From the sequence record LT960552.1: a DNA stretch of 64,000 bases. One strand, given 5' to 3'. Below, piece after piece: positions 1-64,000 of this stretch. The notes beneath the pieces were generated by a model. The model was not told the DNA's origin. It saw only the letters and a list, made by a program, of their open reading frames with translations, and searched no databases. The position numbers and the translations under genes were made by a program. The number at the start of each line of letters is the position of its first letter. Positions within the stretch are counted from its first letter, which is position 1.

Positions 1-4
1 CTAT

Positions 5-77
5 AGATGGATAGACTTCTGGCAGTAAAGATGTTCAGATGGATAGACGTATAGACCTCCATACATCTAGATGGATA
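5..77. repeat. AGATGGATA(GAC) x3 with exact 32-bp period
   Basis: copies start at 5, 37 and 69; extra TAGAC units in between. Confidence 0.8.
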
Positions 78-286
78 TGTGTCTGGACGTTTAGACGGCT
101 AAACCGATTTTAGTCTCGATTTTCCATTAGTTCCCCTTCCGCGTCTAGAAAGTTCTAGGCAGAATCGAAAGTCGTCTTTTCGTGTTGACAGAGCTATATT
201 ATCAAATGGGGTTAATGATTGCAAGGACTTTTTTCAATAAAAATAAATTTGACATCTGATTATATAATGTAGTACTATAGTATCAA

Positions 287-330
287 TCCAGCGAAATGGA
301 CTAACCCTATAGGGTGCCGAGATCCGCCTA
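287..330 (+). ncRNA. two-hairpin element, copy A
   Basis: TCCA-GCGAAA-TGGA cta ACCC-TATA-GGGT; promoter TTGACA 249 / TACTAT 273. Confidence 0.65.
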
Positions 331-367
331 TTAATATATAAAAGCGAATGAGAATCATTACTAATTA

Positions 368-409
368 TAGTTATATTCCCGCACCCTCTAGGGTATCCGA
401 TTTCTCTCG
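368..409 (-). ncRNA. two-hairpin element, copy B (convergent with A)
   Basis: minus strand CGA-GAGAAA-TCG gat ACCC-TAGA-GGGT; minus promoter TTGTAT (442-447) -17- TATTAT (419-424). Confidence 0.55.
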
Positions 410-658
410 TCTGAAATAATAATATCAAAGTACCGAATAGAATACAAGGATTATTTTTGATTTTTATGAAAATAGTTCAAATCGATTTATACGTATAAAG
501 GAAAGGATTTAAAAGGCGTACAAAAAAGCGGGGTGAATGTATAGCAGTACTATAGAAACGCCGTGTAATGGTTCCTATGCATTGTGGTGATATGAATACG
601 CATATAAAGGAAAGAAACTTATATAAGGAAAGTATTTGCAATGAATGAAAGAAAGTAC

Positions 659-686
659 TTGCAAAGGTTTAAGGTTATGATACTAT
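659..686 (+). promoter_or_regulatory. sigma70 early promoter
   Basis: TTGCAA-16-TACTAT with A-rich upstream tract. Confidence 0.6.
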
Positions 687-706
687 CTATTTCGCCAACA
701 AGGAAA

Positions 707-719
707 CGCTCTTTAACAA
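707..719 (+). promoter_or_regulatory. boxA antitermination element (NusB/NusE site)
   Basis: CGCTCTTTAACAA matches the rrn/lambdoid boxA consensus, ~20 nt after a promoter. Confidence 0.7.
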
Positions 720-788
720 CTTACCGGATGATTACTTGATAGTGATTCTTTACTTTAGAAATAAAGAAAAAGAAAAACGATAAAGTAC

Positions 789-816
789 TTGACGGTGAGA
801 TTAGAAAGTGTAGAAT
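789..816 (+). promoter_or_regulatory. sigma70 early promoter
   Basis: TTGACG-16-TAGAAT. Confidence 0.65.
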
Positions 817-822
817 GTTGGT

Positions 823-960
823 TATCGAAAGGCGGTCAGGTTCGCCGTATGATAGGTAAGGGTAACAGGGCAGAATACAGTACTGTTACAGAGTAGCCAG
901 AAGTGCTACTACAGCCTTATAAAAAGCTAACTAACAGTTAGTGACCTATTTACCGCCTAA
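823..960 (+). ncRNA. candidate structured cloverleaf-like RNA
   Basis: nested helices 830-836/952-958 and 852-857/944-949; hairpins 839-846 (UUCG), 862-889, 892-910, 927-941; no ORF. Confidence 0.5.
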
Positions 961-1082
961 CGATATAACGAAAAAAGTTTCTAAGAAGTTGAAAAAAGTA
1001 CTTGACTGATAGAAGCAAAACATAGTACGATGTATCCAAGCCAAACGGCTAATATAACCTAAACTTTTAAGAGGAATTACAA

Positions 1083-1736
1083 ATGACTACTACTAACACT
1101 GCAAAAGTATCTCGTGTAACTTTGAACTCAATCATTTTCGCCACTGCTCCAGTACTGGCTGATGCTGTAGAAGGTGAAACTCACAGTAAAGAAGTACTGG
1201 CACAACACAAAACGGCCTTAGCTGAATTTGTATCAAATCAGGGTAAAGAGTTGGCTGGTTTTATTTTGGGTAAAGTTGAAACGCCTGATTTGATTATCGC
1301 GATTATCAAAGAAGCGGCGAAACAAATTCCAGCAGTACAAAAGCAACTGGCAGATGAAGCGGCAGTAATTGCACTTCAAGCAGAAGAACAGCGTGTTAAA
1401 GATGCTGAAGCGGCTGAATTGAAGCGGAAACAGGATGAAGCAGCATTGCAAGCTGAAAAAGACAAAATGCTTAAATTGTTAACTGACGGCGGTTTAGATT
1501 TGGCAATTGCTCAAACAATGGTAGCGGCTGGCCTTAAAGCAAAAGCTCCAGCTAATTCACCAAAAAACAGTTATGAGCGTGTCGCGGTAACCGTTGACGG
1601 TAAAGGCTACGATGTTCCAGTGCGGGGCAACATGAGCGAAGAATTGAAAGCACTGGTAGCTAAAGATGGCGGGGATCGTGATGCATTTATCGCAAAATAC
1701 CGCAACGAACCAGCCGCACAAGAAGTTACTGAATAA
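1083..1736 (+). CDS. early protein: coiled coil plus possible H-NS-like C-terminal DNA-binding domain
   Basis: strong RBS GAGGA; Ala/Glu/Lys heptad region; C-terminus resembles the H-NS DBD pattern. Confidence 0.85.
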   Translation: MTTTNTAKVSRVTLNSIIFATAPVLADAVEGETHSKEVLAQHKTALAEFVSNQGKELAGFILGKVETPDLIIAIIKEAAKQIPAVQKQLADEAAVIALQAEEQRVKDAEAAELKRKQDEAALQAEKDKMLKLLTDGGLDLAIAQTMVAAGLKAKAPANSPKNSYERVAVTVDGKGYDVPVRGNMSEELKALVAKDGGDRDAFIAKYRNEPAAQEVTE

Positions 1737-1756
1737 TATCTCAGTACTGTAATAAT

Positions 1757-1776
1757 AGGGGGCAAACTAGCCCCCT
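1757..1776 (+). terminator. hairpin terminator
   Basis: TAGGGGGC-aaacta-GCCCCCTA after the stop codon. Confidence 0.6.
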
Positions 1777-1884
1777 AAGCCGTTCTAATAGTATTTTAAT
1801 ACTAACGTGTTATAGTACTATTAGAAACGCTTAAAAGTCTTTATAGAGCGTTTTATCTTATATCTTAAGTAAGGATAAACGCTT

Positions 1885-2154
1885 ATGCAATTAACCCCAA
1901 TATCTAATTTAATTGATAAAAATACTCGCATCGCTAAAACGATGACAGCCATTAGCAGAACAACATCGGTTTTTAATGGTTATCTTGCTTTTGTTGTTAA
2001 TGGTGAATTAGTACAACGTAGGATCTATGACATGGCATATAATAGTTTATATGATTCGTGTATGTATATAGTTCACAAGAAAGTTAATTATGCCGTTAAT
2101 CTTCCCTGTAAGCCTATTAGCGGAGCGTTTAACGCTGAATCACTAAAGGCATAA
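1885..2154 (+). CDS. hypothetical protein
   Basis: ORF with AAGGA RBS, followed by a terminator. Confidence 0.7.
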   Translation: MQLTPISNLIDKNTRIAKTMTAISRTTSVFNGYLAFVVNGELVQRRIYDMAYNSLYDSCMYIVHKKVNYAVNLPCKPISGAFNAESLKA

Positions 2155-2213
2155 GGTAGCATAAAAAGCCCGTTAGAATAGCTCTGATGGGCTTTTTTAT
2201 TTGTTGAAAGTAC

Positions 2214-2241
2214 TTGTATTATAATCTCAGTACTGTATAAT
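2214..2241 (+). promoter_or_regulatory. early promoter, paired-AGTACT family
   Basis: agtacTTGTAT-16-TATAAT; near-identical copies at ~2738 and ~3176, and an inverted copy at 2665-2693. Confidence 0.8.
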
Positions 2242-2272
2242 TCTCTATATCGAAACAACGGGAGTAAATGAA

Positions 2273-2497
2273 ATGAGATTAAGTGAACTGTTAGCGAAGT
2301 TGGAAGCGGTTGCAGTACTGGCAAAAGAATACGGAAACGCTGATCCTGATATTTCTTTTTGGCATGATGAAGTTGAAACCATTGAACATTTAGAAGTTGC
2401 TTTCCCACAAGAATTGGATGATGCAATAATTCCTGTCCAAGTACAATCAAATCGTGAGCGGGGAAACTTTTCATTTCGATTAGTATTACCAGAATAA
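2273..2497 (+). CDS. hypothetical protein
   Basis: ORF, GGGAG RBS, own promoter. Confidence 0.8.
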   Translation: MRLSELLAKLEAVAVLAKEYGNADPDISFWHDEVETIEHLEVAFPQELDDAIIPVQVQSNRERGNFSFRLVLPE

Positions 2498-2506
2498 TCT
2501 TTATAA

Positions 2507-2542
2507 AAGGGGTTGACAATCGTTAACCCTTTATAGTACTAT
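2507..2542 (+). promoter_or_regulatory. fused terminator/promoter cassette
   Basis: hairpin AAGGGGTTGAC-aatc-GTTAACCCTTT contains -35 TTGACA; -10 TACTAT follows. Confidence 0.75.
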
Positions 2543-2550
2543 AATATCAA

Positions 2551-2594
2551 TCCAGAGAAATGGACTAACCCTATAGGGTGCCGAGATCCATCTA
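2551..2594 (+). ncRNA. two-hairpin element, copy C
   Basis: TCCA-GAGAAA-TGGA cta ACCC-TATA-GGGT. Confidence 0.65.
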
Positions 2595-2613
2595 TAGAAA
2601 ATTTAGTACTTAA

Positions 2614-2659
2614 TAGATATAGTTCCGCACCCTCTAGGGTATCCAATTTCTCTTGTATA
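2614..2659 (-). ncRNA. two-hairpin element, copy D (convergent with C)
   Basis: minus CAA-GAGAAA-TTG gat ACCC-TAGA-GGGT; minus promoter TTGTAA (2688-2693) -17- TACAAT (2665-2670). Confidence 0.6.
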
Positions 2660-2798
2660 TAAGTATTGTACAGTACTGAGATTATAATTACAAGGGGTAA
2701 ACAGAAATAAAAATAAAAATTAAAACGAAAAAAGAACTTGTATTATAATCTCAGTACTGTACAATTCTCTATATCGAAACCAGTTAAGGATTAAAGAA

Positions 2799-3185
2799 AT
2801 GGAACGTAACGAGCAATTTAGATTAGTTCTGGAAGTGTTACAAGGTATGGAATCATGTATTGATTCAAATAAAACTTATACATTTATAAATGGTAAATCA
2901 TTTAACTTAAATCAATCGGCTGGTATATGTTGGCATGTTTTAGTACACACACCGAATAGTGAATATTCTGGTATAGGTATGGAATACCTTTCCCCGTTGT
3001 TTAAAAGTATGGGATTGGATTTACATTATCCGGTAGAAATGCAAATAACGAATGATCGAGATGATGCTCGTTGGATTCATTCAATTTCTAAAAATCAATA
3101 TAACCCAATCGGGCAAGAGGGTAAATTGCGTATTAAGTTATTAAAAGATTTGATTAAGTACTACAAAAAAGAACTTGCATTATAA
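2799..3185 (+). CDS. hypothetical protein
   Basis: ORF, AAGGA RBS, own promoter. Confidence 0.8.
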   Translation: MERNEQFRLVLEVLQGMESCIDSNKTYTFINGKSFNLNQSAGICWHVLVHTPNSEYSGIGMEYLSPLFKSMGLDLHYPVEMQITNDRDDARWIHSISKNQYNPIGQEGKLRIKLLKDLIKYYKKELAL

Positions 3186-3230
3186 TCTCAGTACTGTATA
3201 ATTCTCTATATCGAAAACGGGAGAAATGAT

Positions 3231-3686
3231 ATGAATTCAAAACAGTTCCAAGATGCAACAAGAGAAACATTTTTAAAGTACTTTCCTCATGGTCACATAA
3301 GCATTTCTATGTTGGCAATAGGTGGTGGTTGTAATATCTTTTGTGGCTTGATTGGAGACATTAATGATGTAGGTGGTAAGATCCGCATGAATGATCCTGT
3401 AACGGTACGGGCTTATATTCATGATAACTTTTCATTTAATGATGAAAGTACTGAATTGGAAAACGTTGTTATTGAGTTTGATGGTTCGTGGATCTCAGTA
3501 CTACCAGACAATCCGCATCATTATTGTCAATCCCACAAGGTGCCAAGTCGCAAGATTAACGCAGAACCTAAAAAGGCATTAAGTAATTTGGATAAGTACT
3601 TTAAACGATTAAAGGACAGTGTAACAGAGCAAGCAGGATTAAATCGCATTATTCAGCAGGATAAGATCCCCGCGAAATATCTTTAA
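3231..3686 (+). CDS. hypothetical protein
   Basis: ORF, GGGAG RBS, own promoter. Confidence 0.8.
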   Translation: MNSKQFQDATRETFLKYFPHGHISISMLAIGGGCNIFCGLIGDINDVGGKIRMNDPVTVRAYIHDNFSFNDESTELENVVIEFDGSWISVLPDNPHHYCQSHKVPSRKINAEPKKALSNLDKYFKRLKDSVTEQAGLNRIIQQDKIPAKYL

Positions 3687-3744
3687 TTATAACTGTACAT
3701 ATTAACAGTACTTTCTATATTAACTTTTAAATGAGAATATAAAA

Positions 3745-4077
3745 ATGAAATTAAATTCCAAAAACATGATTGTAAAAGCATTTGAATTAAAAACATCAGA
3801 AGATGTTGCATTATTCAAAAAGTCATCTTTTGATATTGGTGATATACTTTACAAGTATGAAGATACTGTATTAGTATTTTATGTCGTAGATAATTTTATA
3901 TATTGTTTTGATGAATCAGAGCCAGAAACTGACATACTCAAAAGCAGTACTAACATGGGTGATATTTTGGTATCATACGGTATTGAGTTGGAATATTTCA
4001 AACAAGATTTTGGCGGTAAAGGTTTGTATCTTGCTGATTTTTGTATTAATGAAGATATATTAGTAGATTTACTATAA
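3745..4077 (+). CDS. hypothetical protein
   Basis: ORF in tandem array. Confidence 0.75.
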   Translation: MKLNSKNMIVKAFELKTSEDVALFKKSSFDIGDILYKYEDTVLVFYVVDNFIYCFDESEPETDILKSSTNMGDILVSYGIELEYFKQDFGGKGLYLADFCINEDILVDLL

Positions 4078-4152
4078 TATATTGTCAAAAGTACTTGCAT
4101 TGTATAAGCGAGTACTTTACAATAAGTTATCGTTAATTGAGAGGATTCGAAT

Positions 4153-4563
4153 ATGTTACATGTTAAAGGTTTTTCTGAGGGTGGTTATTGCTTTATGATT
4201 GGTGATAAGCCTGTTTCTGTTGTTGAAGCATTGCAGAAAAATGGTAAGAAATTTAACAAGAATACATTAAACGCTTTAAATAGAAATAATCTTGCTAATG
4301 AAAGCGATCTTGTGTCATTTGAGTTACAAGTACAATCATTACATAAAGGATTAACACCTGAATATGTAATTCAAATTTTACGCAATGAATATAATATTGA
4401 TTTTAATAATGATTTTCATGAGTTAAGTTCTGCCAGCGTACTGGATTTATTAACAGTATATCATATTGCACAATATCGAGCACCCTCACCATGTAATCGT
4501 GATGGTTCGCCAATGCGTTATTTTTACCAGTACTTAAAACGCTTCATAGAAAAGAAAAAATAA
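4153..4563 (+). CDS. hypothetical protein
   Basis: ORF, GAGGA RBS, own promoter TTGCAT-17-TACAAT. Confidence 0.8.
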   Translation: MLHVKGFSEGGYCFMIGDKPVSVVEALQKNGKKFNKNTLNALNRNNLANESDLVSFELQVQSLHKGLTPEYVIQILRNEYNIDFNNDFHELSSASVLDLLTVYHIAQYRAPSPCNRDGSPMRYFYQYLKRFIEKKK

Positions 4564-4569
4564 TCAAAT

Positions 4570-4605
4570 AAGGGGTTGACTTCGGTTAACCCTTTTTGCT
4601 ATACT
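4570..4605 (+). promoter_or_regulatory. fused terminator/promoter cassette
   Basis: AGGGGTTGAC-TTCG-GTTAACCC-TTTTT then TGc-TATACT. Confidence 0.8.
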
Positions 4606-4613
4606 AATATTAC

Positions 4614-4657
4614 TCCAGAGAAATGGACTAACCTTATAAGGTGTATAAGTGTACCTA
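4614..4657 (+). ncRNA. two-hairpin element, copy E
   Basis: TCCA-GAGAAA-TGGA cta ACCT-TATA-AGGT (compensatory change in hairpin 2). Confidence 0.65.
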
Positions 4658-4751
4658 TAATAAAATAATTAAAATTCATACAAAAAAGTACTTGTATTTT
4701 CTTTTCAGTACTGTATAATTCTTTATATCGAACACAAACGAGGGTTTTTAA

Positions 4752-5174
4752 ATGAGAACATGTAAAGAGTGTGGGAACAATTGCAACGTATTATCTAATG
4801 GTGTTGTCCATCATTACGATGAGGATGATAAAATTGATTATGATCTAGATGGGGATCATGTTGCAATACCTGAATTATCTGATTCTGAAAACAACATGTT
4901 AAATCCAATTCTTCAAAGTACTTTTAATTTTAATGGTGATGTTCCTTGTATTAACTACGCCGCGAATGGTGGAGGTTATGAAACTTACCAGTACTTCATT
5001 TGTGCTGATGGTGGATGTTTAGGAATTGGAACAGTAATTAATGAGTTTCATAAAGTAAACTTTAATGATCCTGATGATAAACAATGGCACATTGTAGGGG
5101 TTGACGTGAATTATGAAAATACTAATCTGATAGATGATCACACAGGGGATTATATACCAGTAGCATATAGTTAA
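4752..5174 (+). CDS. hypothetical protein (N-terminal CxxC)
   Basis: ORF, GAGGG RBS. Confidence 0.8.
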   Translation: MRTCKECGNNCNVLSNGVVHHYDEDDKIDYDLDGDHVAIPELSDSENNMLNPILQSTFNFNGDVPCINYAANGGGYETYQYFICADGGCLGIGTVINEFHKVNFNDPDDKQWHIVGVDVNYENTNLIDDHTGDYIPVAYS

Positions 5175-5212
5175 CACTACAACGGGGATCATTGATCCCC
5201 TTTTGAGGTTAT

Positions 5213-5473
5213 ATGAATTTGTTTTATAGTACTAGAAAATTAGTAGTTTCATTTGATTGTAATTCTGATAAAATACATTGTGTAATATACAGAAAAGGAA
5301 TTCCCCGTTCTGATAACTGGAAAGTACTACAATCCTATACAATCAAACGTAAAGGGTTTAAACAGTTAGATGACCGTACACAAAAGGCATGTTTACGGCA
5401 AGTACTTAAAGCCATGCGTAACCGTATAACGCAAGCCTTACATGTTGCATTAACTACAAAAGATATTTTATAA
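5213..5473 (+). CDS. hypothetical protein
   Basis: ORF, GAGG RBS. Confidence 0.75.
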   Translation: MNLFYSTRKLVVSFDCNSDKIHCVIYRKGIPRSDNWKVLQSYTIKRKGFKQLDDRTQKACLRQVLKAMRNRITQALHVALTTKDIL

Positions 5474-5525
5474 TATAATGAAAAAGTACTGGACAATGCT
5501 CCGGTACTTTGTTATAGTACTTACA

Positions 5526-5570
5526 TCGAAGAGAAATTCGAATAGCCCATAGGGTTCAGGGGTATATCTA
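5526..5570 (+). ncRNA. two-hairpin element, copy F (diverged)
   Basis: TCGAA-GAGAAA-TTCGA at AGCCC-ATA-GGGTT; promoter TGGACA 5490 -17- TATAGT 5513 inside a terminator hairpin. Confidence 0.55.
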
Positions 5571-5659
5571 TTAAAAATAATTAAAATTAAAATGAAAAAG
5601 AACTTGCATTATATTATGGTTATGGTAATATATGTATATCGAAACGGGAGGTTAAAGAA

Positions 5660-5728
5660 ATGAAACTACGTTATCAATGGCTGTTGTTTGCTTTGTTTAT
5701 CCTTATTACCTGCGTAAACTTTGATTAG
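5660..5728 (+). CDS. 22-aa hydrophobic peptide MKLRYQWLLFALFILITCVNFD
   Basis: first ATG after a promoter, GGGAGG RBS; below the ORF-track cutoff. Confidence 0.6.
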   Translation: MKLRYQWLLFALFILITCVNFD

Positions 5729-5738
5729 GGGTTATATT

Positions 5739-6080
5739 ATGATGATTGTAAACTTTGGTGATGATATCAATTTCAATAGTATTAAGCATATTATTGAAAA
5801 TAGTCAATCTGTATCTATTACTTTATGTTCTGGCGATGGTGATGATTTTACGGTGATAGAGCGTGAAAGAAGTAAATTTGCTGGTTTTCATGAGGCTGAT
5901 CTTATTGTTATTAGTACTGTACGGAATGCTAATGGTGATGGTATCTATGTATATCCTGAATACTTCACTATTGAACAGGCAGACACTGCTATTGAAGCCT
6001 TAAAAATAAGGGCGAGTGATACTAACATTAAATCATCTGAATTATCGGATTCATTAACTGATTTATTAGAATCGGAATAA
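5739..6080 (+). CDS. hypothetical protein
   Basis: ORF; start refined to ATG after AGGGG. Confidence 0.75.
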   Translation: MMIVNFGDDINFNSIKHIIENSQSVSITLCSGDGDDFTVIERERSKFAGFHEADLIVISTVRNANGDGIYVYPEYFTIEQADTAIEALKIRASDTNIKSSELSDSLTDLLESE

Positions 6081-6146
6081 CATATTAAAAGTACTTGCAT
6101 TATATTAGCGAGTACTTTATAATGAAGTTATCAAGTGAGGTACACA

Positions 6147-6194
6147 ATGAAATGGTTAATTATAGCAGTACTGATTTACATTATCTTTTTTTAA
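6147..6194 (+). CDS. 15-aa hydrophobic peptide MKWLIIAVLIYIIFF
   Basis: first ATG after a promoter, GAGGT RBS. Confidence 0.55.
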   Translation: MKWLIIAVLIYIIFF

Positions 6195-6213
6195 TCAAGA
6201 GGAAGTATTAAAA

Positions 6214-6423
6214 ATGGCACATAAAGATCGTCGTTACAATGTTAACCCTGAATTTACCGGACACGAATCAGGCAAGAAACAATTTGTTATTCGTTTTTGT
6301 GGTGATTTTGTTTCTTCTCATTCAAAGCGTGATGACGCAGAAAAAGAGATTGCCCGCTGGAAAAGTACTGGAACCGTTCCACATATCGGAAAGCAATGGG
6401 ATAATCTAGTTGAACCTGTTTAA
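6214..6423 (+). CDS. hypothetical protein
   Basis: ORF, GAGGA RBS. Confidence 0.75.
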   Translation: MAHKDRRYNVNPEFTGHESGKKQFVIRFCGDFVSSHSKRDDAEKEIARWKSTGTVPHIGKQWDNLVEPV

Positions 6424-6488
6424 TTAATCAATATTAATAGTACTGGTGAAATATCCAGTACTGTTTTTTTATACAGCATAATATATAA

Positions 6489-6533
6489 TAGATACATTTT
6501 CGCACCCTGTGGGTCAAAGACATTTCGCTGTCT
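6489..6533 (-). ncRNA. two-hairpin element, copy G
   Basis: minus AGACA-GCGAAA-TGTCT ttg ACCC-ACA-GGGT; minus promoter TTGACA (6565-6570) -17- TATTAT (6542-6547). Confidence 0.6.
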
Positions 6534-6658
6534 ATGAAGTAATAATACAGTATTTTGATATACGTGTCAAGGATTAAATTAAAATTAAAACAAAAGAAAG
6601 TACTTGCATTAAGTATGAAGTACTGTATAATCTTTTATATCGAAACGGGAGAATTAAA

Positions 6659-6925
6659 ATGAGTAACGCATTGAAAGCCATGATATCGTTGGTAATTTCA
6701 GTACTGATAACCTTTATAATATTAACTGCGGCGAGAGATGATGTTCTGTGGCGGTTAACCATGTTAGGATATGAAATTGAAGATACATGGTATTCTTTTT
6801 TGACATATGGCCTTAATGGGATATATGCTATATTAATGGTAGGTTGTTTTTATATTTTGTTTTGTTTAATGTTTTATATTACAGGGGGCAGTAATGAGAG
6901 TACAACCAATCCAGCCAATCATTAA
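6659..6925 (+). CDS. small membrane protein
   Basis: two hydrophobic segments; GGGAG RBS. Confidence 0.75.
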   Translation: MSNALKAMISLVISVLITFIILTAARDDVLWRLTMLGYEIEDTWYSFLTYGLNGIYAILMVGCFYILFCLMFYITGGSNESTTNPANH

Positions 6926-7064
6926 GTTAGCGAATAGTACTGTCAAGAATGAATATTCAAAAATTGTTGTTGACATTCCTTGTAGTACTGTGGTATCATT
7001 AGGTTCTTACAAATCGTGTGATTTGTATAATTCAATTTATAAACAATAAAAGGTAAATTTAAAT

Positions 7065-7922
7065 ATGGGTAAGTTCATTAGTTATGGTATTCTCGCGATT
7101 ATTGTATTCGTTGGCTTGGGTGCATTGTTTGGTTCGTGGTACACGGTTGATCAGCAAGATCGTGGGGTAGTACTAACGAATGGTAAAATTACCAGTATTG
7201 CAGAACCTGGTTTGAACTGGAAAATGCCATTTATGGATTCTGTTGTACAAATTCCAGTCACTGGACAAAATAAAAGTTATTCGAATCTAAAAGCATATAG
7301 CCGAGATCAACAACCGGCAGATATGACTATTTCTGTATCATTCTCAGTCCCAGCGGCTAAGGTAGGGGAATTATATAGTACTTTTGGTGATATTGACAAT
7401 CTAACTACTCGTGTTATTGATCGTCAAGTACCACAAGCTGTGGAAAATGTTTTTGGTCAGTTTAATGCGATTTTAGCAGTACAAGATCGTAATAAGTTAG
7501 TTACTAACTTAAACATTGCAATTAAAAAGGCAATGGAAAACTACCCAGTAGTAATTGAGAGTGTACAGGTTGAAAACCTATCATTCAGTCCAGCATATGA
7601 AAAATCAATTGAAGAACGTATGCAAGCAGAGATCGCAGTTACAAAGCGTAAACAGGACTATGAACAGGCTAAAATTTCAGCATCTATCACAGTCGCAAAT
7701 GCACAGGCCGAAGCTGATAGCCAGTTAGCTAAAGCAACGGCAGGAGCACAAGCAACACGCTTACAGGGTGAAGCTGACGCCGCCGCAATTAAGGCGAAGT
7801 CCGAAGCACTAAACAATAATCCACAACTTGTACAGTTGGCGGCGGTGGATAAATGGGATGGTGTACTACCTACTCAAATGGTTCCATCTGCTACAGTGCC
7901 GTTTGTGAATCTAAACAAATAA
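7065..7922 (+). CDS. SPFH/band 7/prohibitin-domain membrane protein
   Basis: N-terminal TM, 'TVDQQDRGVVLTNGK', 'EPGLNWKMPF', AQA/EAE coiled tail. Confidence 0.9.
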   Translation: MGKFISYGILAIIVFVGLGALFGSWYTVDQQDRGVVLTNGKITSIAEPGLNWKMPFMDSVVQIPVTGQNKSYSNLKAYSRDQQPADMTISVSFSVPAAKVGELYSTFGDIDNLTTRVIDRQVPQAVENVFGQFNAILAVQDRNKLVTNLNIAIKKAMENYPVVIESVQVENLSFSPAYEKSIEERMQAEIAVTKRKQDYEQAKISASITVANAQAEADSQLAKATAGAQATRLQGEADAAAIKAKSEALNNNPQLVQLAAVDKWDGVLPTQMVPSATVPFVNLNK

Positions 7923-8056
7923 GTACTATCACAAAAAGCCTCGCATTGTCGAGGCTTTTTATTATCTGAATAATTAAAATTAAAACGTAAAAAGTACTTG
8001 CATTGCATGAGCGAGTACTTTATAATACTTATATCAACCACACAAGAGGCAACAAA

Positions 8057-8398
8057 ATGAAAACTGAATTCTTCGCGACAAGAACATTGGCACGTAACGC
8101 CGTAGAAGCTCTTAATGGTAAGTTCAAAGATTTTGGTAAAGATGCTCCTACTGGCGAACGTTGGGCGGTGCTGGTGGATGAAGTACTAACAGTGCAAGAA
8201 CCAGAAGTTAAAAGTACTAACGAATTGCATTTTGATTTCGTTAATACATTAGCTGATGATGCAGCTAAAGCATTAAATCAGCCTACTGGTATTCGTGGAG
8301 AGCAAACATTAACAACTCCTAACAAGAAGCCTGTACGTGTCTTGTGGCGGCGTTCAATGGTAGCAGTACGTTTGTCTGCACTTCTCTCTAAAGTGTAA
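8057..8398 (+). CDS. hypothetical phage protein
   Basis: start refined to ATG after GAGG. Confidence 0.8.
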   Translation: MKTEFFATRTLARNAVEALNGKFKDFGKDAPTGERWAVLVDEVLTVQEPEVKSTNELHFDFVNTLADDAAKALNQPTGIRGEQTLTTPNKKPVRVLWRRSMVAVRLSALLSKV

Positions 8399-8447
8399 TA
8401 CAACTACTTGGGGGCATGATATGCCCCTAATTATTAAGTGAGATCAT

Positions 8448-8690
8448 ATGAAGAAATATGTAATTGATAATACACAATTACGCATACATTTCAAGGCACA
8501 AACAAAAGTACTTGATAAGGCTATTCGTATTGTGAAAGATTATAATAATGGAAGTGTTAGAGCTAGACGGTTAGGGTGTGGTTTATTTTCAGTAATAGAT
8601 GTATCACATAACGAACGGATCGTTATTAAAAATAAAACACTTAATTTAATGACTCATGAACAATATAATAAATTCGTCGAACGACGTTGA
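8448..8690 (+). CDS. ParE/RelE-like toxin-fold protein (orphan)
   Basis: pattern KA..v..y..G.v.aRRL..G..S.i.V...ER....LMTHEQYNK recalls prophage 'ParE family toxin-like' proteins. Confidence 0.55.
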   Translation: MKKYVIDNTQLRIHFKAQTKVLDKAIRIVKDYNNGSVRARRLGCGLFSVIDVSHNERIVIKNKTLNLMTHEQYNKFVERR

Positions 8691-8746
8691 CATAATCCCC
8701 TAAATATGTATAATAATAATTATACACGATTAGGGGATTTTTTATT

Positions 8747-9484
8747 ATGCCTGATAAATTTAAACATAAGAATGGTGCTACTATAGCAGGTCATGCCGAT
8801 AAGTGGAGTGATGAAAACCGTTCGAGTTCCAGCCATGCCGCAGGGCAAGGAAGTAAAGGAAGTAGAAATCAAGGTACTGGAATAAAAGGTAAACAAAACA
8901 CTATAGCATCACAAGGGATTGATACATCTAAAATGGATAAGTCCGAAAAATTAAAGTACTTTAATTCTTTGGGATTACTTGAACCAAAACAAGAATTATC
9001 AATTAAAACGTGGCCTGAAACATTACGTAAAGTTTTTAAAGACGAACCAGTATATATTAAAGATATTACTACCGCTATAAAGTCTATTGAACCCGCAAGA
9101 TATCAACAAGCCATTCAATCCGCATTCAATGCTTACAACGAAATTACAAAACAATCAGATGATGTTTATGATATATATGCCGCTATAATGCAAGAGTTAC
9201 AACCTATTTCAGAACAAATAGAAAAACGTTCTCCAAATAATAATACAGCTATAAAAAGTGTAATGACTTCTCAAGAATTTATTGAAACTAATGATGATAT
9301 TCCTGTAAAGTACTTGCAACAATTAATTAAACAAGCTGAACAATTTCATGATGTTGAAGGGGCATTAGCTTATATTACAATGGGTAGAGATAACGCCACC
9401 AATCCAGATGATATAAGAGATGTATATAATTCAATGGTTAATACTGCTGATAACTTAAGTGATATAGGTTTTGATTTAAAATAA
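8747..9484 (+). CDS. hypothetical protein, low-complexity N-terminus
   Basis: long ORF, GGGGA RBS. Confidence 0.8.
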   Translation: MPDKFKHKNGATIAGHADKWSDENRSSSSHAAGQGSKGSRNQGTGIKGKQNTIASQGIDTSKMDKSEKLKYFNSLGLLEPKQELSIKTWPETLRKVFKDEPVYIKDITTAIKSIEPARYQQAIQSAFNAYNEITKQSDDVYDIYAAIMQELQPISEQIEKRSPNNNTAIKSVMTSQEFIETNDDIPVKYLQQLIKQAEQFHDVEGALAYITMGRDNATNPDDIRDVYNSMVNTADNLSDIGFDLK

Positions 9485-9550
9485 AATAAAGGGTTGACTT
9501 ATGTTAACCCTTTTGCTATTGTATCAGTACTGAAACATAAGGAATATATT

Positions 9551-9901
9551 ATGAAAAAGTTATTATTACTCGCTGCATTGTTTAGTACTACAGTTTCAGC
9601 TCAAACATTTACATGTGATAACTTTACTCTGTATCAAGGTATCGGAAATAATCAATACAGACAAGTAGATGATGCAGGTGTACAATCATCTTTGATTATT
9701 ACTATTGAAAGTACTGAACCATTGATTACCGTTTCTGTACAAGGTGATAAAGAAGTAGTGCAATTCTGGAAAGATTATAATGTATACAGAAATGTAACTG
9801 GTGAAATTTCACAAGATGGTAATAATTTTATAATGAAAACAGCTATACAAGATAGTACTGGATTTTATATACCTGTTAAAATTGAGTACCATTGTAAATG
9901 A
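9551..9901 (+). CDS. secreted/periplasmic protein
   Basis: signal peptide MKKLLLLAALFSTTVSA; start refined. Confidence 0.8.
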   Translation: MKKLLLLAALFSTTVSAQTFTCDNFTLYQGIGNNQYRQVDDAGVQSSLIITIESTEPLITVSVQGDKEVVQFWKDYNVYRNVTGEISQDGNNFIMKTAIQDSTGFYIPVKIEYHCK

Positions 9902-10095
9902 AATTATCATTTCAATTTATGCAAAAACGTGTACAGTACTTAAGTACTAAACTTAAAGCATCATTTGAATTACAATATACTATTAACCAGAATTATCATT
10001 TAATGAAGAATGGAAGATTCATTGTTATGGATCAACCGCTTGAAGTACTGGAAATAGTAGTAAGTGCATTATTAAGTAATAACATTAAAAAATAA
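9898..10095 (+). CDS. hypothetical protein
   Basis: start overlaps the upstream stop. Confidence 0.65.
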   Translation: MKLSFQFMQKRVQYLSTKLKASFELQYTINQNYHLMKNGRFIVMDQPLEVLEIVVSALLSNNIKK

Positions 10096-10102
10096 TTAAA
10101 TC

Positions 10103-10137
10103 AAGGGTTGACATATGTTAACCCTTTTTGCTATACT
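10103..10137 (+). promoter_or_regulatory. fused terminator/promoter cassette
   Basis: AAGGGTTGAC-atat-GTTAACCC-TTTTT, TTGACA-18-TATACT. Confidence 0.8.
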
Positions 10138-10145
10138 ACTATCAA

Positions 10146-10189
10146 TCCAGCGAAATGGACTAACCCTATAGGGTGTATAGTTATGTCAG
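10146..10189 (+). ncRNA. two-hairpin element, copy H
   Basis: TCCA-GCGAAA-TGGA cta ACCC-TATA-GGGT. Confidence 0.65.
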
Positions 10190-10342
10190 TACTTTTATTA
10201 TATGCATAGAAAAAGAATTTAAAAATAAAATGAAAAAGTACTTGTGTTAGATGCTGGTTGTGTTATTATAACTACATCGAGAGGCGGCAATCTCTTGATA
10301 AACAAAAATCAAAAAACATTTTAAGAGAGAGAGAGAAAAATC

Positions 10343-10672
10343 ATGGCTAACTTCAACAAAGATAACTCTGTATTACGCACTGCTGCTCACACACTGAAAG
10401 TAGGTACAATTGTAGTACATAATTATACTACATTCTGTCATGGTGTTATCGTAAGTTATGCAAAAAATGGTGATTACAACGTTTACTTTCCTGAAGATAT
10501 GGCTCCTGCAATGCCTAAGTATCAGGCTAATACAGAAGAAGCTCGTGCGAATCGTACTCGCACACTAACTTCACGTACTGGTTTCTTTGTAAGCAAACAC
10601 AAATCTTTCCCTGCAATTCGAGAATTGCAACGCCAGTACCGCCTCAAAGGTACTGCACTGGAAGCATTATAA
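10343..10672 (+). CDS. hypothetical protein
   Basis: ORF, own promoter. Confidence 0.8.
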   Translation: MANFNKDNSVLRTAAHTLKVGTIVVHNYTTFCHGVIVSYAKNGDYNVYFPEDMAPAMPKYQANTEEARANRTRTLTSRTGFFVSKHKSFPAIRELQRQYRLKGTALEAL

Positions 10673-10744
10673 TAATTCATAAATGGGGTGACAAAGCTCA
10701 CCCCGTTTGATATACTATCAGTACTTAATCAGGAGTACAATATC

Positions 10745-10966
10745 ATGCTTAAAGATTTAATTGAAGAACTTAACAGAGTACCTACTGAATCAGAACAACA
10801 AGCAGGTTTAAAACTTCATGATCTATGTATTCAAAATGATCTTGAAATTCCAGAAGTACTAATGACATTAAATTATTTTCGTGGTATCGAACCAGAATTG
10901 ATTGTATCAAAGATTAATGCTGTCAGTACTCCATTAATCGAAAATGCTATGTATGTAATGCATTAA
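10745..10966 (+). CDS. hypothetical protein
   Basis: start refined after AGGAG. Confidence 0.75.
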   Translation: MLKDLIEELNRVPTESEQQAGLKLHDLCIQNDLEIPEVLMTLNYFRGIEPELIVSKINAVSTPLIENAMYVMH

Positions 10967-10976
10967 TTTAAAATAA

Positions 10977-11009
10977 AGGCTTGACACGTTCAAGCCTTTT
11001 TGTTATAGT
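10977..11009 (+). promoter_or_regulatory. fused terminator/promoter cassette
   Basis: AGGCTTGA-cacgt-TCAAGCCT-TTTT, TTGACA-17-TATAGT. Confidence 0.8.
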
Positions 11010-11017
11010 ACTATCAA

Positions 11018-11061
11018 TGAGGAATAACTCACTAACCCTATAGGGTGTATAAGTGTATCTA
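11018..11061 (+). ncRNA. two-hairpin element, copy I
   Basis: TGAG-GAATAA-CTCA cta ACCC-TATA-GGGT (hairpin-1 stem recoded but still paired). Confidence 0.65.
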
Positions 11062-11144
11062 TAATAAAATAATTAAAATTCAAATGAAAAAAGTACTTGC
11101 AATATAATTTTAGTACTGTATAATGTTTTACATAGAAAGAAAAT

Positions 11145-11378
11145 ATGGAAAAAATTATGTTTACAAAATTAACTGATAAAATCAATCGTGAGTTACTTCG
11201 AAATGGTACACGTATATCGCGTGAAACATCTGATGCTACTATCACTATTGGTTATACTACTGGTGGATATTCAGTATTTGAATTCGATAAAAAGGGGGAA
11301 CTTATTGATCATCATTATTCCTTTCATTTGAATTATGCTTACAATATGTTTAAGCGTCAATGTAAAAAGTACTTGTAA
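11145..11378 (+). CDS. hypothetical protein
   Basis: ORF, own promoter. Confidence 0.7.
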   Translation: MEKIMFTKLTDKINRELLRNGTRISRETSDATITIGYTTGGYSVFEFDKKGELIDHHYSFHLNYAYNMFKRQCKKYL

Positions 11379-11450
11379 TAAGTTATCAGTACTGTATACT
11401 TAGTATATGAATTAGGGAATGTTCCTTAATCGATGGTGGAGGTTTTAATT

Positions 11451-11831
11451 ATGAAATATGGCGTAAGAATTAACAATCACAAAGATATCACTTGGTGTAG
11501 TTGTAAAGCAAAAGCTGAAAGTATCTTCAATGGTTATTATGATGCAGTACTGTTTATTGGTACTGACAGCGATCACTTGGCATATCGGTTTAAAGCTAAT
11601 AACTATGAAATCGATGAATACATTTATGCACAAGAAAATGGATGCAGTGACGGTAACTTTATAGCAGTAGTTGAAGACAAACAAGGTAATGTGTTATATC
11701 ATTCTACTATTGAGGGGCGTGGAAAGTGTAGTGATATTCTTGTAGCAATTTCCGAGGCACTTACTGCGTCAAAAGTAGAGCATTCTTATATGTGTATAGA
11801 TGAAACATTACAATTAGAGACTTGGGGATAA
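11451..11831 (+). CDS. hypothetical protein
   Basis: start refined after GGAGG. Confidence 0.75.
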   Translation: MKYGVRINNHKDITWCSCKAKAESIFNGYYDAVLFIGTDSDHLAYRFKANNYEIDEYIYAQENGCSDGNFIAVVEDKQGNVLYHSTIEGRGKCSDILVAISEALTASKVEHSYMCIDETLQLETWG

Positions 11832-11918
11832 AAGTACTTGCAATAAGTATTCAGTACTGTATAATGTATTACATAGGGTAAGCAATACCGCTTACCCATA
11901 TTAAGTGAGAATATTAAA

Positions 11919-12494
11919 ATGAAATTCAATGAACTGAACGCTGAACAACAAGCCGCTGCTATTGAGATACATCGTGATATTAATGTAGATCATCAAGACT
12001 GGCACGAGTATGTTAAATGTACACATCATTCTAACCTTGAAGCGGTAGGATTCGATGGTGTAGAGTCTGCTTATTCTGGTTTTTGGTCACAAGGTGATGG
12101 GGCAAGTTTTACCGCAAGTTCACTTGATATTGAAAAGTTTTTACGTTCACAAAAACGCTGGACTTACTATCGCGTATTACATGAAATGATTCGTATCAAT
12201 GAGTTGTGGGTAAAAGTTGTTAGAACTACTCATCGTTATTGTCATGAAAACACTACACAAGCCGAATTACACGGCGAGCATTACTTAAATTTAACTCCAC
12301 GTCAAGAAAAATTTTATGAAGAACTGGAAAAGGAAATAGATGCATATATCACTAATGCAGGACAAGAGTACTACAGTGCTCTTAATACTTCATATAATAA
12401 TATGACATCTGATGAAGAAGTAAAAGAAAGTATAATAGCTAATGAAATGGAATTCGAAGAAGATCCACGCGAGAGCTGTGTAACTTACCTTTAA
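11919..12494 (+). CDS. conserved mobile-element protein (YSGFWSQGDGASF motif)
   Basis: motif recalled from plasmid/ICE proteins often labelled 'antitoxin of TA stability system'; function unproven. Confidence 0.6.
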   Translation: MKFNELNAEQQAAAIEIHRDINVDHQDWHEYVKCTHHSNLEAVGFDGVESAYSGFWSQGDGASFTASSLDIEKFLRSQKRWTYYRVLHEMIRINELWVKVVRTTHRYCHENTTQAELHGEHYLNLTPRQEKFYEELEKEIDAYITNAGQEYYSALNTSYNNMTSDEEVKESIIANEMEFEEDPRESCVTYL

Positions 12495-12577
12495 AATATA
12501 TTAAAAGTACTATTGCATTACAGGTGATAGTACTTTATAATTAATTTTATCCAGTACATTATTAAGGAAACTGTATC

Positions 12578-12919
12578 ATGAGAAAACCAAACGTAGAACT
12601 AATGTGTGATTCACATCATGGCGTATATATTCCGCAAATTATGATCCCACGCTTGATCGCAAACGGCTGGCGTAACATTCCACAAGATGCATATAATATT
12701 GCAATTGCTGGACCATATAATGAACAAGATAATGATCAGTACTGGAGTATATGGGATGAAGTACTTGACAATGCAGAATGGCATGATGATCATACTTCTC
12801 AAATCTTTAAGTTATATCAAGACGGTGATGTATTTGCGTACTGTAAAGAATCAATGACTCCTACGGAATACTTTAACATGTTTGGGGAATTCCCTGAATG
12901 GTATAGTGAAGAAATTTAA
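12578..12919 (+). CDS. hypothetical phage protein
   Basis: ORF, AAGGA RBS, own promoter. Confidence 0.8.
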   Translation: MRKPNVELMCDSHHGVYIPQIMIPRLIANGWRNIPQDAYNIAIAGPYNEQDNDQYWSIWDEVLDNAEWHDDHTSQIFKLYQDGDVFAYCKESMTPTEYFNMFGEFPEWYSEEI

Positions 12920-13012
12920 ATTCAAAAAGTACTTGCAATAAGTATTCAGTACTGTATAATATTTTACATAGACACTAGATAACCTCGTGTTAAAGTAAAA
13001 GGAATAACGATC

Positions 13013-13360
13013 ATGACTGACATTGAAACTACTTTAAATGACTTAAATTCACAACTTGATAGACTCGTTATTAATTCAGATAAACACATAACTACTGTTG
13101 GTTATGTCTATGTTAGACCTTTTAACTTAGGCTTGCTGGTGGAACAACTACCAGAAGGTGTAAAAGTTGGTCCAGCAATGGGTGATACATTACCGACTAT
13201 ATTCTCTGAATACATGGCTAATGCTAATCTTTATCTAGTACAAAGTATTGCTAAAGAACCAGAAATCAAATATGTTTCTATTCAGCAGTACTTAACCGAT
13301 TCAATTGAAAGTACTGAAAACATTATCAAAATGATTAAATCATTGCAATCAGTAAATTAA
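13013..13360 (+). CDS. hypothetical protein
   Basis: ORF, own promoter. Confidence 0.8.
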   Translation: MTDIETTLNDLNSQLDRLVINSDKHITTVGYVYVRPFNLGLLVEQLPEGVKVGPAMGDTLPTIFSEYMANANLYLVQSIAKEPEIKYVSIQQYLTDSIESTENIIKMIKSLQSVN

Positions 13361-13367
13361 TTGAAAG

Positions 13368-13403
13368 AAGGGGTTGACTTCGGTTAACCCTTTTTGCTAT
13401 ACT
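13368..13403 (+). promoter_or_regulatory. fused terminator/promoter cassette
   Basis: same sequence as the 4570 cassette. Confidence 0.8.
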
Positions 13404-13411
13404 AATATTAC

Positions 13412-13455
13412 TCCAGAGAAATGGACTAACCCTATAGGGTGCAGAAATGTATCTA
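13412..13455 (+). ncRNA. two-hairpin element, copy J
   Basis: TCCA-GAGAAA-TGGA cta ACCC-TATA-GGGT. Confidence 0.65.
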
Positions 13456-13574
13456 TATGATATAGTACTGTGTATTTGTACAGGAAAATAAATTAAAAAT
13501 TTAAATGAAAAAGAGCTTGCATTATATGCTGTAGCTGATAGAATGTAGTTATTGAAACAACGGGAGTAAATGAA

Positions 13575-13814
13575 ATGGCTAATAAAGAAGTAGAATTTAA
13601 AGTTAGAAAATGGTCAGAAACCAATGCTAAGCCGTTCGATGTAGTGCTGGTGGATCATTTAAAAAACAACCAACATTACCAACCACACGTAGAATTCAGT
13701 ACTATTGAAAATGCTGAAAAACACATGGAAACGTTGAGTACTTTAATTACAACCAATCCAGAACGCATTAACTTTATTCGTGACCATTGGCCGGTAGATG
13801 CGGGTATAGAATAA
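13575..13814 (+). CDS. hypothetical protein
   Basis: leader AAACAACGGGAGTAAATGAAATG identical to that of the 2273 gene. Confidence 0.8.
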   Translation: MANKEVEFKVRKWSETNAKPFDVVLVDHLKNNQHYQPHVEFSTIENAEKHMETLSTLITTNPERINFIRDHWPVDAGIE

Positions 13815-13897
13815 AAATTCAAACGAAAAAAGTACTTGACTATATCAGTTGAGTACTTTAAAATAGAATCTTAATCAACGCAATAGGAAACGAAATC

Positions 13898-14791
13898 ATG
13901 AAAATGTACAAAGGTATCGCAGGTAAAGCAATCAAAGAAAACCGCCCACTGCTAAGATCAGAACTGGAATTGGTTGTTCCCTCAATCTTTTCAAGTACTG
14001 GTCACGAATCACGTTCAGCCCGTTTTGCACCTGTTGCAACCATCGACGTTGTAGACCGTTTAGCAAAAGAAGGTTATCAACCATTCTTTGCTATTCAGTC
14101 CAATGTACGTGACGAATCTAAACGCGAATTCACTAAGCATATGCTGCGTTTCCGTCAACATGATGGCAAAACATCCGGCGAATCTAATGAGATCATTCTC
14201 GTTAACGCAAATGATGGAACAAGTGCATACCAATTAATGGCCGGTCAATTCCGTTTCGTTTGTGCTAATGGTCTGGTTATGGGTAACATGCAACATAACA
14301 CAAAAATCTATCACAAAGGTAACAATATCATGGATGACGTGATCGAAGGCGTCTATTCAGTAGTGAAAGATTTTGATAACATCGAACGTTATAAAGATGA
14401 AATGCAACTAATTCAATTGAATGATAACGAGCGTAAAACATTTGCTACCGCTGGTTATCTCATGAAAGAAGGATTACCAGAAAGCGGCTCACTCGATGAC
14501 TTTCTATATAATCCTTTACAATTGTTATCACGTTCAGGTCTAAACAGTCAAGATCAATATGATAACAGTTTGTATAGTACTTTTAATACTGTACAACAAC
14601 ACTTAATCAACGGTGGTCAACGCTCATTCATGGAAGATCGTAATGGTCGTACTCGCCGCCGTTCAAGTCGTGGCGTTACTAATATCAATAAGAATATTGA
14701 TATCAATAGTAACTTGTGGCAACTGGCAACGGCTCTTGTTGAGAAAAATACTAAAGTAGTACATGATATTGTTGATGCACAATTATCATAA
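13898..14791 (+). CDS. DUF932-family protein (plasmid leading-region type)
   Basis: 'VPSIFS..HESRS', 'EGYQPFFA.Q..VRD..KREFTKHMLR', 'EIILVN..DGTSAYQ..AG.FRFVC.NGLV'. Confidence 0.9.
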   Translation: MKMYKGIAGKAIKENRPLLRSELELVVPSIFSSTGHESRSARFAPVATIDVVDRLAKEGYQPFFAIQSNVRDESKREFTKHMLRFRQHDGKTSGESNEIILVNANDGTSAYQLMAGQFRFVCANGLVMGNMQHNTKIYHKGNNIMDDVIEGVYSVVKDFDNIERYKDEMQLIQLNDNERKTFATAGYLMKEGLPESGSLDDFLYNPLQLLSRSGLNSQDQYDNSLYSTFNTVQQHLINGGQRSFMEDRNGRTRRRSSRGVTNINKNIDINSNLWQLATALVEKNTKVVHDIVDAQLS

Positions 14792-14879
14792 CAAATAAGT
14801 ACTAAAATCATATAAGGGGTTGACTTAGGTTAACCCCTTTTGCTATACTTCTTTTATCGAAACAAACGAGGGTTAGCAA

Positions 14880-15215
14880 ATGTTAGAAGTATACATAAGT
14901 TCAGATTTAGTTTCAAATGGTAGAAATGAATTCGGTACTGAACAAGAAAAAACAGAGTACTACATCATTGCAGAATCTACAAATGGTCAACGTATTAGAT
15001 TAGATAGTGTGTCAGTTGTTAATAGAGAATACACTGATACACAATGTACTGAGTACTTAGAACGTATCGTTACTAAAATTAAAAATCATTTAGATGCTGG
15101 TGGTAAGTTAAATAAAAATTGTTGGTACGAAATAGATCCTTGCTATGGTTCACAACGTTATATCGATTTGGATAGTACTGGTTACTTTTATCAACGTGAG
15201 AAACTCGAAGATTAA
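14880..15215 (+). CDS. hypothetical protein
   Basis: ORF after terminator/promoter cassette 14815-14849. Confidence 0.8.
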   Translation: MLEVYISSDLVSNGRNEFGTEQEKTEYYIIAESTNGQRIRLDSVSVVNREYTDTQCTEYLERIVTKIKNHLDAGGKLNKNCWYEIDPCYGSQRYIDLDSTGYFYQREKLED

Positions 15216-15286
15216 TAATAATGGGGTTGACTATAGTTAGCCCCTTTTGTTATAATTCTTATACACCATCACGAAAGGAAAGAAAC

Positions 15287-15484
15287 ATGACCAGAGAAGA
15301 AAGAATTGAAGCCGCTCATAAAGTACTGTCATACAAACATCTTGAAATGATGGAAGCTATGGAAAGAGTACTAGGCACGTTTGGCGAAGAAAATAAAGAT
15401 AAATTCGCCGCCGTATATGATGAAGTTGAAAACATTCTTTATCCGCATGGTGCGGGTGAAGATGCAGTATACTGCGAAAATTAA
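15287..15484 (+). CDS. hypothetical protein
   Basis: start refined; cassette at 15222-15256. Confidence 0.75.
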   Translation: MTREERIEAAHKVLSYKHLEMMEAMERVLGTFGEENKDKFAAVYDEVENILYPHGAGEDAVYCEN

Positions 15485-15545
15485 TAATTGACAAACTCTG
15501 TCAGTACTGATATACTGGCAGAATATTAAATCAGAGGATACAATC

Positions 15546-15728
15546 ATGGTTCAAGTAGATATGACTGAATTGCGGAAACGTTGGTATGATCTGGCACGTT
15601 CAGGTACTGCTATCACTGGTGATAATAGAACGCTTTTCAATACACTTGATGGCTGGCAACGTCAAGAATTAAAAAATGCATATCTTAAAGGTATGACAGA
15701 TGAAGTGCAAGCATGGGATGAAGCATAA
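15546..15728 (+). CDS. hypothetical protein
   Basis: ORF, GAGGA RBS. Confidence 0.75.
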   Translation: MVQVDMTELRKRWYDLARSGTAITGDNRTLFNTLDGWQRQELKNAYLKGMTDEVQAWDEA

Positions 15729-15737
15729 TTAAAAATA

Positions 15738-15771
15738 AAGGCTTGACTTAGGTTAAGCCTTTTGCTATAGT
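15738..15771 (+). promoter_or_regulatory. fused terminator/promoter cassette
   Basis: AGGCTTGAC-ttag-GTTAAGCCT-TTT, TTGACT-17-TATAGT. Confidence 0.8.
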
Positions 15772-15779
15772 ACTATCAA

Positions 15780-15823
15780 TGCAGCGAAATGCACTAACCC
15801 TATAGGGTGCGGAGCTATGTCTG
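15780..15823 (+). ncRNA. two-hairpin element, copy K
   Basis: TGCA-GCGAAA-TGCA cta ACCC-TATA-GGGT (compensatory C-G to G-C). Confidence 0.65.
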
Positions 15824-15915
15824 TAAAAGATATTAAAATTCAAATGAAAAGTACTTGACCTATATAGCTGGTGGATGATATATTATTAGTACTGGATGCA
15901 AATGAGGGCAATACT

Positions 15916-16188
15916 ATGAAAGTTACTACACTGATTAAAAAGTTGTTTGGTCAAGACTCTATCGCTGATTACATGGAAGTACTGGAAGATGATGAAAAGA
16001 AATTAGTACTTGAGTATTATACAATTCAATCAGATGAAGATGCAAGTGAACCAGATTACTTTGTTAAGTTATGGCAGGATGGATTGTATACTGTCAAAAA
16101 CATTAACGGTGAAGTTATCGTGAATACATATAATGTAAGATTACTAAAAGAAAAGTTAAAAGTACTTGCAAACAATCATAAGGTTTAG
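15916..16188 (+). CDS. hypothetical protein
   Basis: start refined after GAGGG. Confidence 0.75.
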   Translation: MKVTTLIKKLFGQDSIADYMEVLEDDEKKLVLEYYTIQSDEDASEPDYFVKLWQDGLYTVKNINGEVIVNTYNVRLLKEKLKVLANNHKV

Positions 16189-16253
16189 TATTATATATAC
16201 ATCGAACGGGGACAGGGAACATAATGTTACCGCCTGATTCGGGAGATTCAATC

Positions 16254-16703
16254 ATGAGCGACTTAACTACTTCCCTGCTTTCACTGGCTAAAAACAACGG
16301 CGGCAACTTCAAATCAGAAAAGCAATCTGCTATGTTTAATAGTCTGGCAAGTAATGGTGTGTTAGTTCTCGCTGGTGGATCTGTATATGGTAACACATGG
16401 TCATATGAGTTTATCATTGATAGTACTGGTGTTGTATCAGTCAATAAACTATCTTATAGCAAAGCTGGTGTTGCCAGTACTGAAGCTATGTTCTCACGCG
16501 ATGGTACTGTTCAGGCTGACCGTAAAGTTGCACAGGATGATAAGAATACTAAACGTATCAAGCGTGAGATTAAAGGGCTTGAGAAACGTATCAAGCAACG
16601 TCAAGCAGAGTATGATGCTGGTCAGTATCCCGATGCTGAAATGTTTAATAAAGCTCAGAGAGAAGATAGAGATAATTTGGAAGAGTACCAAGCAATGTTA
16701 TAA
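16254..16703 (+). CDS. hypothetical protein
   Basis: start refined after GGGAG. Confidence 0.75.
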   Translation: MSDLTTSLLSLAKNNGGNFKSEKQSAMFNSLASNGVLVLAGGSVYGNTWSYEFIIDSTGVVSVNKLSYSKAGVASTEAMFSRDGTVQADRKVAQDDKNTKRIKREIKGLEKRIKQRQAEYDAGQYPDAEMFNKAQREDRDNLEEYQAML

Positions 16704-16768
16704 AGTACTTGACATTTATTAAAGCCACTGTCATAATGTCGGTGGCTTAGTCTATTGAGGAATAGCAT

Positions 16769-16969
16769 ATGTTTAATGTAGTAGGTTGTTTAGGGTGTAC
16801 CATTGGTAGTGCAGCGTCAGTCGATGAAGCTATCACACTTGTACGTTCACAGGTGCCAGTAGGTAAGAAGAAGCAGAGCACCATGCGTAACGCTCTCTCT
16901 ACGCTACACCAAGGCCAGCAGTACCATGTAGACTATGGTCATTCAGGGGTAACCGTAGAGCGGCTATAG
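16769..16969 (+). CDS. hypothetical protein
   Basis: GAGGA RBS, promoter TTGACA-17-CATAAT. Confidence 0.7.
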   Translation: MFNVVGCLGCTIGSAASVDEAITLVRSQVPVGKKKQSTMRNALSTLHQGQQYHVDYGHSGVTVERL

Positions 16970-17193
16970 GTAAGCCGTACGCTGTTATATGGCATTTTTA
17001 ATTTAATTCAAAAAATATTTTATACAGAATAAAAGTACTTGACTTTTGAAATGAGTAAGGGATACCTTAACTTTTCTGTATAAAATATGTTTGGACTATG
17101 CAAAATTTTTTTGCTTACTAAAGGCCAGTAACGCTTAGCACCCCTATAATCGGGGTATATGAGTATAATGTTATATTCTATTAGGAGAATAGA

Positions 17194-17832
17194 GTGGAAG
17201 AACAGCACACATTACATTTAGAATGGAATAGACGTAAAAACCACGCTTATAGAAACCATCGTGGTGATGGTATAGATTCACCAGTACTTAACCCTATTAA
17301 GAAGAATGTATACCAATCTGATTTTTACAATCAGCTATTACATTACGGGTCACAATTAATTAACTTAAGTACTAGTATTATGCCGCATGTACATATTGAT
17401 TATGGTTGGATTGAAAATAGGGGAAGGTTATATATTCCAGTAGCTAATAGCTGTACATTTGAGATATTCACGGACGATCTTGGAGATGCTGTAATACTTA
17501 AGAACGACTTTCAAAAAATTTTTCAGTTATACTTAATGAATAATCACAAACATACAATAATGTACGGTAATAATTTTATTGGTAACAACTTAATAGTACT
17601 CCAATGTGAACATGTTAATTACGCAGTGGATATTAGTATAGATACAGAGTTATCCAAAGCAGTAAAAATGGAAACCAAGAAACTCCCAACAAAATATAGT
17701 ACTTCTATAGTATATGGGATTACTGATGAATTATTATGGTTATGTAATATGAATATAATTGAGTACTTTAGTTTTATCGAAGATGCCATACACTCATTAT
17801 CAGAAGAATGTAAAATAAGAGGATATCTATAA
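17194..17832 (+). CDS. hypothetical protein
   Basis: ORF, AGGAG RBS, GTG start. Confidence 0.75.
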   Translation: MEEQHTLHLEWNRRKNHAYRNHRGDGIDSPVLNPIKKNVYQSDFYNQLLHYGSQLINLSTSIMPHVHIDYGWIENRGRLYIPVANSCTFEIFTDDLGDAVILKNDFQKIFQLYLMNNHKHTIMYGNNFIGNNLIVLQCEHVNYAVDISIDTELSKAVKMETKKLPTKYSTSIVYGITDELLWLCNMNIIEYFSFIEDAIHSLSEECKIRGYL

Positions 17833-17901
17833 TGGATTATGAGAAGTTGACACCTGAAGATGTTATTGATATGTGTATAACATTCTTTGATAATTTGGAG
17901 A

Positions 17902-18531
17902 ATGAAGATGGCAGTAATTGATAATGTATCATTTTTTACTACTATGTTATATGAATTGTCTTACAATTTTAGCAAAGTACATGGTAAATTACTTAAACAG
18001 TATTATTCAGGATATGACAGTTCATTTGTATACACAGGGGCTAAGTACAGTGATGTTTTTAATAATTACCTACGCTGCATGATAAAATGTACAGAATCGT
18101 TTAGTACTATAGAATTCACTATAGGGTCTAAGGTACATCCGTTATGTATTATCAGGCACAATAAAAGTATGTCTCTTGAATATTCATATACGAATGGTAT
18201 TAAATTAAATCGTTCAAAAGGTACAGATAATGATACAGTACTAAAGTTAATGAGTGCTGGTACTTCTGAATTGATACAATTACCTGGTTCATTAGATAAT
18301 GATATATTAGAGCCTTGGGAATTTCAGATGCTTACTAAGTATGACATAGGAACATTTAATATATTTTTGTTAGATGCATGGATAGTTAATGAGTTACCTT
18401 TTTACACTGATATAGAAGTTAATTTTCTTCCTTTTGGAAGTGATACAACATCTGCTCAAAGGGCATGTTTAATAGAAATGTTTACCAGTACAGTACAAGG
18501 GTTGATACATGAAGCTTCTAAAGTTTATTGA
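17902..18531 (+). CDS. paralog-family protein (E..FQ..T motif)
   Basis: LEPWEFQMLTKYD. Confidence 0.75.
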   Translation: MKMAVIDNVSFFTTMLYELSYNFSKVHGKLLKQYYSGYDSSFVYTGAKYSDVFNNYLRCMIKCTESFSTIEFTIGSKVHPLCIIRHNKSMSLEYSYTNGIKLNRSKGTDNDTVLKLMSAGTSELIQLPGSLDNDILEPWEFQMLTKYDIGTFNIFLLDAWIVNELPFYTDIEVNFLPFGSDTTSAQRACLIEMFTSTVQGLIHEASKVY

Positions 18532-19144
18532 TGTATGTAAATCCTTATTAGAATTGCATAGTTTACTTACTTCTAACACATTCAACACATCAATTGTTAT
18601 GAATTATGATAGAATACAATTAAGTACTGGTAATGAGTATCGTGTATTGTCAGGTGGAGCTATGGCAACAAGGTTAGAATTTTATCTATCAGAATATAGA
18701 TCAGATGCTACATTAGTACAAGTATCTCGGCAGATGGATTTACACATAAAATTAAGAGATGATCATTATTTCTTAATGAATGAAGATAATCTTTTACAAT
18801 TTGGTATATTAAAAGAAACTACTGGTGTATTGAATATGATGGCAGTGTATCTTCCGTTCATCGATAATAATGTACCGCATGACCAAGATACATTAGAAGC
18901 ATTAGAGTTTCAGTACTTAACGAAGTACAGTATAAATGAAGTACAAGCGATGATAGTATATCATATACTTAACGGGTACAGAAAAGATTATCCAGCTCAT
19001 ACATTAACTTCAAAGTACAATCCATCATTAGTAATTAATTTTAAAGTACTGGATGAATGTACAGAAGAAGAGTTAGATGAAATAAACAATAAAATACGGG
19101 AACAGATAAATGGGATTCAACTTTCAGTACTATCAAAAATTTAA
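18509..19144 (+). CDS. paralog-family protein
   Basis: LEALEFQYLTKYS. Confidence 0.75.
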   Translation: MKLLKFIDVCKSLLELHSLLTSNTFNTSIVMNYDRIQLSTGNEYRVLSGGAMATRLEFYLSEYRSDATLVQVSRQMDLHIKLRDDHYFLMNEDNLLQFGILKETTGVLNMMAVYLPFIDNNVPHDQDTLEALEFQYLTKYSINEVQAMIVYHILNGYRKDYPAHTLTSKYNPSLVINFKVLDECTEEELDEINNKIREQINGIQLSVLSKI

Positions 19145-19706
19145 AGAAATATTTAAAGTTATGTCAAAGTTTGATGCTGTTATTACAGATGACATTGAGT
19201 TCAGGGATGATATATTATCAGTAAGATTAGTACGAGTACGTTCTTGTATGACATTTAATATATTTGCAGTTGGTTTTGATTTTGATTATCCAGTACTTAG
19301 TATGTCGTGGTGTTACAAGAACAGCACCGCTAATTTTTCTGGATTTATCTTCAGTAAAGATACATTTATAAGTTCAATTTATAGTACTAATGATATAAGT
19401 AATTTTAATTATGCAGTTTATGAAAATATTAATGAAAAGAATGTATGTAAGTTGGATTATCCTTTACGGGAAGAACAAGTATTTCAGGAGTTGACGAGAT
19501 TTAATATTCCACATGAAGAAGATATAAATGTATTCATGGAGACTTCTTATGAAGTACTAAATGGTAGTACTAAGTTTAGTTCTTTCTCTTTTCATCCACA
19601 AAATTTTGATTCGAAAAATGAAACAGAAATGGATAATATGGTACAATCGATATTGGAACGTTTAGAGCTTTTGTATCTTCAAAATGACTCAATTTTAAAA
19701 GAATAA
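19110..19706 (+). CDS. paralog-family protein
   Basis: REEQVFQELTRFN. Confidence 0.75.
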   Translation: MGFNFQYYQKFKEIFKVMSKFDAVITDDIEFRDDILSVRLVRVRSCMTFNIFAVGFDFDYPVLSMSWCYKNSTANFSGFIFSKDTFISSIYSTNDISNFNYAVYENINEKNVCKLDYPLREEQVFQELTRFNIPHEEDINVFMETSYEVLNGSTKFSSFSFHPQNFDSKNETEMDNMVQSILERLELLYLQNDSILKE

Positions 19707-19728
19707 ATAAATGTTCTCTAAAAAATAG

Positions 19729-20409
19729 TTGTATAAAAAATGGTCAAAAAAAATTCCGCTTCTAATATTTAATATCAAGATAAAATGGCGGGGCGAGGGG
19801 AGCGGCGGGTTGATGGAATCGATGTTAGTACTAAAAGAGTTTTACGAAAAGTTTTCTTCATTAATAAATGAGATTGGTATATTAAGTACACAGATGAATG
19901 ATACGGCTGTAGAATGGGGAGGACAAGAACGGGGTTTACGATATACATTTACAAAAGACGAAGGATTCTATTCTATTAAATTAATAGATGATATTCATTA
20001 TACATTTGAATTAGAAGCCATATGTTATAATTTTCAACATATTAATATTAATTCTACATGTACATTTTTTACAAGTCCTCAATGTAATGAAATATATACT
20101 GGTAAAGGATTTAGTACTACAAAGTTCAATATAGTTCACCGAGATGAAAGTGAGTTTAGAAGGGACATGAATTATCCTATAGTAGAAGAAGAATATTTTC
20201 AAAATAGTACACGAATGAAATTAGAAGATGAAGAATTTTATCAGTACTTTATGGAATTAGAACCATTATCCCTAGAGCTTGGTTTAAAATTTTCTCACGT
20301 TGAAGATGGTGAAAAATTAGCTCTTTCATTACTTAAAGATACTGCACTAATTAATAGTATTATTAATAAATTGAATATTCTTTTAATGACATGCCAGAGA
20401 ATACCATGA
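19729..20409 (+). CDS. paralog-family protein
   Basis: VEEEYFQNSTRMK; true start probably downstream. Confidence 0.7.
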   Translation: MYKKWSKKIPLLIFNIKIKWRGEGSGGLMESMLVLKEFYEKFSSLINEIGILSTQMNDTAVEWGGQERGLRYTFTKDEGFYSIKLIDDIHYTFELEAICYNFQHININSTCTFFTSPQCNEIYTGKGFSTTKFNIVHRDESEFRRDMNYPIVEEEYFQNSTRMKLEDEEFYQYFMELEPLSLELGLKFSHVEDGEKLALSLLKDTALINSIINKLNILLMTCQRIP

Positions 20410-20930
20410 GTGATATTTACAAACAAGCAAGAAAGTACTGTAATAGATTTTTAAAGTTAGATAAAGTGATGGTAAATTCTGAATCTACGATCATGAAAGG
20501 AACGTGGACGAGTCCATATAATGTTACTAATCGATATCAAGCTTCATTAGATTCTAATAAGAAAGGATTTAAAATGAAAATGGCTAGAGGTCGATTTTCG
20601 TCATATGAAGTATATTATTACAGACATAGTTATGACGTTAGAACACACTCACATAGAGATAAAAATTTTTATATTATAAATGATAAAATATTTTCACATT
20701 ATAGTACTAAAACAGTTCAAGAATTACGTGATGTATCAATATATGATGAAGGGTTAGAATTTCAATTAAGCACTGTATATAATGACAGTGAATTATTTGA
20801 CTATTATTGTTGTTCTATGTTATACTATGATGGTTTTCGTGGGGCATGTAGGACAAGTGTACATCACAGTACTTGGAAAGCGTTATATGAAAACGCATTA
20901 AAAATAAACTCTAAAACTTACGGTAGATAA
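20391..20930 (+). CDS. paralog-family protein
   Basis: DEGLEFQLSTVYN. Confidence 0.75.
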   Translation: MPENTMSDIYKQARKYCNRFLKLDKVMVNSESTIMKGTWTSPYNVTNRYQASLDSNKKGFKMKMARGRFSSYEVYYYRHSYDVRTHSHRDKNFYIINDKIFSHYSTKTVQELRDVSIYDEGLEFQLSTVYNDSELFDYYCCSMLYYDGFRGACRTSVHHSTWKALYENALKINSKTYGR

Positions 20931-20931
20931 A

Positions 20932-21486
20932 ATGTCTAGAAATGAGTTAATACAATTAAGTACTATATATAAGTTGTTAGGTGCGTATAAAATTTTCAAA
21001 GATAGTAGGACTAATACTTTATACAACAAGACTATTTTTAATTATAAAGATTCTGGATATGATTTAGAAATATCCAATTCTGGTTTATACATTTGGCCTA
21101 CTGACAAAGAGCGTGATGGTAATCAATTATTTTGTATAGAAGAAATTCTATCAACTGATTGGTGGGTTAAGTCTGTAATAAATGATGATGAATTTTCGTT
21201 ATGTCCAAAAGAGTTTATCGAAATAGAAGTTGGAGATCACGAAGATTATGAAAAAAAATATATCTATATTAGCAAATACAGTGAAAGTATCTTTAACACT
21301 TATTCAGAGGAATGGTTTTTTCAACAAATGACCGTTCAGAACATTATACCATTTGAACAATTCAAAGACGAGGTTAAGTTTTGTGAAAAAATATTATCTA
21401 TGAATATAGATGAAAATGATCTAATTTACATATATGATTTAAGAGACTTTGACATAAAACTGTTAGAAGGGTTTAGAGAAATATGA
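20932..21486 (+). CDS. paralog-family protein
   Basis: SEEWFFQQMTVQN. Confidence 0.75.
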   Translation: MSRNELIQLSTIYKLLGAYKIFKDSRTNTLYNKTIFNYKDSGYDLEISNSGLYIWPTDKERDGNQLFCIEEILSTDWWVKSVINDDEFSLCPKEFIEIEVGDHEDYEKKYIYISKYSESIFNTYSEEWFFQQMTVQNIIPFEQFKDEVKFCEKILSMNIDENDLIYIYDLRDFDIKLLEGFREI

Positions 21487-21911
21487 TAGTATTTCATGCT
21501 AGTACTGTTAACATTACAAACTTTTACATTCCATATGGTGGATTACATGTTGGTGGTATTCACAGTGCTATAGAATGTGCATTAAGGAAGGTCTATACGG
21601 GTCGTGACGAGGGATTTGAGGTAGATACCATCTACATACATCGTTGTTTTCTGAACGTACAGAAGCCTTTTGAGGCTGATGATATGGGTAGTGATGTTTC
21701 ATGGAAACGATTAAACAAGACTTTAATAGCTACTGAAACAGACTTCGACTGTATTAAATATATCAACAAGTATGAACCTGATATTGTTTCATCGTATTGT
21801 TTATTTGATACCAATTTAATAGAGATCCTTGATTGTAATAGTATGCACATGGATATGGCAGAAAATATTTTAAATGGGGTTTACAATGACGAATACCGTT
21901 ATAGTTGGTGA
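21483..21911 (+). CDS. possible ADP-ribosyltransferase-like fold protein
   Basis: N-terminal VFHAS..ITNF...GLHVG...A and late YINKYE..SYCLFD..LIEI pattern. Confidence 0.45.
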   Translation: MIVFHASTVNITNFYIPYGGLHVGGIHSAIECALRKVYTGRDEGFEVDTIYIHRCFLNVQKPFEADDMGSDVSWKRLNKTLIATETDFDCIKYINKYEPDIVSSYCLFDTNLIEILDCNSMHMDMAENILNGVYNDEYRYSW

Positions 21912-22491
21912 TACCTATATAAAAGAGAATAAATTAGTTGAAACTTTAATATTTTCATTAAGAATAATTCCTTTATTAAAACGTTCAGATGAATTGTTTA
22001 TGAGTATTAACAAAGACTTAGAATATAGTTTTGACAGTACTTTTCACAGTAATGAAGAAACGTATACTGTTATTATAAAAGAAGATAGATATATTAACAT
22101 TTCTGCATCATACGTAGGGGATAATGGATATACATTCAATCGTCCTATTATAAGAATTCAATATCAAGATATAGACAGTAGTACTAATATTGGAATTACT
22201 TATTTTACATATTCCCCTCTACATAAAAGTTTCACTATTGATGGTAATAATAATTATGTAGTTCCTAGACCATTTGTACATGATGAAGCATGGTACTTTC
22301 AAAAGTTAACACAACATGATTTATATCCAGAGAGTTGGTATATTCATGGTTCTAATCTAATGAATAAGTTAATAGATTTGGATGGTAATTTTGTATATAT
22401 GCGGGTACAAACTGGATTTGATGAAGAAGAACTTCAGAACATATCAAATATTTTAGATTTAATGGAAATAAAAAATGCTAAACATAATTGA
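21874..22491 (+). CDS. paralog-family protein
   Basis: HDEAWYFQKLTQHD. Confidence 0.75.
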   Translation: MGFTMTNTVIVGDTYIKENKLVETLIFSLRIIPLLKRSDELFMSINKDLEYSFDSTFHSNEETYTVIIKEDRYINISASYVGDNGYTFNRPIIRIQYQDIDSSTNIGITYFTYSPLHKSFTIDGNNNYVVPRPFVHDEAWYFQKLTQHDLYPESWYIHGSNLMNKLIDLDGNFVYMRVQTGFDEEELQNISNILDLMEIKNAKHN

Positions 22492-22921
22492 AAACATTGA
22501 TCCTATCAATTACATTGTACAAGATGTTTTAAATAACATCGATGGATTGGAGTTAACTCCACGTAATAATTTTTATATTGGTGATGGTTACTCACTTGAC
22601 GTACAAGAAGTACGTAAGAATTCATATAAATTAAAAGTACGAACAAATAATTTACAAGATTTATGTAATATTGCATTTGATAAGAAGAATCTTATCATAC
22701 GTTACAGTCCTGAATTTTTCTTTATACAAGAAGGTACAGAGTTGAGTACTAACTTGTTTGATGAAATGTTTCGGTTAGAAGAATTACCTAATGCATTTAG
22801 GAATAACAGTACTGTATTTGGATTAAGTGTGGAGTTTGATCATATAACGATGATGCAAACTATTGAACTTTGCCGTAGAATTCGAGATGATTTCTTGCGG
22901 AGAATTGCGTTACAAAAATAA
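22475..22921 (+). CDS. hypothetical protein
   Basis: overlapping ORF in operon. Confidence 0.7.
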   Translation: MLNIIENIDPINYIVQDVLNNIDGLELTPRNNFYIGDGYSLDVQEVRKNSYKLKVRTNNLQDLCNIAFDKKNLIIRYSPEFFFIQEGTELSTNLFDEMFRLEELPNAFRNNSTVFGLSVEFDHITMMQTIELCRRIRDDFLRRIALQK

Positions 22922-22941
22922 AAGTACTATCAAGGATGATA

Positions 22942-22949
22942 TATAAATA
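22942..22949 (+). promoter_or_regulatory. T4-type late promoter candidate
   Basis: perfect TATAAATA in the intergenic gap. Confidence 0.4.
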
Positions 22950-23000
22950 CTTTTAGAGCACAAGATTGTGCTAATAATACAAGTTCAAGGGAGTGAACAC

Positions 23001-23480
23001 ATGAATAATCTTATTCAAAAAGATAATGGGCCAATTGACGATGTGATCACGCAAGACGCTTTTGAAGTACATGGGACAATGTTTAATATTAAAGATATAG
23101 TACAATGTTTATTTTTATGCAGTTCAACGATGCATGAATTTTTCAATAACCCAATGTGTAATTGTTTTGCAGTAACTATCAATAGTACTGATAAGTGGGT
23201 TATGGCTACACCGATGACGATGAATACTGAATTTAATGAATGTGTTATGCGTAATAATAAAGAAAAAACACCACAATCTGAAGTACAGAAATTACGTAAT
23301 ACATACTCTAGACCAGATGAAAAACACGTATTGATGTTTTTATCTAAAGGGTATGTGATGGATAATTTTACAGTACAAGAGAGTTATCATGATTTTCTCT
23401 TTACAGAAGGAGAACCACATGTTATGATAACTGCGGAAGATATAGAAAGTTTAACCTTAAAGAATCCTTACTTGGAGTAA
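23001..23480 (+). CDS. hypothetical protein
   Basis: start refined after GGGAG. Confidence 0.75.
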   Translation: MNNLIQKDNGPIDDVITQDAFEVHGTMFNIKDIVQCLFLCSSTMHEFFNNPMCNCFAVTINSTDKWVMATPMTMNTEFNECVMRNNKEKTPQSEVQKLRNTYSRPDEKHVLMFLSKGYVMDNFTVQESYHDFLFTEGEPHVMITAEDIESLTLKNPYLE

Positions 23481-23482
23481 TA

Positions 23483-23644
23483 ATGGCGAAGTCAAAAAAT
23501 AAAAATATTCCAGTTGTTAACAATTTTGTTGCAAAGCACATGGAAACATTTAACAAACCAAAAACGTTTGTAGATCAAAAGAAAGAATTTAAAAATGGTA
23601 AGACAAAACACAAAGGACGCTATGATGCGTCCTTTGACGTTTAA
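23483..23644 (+). CDS. small basic phage protein (53 aa)
   Basis: MAKSKNKNIPVVNNFVAKHMETFNKPKTFVDQKKEFKNGKTKHKG...; GGAG RBS; missed by the track. Confidence 0.7.
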   Translation: MAKSKNKNIPVVNNFVAKHMETFNKPKTFVDQKKEFKNGKTKHKGRYDASFDV

Positions 23645-23655
23645 ATGGTGAATAT

Positions 23656-24519
23656 ATGTTAGATTATAAAAAGTATTCAGTAAAAGAATTTATTGAATAT
23701 GCTAGAGAACAAAATAAAACAAAAAATAATAACAGTTTTGTTCTTGGGTATGATAATGAATGTGATGTATACTTAATATCAAAATATCAAAATATGGGGA
23801 ATTACAGAGCCTGTGTTTATTCTAAATATTTTTCTGTAGCTAATATTGAAACTGGAAAATATATATTCTATTATTGTAATTTTAAAAATACAGTAACGCA
23901 TGAGTTTGAAAATGTTTCATTCAGTACTAAGTATAACAATAAAACAAAAACTTATGAAATTAAATCTAAAACGTATAAATTGAATAACAAATCAATTGAT
24001 ATAGAAACAAATAGTCAAATTTTCACAACTATCTATGATGATTTACGTATAAAAGAAAGACTATACAGAAATGGATGTAAATTTATTGAAGTTAGTTTTC
24101 CTATTGTAACTTACGTAGATGGAAAAGTTCATAATAGAACGTATGGCGAAACCTATATACATGAAACATATAATAGTAAAGGTGTTTGTACTTTTTGTAA
24201 TTTTAGTTTTAGTTATAAAGGGAACCGTGCTACTATTCAGATGTATTATAAGAAAGGTGCTAGTTTTTGGATGAGTTCAGGTACAGGTAACACTGATTTA
24301 TATTTACGTGATAATATAAAAATTCCTGAATTAAAAGAAGTAGGAATTGAGTACTTATATAATGATTTTAACATGTGGAACATAGATTTGCGTATGGTTG
24401 GTTCAGAAAATTTTGAATGTTTTGAATATGCAAAATCTCATCTTATTAAGTTACTTACTAAACATAGCAAGTATTTAAGTACTGCATTAGATAAAATAAA
24501 GGTTCACAATGAAGCGTAA
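23656..24519 (+). CDS. hypothetical protein
   Basis: long ORF. Confidence 0.75.
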   Translation: MLDYKKYSVKEFIEYAREQNKTKNNNSFVLGYDNECDVYLISKYQNMGNYRACVYSKYFSVANIETGKYIFYYCNFKNTVTHEFENVSFSTKYNNKTKTYEIKSKTYKLNNKSIDIETNSQIFTTIYDDLRIKERLYRNGCKFIEVSFPIVTYVDGKVHNRTYGETYIHETYNSKGVCTFCNFSFSYKGNRATIQMYYKKGASFWMSSGTGNTDLYLRDNIKIPELKEVGIEYLYNDFNMWNIDLRMVGSENFECFEYAKSHLIKLLTKHSKYLSTALDKIKVHNEA

Positions 24520-24832
24520 AATTAAATTTAAAGATGATATTCCAAAATATGTATGGTTAGGAAATCGAGGGTTTCCTAATCAGCATACTATTATTACGTA
24601 CCATGATAATTCAATTATTAGGGTTAGTGATGCCCCGAATTATCGGTCGGCGTTAGAGAGAATTTACACTTTTAGTAAGCAATGTAGGAATAACGATGAA
24701 ATATTGAAGTATGAGTTTGCATTATGTCATTACGTGGATGATGAGGATGAAGATACATTTTATCTTCTATTGTTACCATTTAACGAGTGGTATAAACATA
24801 TTGATATGGATCACAAATATGGAACAGAATAA
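24509..24832 (+). CDS. hypothetical protein
   Basis: overlapping ORF. Confidence 0.7.
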   Translation: MKRKIKFKDDIPKYVWLGNRGFPNQHTIITYHDNSIIRVSDAPNYRSALERIYTFSKQCRNNDEILKYEFALCHYVDDEDEDTFYLLLLPFNEWYKHIDMDHKYGTE

Positions 24833-24877
24833 TTTTTTATGGTATAATATACGCACCTAAACGAGAGGTTATCAACT

Positions 24878-25273
24878 ATGAACAAAACACATTCTACATA
24901 TCTAAAGGCAATAACTGGTGTCATTTTAGTGAATAAAGATGGCGAAGAATATATGTACTGTATTGAAGATATGCAATACTCTAAGTACTTTACTATTGGT
25001 CAAATTTTCAATGCAATTAGAGTACTATACGGTAAAGACGTTGGTGATTACGGTAAGTTATGGCCTCGTTATAAGATCAATGAAACTATCTCAAATGATT
25101 GGTTAACATTACAATCAGCAATGGATAATTGTGATACTGATTATGATTTTTTGGTGGAAGCATGTAAACAATTAAATGAAGAAGTTCCTGAAATTGTTGA
25201 ACGTGAAAAAGTACTACAACGATTAGAACTAGTTAAAGAAACAATCATGAAGATTGCGACTACAGTACAATAA
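24878..25273 (+). CDS. hypothetical protein
   Basis: GAGGT RBS; TGgTATAAT promoter upstream. Confidence 0.8.
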   Translation: MNKTHSTYLKAITGVILVNKDGEEYMYCIEDMQYSKYFTIGQIFNAIRVLYGKDVGDYGKLWPRYKINETISNDWLTLQSAMDNCDTDYDFLVEACKQLNEEVPEIVEREKVLQRLELVKETIMKIATTVQ

Positions 25274-25294
25274 ATTATTTAAAAGGAATATAAT

Positions 25295-25642
25295 ATGTCA
25301 AACGGAAGTGACAACAAATTCAATATGTTCGAAGGTCTAGATGTAGAAAAAACTCGCAAAGTACTTCATGATGATTCAGAAGTTCAATTCGAAAATACAG
25401 AAGATGAAGATGTTGAAATTGTAAGTATTACAATGAAAACAGATACTCGTAAGAAATATGCAGCATCAGTAATTGCAAGATCACAAGAAGAATATGAAAC
25501 ATATATCATTGGTTCGTATTTTGAAACATTAATCCATCCAGAAACTAAGGAAGAGTATCAAGTGAAAATCACAGTACTTAAACCTGAAGTTAATCCAATG
25601 GAAACAATGAAACCTGCATATGCTTACAGTACTAACCACTAA
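25295..25642 (+). CDS. hypothetical protein
   Basis: AAGGA RBS; terminator follows. Confidence 0.8.
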   Translation: MSNGSDNKFNMFEGLDVEKTRKVLHDDSEVQFENTEDEDVEIVSITMKTDTRKKYAASVIARSQEEYETYIIGSYFETLIHPETKEEYQVKITVLKPEVNPMETMKPAYAYSTNH

Positions 25643-25685
25643 TTAATTATAAGGGGCTTAATGCCCCTTTTTAAATAGGATATAT

Positions 25686-26021
25686 ATGAACGGTTTTGAT
25701 ATTTTGATTTTATGTTATATTTTTATAGGAATAAGTATAAGTGGGTATATTATATATTCATATATTCATGGAGTTTATGTTTATTTTAAACAATTATATA
25801 CAGCACAAGTAGTACGTCCATCTAGGATTAAAATTCAATTCGGTTATTCATTATTCGATTCAAATTATGACCATTGGGGTATAGTTATTGGTATATCATT
25901 TTTGTTTACATTAATGCATGTCGTGTGTGCATTATTAATTTGGCCTGTATTTTCCATATGGTTAATAAGTTACACAATCAAAGTAGCACGTATTAAAAAC
26001 TTTGGTGATGGGGACTACTAA
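25686..26021 (+). CDS. membrane protein
   Basis: multiple hydrophobic segments. Confidence 0.75.
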   Translation: MNGFDILILCYIFIGISISGYIIYSYIHGVYVYFKQLYTAQVVRPSRIKIQFGYSLFDSNYDHWGIVIGISFLFTLMHVVCALLIWPVFSIWLISYTIKVARIKNFGDGDY

Positions 26022-26791
26022 TGTTATCAATAAAAGATGTATTAAATTGTCAACAACGTTGGAATTCACAAATTACAAGTGTTGCAAACGGTATTGATTC
26101 AAAACTAATATCAGTACTTTCATATGAAGATATGTTTAGTGAAAAATATAATGATAATAAATTTAAAGAATTATATGAAGCATTAATTGAACCTATGGTA
26201 AAACAATATAATCAAGAATTAAACAGTTTAAGATCACAGTACTTAATTGAATATCTTAATGATATGGCAATTGTCCTTGATACTGTTGGTGTTAATACTA
26301 CAACAGGTGAAGAAATTAGTGCTCCGATAACAAATATACCTTATAGTTTTATTCCATGTGCTGAAGTTGAATGTGTATATAATTTTATCAATGAATTAAA
26401 ATATTCTATATATGAGTATCGTCCATTTTGGAGTAGAGGTGGTTATCACATATGTGGTAATAATGAATATATAACCACTGAAGGTTCAGATTCACCATGT
26501 AATTTTATTTTAAATAACAGAAATAAATTTATTAAAAGTTATGGTGAACATAAAATTGAGGTATTCAAACGTTCAGTACTACAAGCTAGTGATTTATTTG
26601 ACTATGATATACATGTACAACCTATGTCTAGATATGATGAAGATAGGATTCCAAATAACTATAATTTAGCAGTTAGACGGCATTTAATATTAAAACATGC
26701 ATTAGAAAATGAAAAATTGATAGAAGAACACTCACGATTTATATCGAAGATATCAATAGATGGTGATGTTCTATTCACAGAGATAGGATAA
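26021..26791 (+). CDS. hypothetical protein
   Basis: long coupled ORF. Confidence 0.75.
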   Translation: MLSIKDVLNCQQRWNSQITSVANGIDSKLISVLSYEDMFSEKYNDNKFKELYEALIEPMVKQYNQELNSLRSQYLIEYLNDMAIVLDTVGVNTTTGEEISAPITNIPYSFIPCAEVECVYNFINELKYSIYEYRPFWSRGGYHICGNNEYITTEGSDSPCNFILNNRNKFIKSYGEHKIEVFKRSVLQASDLFDYDIHVQPMSRYDEDRIPNNYNLAVRRHLILKHALENEKLIEEHSRFISKISIDGDVLFTEIG

Positions 26792-26794
26792 TTA

Positions 26795-27607
26795 TTGATG
26801 TTTTTAAAATTCTTTTTAACACATGAAGATTCAAATACTTCAAAAGGTTGGTCTATAGGAAATACTTTATTAGTTAGTACTCATAATGATCATAAGAAAG
26901 AACTATATGAAACTACTAATTTTCATAATGTATTAAGTAACTTAGCATTTCATATGAAATCAACAAATGTACATACTGTTGATAAAGATTATAGAGTATT
27001 TTTAATAAATGTTTCAGATGAAGCCATGTTCCAGTTAGAAATGTTATATATTCCAGAAAATAGTTTTTGTACATATAATATATTAACAGGTAAAATTGGT
27101 TTTGGTGATTCAGAAAGGAATGCGATTTTAGCAAGTTTAGATGAAAAAAATGGTATGAGTTTATCAGGTTGGGTTAAAAATGACAATAAGAATTCATTAT
27201 TTTTCGATTTTAATGTAACCTCAACCAAGTTAATAGATATGGACGAATACCAACTTACTGTACCAGATGCATTTTATGATCAAGTACTTAATGAATTAAG
27301 ACCTTACATATGTCAAGAAAAAATACATTTATTAAAAGTTTTTGGTCAATATGTTTTATATAATAAAACTGCTTTAAATAATTATTTAGATTTATATTTT
27401 GAAAATTTAAATTCTTCTGGTTCAGAAAAGAAAGAAATTGAAATACAATATTGTCAATTAACTAGAATACAAATGGTTTTAGCTATCAAACTATTCATGG
27501 AAGATGATAAAGATTTCATTTTATATAAAGATGAATTTCCTGATGAATACTATTCAATAGGTGAATTGTGTAGAAAAATAATGAACGTTTCAGGTGAAAC
27601 GTTTTAA
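26795..27607 (+). CDS. hypothetical protein (contains DEAMFQLEMLY, paralog-like motif)
   Basis: long ORF. Confidence 0.75.
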   Translation: MMFLKFFLTHEDSNTSKGWSIGNTLLVSTHNDHKKELYETTNFHNVLSNLAFHMKSTNVHTVDKDYRVFLINVSDEAMFQLEMLYIPENSFCTYNILTGKIGFGDSERNAILASLDEKNGMSLSGWVKNDNKNSLFFDFNVTSTKLIDMDEYQLTVPDAFYDQVLNELRPYICQEKIHLLKVFGQYVLYNKTALNNYLDLYFENLNSSGSEKKEIEIQYCQLTRIQMVLAIKLFMEDDKDFILYKDEFPDEYYSIGELCRKIMNVSGETF

Positions 27608-27627
27608 AAAATTATGCTATAATATAC

Positions 27628-27653
27628 AAGACAGCACATCGCTGTCTTTTTTT
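27628..27653 (+). terminator. intrinsic terminator
   Basis: AAGACAGC-acatc-GCTGTCTT + T tract; overlaps the start region of a TGcTATAAT promoter (27615-27623). Confidence 0.7.
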
Positions 27654-27657
27654 AATT

Positions 27658-28137
27658 GAGAAAAACTCTGGATGGCTTTGTTAAGCAAAGATGTTTAAAA
27701 CCTGATCCTATCGAAAAGTAGATGGCAGATGAGTATTCCATTCAGTACGAACAGCAAAAGAAACCCGTTAGAAGTACGTGCAGTCATACAAAGAGACATA
27801 AGACACTGAGATCACGGCAATGCGGCTGTATAAAGCATGACAGTACTACATAAGTTCATGCCTAGATAGACATATAGGATCGCACCTACCTAATGTATAA
27901 GGGAGTCAAAAAATGCGATTGATTTATTACAATATAGATCCGTCCAGATTTTGACAAGTACTTAAGCTGTTCATGTAGCTTGAGTATTCAGTGTGGCAAT
28001 GTATAAAACCACGACCGTTGTATAGAACCGCGATAGAAAGAAACAGGACAACCCGCTTTCACTCTTTTATAGAAATTCGTGACATGAAATTACTACGACT
28101 ATCATCGTCAGTTTTTCTCCCCACCCGATGGGGGGAT
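27658..28137 (+). ncRNA. candidate large structured ncRNA
   Basis: nested helices 27658-27667/28110-28119, 27667-27675/27940-27948, 27704-27711/27874-27881; 12-bp hairpin 27957-27988; G.U pairs favour + strand; no credible ORF. Confidence 0.65.
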
Positions 28138-28210
28138 GAAAATACATTAACAAATCTCGTCAGTATTATAAACAGAAGTACTATTCAGTACTATATTAAT
28201 TAAGAAATTT

Positions 28211-28310
28211 AAATCACAAATGAACGTAGTGCAAACGAAGTTCATAAGTGATTTACTGGAACATCGTAGATGTTCCTTGTATAAATGAGAATCGGCAAAG
28301 TACTGATTCT
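28211..28310 (+). ncRNA. three consecutive hairpins (3' domain of the RNA or separate leader)
   Basis: stems 28211-28254, 28258-28276, 28288-28310. Confidence 0.45.
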
Positions 28311-28327
28311 GTAACAGTGAGATATAA

Positions 28328-28855
28328 ATGAAGATTGTATATAAATGCAAAGATACGGATCAAGTATTAACATCCGTAGATATGAGTACGTTTAATGGTT
28401 ATATGATTCAAGTAGAAAACGGAAACAAAATTAGTAATATAACTGAATTAAGTAATAATTTTGTTCTTTCTAAAATTGAGTTAAGACCTACTAAAAAGCC
28501 ACTCATACATAAAGTTGAATACAATGGTCATATAGAATACCGATACAACAATAATAATGTTAGTAGTGTTTATTATGAATTTAACAATAAAAAATACGGA
28601 GAGTATCAGAAGTATGATTTAAATGGAGTACTGTTGGATAGAATTTTTTATTTTGATGGTTTAGACATTACTACAGAAATTATGCAATTTATTGGTTATA
28701 AAAACGGGTTAACATCATTTAAAGATTATAAATTTAAAGAAGATGAACTGTTTAATATAATGATGAAGTACGGTTTTTATTTTAGATTTTGTAATGACTC
28801 GGAACGGGAAAGTTCTGATTTTGATCGTATCAATGAGTACTGTCAATACATATAA
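28328..28855 (+). CDS. hypothetical protein with a MORN-variant-like segment
   Basis: KKYGEYQKYDLNGVLLDRIFYFDG. Confidence 0.7.
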   Translation: MKIVYKCKDTDQVLTSVDMSTFNGYMIQVENGNKISNITELSNNFVLSKIELRPTKKPLIHKVEYNGHIEYRYNNNNVSSVYYEFNNKKYGEYQKYDLNGVLLDRIFYFDGLDITTEIMQFIGYKNGLTSFKDYKFKEDELFNIMMKYGFYFRFCNDSERESSDFDRINEYCQYI

Positions 28856-28863
28856 GGAAATAT

Positions 28864-29403
28864 ATGGAAGATAATGAAAAAGCTGCATCTGTTCATTTCA
28901 GTTCAGCTAGTAATACATGGGATACTCCTGATGAATTTTATCAGAAGTTAAATGCTGCTTGGAATTTTACATTAGATCCAGCCGCAATGGATGAAACTGC
29001 AAAATGTAACAAGTACTACACTCCTGAAACTGATGGATTATCACATTCATGGAATGGTGAAACTGTATGGTGTAATCCTCCATATGGTAGAGAAATTAAA
29101 AATTGGTATAAGAAATTTGATGAAGAATTTAAGCAAAATGGTACTACTATTGTAGCACTACCACCAGCAAGAACTGACACTATCTATTTTCATAAGTATG
29201 TTAAAGATTCAGCTACTGCTATTTGTTTTGTTAAAGGTCGTTTGAAATTTGATAACAGAAATCTTCCATTATGGACAGAGGAAGGTTCTCATAAAAAGAA
29301 TGGTGCACCTTTTCCTAGTATGATTGTAATATATGATAATGATTTAACAAATGAAAAAATTAAAGTACTACAAGAACTAGGTTTAGTAGTACGTCCTTGG
29401 TAA
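28864..29403 (+). CDS. phage DNA N6-adenine methyltransferase
   Basis: WDTPDEFY..L...FTLDPAA, WCNPPYG catalytic motif, LPPARTDT. Confidence 0.9.
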   Translation: MEDNEKAASVHFSSASNTWDTPDEFYQKLNAAWNFTLDPAAMDETAKCNKYYTPETDGLSHSWNGETVWCNPPYGREIKNWYKKFDEEFKQNGTTIVALPPARTDTIYFHKYVKDSATAICFVKGRLKFDNRNLPLWTEEGSHKKNGAPFPSMIVIYDNDLTNEKIKVLQELGLVVRPW

Positions 29404-29963
29404 ATTTATATATGAAAAATACTTGTATAATGATGTACGGTAGAATGAATCCTGTACACTTAGGTCATAAAAACTTATTTGATCGCGGTAAGTACCTTAT
29501 GGATTCAATACCTGATTCTGAATTTAGAATATACATGAGTACTACACGCGATAAAGATAAAAATCCAATTCCATATTATATTAAACGAAATATGTTAAAT
29601 GATTATTTTCCTACTGTATTTCCATTTTTACAGGATGCACAAGAAAGTACTTTATTTGGTACTTTAGAAAAGATTAATAAGGAATTTGATAATTTAATAT
29701 TTTTATGTGGTAGTGATAGAGTTGAAAATTTTGAAAATATTATTTTCAAGTACAATCATTCACTATATGATTTTAATGTTATTAATATTGAATCGGTAGG
29801 TTGTGATAGAGAATATTGTAGGTATAGTTCTACTAATATGAGACAAGCAATACGTGATAATAATTATGAAGATTTTTGTTCATTTCTTCCCAATCGTGGT
29901 GATGCATTGAATGAAAAATATTTTGAATATATTTCACATTTTATAGGAGTAAACAACTATTGA
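29397..29963 (+). CDS. cytidyltransferase-like (HIGH-family nucleotidyltransferase)
   Basis: GRMNPVHLGH, GSDRV, SSTNMR. Confidence 0.8.
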   Translation: MVNLYMKNTCIMMYGRMNPVHLGHKNLFDRGKYLMDSIPDSEFRIYMSTTRDKDKNPIPYYIKRNMLNDYFPTVFPFLQDAQESTLFGTLEKINKEFDNLIFLCGSDRVENFENIIFKYNHSLYDFNVINIESVGCDREYCRYSSTNMRQAIRDNNYEDFCSFLPNRGDALNEKYFEYISHFIGVNNY

Positions 29964-30274
29964 TGATTTATAAATTAAACCAATTATTTTGGGATACTAA
30001 TGAAAGTACTGGATATCGTCATGTAAGTATAGAATATAATAATCGTACATTAATGGCTGTAACGGCTCATAACGTGTCTGGAACGTGGACATCACGAGTG
30101 ATACCTATGGGATTTTCTTTTGAACTGGATGAGGTACAAGCGGTATCACTCGTGTTTGAATCACTACCATCATTGATGACATTTATGTGTTCAACCAATT
30201 TATCAGTTGAAAATATTCAAAATTTTCTGTTGACAATACAACAAAACTACGATACACTCAGTAAACATATATAA
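29960..30274 (+). CDS. hypothetical protein
   Basis: coupled ORF. Confidence 0.7.
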   Translation: MMIYKLNQLFWDTNESTGYRHVSIEYNNRTLMAVTAHNVSGTWTSRVIPMGFSFELDEVQAVSLVFESLPSLMTFMCSTNLSVENIQNFLLTIQQNYDTLSKHI

Positions 30275-30288
30275 AAAAAGAAGGTAAG

Positions 30289-30861
30289 TTGATGAGCAGT
30301 TTGATGACTAAAACATTTGCCAAGTACTTACGTTTAGGAATTACTCCTAGACCAGTGCGTGGTAATTGGAAAGATGGTGATTACATGTACAGTATCTATC
30401 ATGATGAAGTACAGTACGCTATTGATGATATGGGCGATTACGAAATTGATTTAGATATTGAACATATATTAGAATGTTTAAATGCACGTGAAACCATAAT
30501 TGATCGTAATCATGTAATTGTCAGAGAACTATATGAGCATTTTATGAGTGTATTTGACACTGATATTTGGGTTCGTGTCGGTATTGGGATGCAATTAAGT
30601 GTTGTGTTTGGTTCAGTACATGGTGAATTTGCAACGTTCATGATGGATTTTGTTGATATGGATAAGTTCAATCAAATTGTTGCAGAAATAAGAGAAAAGA
30701 TATTATCAGAAACTGATAAAGAACCTGAAATATTACCATCTGAGTACTACACTTTAATTTTACACAATCGAGAAGACATTAAACTACTTGATGGGTATTT
30801 TAATTCTAAAGTACATGTGTACTTTATGGATGAATTTGAAGATGATGATGATGACCAATAA
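30289..30861 (+). CDS. hypothetical protein
   Basis: ORF, AAGGT RBS. Confidence 0.75.
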   Translation: MMSSLMTKTFAKYLRLGITPRPVRGNWKDGDYMYSIYHDEVQYAIDDMGDYEIDLDIEHILECLNARETIIDRNHVIVRELYEHFMSVFDTDIWVRVGIGMQLSVVFGSVHGEFATFMMDFVDMDKFNQIVAEIREKILSETDKEPEILPSEYYTLILHNREDIKLLDGYFNSKVHVYFMDEFEDDDDDQ

Positions 30862-30878
30862 AAACTAAGGCAAATAAA

Positions 30879-31583
30879 ATGCAAAAAACTGATTATTCCA
30901 AATTACGTACTAAAATTTTAGGAATTATTGAAGGTTTAACAATGACAGATTCAAAGTACTTTGATTTACGAAAAGTACTTATTTATGCTGAAGGAATTCA
31001 TCACTATACTCGTCGTGATGGTTCTCCTGAATTCTCTCATCAACTTGAGATGTTAAGCTTAGCACTTAGTTTACACAATTCATTGATTAAACCATTTGAA
31101 GTTTATATGGCAATTATTGTGCATGATACTATTGAAGATTATCCTGAAAAATCTGAAGAACTTCATTCAATGTTTCCTGATATTGCTCAATATAGTCGTA
31201 AATTATCTAAGTTTGTTGATAGTGATAATAATGAAGATGAAAAAACATATTATAGATATTTTGATAATATTAGTAAATGTGAAGTATGTTCAGTTGTAAA
31301 ATTAATTGACCGTATTCATAATTTAAGTACTGCACCTGGTGTATTCAGTAATACTAAGATTAGTGAATATTGTGATGAAGTTGATACTTATTTTCTTTGT
31401 ATGATGCATATAGCAAAAAGTAATTTCAATCAACGTGAAGTATATGAAGTACTTAAATTTATTCTTCAAAATGAAGTACGTACAATTCGTACATTTTTAC
31501 GAATAGCAACAAATATAGAACAACAAAAAACTATTTCTGCAAGTGAACTAGTTAATCGTTTAAAAGGAAATTCGAGTAAATGA
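30879..31583 (+). CDS. SpoT/Mesh1-like HD-domain (p)ppGpp hydrolase
   Basis: H..TRRDGSPEFSH, VHDTIED, VKLIDRIHNL. Confidence 0.85.
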   Translation: MQKTDYSKLRTKILGIIEGLTMTDSKYFDLRKVLIYAEGIHHYTRRDGSPEFSHQLEMLSLALSLHNSLIKPFEVYMAIIVHDTIEDYPEKSEELHSMFPDIAQYSRKLSKFVDSDNNEDEKTYYRYFDNISKCEVCSVVKLIDRIHNLSTAPGVFSNTKISEYCDEVDTYFLCMMHIAKSNFNQREVYEVLKFILQNEVRTIRTFLRIATNIEQQKTISASELVNRLKGNSSK

Positions 31584-32644
31584 GTTTTGAAAAACAACGT
31601 AATATAATTACCCGCACACTTGGTGAAGACAATATTCGTCTATTAAAAATGACCAATGCTATTCTTGCTGGTGGAGCAATTACTTCTATTTTTAGTGGTA
31701 AAGAAATTAATGATTTTGACATTTACTTTCGTAAAGTAGAAGATTTGCTTGCTTTTGTTCGCAATGCTTATTGTGATGAAGAACATTTAACAGATGATTT
31801 ATTTGCTGAATTAGCACCCTTCTCATTAATATGCACGAGTTATACTACTCGTAGTATTACATTTAATAATGATAATAACTTAAAAATTCAATTAATTCAT
31901 TTTGATTATTTTGACACCATTCAACAAATTTTTGACAGTTATGATTTCCACCACAACATGGGTGCATATGATTTTAGTACTGATGAATTTGTACTAGATG
32001 ACCATTTCTTAACTGATATTGCTCAACGTAGACTTACTTTTAATGATGGTACTAAGTATCCAATTATGAGTACTTTGAGAGTTTCAAAATATATTGATCG
32101 TGGTTATGTAATTTCAAAGAAAGAAATGTTTAAAATTGCATTATCTGTTTCTAGATTAGATATACAAACATGGGATGAACTTGAAGATCAGTTAAGTGGT
32201 TTTTATGGTGTTGATATTTCAAAAATGTTTGATAGAACTGAAGAGTTTAGTTTAGAAAGTGCTATTGGTATGTTAGATAAAGTGGAAGAAATTCCCGAAC
32301 AAGAAAATAATATACATCCTACGTTAAACGATCTATTGTTTAATATTATTGGATCACCTTATACTACACAACGTATTTTCTTTAAGACTGTCATTTTAGA
32401 TGGTATTAATTATGTTTCTACTACTTCAAACGACATATTTACATTAGATACAGTACTACAATGTAATAACATGTGTGTTAGTGGGACAATTAATGAAACT
32501 CGTAACAACAGATATTTGTTTGGAGCAAATAGCCAAATTGCAATATTACAATTACTTGATGGTAATGTTTCAATGAGAGCTAATAATTTAGTACTAAATG
32601 GTACAGTTAAATTATTAGCTATAAAAGATATGAATGAGGTTTAA
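31580..32644 (+). CDS. Pol-beta superfamily nucleotidyltransferase
   Basis: LAGGAI....EINDFDIYF; later IQLIH..FDSYDF, R..KY..RGY. Confidence 0.75.
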   Translation: MSFEKQRNIITRTLGEDNIRLLKMTNAILAGGAITSIFSGKEINDFDIYFRKVEDLLAFVRNAYCDEEHLTDDLFAELAPFSLICTSYTTRSITFNNDNNLKIQLIHFDYFDTIQQIFDSYDFHHNMGAYDFSTDEFVLDDHFLTDIAQRRLTFNDGTKYPIMSTLRVSKYIDRGYVISKKEMFKIALSVSRLDIQTWDELEDQLSGFYGVDISKMFDRTEEFSLESAIGMLDKVEEIPEQENNIHPTLNDLLFNIIGSPYTTQRIFFKTVILDGINYVSTTSNDIFTLDTVLQCNNMCVSGTINETRNNRYLFGANSQIAILQLLDGNVSMRANNLVLNGTVKLLAIKDMNEV

Positions 32645-32646
32645 TA

Positions 32647-32805
32647 ATGTGGTATTTGGAAATAAGTATAGATAATTCTGAAACATCTTACGAAGTGATG
32701 TTTACTGGATTATATCATACAGAACAGGAAGCAAAGAAAGAAAGTAGTGAATGGTTTAGGGGTTTAAAGATTATTAAATTCGTACCAATTTATACTAAAG
32801 AATGA
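32647..32805 (+). CDS. small hypothetical protein (52 aa)
   Basis: GAGGT RBS; missed by the track. Confidence 0.55.
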   Translation: MWYLEISIDNSETSYEVMFTGLYHTEQEAKKESSEWFRGLKIIKFVPIYTKE

Positions 32806-32854
32806 CAATTTAAGGGAGTAGTGTAGCAAGTTTATTCACAAGGAGTGTGGAGCG

Positions 32855-33586
32855 ATGGTAGATCGTATTAAATTTGCAACTGAAATGGCGAACGAATTGA
32901 ACATGGCTAATTTTCAGTCTTTAACATCCGTAATGGCAGAATACGCAACTGCTGGTGCGGTCGATGGTGTTCAATGTGGTCAAGCTAATATGTTAGCTGA
33001 TGTATACAGTACTTTAAATAGTACTCAATATTCAGTAAAAACATATAAAGATGATTTTGTTTCGTTATATATGAACGGTGTAGTTCAAGATGAACGTAGA
33101 TATACTGATCCAATTATTGAACGTAGAGTAGCAGGTGTATCAGATCCTAACGGTGATCCGGTTATTGTACTTCAAGAAGTACTTCAAGATATTCGTGATA
33201 ATGAAAATAAAAGTAAAAGTCATTATGGTGTTAATAACACTGAAACGATTTTACTAGGATATAGTGAAGATGAACAGTTTTATTACTTTAGATTATCTGA
33301 AATGCCTTATGTGTATGAACAACCTGTTATAGTAGATGTGAAGTATTTCACGGATCGTAGCAAGAACTTTAATAAACATGATGGTAACCGTACATCAATT
33401 GTTGGTTTTAATGAGGATGGTATTCAAATTTATGAATGGGTACATCCTAATAATCAAACATACACGAGATGTTTGAAGAAACGTTATTGTTTAGAAGATG
33501 CTGATTCATTCTATTTCAAAATAGAAAAACAATCATATTCACGTCCTGATAATTCAGTACTCATGGGTATGGTTCATATTTGTTAA
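32855..33586 (+). CDS. hypothetical protein
   Basis: GGAG RBS; terminator follows. Confidence 0.8.
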   Translation: MVDRIKFATEMANELNMANFQSLTSVMAEYATAGAVDGVQCGQANMLADVYSTLNSTQYSVKTYKDDFVSLYMNGVVQDERRYTDPIIERRVAGVSDPNGDPVIVLQEVLQDIRDNENKSKSHYGVNNTETILLGYSEDEQFYYFRLSEMPYVYEQPVIVDVKYFTDRSKNFNKHDGNRTSIVGFNEDGIQIYEWVHPNNQTYTRCLKKRYCLEDADSFYFKIEKQSYSRPDNSVLMGMVHIC

Positions 33587-33631
33587 CTAAATTGCCCTGA
33601 TTTTATCGGGGCATTATTTTAAGGAAAGTTA

Positions 33632-33925
33632 ATGATAGATTTAAACAACACCGATTACGTTACGATATTAATAGAAGCTTCAAAAATTTTAGATGGAACT
33701 TTAGTACAGAAACCTACGGGTGAGGTAATTTATACCTTAGAAACTAGAAAACCAAATAAAAATTACATTTACAATGATTGGGGAAGATATGATAAAGATA
33801 ATGGTATGGTTTACTTGAAACATGACAATGGGGTATACTATTCATATCCAAAGAATAGGATGTTAAAAGTGACGATTTACAAGTACGATTTACAAAAATA
33901 TATTGATGAAACGTGTGAATATTGA
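33632..33925 (+). CDS. hypothetical protein
   Basis: AAGGA RBS. Confidence 0.7.
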   Translation: MIDLNNTDYVTILIEASKILDGTLVQKPTGEVIYTLETRKPNKNYIYNDWGRYDKDNGMVYLKHDNGVYYSYPKNRMLKVTIYKYDLQKYIDETCEY

Positions 33926-33984
33926 TTGACATTATTAAAATCTTAAAGTACACTATCAATCTGATTAATTATGAGGTTAACTTT

Positions 33985-34251
33985 ATGTATGCAATATATA
34001 GCTTTGAAGATTTGACTTATCATCATGATTTTAGCTTGATCAAAAAGGGATTTAGTGATATGGAAACGGCAGAATCATTCAAAGCTGAACTTGAGTCTGG
34101 ACGTTTTTCATCTGAATATCTAGCTGAATTAGTTGTATGCAAAGAACTAAAAACTCATGATAACAACGAATCTAACATCGGATTTGATAAAGAAGATATG
34201 ATGGAAGATTATATTGAATTGGTTCACAAATATTTTGGAGATGTAAAATGA
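33985..34251 (+). CDS. hypothetical protein
   Basis: start refined after GAGGT. Confidence 0.7.
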   Translation: MYAIYSFEDLTYHHDFSLIKKGFSDMETAESFKAELESGRFSSEYLAELVVCKELKTHDNNESNIGFDKEDMMEDYIELVHKYFGDVK

Positions 34252-35408
34252 ATACTGAAATTATTTTTAATGATCTAATGAACTTAACGGCAACAAATGA
34301 TGCCTTTATGTGGAAGGATTTTAAATCTGTTGGTGGTGGAACCTTCCGTATTTTTACATACCGCCTTGCAAGTTATACTGATTTTTTATCACCAAGTGCA
34401 TTAGAATGTCGTGGTACAATGTTTGAGATTTCTAAACATGATCATGATACTGGTTCATATCTTCGTGTAGCATCAAGAACTCCACAAAAGTTCTTTAATG
34501 CTTATGAAAACCCATTTACTATGTATGATAAAACTACATTGAGTTCAGAAATTTCGGTTGTAATGGATAAACTTGATGGTTCTATTATTAGTACTTTTAT
34601 GGATGTTGATTTTGTAGTACGTACTAAATCACATGGATCGTTAGATTCTGAACATGCATATAATAGTACTGCACTGTTACATAAAGATAAAGAATTCTAT
34701 GAAGAAGTATTTCAAGCAGAAATGTTCGGATATACAGTAAACATGGAATATACTTCACCGGAATTTCGTATTGTTCTTCCTTATCAAGAAGATGATTTAA
34801 CGGTATTGAATTTACGGCATCGTGCTAATGGATCTTTGTTGATTGGTAAAGAATTAGAGGCTCAATTCCCATTACTTTATGCACGTTCTGTATTTGCAAA
34901 GTACGGTGAAATTGATAGTACTTTTCCAATGCATGAAACATTATATGATAGTATTGAAGCTGTTCGTACTATGACTGATATTGAGGGTTATGTATTGATC
35001 CTTAATGATGGTCGTATGTGTAAGATTAAGACTGACTGGTATAGTGCATTACATTTTACAAAAGATAGTATTAATGTTGATTCACGTTTATATGAAGCAG
35101 TTATTGCTGGTGGTTCAGATGATTTAAAACAATTATTTGGTACTGATCCTTATAGTCTTAAAAAGATCGAAAAAATGGAACAGCTTGTTTTTTCTTGCTA
35201 TAATAAGTTAGTACATGATGTTGAAACGTTCGTAGAAGCGAACAAACACATGGAACGAAAAGACTATGCGTTAAAAGTTCAGGCTGAATTGCCTAATGAA
35301 CTTGGTAAACCAGGTCTAGCATTTAATCTTTATAATTCTAAGCCCGTAGATTATAAAAACACTATGCTAAAATATATGAAGGATGTTCTTAAAGAATTCG
35401 AAGTTTAA
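34248..35408 (+). CDS. rnlA: RNA ligase 1 (T4 RnlA-like)
   Basis: FRIFTYRLASY, ALECRG.MF, P.KFFN, KLDGS (KxDG), EGYV, KIKTDWY. Confidence 0.92.
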   Translation: MNTEIIFNDLMNLTATNDAFMWKDFKSVGGGTFRIFTYRLASYTDFLSPSALECRGTMFEISKHDHDTGSYLRVASRTPQKFFNAYENPFTMYDKTTLSSEISVVMDKLDGSIISTFMDVDFVVRTKSHGSLDSEHAYNSTALLHKDKEFYEEVFQAEMFGYTVNMEYTSPEFRIVLPYQEDDLTVLNLRHRANGSLLIGKELEAQFPLLYARSVFAKYGEIDSTFPMHETLYDSIEAVRTMTDIEGYVLILNDGRMCKIKTDWYSALHFTKDSINVDSRLYEAVIAGGSDDLKQLFGTDPYSLKKIEKMEQLVFSCYNKLVHDVETFVEANKHMERKDYALKVQAELPNELGKPGLAFNLYNSKPVDYKNTMLKYMKDVLKEFEV

Positions 35409-35434
35409 GGACATTTATAGCCTAACAAGGAGTA

Positions 35435-35674
35435 GTGATGGCTAAACCGAAATATAATTCAAAAAAGGGCGATGTACGAACACCTGAAGAACATAGAAAA
35501 ATACTACAAGAAATAGACGCTGTGCAAAGTGAACGCTCAAGGAAAGGGGTTGCTAAAAGTGCAAAGCGTCTAAAAAATACTTTAGGTATTAGCAGTACTA
35601 TGTATAAAAAGGAACGTAAGCCTAAAAATACCAAACCAAAGATTTATGATTTAGGAAGATACGCACGTGAGTAA
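35435..35674 (+). CDS. small basic protein
   Basis: AGGAG RBS. Confidence 0.7.
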   Translation: MMAKPKYNSKKGDVRTPEEHRKILQEIDAVQSERSRKGVAKSAKRLKNTLGISSTMYKKERKPKNTKPKIYDLGRYARE

Positions 35675-35894
35675 TATCCAAACAATAGAACTAGTTAAAG
35701 TTGTATATAAAGATCGTGAGTTTTTTCTTATACCTGCATCAGCACCGCTTTCCTATTCAGAAAAAAATGAAATGGTAAGTTATGTTAGAGATATTGGTGA
35801 TGTTGCATTTATTGTTGATGATGAAGTGTACTTCGATGAAGGAGCTAACTTCAACTTAACAATGAAGTACTGTAACAAATACGTTTTCATTTAA
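35667..35894 (+). CDS. hypothetical protein
   Basis: coupled ORF. Confidence 0.65.
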   Translation: MSNIQTIELVKVVYKDREFFLIPASAPLSYSEKNEMVSYVRDIGDVAFIVDDEVYFDEGANFNLTMKYCNKYVFI

Positions 35895-35906
35895 AAGGAG
35901 ATTTCC

Positions 35907-36131
35907 ATGAAAGTAGAAGTTCAACACAGTATTGTACAAGACATGTCGGTAGTTAAGTTTTTATCTTTAAAAGATTATCACCGAGCACTTGACTTTTTAG
36001 ACAAGAATGGGTTATCATGGACACCTCTTAAATATAGTTCTCGATTAGACACGGCGAGTATTCGTGTATCAGAGCATGTATTAACAATAATCACTGATAA
36101 ATTTGGAATAGGAAAATCATGCCAACATTAA
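35907..36131 (+). CDS. hypothetical protein
   Basis: AGGAG RBS. Confidence 0.75.
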   Translation: MKVEVQHSIVQDMSVVKFLSLKDYHRALDFLDKNGLSWTPLKYSSRLDTASIRVSEHVLTIITDKFGIGKSCQH

Positions 36132-37045
36132 CATTAACAGTTGGATTACCAGGATGTGGTAAAACCACATGGGCGAATGAGCAAGTTCGAACATCACGGT
36201 CTAAAACCGTGAATGTAAACCTTGATGATGTTCGCCAAACAATGGCAGGTTCACATAGTAATTACAAGTTCCGCAAAGACAACGAACAGTACATGCAAAA
36301 CGCTCAGTACAGTGCAGCAGAACATGCAGCAGTTAATGGTTGGAATATCATTGTATCAGATACAAATTTAAACCCAACTGTTCGCAATAAGTGGAAAGAA
36401 TTTGCTAAAAAATATAATTACACTTACAAAGAACATAGCTTCTTAGAAGAATATAAGAAAGATAAAACTTTCGAACATAATTTCTTTGCAGTGAAAGGGT
36501 TTGTTAAACAATGTAAAGAACGTAACCTTTTGCGTGAAAAATCAGTACCAGAAGATGTAATTGATGGAATGGCTGAAAAGTACTTCTATAATACAATGAA
36601 AGTTGAAACTCCAACGGTATTTGATTTGGAAGACGTAATCATTGTTGATATCGATGGTACTCTTGCACATATGGATGGTAAACGTGGTCCATATGAAGAA
36701 AACAAAGTACTATTAGATACTCCAGATTCTGAAGTAATTCTTTCAGTACTGGCTGAAAAGAACTATCTAGGTCGTAAAGTAATCGTCATGAGTGGTCGTC
36801 ATGTAACTTGCCAAGAAGATACAGAAGCATGGTTACAGAAGTACGGAGTACCATATGATCATATCTTCATGCGTAAAGCTGATGACAATCGTTCTGATGA
36901 TATTGTGAAGTACGAGCTTTACATGGAACACGTACACAACAAATACAACGTTGCGAAAATCTATGATGATCGTGATCAAGTATGTTTCATGTGGCGGCAT
37001 CTATTAGGTCTTAAAGTATTACAAGTTGCTGAAGGTAACTTTTAA
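36119..37045 (+). CDS. pseT: polynucleotide 5'-kinase/3'-phosphatase (T4 PseT-like)
   Basis: P-loop GLPGCGKTT; HAD motif DIDGT; SGR; DDR. Confidence 0.93.
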   Translation: MPTLTLTVGLPGCGKTTWANEQVRTSRSKTVNVNLDDVRQTMAGSHSNYKFRKDNEQYMQNAQYSAAEHAAVNGWNIIVSDTNLNPTVRNKWKEFAKKYNYTYKEHSFLEEYKKDKTFEHNFFAVKGFVKQCKERNLLREKSVPEDVIDGMAEKYFYNTMKVETPTVFDLEDVIIVDIDGTLAHMDGKRGPYEENKVLLDTPDSEVILSVLAEKNYLGRKVIVMSGRHVTCQEDTEAWLQKYGVPYDHIFMRKADDNRSDDIVKYELYMEHVHNKYNVAKIYDDRDQVCFMWRHLLGLKVLQVAEGNF

Positions 37046-37105
37046 TAATCAGTAGGGGATATAAAAATATCCCCTATTTTTAATTAATAAAATAAGGAGT
37101 TTAAC

Positions 37106-37288
37106 ATGGCTTGTGTTGTATATAAAATTATTAAAAAAGGTCAAACATCAATATATGATATTATTATTCATGATGATGAATATTGGTTTGGAACAGCTTT
37201 AATTCATGGTGGTGGAATTAGAGAAACGTTAGAAAAGAGATATCCAGATGATGAGTACAGAATAGACGTACACTTTAGGGTTGATTAA
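37106..37288 (+). CDS. hypothetical protein
   Basis: AGGAG RBS. Confidence 0.7.
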   Translation: MACVVYKIIKKGQTSIYDIIIHDDEYWFGTALIHGGGIRETLEKRYPDDEYRIDVHFRVD

Positions 37289-37554
37289 TGTATACTATAC
37301 ACGATAAAATGCTTATTAGAAATATTGCTGACTTGATTATTGAAGATCCTTCAATGTTTAAAACTATTGATATTGGTGAAAATGTAACTATAATATTTCC
37401 ACCAATGAAAGATTTGGTAGAGTACTTATATAGTACTGATTATGTTGATTTAAGTACTATTAAAAGTTTAGTTGCTGATATTTCTGATATATCTGTTCGT
37501 AATATATTCCAATCAGCTATAGGACAATGGAATAATTTAAGAACTTATGAATAA
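37288..37554 (+). CDS. hypothetical protein
   Basis: coupled ORF. Confidence 0.7.
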   Translation: MYTIHDKMLIRNIADLIIEDPSMFKTIDIGENVTIIFPPMKDLVEYLYSTDYVDLSTIKSLVADISDISVRNIFQSAIGQWNNLRTYE

Positions 37555-37563
37555 AAAATTCGA

Positions 37564-37770
37564 TTGGGGTTAATAATGGAAAAAACAATATATCTATTTT
37601 ACTATACAAGTTATGAAATTGTAGACCATGATCATGAATACAATTCTGTATATGAAGATGTACATTATAATTTAGGATCATTTTCAGATTTACAAAACGG
37701 ATTAGAGTACTATCAAAGTAAGTACCCTGATAAAGAAATAAAATATCAAACTGTTCGTCTTAATGATTGA
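37564..37770 (+). CDS. hypothetical protein
   Basis: ORF in operon. Confidence 0.65.
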   Translation: MGLIMEKTIYLFYYTSYEIVDHDHEYNSVYEDVHYNLGSFSDLQNGLEYYQSKYPDKEIKYQTVRLND

Positions 37771-37784
37771 ATTGAGGATTAAAC

Positions 37785-37952
37785 ATGAGCTTTGTTGCTT
37801 TTCTTATTTGGCTTTTCTTGATGGTAATTACCTTCATTAAAGCACGTGACTATGGTCGTTCTAAACTATTATGGGTTGTTATTGGTTTAGTACTATCACC
37901 TATTCTTTCACTTATTGGCTTACTAATTTTGGGGAAATCTTATGACCGTTGA
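37785..37952 (+). CDS. small membrane protein (55 aa)
   Basis: GAGGA RBS, two TM segments; missed by the track. Confidence 0.7.
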   Translation: MSFVAFLIWLFLMVITFIKARDYGRSKLLWVVIGLVLSPILSLIGLLILGKSYDR

Positions 37953-38367
37953 AATTAAATTAAATGGTAAAACTTATGAATTACCAGATGATATTGATAT
38001 CATGGATAATCCTAGTGATGACCGTGTTATTAAATTAAACTTATCTCGCTCTGATCTGAGTGAAGGTATTTGGATTGTGATTCATGAAAAAGATTTAGAA
38101 GATTATAAAAATGGTGTTTTTGATGAAGAATACACTCGTGTATGTTCTTTATCAAATCATGCAGTTTGTGGTATTCCGTGGGGTGCATATGTACCATATA
38201 AATTACAAGGTACAGAACGTCCAATCTCCGTATTTGAAGATATTATTAATACTGAAACCGATGAAGTATATTTTCCGTTTAAAGTACAAGTAGCATACGA
38301 AGAAGCTAATTTTGTCGAAGAAGAATTCTTAGATGAAGAAGCTGACGATCAAGATCTTAAAGATTAA
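37942..38367 (+). CDS. acidic hypothetical protein
   Basis: ORF; terminator follows. Confidence 0.8.
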   Translation: MTVEIKLNGKTYELPDDIDIMDNPSDDRVIKLNLSRSDLSEGIWIVIHEKDLEDYKNGVFDEEYTRVCSLSNHAVCGIPWGAYVPYKLQGTERPISVFEDIINTETDEVYFPFKVQVAYEEANFVEEEFLDEEADDQDLKD

Positions 38368-38413
38368 ATTTAATCAATAGCCGAAGAGATTCGGCTTTTT
38401 AATAGGTAATATT

Positions 38414-38767
38414 ATGAGTGAAAGACAATTTGGTGAATACCAGCATGAGTTAGAACTGAATGGTAGAATTGATGATATTGATTCACGTCAATCATTTTAC
38501 AGCAACTTAATGATAATTTATAATCTTGTAGTAGCTTTCGATGATGATTATTGGTCTGATGATGAAGATGTAGACCCTAACGAACTTTTTAGAAATTATA
38601 CAACATTAACTCTTGAAGTACTACAAAATATTAAAGATGGTATTAGTATTGATGGTGATAGTGCTAGTTATGAAATTAATTTTATGTTTGATGTTCTTGA
38701 AGGTGGTGATATGAATGATTCATTTGGCACTGAAGGTTGGCGTCATAATTTAGGATGGGGCGAATGA
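38414..38767 (+). CDS. acidic hypothetical protein
   Basis: ORF. Confidence 0.75.
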   Translation: MSERQFGEYQHELELNGRIDDIDSRQSFYSNLMIIYNLVVAFDDDYWSDDEDVDPNELFRNYTTLTLEVLQNIKDGISIDGDSASYEINFMFDVLEGGDMNDSFGTEGWRHNLGWGE

Positions 38768-38967
38768 TGGTTATTTTTGGATTAGTTTGTATTATCTATT
38801 TTTCAATAGCATTTATTGTATTTTTGCATTTTGTATTAACTGAAACATCAGGTAATATATTTGATGGAATTGTATTAATTATTGCGGTAGGTATTGCATG
38901 TTTATGGCCTGTATTTTCTGTATATTATATATTAGAATGGTATAACAATAAAAAGAGAAAAAAATGA
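38755..38967 (+). CDS. membrane protein
   Basis: two TM segments. Confidence 0.7.
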   Translation: MGRMMVIFGLVCIIYFSIAFIVFLHFVLTETSGNIFDGIVLIIAVGIACLWPVFSVYYILEWYNNKKRKK

Positions 38968-39203
38968 AAAAAATATTGACAGTATTGTTGATTTCTTTTA
39001 TACTTTCTGGATGTGATGGTAAATCCGAGAATCGTACTGAAAAATATGATTTACCAACTGAATTAAAAGATTGTCAGATATATAAACTCACTTCTAATAG
39101 TACAAGTAAGACGTTGTATGTAGTACGCTGCCCTAATTCATCTACACAAACAACATTTAATTCTGGCAAAAATAACAGTACTTCAATTTCTTATAATGAG
39201 TGA
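38964..39203 (+). CDS. lipoprotein
   Basis: signal peptide with lipobox LSGC. Confidence 0.8.
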   Translation: MKKILTVLLISFILSGCDGKSENRTEKYDLPTELKDCQIYKLTSNSTSKTLYVVRCPNSSTQTTFNSGKNNSTSISYNE

Positions 39204-39570
39204 TAAAAATATGGAAAAAGTATATGTATCGGTAGATGGAATTGAATTTAGTTCTAAAGAAGATTTATTAGAATATCAAAAGTTAGCAGAGTTAGCAGGT
39301 AATGACTTTGCTGAAAAACGTAGACAGTACTTAATACTTAAAGAAATTTCTAATAATGCGTTAAATGAACTATTGAAATTTCAAGAAGAATGTACGCATG
39401 AATATGTTCAAATACGAGCACGTTCAGACACTGGTAACTATGACCCTTCACAAGATTCATATTGGTATGAAATAAAATGTAAGTGTTGTAATAAACGGTG
39501 GGACGAAGATCAATCTGATTCTCAATACAGAGGAAAATTAGATGATAAAAAAGTTGAAAGGATACGATAA
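39196..39570 (+). CDS. hypothetical protein (Cys/His, possible Zn site)
   Basis: CTH...CKCC. Confidence 0.75.
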   Translation: MSDKNMEKVYVSVDGIEFSSKEDLLEYQKLAELAGNDFAEKRRQYLILKEISNNALNELLKFQEECTHEYVQIRARSDTGNYDPSQDSYWYEIKCKCCNKRWDEDQSDSQYRGKLDDKKVERIR

Positions 39571-39800
39571 TGATAGTAGCAATGAGTATTACTAGTGAAT
39601 CAAGTGATCACTATTTGGAATTATTTGTTGATAAAACAGTAGAACAAATCAAAGAAGAATTATATGACAATATGGAAATGTATGAACCAGTTAGTGATTA
39701 TGCAGTAACCTTTGATGATAATACTACACCATCTGAAAAAACGCAAGTTGAAACCATGTTATCAGATTGGTATAACCACTCGTGGGGGAATGATGAATAA
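39570..39800 (+). CDS. hypothetical protein
   Basis: coupled ORF. Confidence 0.7.
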   Translation: MIVAMSITSESSDHYLELFVDKTVEQIKEELYDNMEMYEPVSDYAVTFDDNTTPSEKTQVETMLSDWYNHSWGNDE

Positions 39801-40047
39801 CGAAAAATCAGGAATTGAATACACTTTACTTGAAAGTTGGGAAGGGTGGGACGAATATGGTATATCAGATTTATATTTTTATAATGTAAAGCTTAACGTT
39901 GAAATATTTGGTGAAGATTTCATTAAACAATATGTAGGACGTACATTAAATTTAGGTATGTATCTTTCAACTAGTACTATTGAAGTTTATGTTTCTGGTG
40001 AAGATGATCCAGTATTGATTAAAAATGTGAAATTATGTTTGGTCTGA
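39790..40047 (+). CDS. hypothetical protein
   Basis: start refined after GGGGG. Confidence 0.7.
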   Translation: MMNNEKSGIEYTLLESWEGWDEYGISDLYFYNVKLNVEIFGEDFIKQYVGRTLNLGMYLSTSTIEVYVSGEDDPVLIKNVKLCLV

Positions 40048-40080
40048 GTCTTTGACTCAGTTTTAATTAAGGAAACTTAT

Positions 40081-40332
40081 ATGGCAATTTTTATTGTATT
40101 ATATTTGGTTGGATTTATTTCAACTATTATGTATTATATTATGTATAAAATTAAATGTGTTGAAAATGGTTCAGTTTCATTTGGTGATATTATTTTTTGT
40201 TTTATATTATCATCATTTGGGTGGATGTTAGTACCACTAATTGTATGTGCTGAAATTATTGAGAACAATTATGGTTCAAGAATTAATAAATTTTTCAGTA
40301 CTCCATTATTTAAAGCTAAAGGTGATTTGTGA
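40081..40332 (+). CDS. membrane protein
   Basis: two TM segments. Confidence 0.7.
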   Translation: MAIFIVLYLVGFISTIMYYIMYKIKCVENGSVSFGDIIFCFILSSFGWMLVPLIVCAEIIENNYGSRINKFFSTPLFKAKGDL

Positions 40333-41108
40333 AATATGTAAAAGTACTGGATATTCCAGATGAAAAAAATGTTTATATAATTGGTGATATTCATGGTAAT
40401 TTTGAACTATTTAAAAAGACGTTACATGAATTAGGAATTACTGATGATGATGTATTAATTAGTGTAGGTGATTTAGTTGATCGTGGTAGAAATAATTCTA
40501 AAATGTTATTTGAATTTTTGAATAAAGAAAACCGATATATGGTATTAGGTAATCACGAAGATATGATGATGCGTGGTCGTACTAGCCGTGAATGGTATTT
40601 CAACTGGTTACAAAATGGTGGACAAACTACATTAGATGAAATAGGTTCACCTGGAATTAACCATTTTTGTACTTTACTTGAAGATGTACCTCATATTATT
40701 GAAGTTAATCATCGTGGGTATAAATTGGGAATTGCACATGCTGGGATTCCAAATTATCCAAACGTAAGTGATTGGGAAACTATAAAGAAATGGACAGAAG
40801 AACATGGTGATTATAGACATCAACTTCTTTGGGATAGAGATGCTATTCAAATGGCTCGATATGACTTTGAATTACCAGATAATGAAAAATTAGAAAGAAT
40901 TATTTCTGGTGTTGACTATGTTATTCATGGACATACAGGTGTTCCTCATAAGTTTGCATTTGGTAATAGAGTATGGATTGATACCCAATTCCGTAGTGGT
41001 CAATTTACTATTGCAACAATGGATGATGACCATTTAATGAAGTACTACACAGTTGTACCCGATGAATGGGGTGCAGAAGCTGGTTATGAAATAAAGGAAA
41101 CAAAATAA
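40329..41108 (+). CDS. serine/threonine protein phosphatase (NinI/PphA-like metallophosphoesterase)
   Basis: GDIHG, GDLVDRG, GNHE, HAG, GHT. Confidence 0.9.
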   Translation: MKYVKVLDIPDEKNVYIIGDIHGNFELFKKTLHELGITDDDVLISVGDLVDRGRNNSKMLFEFLNKENRYMVLGNHEDMMMRGRTSREWYFNWLQNGGQTTLDEIGSPGINHFCTLLEDVPHIIEVNHRGYKLGIAHAGIPNYPNVSDWETIKKWTEEHGDYRHQLLWDRDAIQMARYDFELPDNEKLERIISGVDYVIHGHTGVPHKFAFGNRVWIDTQFRSGQFTIATMDDDHLMKYYTVVPDEWGAEAGYEIKETK

Positions 41109-41590
41109 TGCGTTTATATAGTATTACAAATATGTACACTGATGGTATTCATGCAGGTATACAAACACAACATAGTACTGTTCGTTTATTCGTGAAGTAT
41201 GATAAATCTCGTGGGGATTCTTTCCCACAAGAAGATATGTTATATGAATGGGCATACAATCATGAAACTACTGTAGTACTTAATGGTGGTATGCATGATT
41301 CACTTAAATCAGTACTTACAATTTTGGAAGAATGGGAACGACATAATGTAAATGAAGTACTTCCATTTGCACCGTTTTGGGAACCAGGTATTAACAATGC
41401 ATTGACTAGTATTTGTATTATTATGCCACAAGATGCTATTGATTTTATGTCTGAAATTCGTGCAAAGAAACCACGTAATGATATTATGACTCCTGAATAT
41501 ACAGAGTTATATCATAATATTCGAGTAGCATATGGAAATCATGCTTTCAAGTTATTTGAAACAGTTGCATTCTTACCACTAGCAAAATAA
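41108..41590 (+). CDS. possible peptidyl-tRNA hydrolase 2-like protein
   Basis: GIQ..H, W...HETTVVLNGG, F.EPGINNALTSI pattern. Confidence 0.45.
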   Translation: MRLYSITNMYTDGIHAGIQTQHSTVRLFVKYDKSRGDSFPQEDMLYEWAYNHETTVVLNGGMHDSLKSVLTILEEWERHNVNEVLPFAPFWEPGINNALTSICIIMPQDAIDFMSEIRAKKPRNDIMTPEYTELYHNIRVAYGNHAFKLFETVAFLPLAK

Positions 41591-41599
41591 GGTAAATTT

Positions 41600-42835
41600 A
41601 TGAGTACTAAAATCCCTGAGAAGTTTTATGTTTCACGTGTATACCGTAGTACAGAAGAAATTCTAGGTTTCATGGTAGTTGCTGATAATGAAAGTACTAA
41701 GACATTTCAAAAAGCCAAAGAACGTGCTGATAGTTGGACACATAATTCTTCTAATCCATTGTCCCCACTTTATGTTGATAACACTCCACGTTCTGGTTTC
41801 CGTTTAGTTACAAATGTAAGTCGTTATAGTACTTCCAATGTGGTATGGCGTATTATGCACCCTGAAGGTTTTGAATTTGAAATCACTTCTGATAACATGT
41901 GTGATTTGTTGGAAACGAATACTATTGTTGAAGGTGAATTCCAAGATGAATTATTCTTTACACATAATCGTAAATTAGTAAATCAAAAAACAAAACTATT
42001 TGCTGAAATGATTCGTCAAGAAGAAAAGAAAAAAGAAACTATTGAAAAAGTTAAAGAATTAGAACCTGGATGTATTATTGCTGTACCTAATCAGTACAGT
42101 TATCGTAATCCACCACCTCCACCTGATAAGTATGTGTACTGTGGTAAGTTCCATTCTATTAATGTTAATAGTAATAACCCGATGGTTCTTGGAGCAAAGA
42201 GTTCTTTGCGTTATGTAGTTCGTGAAGTAAGTACTGGTAACTATTATTGCCTATCTAAAATTTCTAGTGAATTTACTGCGTTGAATATACATGAAGATAT
42301 TGACCGTGAAAAGGTTATACGAGAATTCAATGAGCAAATTCGTAGTGATAAGGTACATGTTGTACGTTATTATCAAACTGGATATGTGCAAAATGCAGTT
42401 GACCCAGTTCTTATTAATGAAAAACCATTTACTAAAGATAAATTAAAAATGGAATTCATTAAACAACCTATGAAAGATATTTCAGTAATTGATGATACAA
42501 AAATCTATGTTTATAATGAACAACGAGTTTTTGGATTCGGACTTATGAATAATGGTGGTCAATTGTATGTTAACACAGATAAAAATGCGTACAGTAATCA
42601 TAGCATGGTAGCTTCTAAACTATTAGTATATCCAATTTCATCTATTGATGAATGTAATGTTCCTCAAATTAATGTTGATTTGTCTAAACATAAAGGAATT
42701 GATAATTATAATTCTAGTAGTTCTGCATTCGGAACACGAGATCGATATGGTCGTGTTGGTAATAATAAACCAGAACTACGTCACGTTGATATTCCAGAAA
42801 AAATTGAAGTTGGGTATTACACACTAGGGGAATAA
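41600..42835 (+). CDS. hypothetical protein
   Basis: long ORF. Confidence 0.8.
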   Translation: MSTKIPEKFYVSRVYRSTEEILGFMVVADNESTKTFQKAKERADSWTHNSSNPLSPLYVDNTPRSGFRLVTNVSRYSTSNVVWRIMHPEGFEFEITSDNMCDLLETNTIVEGEFQDELFFTHNRKLVNQKTKLFAEMIRQEEKKKETIEKVKELEPGCIIAVPNQYSYRNPPPPPDKYVYCGKFHSINVNSNNPMVLGAKSSLRYVVREVSTGNYYCLSKISSEFTALNIHEDIDREKVIREFNEQIRSDKVHVVRYYQTGYVQNAVDPVLINEKPFTKDKLKMEFIKQPMKDISVIDDTKIYVYNEQRVFGFGLMNNGGQLYVNTDKNAYSNHSMVASKLLVYPISSIDECNVPQINVDLSKHKGIDNYNSSSSAFGTRDRYGRVGNNKPELRHVDIPEKIEVGYYTLGE

Positions 42836-42860
42836 TATTCCCCTGTTATAAGGAGATAAC

Positions 42861-44276
42861 ATGTCAGTACTTGATATTATTTTAAAAATTAAAGAAACTG
42901 CTAGTACTAATGCTAAAAAGGATATTCTTAAAGAGAATATTGATAATGAAGATTTAAAAAGAGTAATTAAACTTGCTTTAGAACCTTCAATTGTCAGTGG
43001 TATTAAAAAAATACCTGAACCAATTAGTACTGACAAAAGTATTACTCTTTCTGAAGCACTAACATCATTAGATAAACTTTATAATCGTACAGTAACGGGT
43101 AATGCTGCTCGACAATTTCTTGGTGAACTTTTGGGTTCAGTAACTGATTGTGATGCTGATATTATTCGTCGAGTAGTACTAAAGAATTTAGATTGTGGAA
43201 TACAAGAAAAAAATGCTAATGATGTATTTGGAAAACAGTTTATCAAAGATGAACCTTATATGCGTTGTTCATTGGTTGATGAGAAAACTGTAAAAAATAT
43301 CACATCATTTAAAACGCATGGCTATGCAGTTGTTGAAACAAAGATGGATGGTCAATATCTTAACAGTACTGTAGTAAATGATTCACTACTTTGTACATCA
43401 CGTAATGGTAAGATTTATGATTTTCTTGGTATGAAAGATGATGATATGCTTCGTTTAGCTAATAATGTTCAAGAATTAGATTCACGATTTAGTTCTGGTG
43501 TAGTATTCAATGGTGAATGCTTAATCATGGGTGATGATGGTAACGTAGTTAATCGGGAAACTGGTAATGGTATTATTCAAAAAGCTGGTAAAGATACTAT
43601 GTCTGATTCAGAAGCAATGCGTGTAGTATTTGTATTGTGGGATATTATACCGTATGATGCATTCTGTGATGGTATATGGGAAGTTGAAAGAAAAGAACGT
43701 CGTGAAATATTAGAACAAGCAATTAGTACTTTAGAATCTGAATTTGTTAGTCTAGTACAATATCGTAAAGTAAAAGATATTGGAGAAGCATTTGATTTCA
43801 ATACTGAAATGATTGATTCTGGTGAAGAAGGTTCAGTACTTAAATGTGAAAGTGGTATTTGGAAATCTCATACATCACCAAAGCAATTGAAAATGAAATT
43901 GAAGATGCAATTTGATTTGCGTATTGTTGGTTTCACTGAAGGTGAAGGTAAGCGTAAGGGGATGGTAGGTGCTATTTTGCTTGAATCTGAAGATGGCATT
44001 ATCACTGTAGGTTGTGGTACTGGTATTAAGGAAAAAGATCATGAATGGACATTCCAAACAATTTGGGATAAACGGGATGAACTTATGGGTAAAATTGTTA
44101 TGGTTGAAAGTAATTCATTGACCAAAGAAAAACGTACTGGTAAAATGAGTATCTTCTTACCATCATTCCAAGAATTCCGTTTTGATAAAGATGTAGCTGA
44201 TATATATGAACGTATTCTTGAAATTCGGGAATCCGCAGTTCATGTTCTTCGTGAAAAGTTGGCACGGTTAGAATGA
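42861..44276 (+). CDS. lig: ATP-dependent DNA ligase (T4 gp30-like)
   Basis: ETKMDG (KxDG), NGEC, WD, EG..LK, KMK, OB-fold FLP.F..FR.DK. Confidence 0.93.
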   Translation: MSVLDIILKIKETASTNAKKDILKENIDNEDLKRVIKLALEPSIVSGIKKIPEPISTDKSITLSEALTSLDKLYNRTVTGNAARQFLGELLGSVTDCDADIIRRVVLKNLDCGIQEKNANDVFGKQFIKDEPYMRCSLVDEKTVKNITSFKTHGYAVVETKMDGQYLNSTVVNDSLLCTSRNGKIYDFLGMKDDDMLRLANNVQELDSRFSSGVVFNGECLIMGDDGNVVNRETGNGIIQKAGKDTMSDSEAMRVVFVLWDIIPYDAFCDGIWEVERKERREILEQAISTLESEFVSLVQYRKVKDIGEAFDFNTEMIDSGEEGSVLKCESGIWKSHTSPKQLKMKLKMQFDLRIVGFTEGEGKRKGMVGAILLESEDGIITVGCGTGIKEKDHEWTFQTIWDKRDELMGKIVMVESNSLTKEKRTGKMSIFLPSFQEFRFDKDVADIYERILEIRESAVHVLREKLARLE

Positions 44277-44650
44277 TAATTTATACTAAAAGTTCTTTTA
44301 TGGAGCCTAAACAGGTTCTATATTTTGTACCATATTTGGACAAACATAGTTCATGGAACGGAATTATTGATTTTAAATTAATTCTCCAAAGCGAATTTAT
44401 TTCAATTATTGATGTGGATACAAATGAAAATTATATTATAAAAAATCGATACGAACGTATTGACAATACTTGGAATTCTGGTACACTATTATCATTAATG
44501 CGAGATGAGATTCAAATTGGTTCTGAAACTGAAGGGACTCGACATTCCTACAGTACTAAATTTAGATACAGTCCAAAATTGAATATTTCATCTTGTGAAA
44601 ACTTTGAAGAATATATAAAGGCTCTATATGAAATTCACAGAAATTTCTGA
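44273..44650 (+). CDS. hypothetical protein
   Basis: coupled ORF. Confidence 0.65.
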   Translation: MIIYTKSSFMEPKQVLYFVPYLDKHSSWNGIIDFKLILQSEFISIIDVDTNENYIIKNRYERIDNTWNSGTLLSLMRDEIQIGSETEGTRHSYSTKFRYSPKLNISSCENFEEYIKALYEIHRNF

Positions 44651-45431
44651 TATTCATGGTGAAATTGATTTCATAAAAGATATACCAGATCAAAAAGATA
44701 CAATTCTTCTTATCCCTGGTGATATACATGAAGTAAAAACATTTTCAGCTTATAGAACAATAATTGAAATACTTGTTAACAAGTATAAAGAAGTTGTTAT
44801 GGTTCCTGGAAATCATGAATATTATAAAAGTAATGTAACAAAAGTACATCGCAAATTAAAAGAACTTGATGATGAGTTCAGTACTTTTCATTTCTTGCAA
44901 GATGATTTTAGAATTTTCGAAGAAGGTGATGAAAAGGTTCTAGTACTTGGTGGAACATTATGGACTGACTTTGAAAATGGAAATCCCTTGACAAAGTTGA
45001 TGGCAAAGAGTATGATGAATGATTACCGATACATTAGGCATGGAACACCAGAATATTATTGGGGTCGTAAATTGATTCCTGATGATGTTGAATTTTTTCA
45101 TTACAAAACTAAAAATTTTATTAAAAAATGTATTGACGAACATCGTGTTTTGTGCGATAATATAAAAACAATTGTAATGACGCATCATGCTCCATCATAT
45201 CAAAGCGTTTCTGCACAATACCAAGATAGTAGTGCAAATGCATTTTATTGTTCAAATATGGATTATTATATTGGAGATATAAATCCAAATATATGGATTC
45301 ATGGACATACTCATACTTCCCATGATTATATGATTGGGGATACTCGTATTATTTGTAATCCAAGAGGATATGGTACTGGAAATGCTTATGAGAATAAAAA
45401 ATTTAACAGTACTCTAACGTTTGAGGTATAA
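44628..45431 (+). CDS. metallophosphoesterase
   Basis: SDIH, GD, GNHEYY, TLWTDF, THH.P, HGHTH. Confidence 0.9.
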   Translation: MKFTEISDIHGEIDFIKDIPDQKDTILLIPGDIHEVKTFSAYRTIIEILVNKYKEVVMVPGNHEYYKSNVTKVHRKLKELDDEFSTFHFLQDDFRIFEEGDEKVLVLGGTLWTDFENGNPLTKLMAKSMMNDYRYIRHGTPEYYWGRKLIPDDVEFFHYKTKNFIKKCIDEHRVLCDNIKTIVMTHHAPSYQSVSAQYQDSSANAFYCSNMDYYIGDINPNIWIHGHTHTSHDYMIGDTRIICNPRGYGTGNAYENKKFNSTLTFEV

Positions 45432-45433
45432 TC

Positions 45434-45859
45434 ATGGGTAGTTCAGACTCATTAATCAAATTAATGTCAATGGTTACTAATAATGCAAAAGTAACTATCA
45501 ATAACCAAACAATGTCATTTAGCGAAATGATTGTGAAAAAAACTTCTGATGGTGGAACCGTGGTAATGATTGACGGTGTACCTGCTGTTGGTGATGATGT
45601 AATTATCAACATTGAAGTTAACGGTGATGTTCAATCTATAACATTAGGTTCTGGTACTGTAAAATGTGCTAATGTTACAAATGGTATTAAAACAGTCTCA
45701 GGTGATATATTCTGTGAAAATGTTTATGGAAATATTACCAGTACATCAGGTGATGTACAATGTGATGACGTAGCTGGAAATATAAGTACAGTTTCGGGAG
45801 ATATAAATTGTGATGATATTGGCGGGAACGCAAGTACAATATCTGGAAACATTTACTAA
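45434..45859 (+). CDS. DUF4097/adhesin-like repeat protein
   Basis: repeated T.SGD(I/V).C...GN units. Confidence 0.7.
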   Translation: MGSSDSLIKLMSMVTNNAKVTINNQTMSFSEMIVKKTSDGGTVVMIDGVPAVGDDVIINIEVNGDVQSITLGSGTVKCANVTNGIKTVSGDIFCENVYGNITSTSGDVQCDDVAGNISTVSGDINCDDIGGNASTISGNIY

Positions 45860-45871
45860 TAAGGATAAATT

Positions 45872-46531
45872 ATGACTACTAATACTATTTCTATTCCATA
45901 TGTTCTAGAACGTTCTAGTGAAGGTGAACGTTCTTATGATCTAGCATCGCGTATGATGCAAGACCGCATTATCATGATTGATCATCAATTTGATGAAGCG
46001 ATGGCACACGTTGTTAAAATGCAGTTAATGTATCTTGATGCACGTAGTAATAACCCTATCTCTATCTATATCTCAAGTCCTGGTGGTTCCGTACATGATG
46101 GATTGGGTATTCGTGATGTAATTGGTAACTGTCGTTCACCTATTAAAACAATTGTAATGGGTTATGCTGCAAGTATGGGTTGCTATCTACAATCAGTTTG
46201 CGGTACATCAGGCCAACGGCTTGCTGGACAAAATGCTTATATTATGGCACACCAAGTTTCCAGTGGGACTAAGGGATTAGTAACTGACCAAGAAATTGCA
46301 TTAAATCATACTAAGTCTTTGAATAAATTATTAACATCACAAATTGCAGCCGCAGTAGGTGTTACACATGAACAATTCTTATTTGATTGTGACCGTGACC
46401 TATGGTTAAATGCCGAAGAAGCTCTTAACTATGGTGAATTAGGATTCATTGATGGTATTCTTGTTGGCGAACGTAATGACAAAGGTCAATACAAAGTTAA
46501 ACGCCGTGGTGGTTCGTTCGATTGGGTATAA
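45872..46531 (+). CDS. clpP: ClpP-like protease subunit
   Basis: SYDLASRMMQDRII, SPGGSV, AASMG (Ser), HQ (His), DRD (Asp). Confidence 0.9.
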   Translation: MTTNTISIPYVLERSSEGERSYDLASRMMQDRIIMIDHQFDEAMAHVVKMQLMYLDARSNNPISIYISSPGGSVHDGLGIRDVIGNCRSPIKTIVMGYAASMGCYLQSVCGTSGQRLAGQNAYIMAHQVSSGTKGLVTDQEIALNHTKSLNKLLTSQIAAAVGVTHEQFLFDCDRDLWLNAEEALNYGELGFIDGILVGERNDKGQYKVKRRGGSFDWV

Positions 46532-46537
46532 TGAACA

Positions 46538-46825
46538 ATGACTAAACAACTAATTCGGGGGAGTGAACTTCCCCTTAATTCAGAAGTACTTAGTACTTCT
46601 GAGTTTATTACTGTAGCACTTGACCAAATTTCAAGTACTGCATTGGCAGTAAAGGGTTCCGATGAAGCTGAGCCAGTTCTTACAGCTATGTCAGATATTT
46701 TAGAATTAATGTGCAGTTTGTTAAAAGCAAAAAATATTGCACCAGAATTTTTATTTGAACATGCAGAAGTACTACGAAATACAGAAGGAACTTTCGAACC
46801 GAAAGTAGCAGTAACTAAGGAGTAA
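46538..46825 (+). CDS. hypothetical; possible degenerate MazG-like protein
   Basis: SDILEL..LL...I....L...R..EG.F. Confidence 0.4.
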   Translation: MTKQLIRGSELPLNSEVLSTSEFITVALDQISSTALAVKGSDEAEPVLTAMSDILELMCSLLKAKNIAPEFLFEHAEVLRNTEGTFEPKVAVTKE

Positions 46826-46829
46826 TACA

Positions 46830-47276
46830 ATGGCTAATAATGATCAATACAAACTAGGGTATAGTTACTTTCAAGAAAGTACTGAGTTACTATCTCCTGA
46901 GCAATTAAAACAAATGCATCCACTATATCGTCGTGGATATAGAACTGCACAAGAAGATTTGATGAAAAAAACTCATAAAAACTTCCCAACAGTTCTAAGT
47001 GATATACCTCGTATTCCAGTTGCATTTGTTCCTGAATATTCTGATATTTTAGCGGCAACTCGTCGCCCTCGTATGAATAAGTTACATCTTCCACAAATGG
47101 AGCCAGTACTTAATTTACTAATTACCTCTGTTGAAAAGAAAAAAGATCAAATTAAGCGTTATGCTGATGTTGTTCGATTGGTTGATGAAGGATTTGATGT
47201 AATTCTACAGTACGGTTATAATTGTGGGATTTTAACTGAATACGATTTATCACAATATAATTACGAACCAAAATAA
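46830..47276 (+). CDS. hypothetical protein
   Basis: AGGAG RBS. Confidence 0.8.
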   Translation: MANNDQYKLGYSYFQESTELLSPEQLKQMHPLYRRGYRTAQEDLMKKTHKNFPTVLSDIPRIPVAFVPEYSDILAATRRPRMNKLHLPQMEPVLNLLITSVEKKKDQIKRYADVVRLVDEGFDVILQYGYNCGILTEYDLSQYNYEPK

Positions 47277-47323
47277 CTAATCTAGGCCACTTAATTGTGG
47301 CCTTATACATTTTAGGATTCATC

Positions 47324-47887
47324 ATGAGATTAAAGGCATTCACTTCAGAAGAAACTGATAAACTATTAGAAGATATTGAATTCATTGCAACTAATGCATA
47401 TACTATTAATAAAAAAGCAGTAATTATATTAGAACTAAAACATATCCAGTACTTGGAACATTTTAAATGGACTTTTTTTCAATGGAATCCATATACTCAA
47501 TCAGAGTTTATTAAATCGTTGTACACATATAATTCTTATATTATAGAAAATATTCCAGATGACGGATTTAGTAGAAGTGTTTTTGAAGAGCATTTTATGA
47601 GTGAATACGGTAAATTTTACCGTGGAGAAACTTTCCATTTTCGTTTATATCAACATCAATTGGAAAAATATGGAGTCCCACTAATTACTGATGAAGAATT
47701 GGAAACTATTAAGATTGCATCGACACTAACTAGTTTTATGTACAATTATGAATTCAGAAAAACATACACCATATTAGTAAATTATGCACATAGACCATTT
47801 GAATTTGATGAAAAAGATATTGTGTGGATAGAATTGATTAATAGATATAAAAATGTAGTGGAGAAACATTTATGCAATATAAATTAA
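47324..47887 (+). CDS. hypothetical, tandem paralog 1
   Basis: C-terminal PFEFDEKDIVW; start refined. Confidence 0.7.
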   Translation: MRLKAFTSEETDKLLEDIEFIATNAYTINKKAVIILELKHIQYLEHFKWTFFQWNPYTQSEFIKSLYTYNSYIIENIPDDGFSRSVFEEHFMSEYGKFYRGETFHFRLYQHQLEKYGVPLITDEELETIKIASTLTSFMYNYEFRKTYTILVNYAHRPFEFDEKDIVWIELINRYKNVVEKHLCNIN

Positions 47888-48396
47888 CCGAAGAACAAAG
47901 TGCAGATTTATTACTTCAATTAGAAAATTATATTCCTATCATTTATAAAATTAATGAAGTAGCATATGAATTTATGATGAAGTACTATAAAACTTATATA
48001 TCTAATGGACAATATTTTTTTAGTCCTATGAATGAAAAAAAATTCTTTAGAAAGATGGGTTCTGGTTCTGAAATATTTGGTGTATATAATGATGAAATAC
48101 CTTTAGTACGTGCAAGTACTAACTATATGGGATTCAATACAAAATTTCTACGAAAGCATGGAATAATTATCGAACCAATTAATGGGGAATTAATTTTTGA
48201 AGCAACTGGATGTCCAAGTATAGAGTATTCAAAAACAGTTTATGATGTTACTCAACTATTACAGTTTTTAACTGAATATAGTAATGTACCATTTACATTA
48301 GGAACTGAAGAATTGAAATTATACGAACGTGTTAAAAATGTAAATAATAAACGAATTCAAACTTTGATTAATGTGGGGATTACATATGATATATAA
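47872..48396 (+). CDS. hypothetical, tandem paralog 2
   Basis: C-terminal PFTLGTEELKLY. Confidence 0.7.
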   Translation: MQYKLTEEQSADLLLQLENYIPIIYKINEVAYEFMMKYYKTYISNGQYFFSPMNEKKFFRKMGSGSEIFGVYNDEIPLVRASTNYMGFNTKFLRKHGIIIEPINGELIFEATGCPSIEYSKTVYDVTQLLQFLTEYSNVPFTLGTEELKLYERVKNVNNKRIQTLINVGITYDI

Positions 48397-48874
48397 GGAA
48401 TTAACACAAAATCAAACTAATATTTGGATAAAGAATATCAATAAAAGTATAGAACTAAATGAATTTTTATTGGAAAAAATTAGAAATCGTTATAACTTTA
48501 TGAATGATGAATATAACGAAAAATATTTAACTGGTTGGACTAGATTTTTTTTTGAAAAAACCTGTTATGCATCACCATATAATGGATATATATATGAATA
48601 TGGTCATGGTATTTTTAAATTAAGAAATATGACGCCATTTACAAATGAAGAATTGTTGTTAGATTATCATTCCACCTTATATTTTGAAAAATGGAAAAGA
48701 AAATTAGCTTTAACACAAGAACGCTGGCTTAAATATGCTGACCAGCCATTTAAAATAGATGAAAATGATGTTATCTTTTATCAAGAATTGATAGAATTTC
48801 ATTATAAGTCAATTGTAATTATAAAAAACTTAGGAATAGATAATGAAAAATTCAACTTGGATGAAGATTGCTAA
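48371..48874 (+). CDS. hypothetical, tandem paralog 3
   Basis: C-terminal PFKIDENDVIFY. Confidence 0.7.
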   Translation: MWGLHMIYKELTQNQTNIWIKNINKSIELNEFLLEKIRNRYNFMNDEYNEKYLTGWTRFFFEKTCYASPYNGYIYEYGHGIFKLRNMTPFTNEELLLDYHSTLYFEKWKRKLALTQERWLKYADQPFKIDENDVIFYQELIEFHYKSIVIIKNLGIDNEKFNLDEDC

Positions 48875-49319
48875 AATTGTAGCAGAAGAAAGTAAATGTA
48901 TTTCACAACATGTTGGTGCCGTTATTGTAAAAAATGACCGTATTGTCAGTACTGGATATAATGGTACTCCATCTAAACAACAAAATTGTTGTGATGCAAA
49001 TTCACATTTAGTTAATAATGGTTATCAGGATTGGATTTCGGATGAAGCACGTCATGAACATCATTTATGGAGTCAACTACATGAGTTACATGCAGAGCAT
49101 AATGCACTCTTATTTGCAAATCCTCTTGACAGAGAAGGAGCAACATTGTATTGTACCTTACAGCCATGTTTCGTGTGTTCATTGTTAATTGCTGGTTCTG
49201 GCATTAAGAGAGTGATTTATGAAACTGAATATCATAGAACACCAAAAGAAGCTCTTGACGTTTTGAAAAATGCTGGTATAATTGTTGAAAGACTATCGGA
49301 CATTGAGGAAGAAAAATGA
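48843..49319 (+). CDS. cd: dCMP deaminase
   Basis: VGAVIV, TGYNGTP, HAEHNAL, PCFVC. Confidence 0.93.
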   Translation: MKNSTWMKIAKIVAEESKCISQHVGAVIVKNDRIVSTGYNGTPSKQQNCCDANSHLVNNGYQDWISDEARHEHHLWSQLHELHAEHNALLFANPLDREGATLYCTLQPCFVCSLLIAGSGIKRVIYETEYHRTPKEALDVLKNAGIIVERLSDIEEEK

Positions 49320-49588
49320 AAATGCTAGTTGTTATTGTACTTGCTATTATTTTATTGGTTGCGTTAATTGCAATTTTCAAATCATTACTTGATATAAAAA
49401 CTAATGAAACTAATAGTAAAAAGAACACTCGTAACTATAAAGTACGCTTTGATGCCGCAGCAGAAAAGTACTATATTGTTAATGAATTACAAACACATGA
49501 TGAGCCAGTAGTTAATTGGACTGGTCGACGAGTTATGTATAAAGAAAAGCCTAAAGCAGAATTTGTAACTGAAAAATTAAATTCGTAA
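49316..49588 (+). CDS. membrane-anchored hypothetical protein
   Basis: N-terminal TM. Confidence 0.75.
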   Translation: MKMLVVIVLAIILLVALIAIFKSLLDIKTNETNSKKNTRNYKVRFDAAAEKYYIVNELQTHDEPVVNWTGRRVMYKEKPKAEFVTEKLNS

Positions 49589-49594
49589 AATCAT

Positions 49595-49622
49595 AAAAAA
49601 GGAGCCAATTGGCTCCTTTTTT
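49595..49622. terminator. bidirectional intrinsic terminator
   Basis: perfect palindrome AAAAAAGGAGCC-AATT-GGCTCCTTTTTT between convergent genes. Confidence 0.85.
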
Positions 49623-49635
49623 GTTATATAAAATA

Positions 49636-50541
49636 TTAAGCAGTAACAGTAACTTGAACAGTTCTAGACCATGCAGAACCTTCAGAAATAGTTAAAGTTG
49701 CATTACCGGCGGCAACACCAGTGATGACAGCAGACGTACCACTACCAGAAACGGTGAATATTAATGGATCTGAACTAACGAATGAAGCTTCCATTGGATA
49801 CCCTTCACCATTTTTTGAACCAGAAACTGATATATTTGCTGTTCCAGAAACTGCAACTGTTGCAGGATTTGGAGTAATATCAATTACATATACATCACTT
49901 ACAGTTATAACACTCGTATCGGTATGTGAACCATCTACAGTACTTGCAGTTATTGTCGCAGAACCACGTAGTAATGCAGAAACTAATCCGCTAGCACTTA
50001 CTGATGCAATAGTAGGTGCAGATGATGTCCATCCTACTGATTTATTAGTAGCATTTACTGGATCAATAACAGCCGATAGCTGTTGAGTTTGTCCTACATT
50101 TAGTGCAGCAGTTGCAGGAGTAACACTAACACCAATAACTGATACTGGATCTTCACCTTGTCCTTGATAATTATTCAAGAATAAAGTACTACCATCTTGT
50201 AAAATAACTTTATTTAGAAGTAAGCGGATTGCAAATCCAACTACTACATCTGACGTATTTTTAATACTAATGCAGAAAGTTCCATTAGCTAATTTATCTG
50301 CGATTTCCGCACCTGTATCAGCAACATCTAGATCTGCTCCGGTTTTATCTACACCGGTAATTTGTACGAAAGGATAAACGGTTGCACCGTCAGCAGAAAG
50401 CAAATCAAACATATTGATTGAACGTTGCTTACTGATTCGTATATTTGTTAACTTAGTACCATCTTCAAGCACAGCAGCATCAATATTGATACCATCTACA
50501 CCGAATGGTGACTTGTTACGACCAGCAATTGGTTTTCCCAT
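49636..50541 (-). CDS. virion protein with bacterial Ig-like (Big_2) domains
   Basis: ATG reads on the minus strand at 50541 (AAGGAG RBS), TAA at 49636; VSVTP...L.VG.T.QL.A...P.NAT.K.V.W.SS; the track's + label is wrong. Confidence 0.85.
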   Translation of the reverse strand: MGKPIAGRNKSPFGVDGINIDAAVLEDGTKLTNIRISKQRSINMFDLLSADGATVYPFVQITGVDKTGADLDVADTGAEIADKLANGTFCISIKNTSDVVVGFAIRLLLNKVILQDGSTLFLNNYQGQGEDPVSVIGVSVTPATAALNVGQTQQLSAVIDPVNATNKSVGWTSSAPTIASVSASGLVSALLRGSATITASTVDGSHTDTSVITVSDVYVIDITPNPATVAVSGTANISVSGSKNGEGYPMEASFVSSDPLIFTVSGSGTSAVITGVAAGNATLTISEGSAWSRTVQVTVTA

Positions 50542-50582
50542 AATTAAAATCTCCTTAAAGGATTATACTTTATAACTATTTA

Positions 50583-51620
50583 TTACAAATATGTCGCATC
50601 AAGCATTACTTTAAGTTCTAAAACATCTCCAGTAATTAAATGTTTAGCGACAATTGTACCAACAAATAATCCAGTTGGTATTCTTCCTGGTGGTGGGTTT
50701 TGTTCTAAGAAATTATTTAGATAAAATTTATAACGTTGAATATTTTGAGCTACTGTTAATCCTGGAGTAACTGCATTATCTTTAATATTACGACCAAAGC
50801 GATAATCAATAAATGCTAAAGTCCCATCACGTACTTCCAAGTGCCAAGAAATATTATCTGCTGTCATTTGACCATCTGGATTTCCATAAAAAGTCATAGT
50901 AACATCATATAAATCTGTAATTCTACCAATAAATTCACTTGAGAGAATACCAATACTAAAAGGAATAGTAAATTCTTGTCCTTTAGTTGCATCCAATTTA
51001 ATAGTATAAGTACTATCAACTGGAACAACGACTGAGTTGTATGATCCTGTTCCAGCAGGTTGCCATAAACGAGCAGCCATTGCTAATTGAATGATCCCAT
51101 CAGTCGCAGTAACCATTGAAGCAGCCGAGTTTCCATTACCTATTAAAAGTGTATTTGGACTTGACGCTTTTACAAAAGCAGCCTTCTCACCATTCGGAAC
51201 ATAAACAGGTGCAGATGGTTCAGGTGAAGGTGCATAAAAAATATTATAATTTGGCACAAAGAACGTTTCAGAATTTGACATATGAACTAAATTATTGTAT
51301 AATTTTGTACAATACCCAACAGTATCATCATCTTCATTGAGAACTCGTATGAAAAATGAACCTGTTGGTATTGCAGCAAGTGCATCATCATCATCTAAAG
51401 TCGGGTCTAAAATAACACCAGTACTGGTAGTACCAGTAATTGATACTTTACGGTGAATAGCTAAATTACTTACATCAATTAAGTCGAAGCGTGTACTTGA
51501 ACGTTGTTTAAGAATTCTTAAATTTTTAATAAGTGTACCGTTCTGTAGCTTAGCTCCATGAACGATGATCCCCGTTGTGCCAAACGGTAATCTATATACA
51601 CCAGCAATAGGTTTACCCAT
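50583..51620 (-). CDS. virion-type protein sharing the N-terminal MGKPIAG domain with its neighbour
   Basis: minus-strand ATG at 51620, AGGAG RBS; the track's + label is wrong. Confidence 0.85.
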   Translation of the reverse strand: MGKPIAGVYRLPFGTTGIIVHGAKLQNGTLIKNLRILKQRSSTRFDLIDVSNLAIHRKVSITGTTSTGVILDPTLDDDDALAAIPTGSFFIRVLNEDDDTVGYCTKLYNNLVHMSNSETFFVPNYNIFYAPSPEPSAPVYVPNGEKAAFVKASSPNTLLIGNGNSAASMVTATDGIIQLAMAARLWQPAGTGSYNSVVVPVDSTYTIKLDATKGQEFTIPFSIGILSSEFIGRITDLYDVTMTFYGNPDGQMTADNISWHLEVRDGTLAFIDYRFGRNIKDNAVTPGLTVAQNIQRYKFYLNNFLEQNPPPGRIPTGLFVGTIVAKHLITGDVLELKVMLDATYL

Positions 51621-51787
51621 ATCAAATCTCCTATAAAAGTATGATATTTTTAATTATCATTCCAATTTTGTCTTGACACAGGAATGAACACGTGATACAT
51701 TGTATCTTGTACTGAGTTATTTATTTTAGGGTGTTTCTAAATGCATAATTTATATTCATTAAAAAAATGGAACATCAAAAAAAATTA

Positions 51788-51848
51788 TGTTATAATATAA
51801 GCATCAAAGCGTTGTAGCTTTGAATAATAGACTAAGGGAGTCTTAGAT
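51788..51848 (+). promoter_or_regulatory. TGtTATAAT promoter plus two-hairpin NAD-gene leader, copy 1
   Basis: TCAAAGC-GTTGTA-GCTTTGA ... CTAAG-GGAGT-CTTAG-ATATG. Confidence 0.7.
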
Positions 51849-52922
51849 ATGAAAAATGAAAAAGTATATGTATATATTGGTCGTTTTCAAATGGCACATT
51901 CAGGCCATGAACAAACAATTAAACATGCGTTAGAAAATTCAGACCGTTTGGTAATTCTTGTTGGTTCATCTGACCTTGCACGTGATCCTAAAAATCCGTT
52001 CACGTTCGATGAACGCAATCAGGTACTGGATGCTATGAGTACTCGTTTAGCACAAGAAGAATGGGCTAAAGGGCGTTCGGTTAAGATTAATATCTTACCA
52101 ATCCACGATTACGTTTATAACAACAGCAAATGGTTAATGGAAGTACATGAACAAGTCAAATCAGTAACATCAAGTACTGATATTACTATTACTGGCTGTC
52201 AGAAAGAAGCAGATGAAAGTACTTTCTATTTGAATTTCTTCCCACAGTGGAAACCAGATTTCATTCCAGAGCATAAAATTTCTGAAGGTAATTATACTGT
52301 AAACAGTACTGAAATTCGTAATCAATTCTTCAGTACTAAACAAGTTCCTACAAGTCTTCCAGAAGAAACAAAAGAGTTTCTTGCGAAATTTATGCATACT
52401 AAACCAATGGTATTCGATAATTTAATTGGTGAATTCAATTTCATTAATCGTTATCGTTCAGAAATGATTGAAAAATTACCATTTAAAACTATACCATTTA
52501 TTACTGGCGATGCATTGGTAATTTGTGCTGGTCATGTACTATTGGTTAAACGTAGGACTTTCCCAGGAAAAGGTCTATATGCACTTCCTGGTGGTTTCTT
52601 CGATTCTGAACAAGATGGAACTCAAATTGATTCCGCTATTCGTGAATTAAAAGAAGAAACTAAGATTGATGTCCCATTAAAAGTACTTTATGGTTCTATT
52701 CGGGAAAGTATGGAATTCGGGGATAAACACCGTTCTCTACGTTGGCGTATTATTACCAAATGTGCTTATATCCAATTACAAGACAGTACTTTACCAAAAG
52801 TAAAAGGTGCTGATGATGCGGAAAAAGCATTTTGGATGCCTCTTGGTGAATTAGTTAATAATCGTGATAAATTCTTTGAAGACCATTTAAGTATTATTGA
52901 TACTTTCTTAGGTATTTTATAA
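51849..52922 (+). CDS. bifunctional NMN adenylyltransferase / Nudix ADP-ribose pyrophosphatase (NadM-Nudix, NatV-like)
   Basis: IGRFQ..H.GH, NP F..ER, NSTEIR; Nudix box GG......AIRELKEET. Confidence 0.92.
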   Translation: MKNEKVYVYIGRFQMAHSGHEQTIKHALENSDRLVILVGSSDLARDPKNPFTFDERNQVLDAMSTRLAQEEWAKGRSVKINILPIHDYVYNNSKWLMEVHEQVKSVTSSTDITITGCQKEADESTFYLNFFPQWKPDFIPEHKISEGNYTVNSTEIRNQFFSTKQVPTSLPEETKEFLAKFMHTKPMVFDNLIGEFNFINRYRSEMIEKLPFKTIPFITGDALVICAGHVLLVKRRTFPGKGLYALPGGFFDSEQDGTQIDSAIRELKEETKIDVPLKVLYGSIRESMEFGDKHRSLRWRIITKCAYIQLQDSTLPKVKGADDAEKAFWMPLGELVNNRDKFFEDHLSIIDTFLGIL

Positions 52923-52970
52923 TAATATTGGAGTACACTATATAGTACTCCATTTTAAGCGAGTGAACAT

Positions 52971-53489
52971 ATGTTATATTGCCAACCAAATAGTTTTTAT
53001 GATGAAATGCTATATATTTCTAAAGCTAATGATAAATTTTTAAAGAAGTTATCATTGCCACAATATAATATTTCAAATTCTATATTAATGATAGAACCAA
53101 TAAGTTATATTATTAAAATAGTACTCAATGAACCTAATTTTAGTGGTACTGGAAATATAATTGCATTACGAACTTTCGGAGTTAATAACTCATTAACAAT
53201 GACTGCCGATTGCACTTATATGAGTGTATATTACGCAATAGTTGTTAATGGAACATTATTGATTTCCAAAGGATCTATATCAGATGTTTATATGAATAAT
53301 GATGGTGATACAATATATACCACATCAGATGGATATGGTGATGAATATCATTATAGTATTCAAGATATAGCTAATGCTGGAAATGATTTATATGCGTTGT
53401 ATGCATATGTATATTATAATGATAATATATTTCGACCAGATAATTTATTAGCAAAAATTCCAGTAATTTTATTAAAGAATTTGGTATAA
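52971..53489 (+). CDS. hypothetical protein
   Basis: ORF between the NAD genes. Confidence 0.7.
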   Translation: MLYCQPNSFYDEMLYISKANDKFLKKLSLPQYNISNSILMIEPISYIIKIVLNEPNFSGTGNIIALRTFGVNNSLTMTADCTYMSVYYAIVVNGTLLISKGSISDVYMNNDGDTIYTTSDGYGDEYHYSIQDIANAGNDLYALYAYVYYNDNIFRPDNLLAKIPVILLKNLV

Positions 53490-53501
53490 GCCAAAATAAC
53501 C

Positions 53502-53544
53502 GAAAGCGTGTAGCTTTCACACCTATACTAAGGGAGTCTTAGAT
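53502..53544 (+). promoter_or_regulatory. two-hairpin NAD-gene leader, copy 2
   Basis: GAAAGC-GTGTA-GCTTTC ... CTAAG-GGAGT-CTTAG-ATATG. Confidence 0.7.
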
Positions 53545-55023
53545 ATGAAAAATTTAAAAGTAAACTTTATTCTTAATGTTGATTCATACAAAACTGGTCA
53601 CGGTTTTATGATGAAAGATGGCGTTGTAGCACTCGAATCAAACATAATTGCCCGTAAACCATCCAAATTTGCTACTCATGTAGTGATGATGGGTATTCAG
53701 TACTATCTACAAGAGTATTTGGATATTAATATTACTGTAGATGATATCAACGAAGCAGAACATGAAACTAGTCAACGTGGTGATGACTTTGACCGCGAAT
53801 TTTGGGAACATATTGTAGAAGTACATGGTGGTAAAATTCCATTACATATTCGTGCTATTCCTGAAGGTACGTTGGTTCCTGTTGGTTGTCCTTTGGTACG
53901 TACATTTAGTACTGATGAACGTGTGGCAGTAATTGAAAGTTACATTGAAACTCAGTTACAACGTGCAATTTGGTTCCCAACAACTGTGGCAAGTAATGCT
54001 CGTAGCATTAAAGAATTTTTAGCAGATACAATGGAACGTCATGCAGGTCATCGTTTTGTAGATTATCATCTTCATAACTTTGGTGATCGTGGTGCATCAA
54101 GTTACGAATCAGCCATGATTGCTGGTATGGCACATGCAACTGTTTTTAATGGTTCTGACTGTTTATCTGCTAATCGGTTCATTAAATATTACTATAATAC
54201 TGACAAAGCATATTTGACCAGTGTCACTGCTAGTGAACATAGTGCAACTTGTTCAAACTCAGACGCAGACAAACGCGACGACTTTAATATGGCGTTGAAG
54301 ATGGTTCGTTTGTGGGAGAAAAAAGTTGATCGGTTCATTGCAAATGGTTCTGTTGGTGTTCCACCAATTGTATCAATAGTTATTGATACTTATGATGCAT
54401 ATCGTTTTGTTCGTGAATTTATTGGTACACGTTTAAAAGATATGATTATTGAAATTGCAAAACGTTGCCCTGGTGCTAAACTTGTTATGCGTCCAGATAG
54501 TGGTGATCCAACAACCATGCCAATTGAAATCATTGAACTTCTGATGGAAAAATTTGGCAGTACTGTAAATGGTTATGGGTACAAAGTACTTCCACCATTT
54601 ATTGGTGTAATTCAAGGTGATGGTATTAATGAAACTAGTATTCGTCAAATTGTTTCTAATCTTGATGATAAAAAACTTTGCATTGAAAATATAGTTTTTG
54701 GTATGGGTGGTAAATTAGTTCATCCTGCTGATGGTCGCGATACTTTTTCTTTTGCAATGAAAGGATCTGCACAAAAACTTGAAGATGCTACTTGGGAAGA
54801 TTTATTCAAAGATCCAATTACTGATGTAGGTAAACGTTCTTTGCGTGGTCGTGTAACAACTTATGAATGCACTAATACTCATAAAATTATTGCAGAACGT
54901 ATAGAATTACAAGAAATCAATCCATTCTTACGAGATATGATGGTTGATATGTATATTGATGGTGTTATCATGAATCTCTGTTCTTTTGATGAAGTTCGTG
55001 AACGTGCCAACAAAGGGTTATAA
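53545..55023 (+). CDS. nadV: nicotinamide phosphoribosyltransferase
   Basis: DSYK..H, LH.FG.RG, SEHS, DTYD, RPDSGD, QGDG, FGMGG. Confidence 0.93.
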   Translation: MKNLKVNFILNVDSYKTGHGFMMKDGVVALESNIIARKPSKFATHVVMMGIQYYLQEYLDINITVDDINEAEHETSQRGDDFDREFWEHIVEVHGGKIPLHIRAIPEGTLVPVGCPLVRTFSTDERVAVIESYIETQLQRAIWFPTTVASNARSIKEFLADTMERHAGHRFVDYHLHNFGDRGASSYESAMIAGMAHATVFNGSDCLSANRFIKYYYNTDKAYLTSVTASEHSATCSNSDADKRDDFNMALKMVRLWEKKVDRFIANGSVGVPPIVSIVIDTYDAYRFVREFIGTRLKDMIIEIAKRCPGAKLVMRPDSGDPTTMPIEIIELLMEKFGSTVNGYGYKVLPPFIGVIQGDGINETSIRQIVSNLDDKKLCIENIVFGMGGKLVHPADGRDTFSFAMKGSAQKLEDATWEDLFKDPITDVGKRSLRGRVTTYECTNTHKIIAERIELQEINPFLRDMMVDMYIDGVIMNLCSFDEVRERANKGL

Positions 55024-55065
55024 TATTTTAGGGGGCGTTTTGCCCCCTTATTTTTAAGGTTTAAT

Positions 55066-55299
55066 ATGATCGAAATTTTAAAAAATGTTGCATTATCAAT
55101 TGCCGTAGTTGGCTTTGGATTATCCGTAATGTTTCCATTTTTAGTACAAGCATATGCAATGACAGGGTTAGGTATGTTAGTAAGAACCACAACAATAAAA
55201 GAAAAAATAAGTAAAATGTTATTATTATTAATGTCAGTGATTGCGACTATATTAGTTATTGCATATTTTATTATTACATTACATTATATTTGGAGATAG
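55066..55299 (+). CDS. membrane protein
   Basis: hydrophobic segments. Confidence 0.7.
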   Translation: MIEILKNVALSIAVVGFGLSVMFPFLVQAYAMTGLGMLVRTTTIKEKISKMLLLLMSVIATILVIAYFIITLHYIWR

Positions 55300-55685
55300 T
55301 TATGGGTTCGTTTAATACAACATGTTCAATATCAAGATTACCAATTGGTATAGGTGATGAAGTAAAGTTATTCTTTATTGTTAAAAATCCTTATAATGAC
55401 AGTATTAATTGTTATACAAATAATAGTTGGAATATTTTTGGATTACCATTAGATGCTGTATATGATGATTATGGTCGATATAAATTAATTGAATATATTA
55501 CATTTTGTTCAGAGTTAATTAGAAAATATATTTTCGAGTGCAATATGCAACAATTAAATATACAAGTACAACCAATTATGACATCTGGACAAGACTATCA
55601 TTTTCAAACACATATACAGTTACATGAAATGATTGTCGAATTATCAAAAGAAAAACATAACGAACATGATAATTGGGATGAATAA
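55290..55685 (+). CDS. hypothetical phage protein
   Basis: MGSFNTTCSISRLPI..GD.V pattern. Confidence 0.7.
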   Translation: MEIVMGSFNTTCSISRLPIGIGDEVKLFFIVKNPYNDSINCYTNNSWNIFGLPLDAVYDDYGRYKLIEYITFCSELIRKYIFECNMQQLNIQVQPIMTSGQDYHFQTHIQLHEMIVELSKEKHNEHDNWDE

Positions 55686-55688
55686 AAT

Positions 55689-55889
55689 ATGAATATTTTT
55701 ATGGGAGTATTGACAGTAATAGTCTATTTGTTTATAGGGTATCTGGCATATCATGACCACAAACAAAAATTTAAAGAAGAACCACAAAAGAAAGTAAAAA
55801 GTATAATTTATGCAATAACAGCGGTGGTATTATATGCCCTTATTGGTTTTTTCTTAGCAGTACTTTTATACTTGATTTTAACAATGTAA
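55689..55889 (+). CDS. membrane protein
   Basis: two TM segments. Confidence 0.7.
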   Translation: MNIFMGVLTVIVYLFIGYLAYHDHKQKFKEEPQKKVKSIIYAITAVVLYALIGFFLAVLLYLILTM

Positions 55890-55898
55890 GGATATATA

Positions 55899-56345
55899 AT
55901 GGCTGGAAAGGGATTTGCATGTTTGACGTTGGATATTGAACAGGCTAAAGAAATACATAAAATTTTTAAGATTGCTGGAATTGAATGCTTGACACCAACT
56001 AAATTTCATGTTACCGTTATGCAAGATGAAAGCAATCCTGATATTGATATTTTAGTAAATGATGCAACATACACAGCAACAATAACTGGTGTAGAAAGAT
56101 TAGGAAAACCTGGTGGTGAATGGGAAGCAATAGTACTGTTATTAAAATCACCAGAAATTGAAAATCGACATAAGGAATTAAAAAATGCAGGATTCAATCA
56201 CAAATTTCCTGATTATACTTGTCATATGAGTATTGTTTATAAACCAAAAGATACAGATTTAGATTTAATTGAACTAGTTTTTAAACTTGGGGTTCTTCCA
56301 GAAGAATTAACTTTTGGTAATGAATATATGGAAACATCAACGTGA
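55899..56345 (+). CDS. acb1: 2H phosphoesterase, T4 57B/Acb1-like anti-CBASS nuclease
   Basis: KFHVTV and HMSIVY (HxT/HxS), VLLLKS....RH..L...G..H.F.DY, EY.E as in T4 Acb1. Confidence 0.75.
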   Translation: MAGKGFACLTLDIEQAKEIHKIFKIAGIECLTPTKFHVTVMQDESNPDIDILVNDATYTATITGVERLGKPGGEWEAIVLLLKSPEIENRHKELKNAGFNHKFPDYTCHMSIVYKPKDTDLDLIELVFKLGVLPEELTFGNEYMETST

Positions 56346-56355
56346 GATAACTGCC

Positions 56356-56574
56356 ATGAAAGCAGATCAGTACTTAAATGAATATCAAAAAAGTTTATAT
56401 AGTGGGGCGTGGGTTGATTCACATCCAGCCTCAGATAAAATGGTAACATGTATCAGATGTTTTAATTCATATAATTTGAAATTAGCACCAAGAACTGTAC
56501 CTAAGACTGATGGATATTATACTAAAGAACCAAAATGTCCAACATGTGGATGTCGATTATATTTTTCACAATAA
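56356..56574 (+). CDS. small zinc-ribbon protein
   Basis: CIRC...CPTC; start refined. Confidence 0.7.
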   Translation: MKADQYLNEYQKSLYSGAWVDSHPASDKMVTCIRCFNSYNLKLAPRTVPKTDGYYTKEPKCPTCGCRLYFSQ

Positions 56575-56605
56575 CTATAATTTATTATTTTAAGAAGTAA
56601 TTGAA

Positions 56606-57016
56606 ATGCTAATTAATGATAAAAATCATTTATACCATCTTATAAAGTATGGTGTATATTTTGGATACAGCAATGACAGTATTATAGAATTTATCCAAAA
56701 TTTTGGAACTGCATATGAAGAAATTAACGGAAAGTTTTTTGATTATCGTATTAAAGGTGAAACTGCTGGAACTGGTCATATGTGCTCATGGTATGAAGCT
56801 ATAACACTTTCCTATAAAGAATTAACTAACCGGATTAATTCTAATAGATATTGTGATATTATTTTTCCGTGGGATAATGATAAACCATTTAACAAAACAC
56901 TAACAGATAGCTATGTAACCAATTTGTATAGTACTAATTTTATGTATAGATATAAAGTCGAACAATTATTTAATTACATAACAACTAATTTTGATATAAC
57001 ATTTCAACAGGAATAA
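56606..57016 (+). CDS. hypothetical protein
   Basis: ORF. Confidence 0.7.
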   Translation: MLINDKNHLYHLIKYGVYFGYSNDSIIEFIQNFGTAYEEINGKFFDYRIKGETAGTGHMCSWYEAITLSYKELTNRINSNRYCDIIFPWDNDKPFNKTLTDSYVTNLYSTNFMYRYKVEQLFNYITTNFDITFQQE

Positions 57017-57018
57017 AA

Positions 57019-57810
57019 ATGAATCTCAATAACTTTATTGCAAATAAAGGTGTTCCACGGTTAGTATTTGCTACAGGTGCAGGATTATCACAAGAATCTG
57101 GAATTAGTACTTTTCGTGATGCTGATAATGAAGGTTTATGGGATCAGTACAATATTGATGAAATTTGTAATTTTGCAACTTTTCATATTAATTATCAAAA
57201 AGTACATAATTTTTACAACCAACTACGAGAAAACTTAAAACATGTTGAACCAAATATTGGTCATCATATTATTGCTGAATTTCAAAAAATGTACGGGGAT
57301 GATAGGGTAATACATATCACGGCTAATGTTGATGATTTATCAGAACGTGCAGGTGGAACAGCAATGCATGTTCATGGTAAACTAACTGAAGTAGTAGAAC
57401 CTTTTAGTATTAATTCTAACAATTATGAAGTAAAAGATATTGGATATGAAAGTTTCACACCAACTGATGGGGTAATTTCTAAACCAAATATTGTTATGTT
57501 TGGTGAAGGATTTTGGTTCACTGATGGTGTACGTAAACCAATTTACGATGATATGTATCTAGTACTAGATAGTTTAACTGAACAAGATACTGTAATTGTT
57601 ATTGGTTCATCTGATACAGTAATTCCTTGGTCAGTATATGCTGGGTTAGCAACTCCAGCCCAAACATTAAATGTGAATCCAGAATCACACGAAAAAGATG
57701 AATATTTTACATATAATATGTATCAACCAATCAGCAATGCAATATCTATGATTGACCAATATATTCACATGCGTATGGATAAACAAGATTTTAGCTCAGT
57801 AGAATATTAA
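57019..57810 (+). CDS. Sir2/CobB-like NAD-dependent deacylase
   Basis: TGAGLSQESGISTFRD, T.NVDDL.ERAG, HVHG, KPNIVMFGE, IGSS. Confidence 0.9.
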   Translation: MNLNNFIANKGVPRLVFATGAGLSQESGISTFRDADNEGLWDQYNIDEICNFATFHINYQKVHNFYNQLRENLKHVEPNIGHHIIAEFQKMYGDDRVIHITANVDDLSERAGGTAMHVHGKLTEVVEPFSINSNNYEVKDIGYESFTPTDGVISKPNIVMFGEGFWFTDGVRKPIYDDMYLVLDSLTEQDTVIVIGSSDTVIPWSVYAGLATPAQTLNVNPESHEKDEYFTYNMYQPISNAISMIDQYIHMRMDKQDFSSVEY

Positions 57811-57819
57811 GGTTATATT

Positions 57820-58728
57820 ATGATAGGTTATGAAGAAATTGAATTCGGAACACGTTCAAATCGATTTGACTGTGTTTTTGTATGGATATATGCACGTAAC
57901 TGTACACCATATGCTGGTTATCCATATAATGATATTCCTAATGTAAGTTTAGTACTTACTGAATTACGATGGGATGGGTTATTTGGTGCAGTTGGTGGTG
58001 CAGTAGAAGATGATGATTTAAATTTAGAAGTTGCTATCCATCGTGAATCAATGGAAGAAATTGCGTATGATTTACCGATTGAACGACTGGAACCGTTGGC
58101 AACATATAAAAATACGATAAGTGGTTCTCATATTCATAGTTATTCATTGGAAGTAACTTATGAAGAACTATTAGAAATTCGTAAGAATGCATATGATGGT
58201 GTACATTTTAATCCTGAAAATGCAGGTATTAACTTACTACATATTTGCCGATATTTAAAATCTGGTAAAATTGAATGTGGTTGGAATACAGTACTTGAAC
58301 AAAATTTTGTCAGTACTTCTAAACTAGAATTAATGAAATTAGTTCGTACTAAAAATTTACTTATTGATTATGTAGATGATAGTGCTGGAACTAAAGGTTC
58401 ATATAAGATGTTTATTGATGATATACGTGATGTTAATATGTATTATCCATATGATGAATTTGTGGTAGTACGTTCATATAAAGATGCAGTTCAATATGTA
58501 ACTGAACATGGACTACCATCATTTGTATCATTTGATCATGATTTGGGCGATACTGAAAGTGAAAATGAAGAAACAGGATATACATTTGCTAAGTACTTAG
58601 TAGAGTATATGATGGATAATCAAATTGCAGTCCCTTTTGAATATCATGTTCATAGTGCTAATCCAGTAGGGGCAATGAATATCATGTCCTACTTGGAAAA
58701 TGCATTTAAATTTATTCGGAGTTTATAA
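57820..58728 (+). CDS. fusion: NUDT16-like Nudix hydrolase + cyclic-phosphate-processing receiver domain
   Basis: LRWDGLFGAVGG.V......AIHRESMEEI; C-terminal FIDDIRD..VRSY..SFDHDLG..TGY..HSANPVG. Confidence 0.7.
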   Translation: MIGYEEIEFGTRSNRFDCVFVWIYARNCTPYAGYPYNDIPNVSLVLTELRWDGLFGAVGGAVEDDDLNLEVAIHRESMEEIAYDLPIERLEPLATYKNTISGSHIHSYSLEVTYEELLEIRKNAYDGVHFNPENAGINLLHICRYLKSGKIECGWNTVLEQNFVSTSKLELMKLVRTKNLLIDYVDDSAGTKGSYKMFIDDIRDVNMYYPYDEFVVVRSYKDAVQYVTEHGLPSFVSFDHDLGDTESENEETGYTFAKYLVEYMMDNQIAVPFEYHVHSANPVGAMNIMSYLENAFKFIRSL

Positions 58729-59030
58729 TGAAACGTTTTGTTTGGTCAATTATTTTATCTTTTCTTATTGTATATGCAATGTCATGGGCAGTAAGTTCAT
58801 CTAAAGGTACTGAAAAACAGCGGATTTATTCTAATACCGGAGTTGTTGTTGCATTAGGTCAGTGTAAGAATGGTGAGTGTTCGTTTCAATACACTGATAA
58901 GAATAATTCATTACAGTATGCAACATCATCAACACCAGTTAGTATAGGACAACTGGTGTATCAACAATGTTGGTATGAAGAAGTGAAGGGAAATCTATGC
59001 TATACTGAATATCAACCTAGCAAAAACTAG
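58728..59030 (+). CDS. membrane-anchored/secreted protein
   Basis: N-terminal TM, four Cys. Confidence 0.75.
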   Translation: MKRFVWSIILSFLIVYAMSWAVSSSKGTEKQRIYSNTGVVVALGQCKNGECSFQYTDKNNSLQYATSSTPVSIGQLVYQQCWYEEVKGNLCYTEYQPSKN

Positions 59031-59102
59031 TTGTATTTTGTAATATTAAATACAATTAGTTAATAAAAAGTGTTACGCACACAAACTAAAAAAAGGATGT
59101 TT

Positions 59103-60557
59103 ATGAAACGATATGTTCTTGACACAAACGTGATTCTTAGTGACCCAAATGCTATTCTTGCCTTTGAAGGTTCACATGTTATTCTTCCATTCACAGTACT
59201 AGAAGAATTAGATTCCATTAAGAGTCGCAAAGTTGACATTAGTAGAGATGCACGTGTTGCAGTTCGCAATATTAGTGCAATTCTTGAAGGTGCAACTCAT
59301 GAAGAAATTGCAACTACAGGTGTTCCAATTTCACGTACTCACACCAATATTCACGAGGATACCCGTCTTTTTGTTCTAACCATTGAAGAACTCGATGCAA
59401 TTAAAGCATTATCTGGCTCTGCTACGTATGATGTGGACTATGCAAAGAATGAAACTCTACGTAATAGCACTGTACCAGATGACAAAATTATTCTAGTTGC
59501 TAAGCTAAGTAATTCTGTACTAGTAACTCGTGATATTAATATGCGAATTAAAGCACTAGCATATGGTGTTGAAGTTCAAGATTATCGTCACGATATAACA
59601 ATTGAAGATTCTGATTTGATTCATACAGGTCATCATGCAATCGAAGGTTCAATTTGGGATCGCATTGGAACTGTTTATTCAGAACAACACGGAATCAAAT
59701 TATTACACTTCGTACCAAAAGATCAAGTAGATTTCTTACCAGCAAATATTTGTGTTGGTGATTTTGTTTATGACGAAGCTGATGTACTGTTCGTTTATGA
59801 AGGTGAAGGTGCACGTTTAGATGAAAATGATGAGCCAATTGATGATGAACAATATATTGCATTTATTGATGTTGGACAATCTTCTTCATTAAATCGTAAA
59901 GTATGGCATATCAAAGCTAAAAATATCCAACAGGCTATGGCAATTAATAGTATTATGGATAGTGATGTTCATATTACAGTACTATTAGGATCAGCCGGTA
60001 CTGGTAAAACACTAATTACTATGGCATGTGCTTTAGAATTAGTAATGGAATTGAAGCATAAAAACAAACGTTACGAGCGTATTATTTTCTCTAAAACTCA
60101 GGATTCTCAATTTGAAGACATTGGTTTTTTACCAGGAACTGAGATGGAAAAAGTGATGCCATTCTGTGGTGCAGCAGTTGATGCCTTGGAATATTTACAT
60201 AAAGATGATGTGAATCCACAAGGTTCAATTGATGAAACTTTGAAACGTAATAAGTTCCAATTCAAAGCATTAAATTTTGTTCGTGGTCGTAGTTTCATTA
60301 ATACAATTCTAATTGTGGATGAATTCCAAAATATTACACCAGCACAAGCAAAAACAATTTTGACTCGTGCAGGTGAGAACTGTAAAGTAATCATTATGGG
60401 TAACTTATCTCAGATTGATAATAAGTTTGTAAGTCCAACTAATAGTGGATTAACTTATGTTACTGAGAAATTTAAAGATTGGGAAGGTTGCCGAATTATT
60501 GAATTAGAAGGTGTAGTACGTTCACCACTAGCTGCTTTCGCAGAAGAAAATCTATAA
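59103..60557 (+). CDS. phoH: PhoH-like ATPase with N-terminal PIN domain
   Basis: YVLDTNV, EELD, DD.I, VTRDINMRIKA; GSAGTGKT, RGRS, DEFQN, GN..QID. Confidence 0.92.
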   Translation: MKRYVLDTNVILSDPNAILAFEGSHVILPFTVLEELDSIKSRKVDISRDARVAVRNISAILEGATHEEIATTGVPISRTHTNIHEDTRLFVLTIEELDAIKALSGSATYDVDYAKNETLRNSTVPDDKIILVAKLSNSVLVTRDINMRIKALAYGVEVQDYRHDITIEDSDLIHTGHHAIEGSIWDRIGTVYSEQHGIKLLHFVPKDQVDFLPANICVGDFVYDEADVLFVYEGEGARLDENDEPIDDEQYIAFIDVGQSSSLNRKVWHIKAKNIQQAMAINSIMDSDVHITVLLGSAGTGKTLITMACALELVMELKHKNKRYERIIFSKTQDSQFEDIGFLPGTEMEKVMPFCGAAVDALEYLHKDDVNPQGSIDETLKRNKFQFKALNFVRGRSFINTILIVDEFQNITPAQAKTILTRAGENCKVIIMGNLSQIDNKFVSPTNSGLTYVTEKFKDWEGCRIIELEGVVRSPLAAFAEENL

Positions 60558-60604
60558 TTATAAAAGGGGATATTTCGGTATCCCTTTTTCCATAAGGCTA
60601 ATAA

Positions 60605-61039
60605 ATGGAAATTTATTTAACAGGAATAGTACTGAAATTAGATGAAGCAAATTTAAACGGTAGAATTTATTCATTAAAAGATGTAGAAAAATCTATATTA
60701 AATTTGCAAAATACTATTATACATGGTAACCTATTATCTGAAATTGACCCTTTAGAACGAACAGCAACGATTAATTTAGATAATGTTGGTGCTATTGTTG
60801 AAAAATTAGAAATAGTTGATAACAATTTAGTTAGTACTGTTCGAGTACTACCTACGGTTAGGGGTCAACAATTAACTCGTGTATTAGAAAATAATGGAAA
60901 TGTCTTTCTAAGCTCACGAGGATATGGTACAATTGATATTGATGGAAATATTGCCGATTTTAAATTAATTACGGTTGACATATTACCAGCACATGCATGT
61001 GATGATCCTGATAAAATTTGCAGGATTGATATAAAATAA
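60605..61039 (+). CDS. T4 gp21-like prohead protease homolog, catalytic His apparently absent
   Basis: N.NGRIY, SSRG.G, F.L.TVDI; SEIDP where gp21 has GELNHP. Confidence 0.65.
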   Translation: MEIYLTGIVLKLDEANLNGRIYSLKDVEKSILNLQNTIIHGNLLSEIDPLERTATINLDNVGAIVEKLEIVDNNLVSTVRVLPTVRGQQLTRVLENNGNVFLSSRGYGTIDIDGNIADFKLITVDILPAHACDDPDKICRIDIK

Positions 61040-61099
61040 ATGAAACAGCTTTAAAAATTATGGTATAATCTAAACATAACTACAATGAAGGAAATAAAA

Positions 61100-61357
61100 A
61101 TGGCTAAGCAAGATGATAAAGCACTAAAATCTACACGTAAAGATCGTCTATATAAAAATGAGCAGCTAGACGCTCTATTAGACCTTCGTCGTAAAGGTGT
61201 TCTCACCCGTCAGCAGTTCCGTTTACAGACCTTTGATAAGGGTCTACAGGGCAGCACTAAGGGTTCTCCAATGTATAACGCATTTGAACTAGAAAAAGTG
61301 AATGGTAGTAAAAAAGCGATTCTAGTTGAGAAAACTAAGCAGTGGGTACGTATCTAA
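61100..61357 (+). CDS. small basic protein
   Basis: AAGGA RBS; TGgTATAAT promoter; start refined. Confidence 0.75.
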   Translation: MAKQDDKALKSTRKDRLYKNEQLDALLDLRRKGVLTRQQFRLQTFDKGLQGSTKGSPMYNAFELEKVNGSKKAILVEKTKQWVRI

Positions 61358-61485
61358 TTTCTGGCCTGTTTTGATATAAACAACATAAATAAGTTTACAA
61401 TAATAAAAATATTTTTGACTCCATGTTGTTTATATTACATTCTTTAAGGCCAACGTAAGTTGGCCTTTTTTATTGGAAAAATAAA

Positions 61486-62205
61486 ATGATTAATGAAAAC
61501 AACGAACAAATAGATGTTGAATTAGAGAATCATAATATGATAGAAGAAATTTATACATATTTCTCTAATATCGGAACTCCTGATGTAATAATCTATGGTT
61601 CATTTATTGAAAAAACATGTGGGTTTGATGTTATTCCAAATGATATTGATATATCAGTAATTATTAAAGATGAATTGCCTGAAAATCATTATAGTACTTT
61701 TTTCTTAAATTCTTCTAAATTACCAATAAATGTTGAATACTTAAGTATGGAATCATTTAAACAAGAACTTAATTCATTCCAGCCAAAGTATTTTTTATGT
61801 ACAGCAACTCCAGAATTAAGTGAACTGATAGATTCAGTTTGGAAAAATAAAGAATTGCATGAGATTCGTGCTGGTATCAGTTCTATAACTTCTAAAGCAT
61901 TTGATAAAGGCCGAAAAAAACTGTTAGTTCATGAAGATTATGATGAAGTACTAGGTCTTAAAAATTTATATCATGCATTTAAATTTCCGTTATATGCAAA
62001 ATGGTATTACTATCCTGAACTTGCATGTGAATGCTACTTAGATGATATCGAGTATTTGAATGATATTCATAAAAACATTTATGAAATTTATAAAAATAGC
62101 AATGGAACACTTGATGAGCGGTGTGATATTGTAGTATCATATGCTAAACCACTTTATAATAAGTTGTTAACAGACTTCCGTAAATTATTTCCTAAAAAGG
62201 TATAG
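61486..62205 (+). CDS. predicted nucleotidyltransferase
   Basis: YGS....PNDIDI; K.LYH..K.P. Confidence 0.7.
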   Translation: MINENNEQIDVELENHNMIEEIYTYFSNIGTPDVIIYGSFIEKTCGFDVIPNDIDISVIIKDELPENHYSTFFLNSSKLPINVEYLSMESFKQELNSFQPKYFLCTATPELSELIDSVWKNKELHEIRAGISSITSKAFDKGRKKLLVHEDYDEVLGLKNLYHAFKFPLYAKWYYYPELACECYLDDIEYLNDIHKNIYEIYKNSNGTLDERCDIVVSYAKPLYNKLLTDFRKLFPKKV

Positions 62206-62209
62206 CATA

Positions 62210-62425
62210 ATGACAATATTTGTAATTCTTGGAATGTTATTGCTGTTTTTATTTGGTTTGGCAGCGACTATTGGAAGTATAGTTTTGATATTCTTCTCAT
62301 CAATGTTTGGTGGTAAAGTTAGTACTGGTGAATTATTATTTGGTATATTTTGGATCTGCGTTGGTTCATATTGTTTGTACTATGTATTTTCAAATATAAA
62401 TTTTAGTATTAATATAACGGGATGA
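62210..62425 (+). CDS. membrane protein
   Basis: two TM segments. Confidence 0.7.
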   Translation: MTIFVILGMLLLFLFGLAATIGSIVLIFFSSMFGGKVSTGELLFGIFWICVGSYCLYYVFSNINFSINITG

Positions 62426-62429
62426 TAAA

Positions 62430-62564
62430 ATGGGCGAATTGATTTTTGCATTAGTAGAATGCTTAATTGAAATATTGTGTATGGGTGCATCAGTTCGTTG
62501 GTTTTTTGGATTACTATTATTATCTATAGCTATTTGTGTTGGTTATTATACCTATATTATGTAA
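62430..62564 (+). CDS. small membrane protein (44 aa)
   Basis: hydrophobic ORF in operon; missed by the track. Confidence 0.55.
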   Translation: MGELIFALVECLIEILCMGASVRWFFGLLLLSIAICVGYYTYIM

Positions 62565-62642
62565 GGATTAAAAAATGAAACTATTTACAAAAGGACGCAT
62601 GTCATTTCGATTATGAATTTTAAATCATAATAAGGAGGACAT

Positions 62643-63185
62643 ATGTTCTTTAATCAGAAATTTAAAATCTTCTATGATAACGGAAATGTAGTTGAAGTAG
62701 ATGATTTGTTAGAATACATTGGTAATGCATATGGTGCTGCTGAAAAATTCTACTTACGTATGAAGTTTACTATAAAAGTTGATAAATCAAGTTTTTGGAG
62801 TTCTTCATACTTTAACGAAAATTGGCATGTAACAGATTTGTTCTTATACACTGAAAACAATATCATGATTTCTCCTGAGTTGTTTAAAGGTGAATATTTA
62901 AAACATCGTACCGATTATATGAATATATGGTACAGAAATCGTAAGTATTCCATGATGCAATGGAGGCATTTTCATTTCAAACGTGGTCATACATCAACGT
63001 ATGAACGTAAAATGGAAACGATAGCTGAACGTAGGGCAATTGCTGGTGTAGTAAAAGAAGAAGGTGAACCAGAGTTTCGTGGTCGCCGCCGTTGTATCCC
63101 ACATCCGTGGGATGACATAATGGCTCGTCGCAGTCTTTCTTGGAAAGATTGTACTAAAAGAAAACGTCAACATAAAGGAAGCTAA
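62643..63185 (+). CDS. hypothetical phage protein
   Basis: AGGAGG RBS; basic C-terminus with PWDD..SWK. Confidence 0.8.
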   Translation: MFFNQKFKIFYDNGNVVEVDDLLEYIGNAYGAAEKFYLRMKFTIKVDKSSFWSSSYFNENWHVTDLFLYTENNIMISPELFKGEYLKHRTDYMNIWYRNRKYSMMQWRHFHFKRGHTSTYERKMETIAERRAIAGVVKEEGEPEFRGRRRCIPHPWDDIMARRSLSWKDCTKRKRQHKGS

Positions 63186-63213
63186 TGCTTCCTTTTTTCA
63201 TAGAAGATATATA

Positions 63214-64000
63214 ATGAATTCAGATGAACTACTACTAGCTCGTAGACTTTTAAACAATTTAACTATTGAAAATAGAAATTTTATTGTAACTCGTGACATA
63301 TCACACGATATCCCTTCTTATGAAGATTGTAGATATCCATCACATTTAATTAGTTGGCTACATTTAAATAATTTATTAGTACTGTTAAGTAGCTACCCAA
63401 TTGATGATGATGAACGTTATTTTATTGAAATTTTTAAAATTACTGAATTGGGTAGTACTATTACATGGTTTACTGAATTACTTGAACAATACAATAAAGG
63501 AATGGATGGGGAACACGAATTTAGATATGCAGGAAAATTATTGTATACTATATTACATAACTTCAATGAACTAGAAGTAGACCCTGTTATTCAATTAATA
63601 ACTGATGAAGAAAAAGAAGCATATCAACATTTTTACCGTACCCAAGTTTGGGATTCGACCGTTAAAGAAACAAAGACTTATACACGTGAAGAAGCATTAC
63701 AAACAATTGAATTTAATAAAGGTTTACTTTCTATGTTTGAAATGTCAGTAATTTTAGGTGCACGTGGTACAGATCCTACCCGTACAAATAATTATGTTTT
63801 CAAAAAATGTATGGAAGAATTGGGTGAAATGGCAGTTGAAGATCAAATTGAAAATGGTCTTTCATATAAAGATGCTGGCAGTGATGGTGTTGCTGGTGAA
63901 GCTGTAGATCTTGCAATTTGTGCAATGGATATGTTTGCCTTGCAGTATGGACATTTAAATCCAGAAGAAATTCAAGAGAAGTTTATCACTTATATGAATA
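63214..64000 (+). CDS. partial gene with C-terminal MazG-like NTP pyrophosphohydrolase motif
   Basis: open to the window end; in-frame KCMEELGE...GEAVDLAICAMD. Confidence 0.7.
   Translation, partial: MNSDELLLARRLLNNLTIENRNFIVTRDISHDIPSYEDCRYPSHLISWLHLNNLLVLLSSYPIDDDERYFIEIFKITELGSTITWFTELLEQYNKGMDGEHEFRYAGKLLYTILHNFNELEVDPVIQLITDEEKEAYQHFYRTQVWDSTVKETKTYTREEALQTIEFNKGLLSMFEMSVILGARGTDPTRTNNYVFKKCMEELGEMAVEDQIENGLSYKDAGSDGVAGEAVDLAICAMDMFALQYGHLNPEEIQEKFITYMN

Follow-up and report, generated by a model that had tools for sequence, protein, structure and literature searches.

A conserved two-hairpin RNA leader at the start codons of the NAD-salvage genes natV and nadV in phages and proteobacteria

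Introduction

In the giant Yersinia phage fHe-Yen9-03 (record LT960552.1), the NAD-salvage genes natV and nadV are separated by a hypothetical ORF, and the same short sequence directly precedes both start codons. Does this shared leader regulate the two genes and, if so, what reads it? Together natV and nadV constitute NARP2, which rebuilds NAD+ after NAD+-depleting bacterial immunity and is present in ~1% of sequenced phages (bioRxiv 10.1101/2024.02.11.579819). Here, we report that the same two-hairpin structure precedes both genes in a wide range of phages and bacteria and matches no Rfam family, and therefore is probably an undescribed control element for the amount of NAD-salvage enzymes made. 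A published description of this element was not found in full-text searches of the literature on nadV, nadM and Nampt riboswitches, RNA motifs and translational control.

Results

The natV-g101-nadV locus

The window, i.e. the whole stretch of 64,000 nucleotides of LT960552.1 that was analysed, carries the three genes on its plus strand. The first one, natV (g100, 51849..52922), encodes a bifunctional NMN adenylyltransferase/Nudix ADP-ribose pyrophosphatase (Pfam domains CTP_transf_like and NUDIX), and the third one, nadV (g102, 53545..55023), a nicotinamide phosphoribosyltransferase (NAMPT; domains NAMPT_N and NAPRTase). These Pfam assignments and the record's annotation agree with an earlier sequence-only reading of this DNA, which had named the genes NadM-Nudix and nadV. 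Between them lies g101 (52971..53489, plus strand), a conserved hypothetical ORF of 172 amino acids that belongs to phrog_25832 (function unknown), gave no family in a Pfam search, and starts with a plain ribosome-binding site (RBS) without the leader.

A putative sigma-70-like promoter of natV (51768..51796, plus strand) consists of TGGAAC, a 17-nt spacer and the extended -10 box TGtTATAAT (51788-51796). The same position in relatives reads TTGAAAC-N17-TATAAT; the -35 box is weak in this phage, which explains the absence of the promoter from the list of the consensus scanner. The unit ends with a predicted intrinsic terminator (55030..55048, plus strand; an 8-bp stem with six GC pairs and a T-run). 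A further hairpin downstream of natV, GGAGTAC...GTACTCC followed by ATTTT (52929..52952, plus strand), is conserved in relatives and may be a weak terminator or a processing hairpin; the terminator caller listed it on the minus strand, and its plus-strand tail has only four T.

The 21-mer ACTAAGGGAGTCTTAGATATG, reported earlier as identical before natV and nadV, occurs exactly twice in the window (51831-51851 and 53527-53547), with no extra matches at up to three mismatches, and two matches were reached in 0 of 100 shuffles. The identity between the two copies in fact extends to 27 nt, through ATGAAAAAT. The 15-mer of hairpin 2 was found only twice in the 354-kb sister genome, and BLASTN returned two places in this phage's own record.

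Each copy consists of two plus-strand hairpins with a linker of 8-9 nt. In copy 1, hairpin 1 is TCAAAGC-GTTGTA-GCTTTGA (51804..51823; -6.4 kcal/mol, z -4.45), and hairpin 2 is CTAAG-GGAGT-CTTAG (51832..51846; -3.3 kcal/mol) with the Shine-Dalgarno (SD) sequence GGAG in the pentaloop. In copy 2, hairpin 1 is GAAAGC-GTGTA-GCTTTC (53502..53518), 13 nt past the stop codon of g101, followed by the same hairpin 2 (53528..53542). Both copies of hairpin 2 end 2 nt upstream of the ATG (51849 in natV, 53545 in nadV), as had been noticed. The first base of hairpin 1 in copy 1 lies ~8 nt past the -10 box, in agreement with the placement of this copy right after TGtTATAAT. The hairpin is predicted to lie close to, or exactly at, the 5' terminus of the natV mRNA. 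An intrinsic terminator or attenuator would be a GC-rich hairpin with a U-run directly after it on the sense strand. However, the terminator caller listed none on the plus strand at hairpin 1 of copy 1 or copy 2, and a terminator-like U-run follows hairpin 1 in only a few relatives (Vibrio phage 2.275.O, L115 and KpF2).

The clade covariance model, run over the window with filters off, scores the two copies at 63.7 and 60.1 bits and the next match at 19.5 bits, which bears out the statement that the motif precedes no other gene of this stretch. The window has 10 hairpins of at least 5 bp whose loop is GNNGTA or GNGTA, vs 8.2 expected; since such loops are not enriched elsewhere, the idea that hairpin 1 belongs to a type recurring throughout this phage genome was rejected. 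The sole other similar hairpin is at 27633-27650 on the minus strand. An alternative AGACT/AGTCT stem, also proposed earlier, can form in copy 1, where it is isoenergetic with hairpin 2 (-3.6 vs -3.3 kcal/mol). In copy 2 and in relatives only 3-4 bp of this stem are left; it has no support elsewhere and was rejected as a feature of the family.

Fold and covariation

Across the family, hairpin 1 has 6-8 bp (median -6 kcal/mol) and a conserved purine-rich pentaloop, the G-poor linker of 5-20 nt is unconserved and varies in both length and sequence, and hairpin 2 has 4-6 bp (median -3 kcal/mol, interquartile range -3.8 to -2.1 kcal/mol). Judging by these computed energies, the marginal stability of hairpin 2 is itself conserved. 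Its pentaloop GGAG(U) is the SD sequence and its 3' arm forms the spacer between the SD and the AUG, so that the helix abuts the start codon.

Both stems are maintained by compensatory substitutions, as in structured cis-regulatory RNA leaders. The strongest figures come from alignments fitted to a covariance model: in the alignment of matches to the R1 model, which was seeded with leaders of the AUAGA loop class, 96.3% of cells are paired vs 56.2% in shuffles (0 of 500 as high), double-sided changes occur at all 13 pairs, and the covariation score is 0.866 vs 0.205, with 0.05-0.12 in slid controls. The MAFFT alignment of the window clade, which was not fitted to structure, has 91.6% of cells paired against a comparison value of 78.6%, with double-sided changes at five of the six core pairs of hairpin 1. 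The closing pair of this hairpin, noticed to differ between the two copies (C-G vs G-C), indeed covaries within the clade (GC 9, CG 7, GU 3). The stem of hairpin 2 is invariant within the window clade and covaries across the whole family. The excess of G-U/U-G cells (81) over A-C/C-A cells (21) points to sense-strand RNA.

The loop of hairpin 1 in bacteria is conserved by position as A 99%, U/G 78/16%, A 93%, G 100% and A 100%, while in hairpin 2 the last loop base is U, C or A, almost never G, and the closing A-U pair is found in 94%; as the R1 matches resemble their seeds by construction, this loop conservation is partly ascertainment. By column frequencies, neither hairpin has a conserved internal loop or junction, and inspection of aligned rows by eye gave no consistent pairing between the loops or in a pseudoknot. 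Some members allow pairing between the AUAGA(C) loop and the 3' arm of hairpin 2 (AAUAGA:UCUAUU, AGAC:GUCU); this pairing fails in L057, L089, L113 and the Rak2-like clade, and was dropped as a general feature.

Distribution and gene specificity

Among viruses, the leader stands before natV and nadV in jumbo phages of the Rak2-like group, in T4-like phages and in dozens of IMG/VR contigs. Among bacteria, it is found in natV-nadV operons on the chromosomes of Alpha-, Gamma- and Epsilonproteobacteria. Covariance-model searches of phage and bacterial loci yielded 137 matches, 136 of them on the gene strand, that is, more than 130 instances in roughly 1 Mb sampled. All 67 matches in viral loci (573 kb) are on the gene strand and precede nadV (41), natV (22) or small neighbouring ORFs (4). 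In bacterial loci (475 kb), 69 of 70 are on the gene strand, with nadV or natV downstream in 55 of the 57 checked. Altogether, 118 of the 124 typed matches precede the start codon of nadV or natV. Position, strand and gene set are thus those of a structured cis-regulatory RNA leader. A loose test for an SD in a hairpin loop was passed by 70-74% of nadV and natV starts vs ~5% of 1144 other ORFs, and the element is not present at the other mobile genes of these loci.

The motif accompanies the gene pair. In bacterial loci natV adjoins nadV in 45 of 46 that are positive by the covariance model vs 9 of 34 that are negative; most of these nine show the motif by eye. The nadV genes without natV have no leader, and each cistron of one operon carries its own copy. 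The leader is absent from the NARP1 genes adps and namat of SaGU1, wV8 and ICP1 and from natV and nadV of Caulobacter phage Magneto; for this reason an association with all Nampt-family genes was rejected.

Loop classes

The loop of hairpin 1 demonstrates some diversity. Most bacteria and phages have AUAGA. One group of phages carries AGAGA or AGUGA (AGWGA), with the closing pair flipped, and the Rak2-like group, to which the phage studied here belongs, has GNNGUA. Among phage lineages, replacements are observed in Rak2-like phages, in Ochrobactrum phage OC (GGGGU) and in natV of XaC1, and UUU is also found. The loop type differs among lineages and is identical in both copies of one genome. 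Such concerted changes could reflect gene conversion between the two leaders, a process also suggested by the similarity of stems within the genomes of RaK2, the phage of the window and L075.

The R1 model barely detects the copies in the window (12.8 and 12.5 bits), and hence the link between the loop classes rests on four points. The genes and the position are the same, and so is the loop of hairpin 2; in bridging loci such as L022 (41.8 bits), the loop of hairpin 1 is AUAGA and the 15-mer is identical to that of the window; and 7t3 and Hallingskeid keep a GNNGUA hairpin 1, with hairpin 2 altered or lost. The product of g101 was considered as a clade-specific partner of GNNGUA loops and rejected, because these loops are also found in RaK2, where the position of g101 is occupied by an HNH endonuclease unrelated to it.

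Discussion

Possible mechanism

The leader probably acts on translation. We tentatively propose, at a rough probability of 0.45, that this widespread and uncatalogued cis-acting RNA leader sets the translation of natV and nadV via a genome-encoded protein, most likely NatV. Placement of the AUG by the 30S subunit would require melting of hairpin 2, which alone would be too weak to block the subunit. A trans-acting factor could read the loop of hairpin 1 and clamp hairpin 2, and the translation of each cistron would then be shut off separately. This factor would most likely be a protein of the same genome, with the NadM-Nudix enzyme NatV as the leading candidate. NatV would repress its own synthesis and that of NadV, an activity that NAD+, NMN or ADP-ribose might modulate.

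A genome-encoded partner is suggested by the loop types that differ between lineages but agree within a genome, the variable linker, the separate copy at each cistron, and the lack of an internal loop or pseudoknot; a partner in the same operon would fit, indirectly, with the concerted loop changes and with the association of the motif with the natV+nadV pair. We know of no RNA binding by NadM-Nudix or Nampt proteins. Such control would restrain a pathway that drains PRPP and over-produces NAD+. The natV+nadV operon of KVP40 consumes PRPP, yields an excess of NAD+ and proved toxic in E. coli (bioRxiv 10.1101/2024.02.11.579819), which provides a rationale for tight control. The pathway-specific translational operator postulated in the sequence-only reading is consistent with the conserved structured leader at the RBS of both genes, whereas the binding by CsrA that it brought up fares poorly (see below).

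Alternative explanations

A small riboswitch, rather unlikely in our estimation, would have its two pentaloops, perhaps docked as in the guanidine-II class, bind NAD+, NMN, nicotinamide, ADP-ribose or PRPP; the ligand would stabilise or open hairpin 2 and in this way set translation of each cistron. The exclusive association of the element with a gene pair of a single pathway, in phages as well as in three classes of Proteobacteria, the SD inside the structure, the guanidine-II-like layout of two hairpins with a variable linker, and the coexistence with the transcription factor NrtR as a separate control layer all speak for it. The near-invariant loop of hairpin 1 in these three bacterial classes is equally compatible with a constant ligand and with a protein surface that is conserved. 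In several phage lineages, however, this loop has been swapped wholesale (GNNGUA, GGGGU, AGWGA, UUU) with the genes intact, which a fixed binding pocket should not tolerate. Moreover, just ~10 unpaired nucleotides are conserved, 3-4 of them being the SD; the loops are not Watson-Crick complementary, and pairing between the loop of hairpin 1 and the arm of hairpin 2 is inconsistent in the rows inspected by eye; and neither NAD+-I, NAD+-II nor any other Rfam family matches. From the sequence comparison, we favour a protein operator, possibly autogenous via NatV, over a small-ligand riboswitch, because the loop of hairpin 1 changes between lineages in both copies together and the hairpins lack an internal loop or pseudoknot. 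A more specific version, in which a new and very small class of riboswitches with two docking pentaloops, common to bacteria and their viruses, senses NAD+, nicotinamide, ADP-ribose or NMN and turns phage NARP2 on only after NAD+ destruction by Thoeris, DSR or SIR2-type systems, seems unlikely.

The leader could also be a constitutive, self-contained expression cassette without a dedicated reader, an explanation that we consider improbable. Hairpin 1 would protect the 5' end or insulate the cistron from upstream RNA, and hairpin 2 would merely expose the SD in a loop, which would secure the translation of these often horizontally transferred genes whatever their surroundings. Indeed, many unrelated phage backbones carry natV and nadV as mobile auxiliary genes, hairpin 1 either opens the predicted natV mRNA or directly follows the upstream stop codon and has a terminator-like U-run in a few relatives, and hairpin 2 by itself is too weak to repress. 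However, a hairpin that served purely for stability or insulation would not require conservation of its loop, and four of the five AUAGA positions are conserved at 93-100%; the last loop base and the closing A-U pair (94%) of hairpin 2 are conserved beyond the needs of the SD; the element is missing from other mobile genes in the same loci and from NARP1 genes; and hairpins with such loops are not enriched elsewhere in the window.

Reading by the global host regulator CsrA/RsmA, whose targets have at least two A(N)GGA sites, usually in hairpin loops and one of them overlapping the SD, is highly improbable. Hairpin 2 fits this pattern, with the GGA of its loop preceded by A (the 94% closing A-U pair). 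However, the element is confined to natV and nadV, a GGA is inconsistent in hairpin 1 and arises only where the stem by coincidence ends in GG, CsrA is not universal among the host groups, and the conservation of AUAGA is left unexplained. Finally, chance or a recent local duplication of the RBS without wider meaning, suggested by the 27 identical nucleotides of the window copies, can practically be dismissed, given two copies in 0 of 100 shuffles and the presence of the leader, with differing compensating stems, before both genes in bacterial chromosomes and in phages whose proteins are only 33-55% identical.

Significance

A start-codon RNA element common to NARP2 genes and proteobacterial nadM-nadV operons offers a testable handle on their regulation. 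It adds an RNA layer to the control of NAD salvage, hitherto ascribed to NrtR, and is a well-populated motif that could enter RNA-family catalogues. With NatV or NadV as its reader, it would provide a new example of an enzyme that doubles as a translational repressor; with a metabolite, a new riboswitch class. Should the NAD-sensing version of the latter be true, this would be the first metabolite-sensing RNA wired into phage counter-defence.

Comparison with known systems

Scans with Rfam 15 gave no match at the leader (window region at E<=10; nine viral and ten bacterial loci at E<=1). The riboswitches NAD+-I (nadA motif) and NAD+-II (pnuC motif) are likewise cis-regulatory RNAs of NAD-pathway genes, and NAD+-II also involves the SD. 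They differ from the leader in their genes (nadA, pnuC), taxa (Acidobacteria, Streptococcus) and structure (bulged stems, pseudoknot); neither model matched it, its gene context is natV/nadV, and no pseudoknot-forming complementarity was seen in the rows inspected.

The guanidine-II (mini-ykkC) riboswitch has a two-hairpin architecture with a variable linker. As in the leader, these hairpins are short and arranged in tandem, with terminal loops and closing pairs that are conserved and a linker that is not; the riboswitch is likewise located at the ribosome-binding site, and it acts on translation, as the leader is proposed to do. In contrast, its loops are both ACGR, closed by C-G and mutually pairing, whereas those of the leader are AUAGA or GNNGUA in hairpin 1 and GGAGU in hairpin 2, AUAGA and GGAGU being non-complementary. 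The SD lies after the hairpin in guanidine-II and in the loop of hairpin 2 in the leader, and the gene context is guanidine export and NAD salvage, respectively.

TwoAYGGAY and CsrA-type sites also present GGA in a hairpin loop; they differ in having the same loop in both hairpins and no tie to natV or nadV, and gave no Rfam match. Pairing of hairpin 1 with 16S rRNA as a translational enhancer was rejected, as no loop variant has a Watson-Crick complement in E. coli rrsH.

The transcription factor NrtR has the same target genes, nadV-nadM operons, and is encoded divergently beside several motif-bearing bacterial operons. It binds a DNA palindrome in promoters, whereas the leader is strand-specific, with stems that vary, compensate and tolerate G-U pairs (more frequent than A-C), and occurs at each start codon, including intercistronic ones, and in phage loci without a nearby NrtR. 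NrtR-type palindromes were observed elsewhere, e.g. in L168. The idea that the RNA replaces NrtR was rejected because NrtR adjoins many motif-positive operons; the two coexist, and the leader therefore forms a separate control layer.

Finally, the leader can be compared with autogenous operators such as E. coli thrS/ThrRS, T4 RegA, gp32 and gp43, IRE/aconitase and the PyrR binding loop. It has no sequence or model match to any of them and, unlike them, is common to bacteria and many unrelated phages. The loops CC-AGAGA-GG and C-AGUGA-G of one phage subgroup resemble the PyrR and IRE loops, respectively, a resemblance that is no more than a lead. As in the leader, hairpins with conserved loops lie at or beside the SD in these operators, whose reader is a protein of the same pathway or the same genome, and the ThrRS dimer reads two hairpins, the number that the leader likewise has.

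Two-hairpin leaders in the natV-nadV locus

The 3.5 kb surrounding the leaders match Yersinia phage fHe-Yen9-03 (LT960552.1) with 100% identity and unshifted coordinates. This jumbo phage of the genus Eneladusvirus, with a 352.6-kb genome, encodes a NadM-Nudix bifunctional NMN adenylyltransferase / ADP-ribose pyrophosphatase (natV, 51849-52922; Pfam domains CTP_transf_like and NUDIX) and NadV (53545-55023; NAMPT_N and NAPRTase), which together make up the pathway called NARP2 by Osterman et al. (bioRxiv 10.1101/2024.02.11.579819). Between them lies g101 (52971-53489, + strand), a hypothetical ORF of 172 aa that belongs to phrog_25832, where its function is unassigned, and has no Pfam family. 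It is kept in this position in Eneladus/Mimas-like phages, XaC1, 7t3, and Hallingskeid, and an HNH homing endonuclease fills its slot in RaK2. Directly 3' of natV, a hairpin GGAGTAC...GTACTCC followed by ATTTT (52929-52952, + strand) is kept in relatives, with TTCG or GAAA as the loop; its role may be leaky termination or transcript processing within the natV-g101-nadV unit. Two kilobases downstream of nadV, here as in relatives, is g109 (57019-57810, + strand), a SIR2-family NAD-dependent deacetylase gene that lacks the leader.

The 21-mer that the sequence-only reading had reported before both NAD-salvage genes occurs exactly twice in the window (none of 100 shuffled sequences contained two copies), with no additional match at up to three mismatches, and the identity between the two copies reaches 27 nt. 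Both hairpins fold as described there. The downstream one (hp2), CTAAG-GGAGT-CTTAG at 51832-51846 and 53528-53542, ends 2 nt upstream of each ATG; the upstream one (hp1), at a distance of 8-9 nt, reads TCAAAGC-GTTGTA-GCTTTGA in copy 1 (51804-51823) and GAAAGC-GTGTA-GCTTTC in copy 2 (53502-53518). Copy 1 is indeed preceded by an extended -10 element, TGtTATAAT (51788-51796), with TGGAAC 17 nt upstream of it (TTGAAAC in relatives), and therefore the natV mRNA has hp1 at or beside its 5' end. Copy 2 starts 13 nt past the g101 stop codon. Folding gives -6.4 kcal/mol for hp1 (z -4.45) and only -3.3 kcal/mol for hp2, and the alternative AGACU/AGUCU stem proposed for copy 1 is present and isoenergetic with hp2 (-3.6 vs -3.3 kcal/mol).

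That the motif is confined to these two genes in the window was borne out by a covariance model of the phage's own Rak2-like clade (R2), which, with filters off, scored the two leaders at 63.7 and 60.1 bits and the next match at 19.5. In the complete sister genome (354 kb) the 15-mer core is present at two sites, and BLASTN returns two places in the fHe-Yen9-03 record. A lone hp1-like hairpin, GACAGC-GATGT-GCTGTC (27633-27650, - strand), scores 19.5 bits with R2 and is followed by neither hp2 nor a start codon; its stem equals that of the natV hp1 in the IMG/VR locus L048, the loop of which is GATGTA rather than GATGT. At three + strand gene starts (23001, 32855, and 42861) the Shine-Dalgarno (SD) sequence sits in a hairpin loop of another type, a hexa- or pentaloop (AGGGAG, AGGAG, and AAGGAG) on a stem of 5-6 bp without hp1.

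Conservation and covariation in phages

Five relatives of the phage, Serratia phage BF, Erwinia pEa_SNUABM_12, Pectobacterium CBB, Cronobacter GAP32, and Xanthomonas XbC2, have the element before natV as well as before nadV, with an hp2 identical to that in the window and with compensating changes in the hp1 stem (AAAGC/GCTTT; AAGGT/GCCTT, which includes a U-G pair; AAGGC/GCCTT). Across the Rak2-like group the loop of hp1 has the consensus G-N-(N)-G-U-A. When 21 leaders of this group were aligned with MAFFT, independently of any structure, five of the six core hp1 pairs showed double-sided changes and 91.6% of cells paired overall, compared to 78.6% after shuffling (0/500 shuffles as high). 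The closing pair that had been singled out as covarying between the two copies covaries in the clade as well (GC 9, CG 7, GU 3); the pair one step outside it has no covariation support in this alignment.

More distantly, the exact hp2 15-mer precedes nadV of Klebsiella phage RaK2 (NadV 54% identical) and of Vibrio phage 2.275.O, both genes of Xanthomonas phage XaC1 and of the T4-like Ochrobactrum phage OC, and natV of a 172-kb IMG/VR contig (NatV 35% identical). The natV hp2 of RaK2 has its arms exchanged, CTTAG-GGAGTA-CTAAG, a compensatory A-U to U-A change; that of 7t3 is CTAAG-GAGTA-CTTAG, and nadV of 7t3 and Hallingskeid retains hp1 before a plain SD. The T4-like phages Aeh1 (GAAG-GGAGC-CTTC), KpF2 (AACGT-GGAGT-ACGTT), and phiN3 have hp2, which is present in reduced form in the KVP40-like VH7D. 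We then inspected the regions upstream of nadV and natV in 80 IMG/VR loci fetched with a NadV profile, most of which have the same architecture with very different stems, for instance hp2 variants AATAGA-GGAGT-TCTATT, GATAAA-GGAGT-TTTATC, TTCGA-GGAGT-TCGAA, and GTAAA-GGAGA-TTTAC, and hp1 pentaloops ATAGA (closing G-C) or AGAGA/AGTGA (closing C-G).

The exact 15-mer CTAAGGGAGTCTTAG is common to the lineages of five retrieved loci (L022, L035, L036, L037, and L038) with NatV and NadV only 33-55% identical, while other lineages use unrelated stems; the leader may have been transferred horizontally, or the shared sequence may serve a sequence-specific contact. In a few phage contigs (L115, ~2951-2985; L035, ~3950-3990; L204, ~2900-2945) hp1 is followed by a U-run resembling an intrinsic terminator, making transcriptional attenuation a possibility in these members.

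When viral loci totalling 573 kb were searched with a covariance model built from 13 seeds of the AUAGA class (R1), 67 matches were obtained at E<=1. Every one is on the gene strand, at nadV (41), natV (22), or small hypothetical ORFs beside nadV (4). The latter ORFs, of 117, 81, 152, and 114 aa and without Pfam domains, have the same two-hairpin leader (L081, 1991-2046 and 2643-2698; L111, 1383-1437; L113, 2543-2594), and may be extra regulon members or candidate partners. In the viral alignment, which is fitted to the model so that its figures are biased toward it, 96.3% of cells are paired (56.2% shuffled), double-sided changes occur in 13 of 13 pairs, and the covariation score is 0.866 vs 0.205, falling to 0.05-0.12 when the partner is slid by 1-3 columns; the independent clade MAFFT alignment and the raw upstream rows agree with this covariation. 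A looser test, an SD within a hairpin loop beside the start codon, was passed by 70% of nadV starts and 74% of natV starts; of the 1144 other ORFs that these loci contain, about 5% passed, several of them being nadV with an alternative start call. Chance or recent duplication as the origin of the motif is refuted.

Leaders in bacteria

The leader is not phage-specific. In 80 bacterial loci found with the same NadV profile, R1 gave 70 matches (69 on the gene strand), and 55 of the 57 checked lie directly before nadV or natV (nadM-Nudix), usually before both genes of a natV-nadV operon. The hosts include Moraxella osloensis (complete chromosomes), Faucicola, Enhydrobacter, Kordiimonas, Aestuariispira, Sulfurovum and other Campylobacterales, Thiothrix, and many Pseudomonadales and Oceanospirillales MAGs; Hahella and Microbulbifer have the motif by eye. 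The joint alignment of 117 matches gives A (99%), U/G (78/16%), A (93%), G (100%), A (100%) for the hp1 loop, which is closed by G-C in about 80%, and G, G, A (100% each), G/U (72/25%), U/C/A (78/13/7%) for the hp2 loop, which is closed by A-U in 94%. Pair cells comprise 1238 Watson-Crick, 81 G-U/U-G, and 21 A-C/C-A combinations, the excess of G-U over A-C pointing to a sense-strand RNA and not to a DNA palindrome. Median energies are -6.1 kcal/mol for hp1 and -3.0 kcal/mol for hp2 (IQR -3.8 to -2.1), linkers are 5-20 nt long (median 10.5), and the modelled hp2 helix directly borders the start codon.

Occurrence of the motif follows the gene pair: natV adjoins nadV in 45 of 46 model-positive vs 9 of 34 model-negative bacterial loci, and most of these nine have the motif by eye. 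Solitary nadV genes (Neisseriaceae, Vibrio, Shinella, and others) lack it, and plain ribosome-binding sites precede the NARP1 genes adps/namat of SaGU1, wV8, and ICP1 and natV/nadV of Caulobacter phage Magneto. Many motif-positive operons have a divergently encoded NrtR (NUDIX and NrtR_WHD) next to them, and thus the RNA supplements NrtR rather than replacing it. NUDIX/winged-helix NrtR genes beside bacterial natV-nadV operons are found in L147 (328-1074, -), L183 (333-1067, -), L130 (392-1111, -), and L168 (600-1262, +). AT-rich palindromes (e.g. TAGTGTTATTATAACACTA) upstream of NrtR-like genes in L168 and a further locus, L200, resemble NrtR operators.

Possible mechanism of regulation

The observation made from the window is thus real: each of the two cistrons has a strand-specific covarying two-hairpin RNA, in which the hp2 loop holds the SD and its 3' arm is the SD-to-AUG spacer. 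Rfam 15 at permissive E-values returned nothing at the leader in the window, nine viral loci, and ten bacterial loci, and the full-text literature searched does not describe it; a report in a subscription journal may exist. The leader belongs to a large family of structured, presumably translational leaders without an Rfam match or a description in that literature, and the pathway that it precedes is currently of interest in the conflict between phages and bacteria.

Initiation would require melting of hp2, which at about -3 kcal/mol is probably too weak to stop the ribosome alone; by the rule of thumb of de Smit and van Duin, repression reportedly takes several kcal/mol more than hp2 offers. 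Since the marginal stability of hp2 is conserved and a specificity hairpin, likewise conserved, lies 10 nt upstream, a reader may dock on hp1 and clamp hp2. We tentatively rank a protein first, with a probability of roughly 45%, because the hp1 loop was replaced wholesale in several phage lineages, in both genome copies each time (GNNGUA; GGGGU in OC; AGWGA with a flipped closing pair), because it tends to resemble the hp2 loop within a lineage (GNNGUA and GGAGU(A/C); GGGGU and GGAGU), and because no conserved internal loop, junction, or pseudoknot was seen. However, the concerted changes in the loops could also have arisen by gene conversion from one leader to the other, and we know of no RNA binding by NatV or NadV; both points count against a protein.

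A third point against a protein is that AUAGA is near-invariant in three proteobacterial classes, which would suit a fixed ligand equally well. A riboswitch, guanidine-II-like with two loops and sensing NAD+, nicotinamide, ADP-ribose, NMN, or PRPP, is the next candidate, albeit an unlikely one. Somewhat less probable still is a constitutive cassette for mRNA stability and SD presentation, a reading weakened by the loop conservation and by the gene specificity. Recognition by CsrA is very improbable.

If the factor is a protein, NatV would be the natural guess, since the motif accompanies the natV+nadV pair. A protein is further favoured by the presence of one site per cistron, an arrangement like that in T4 RegA-type or ThrRS-type control.
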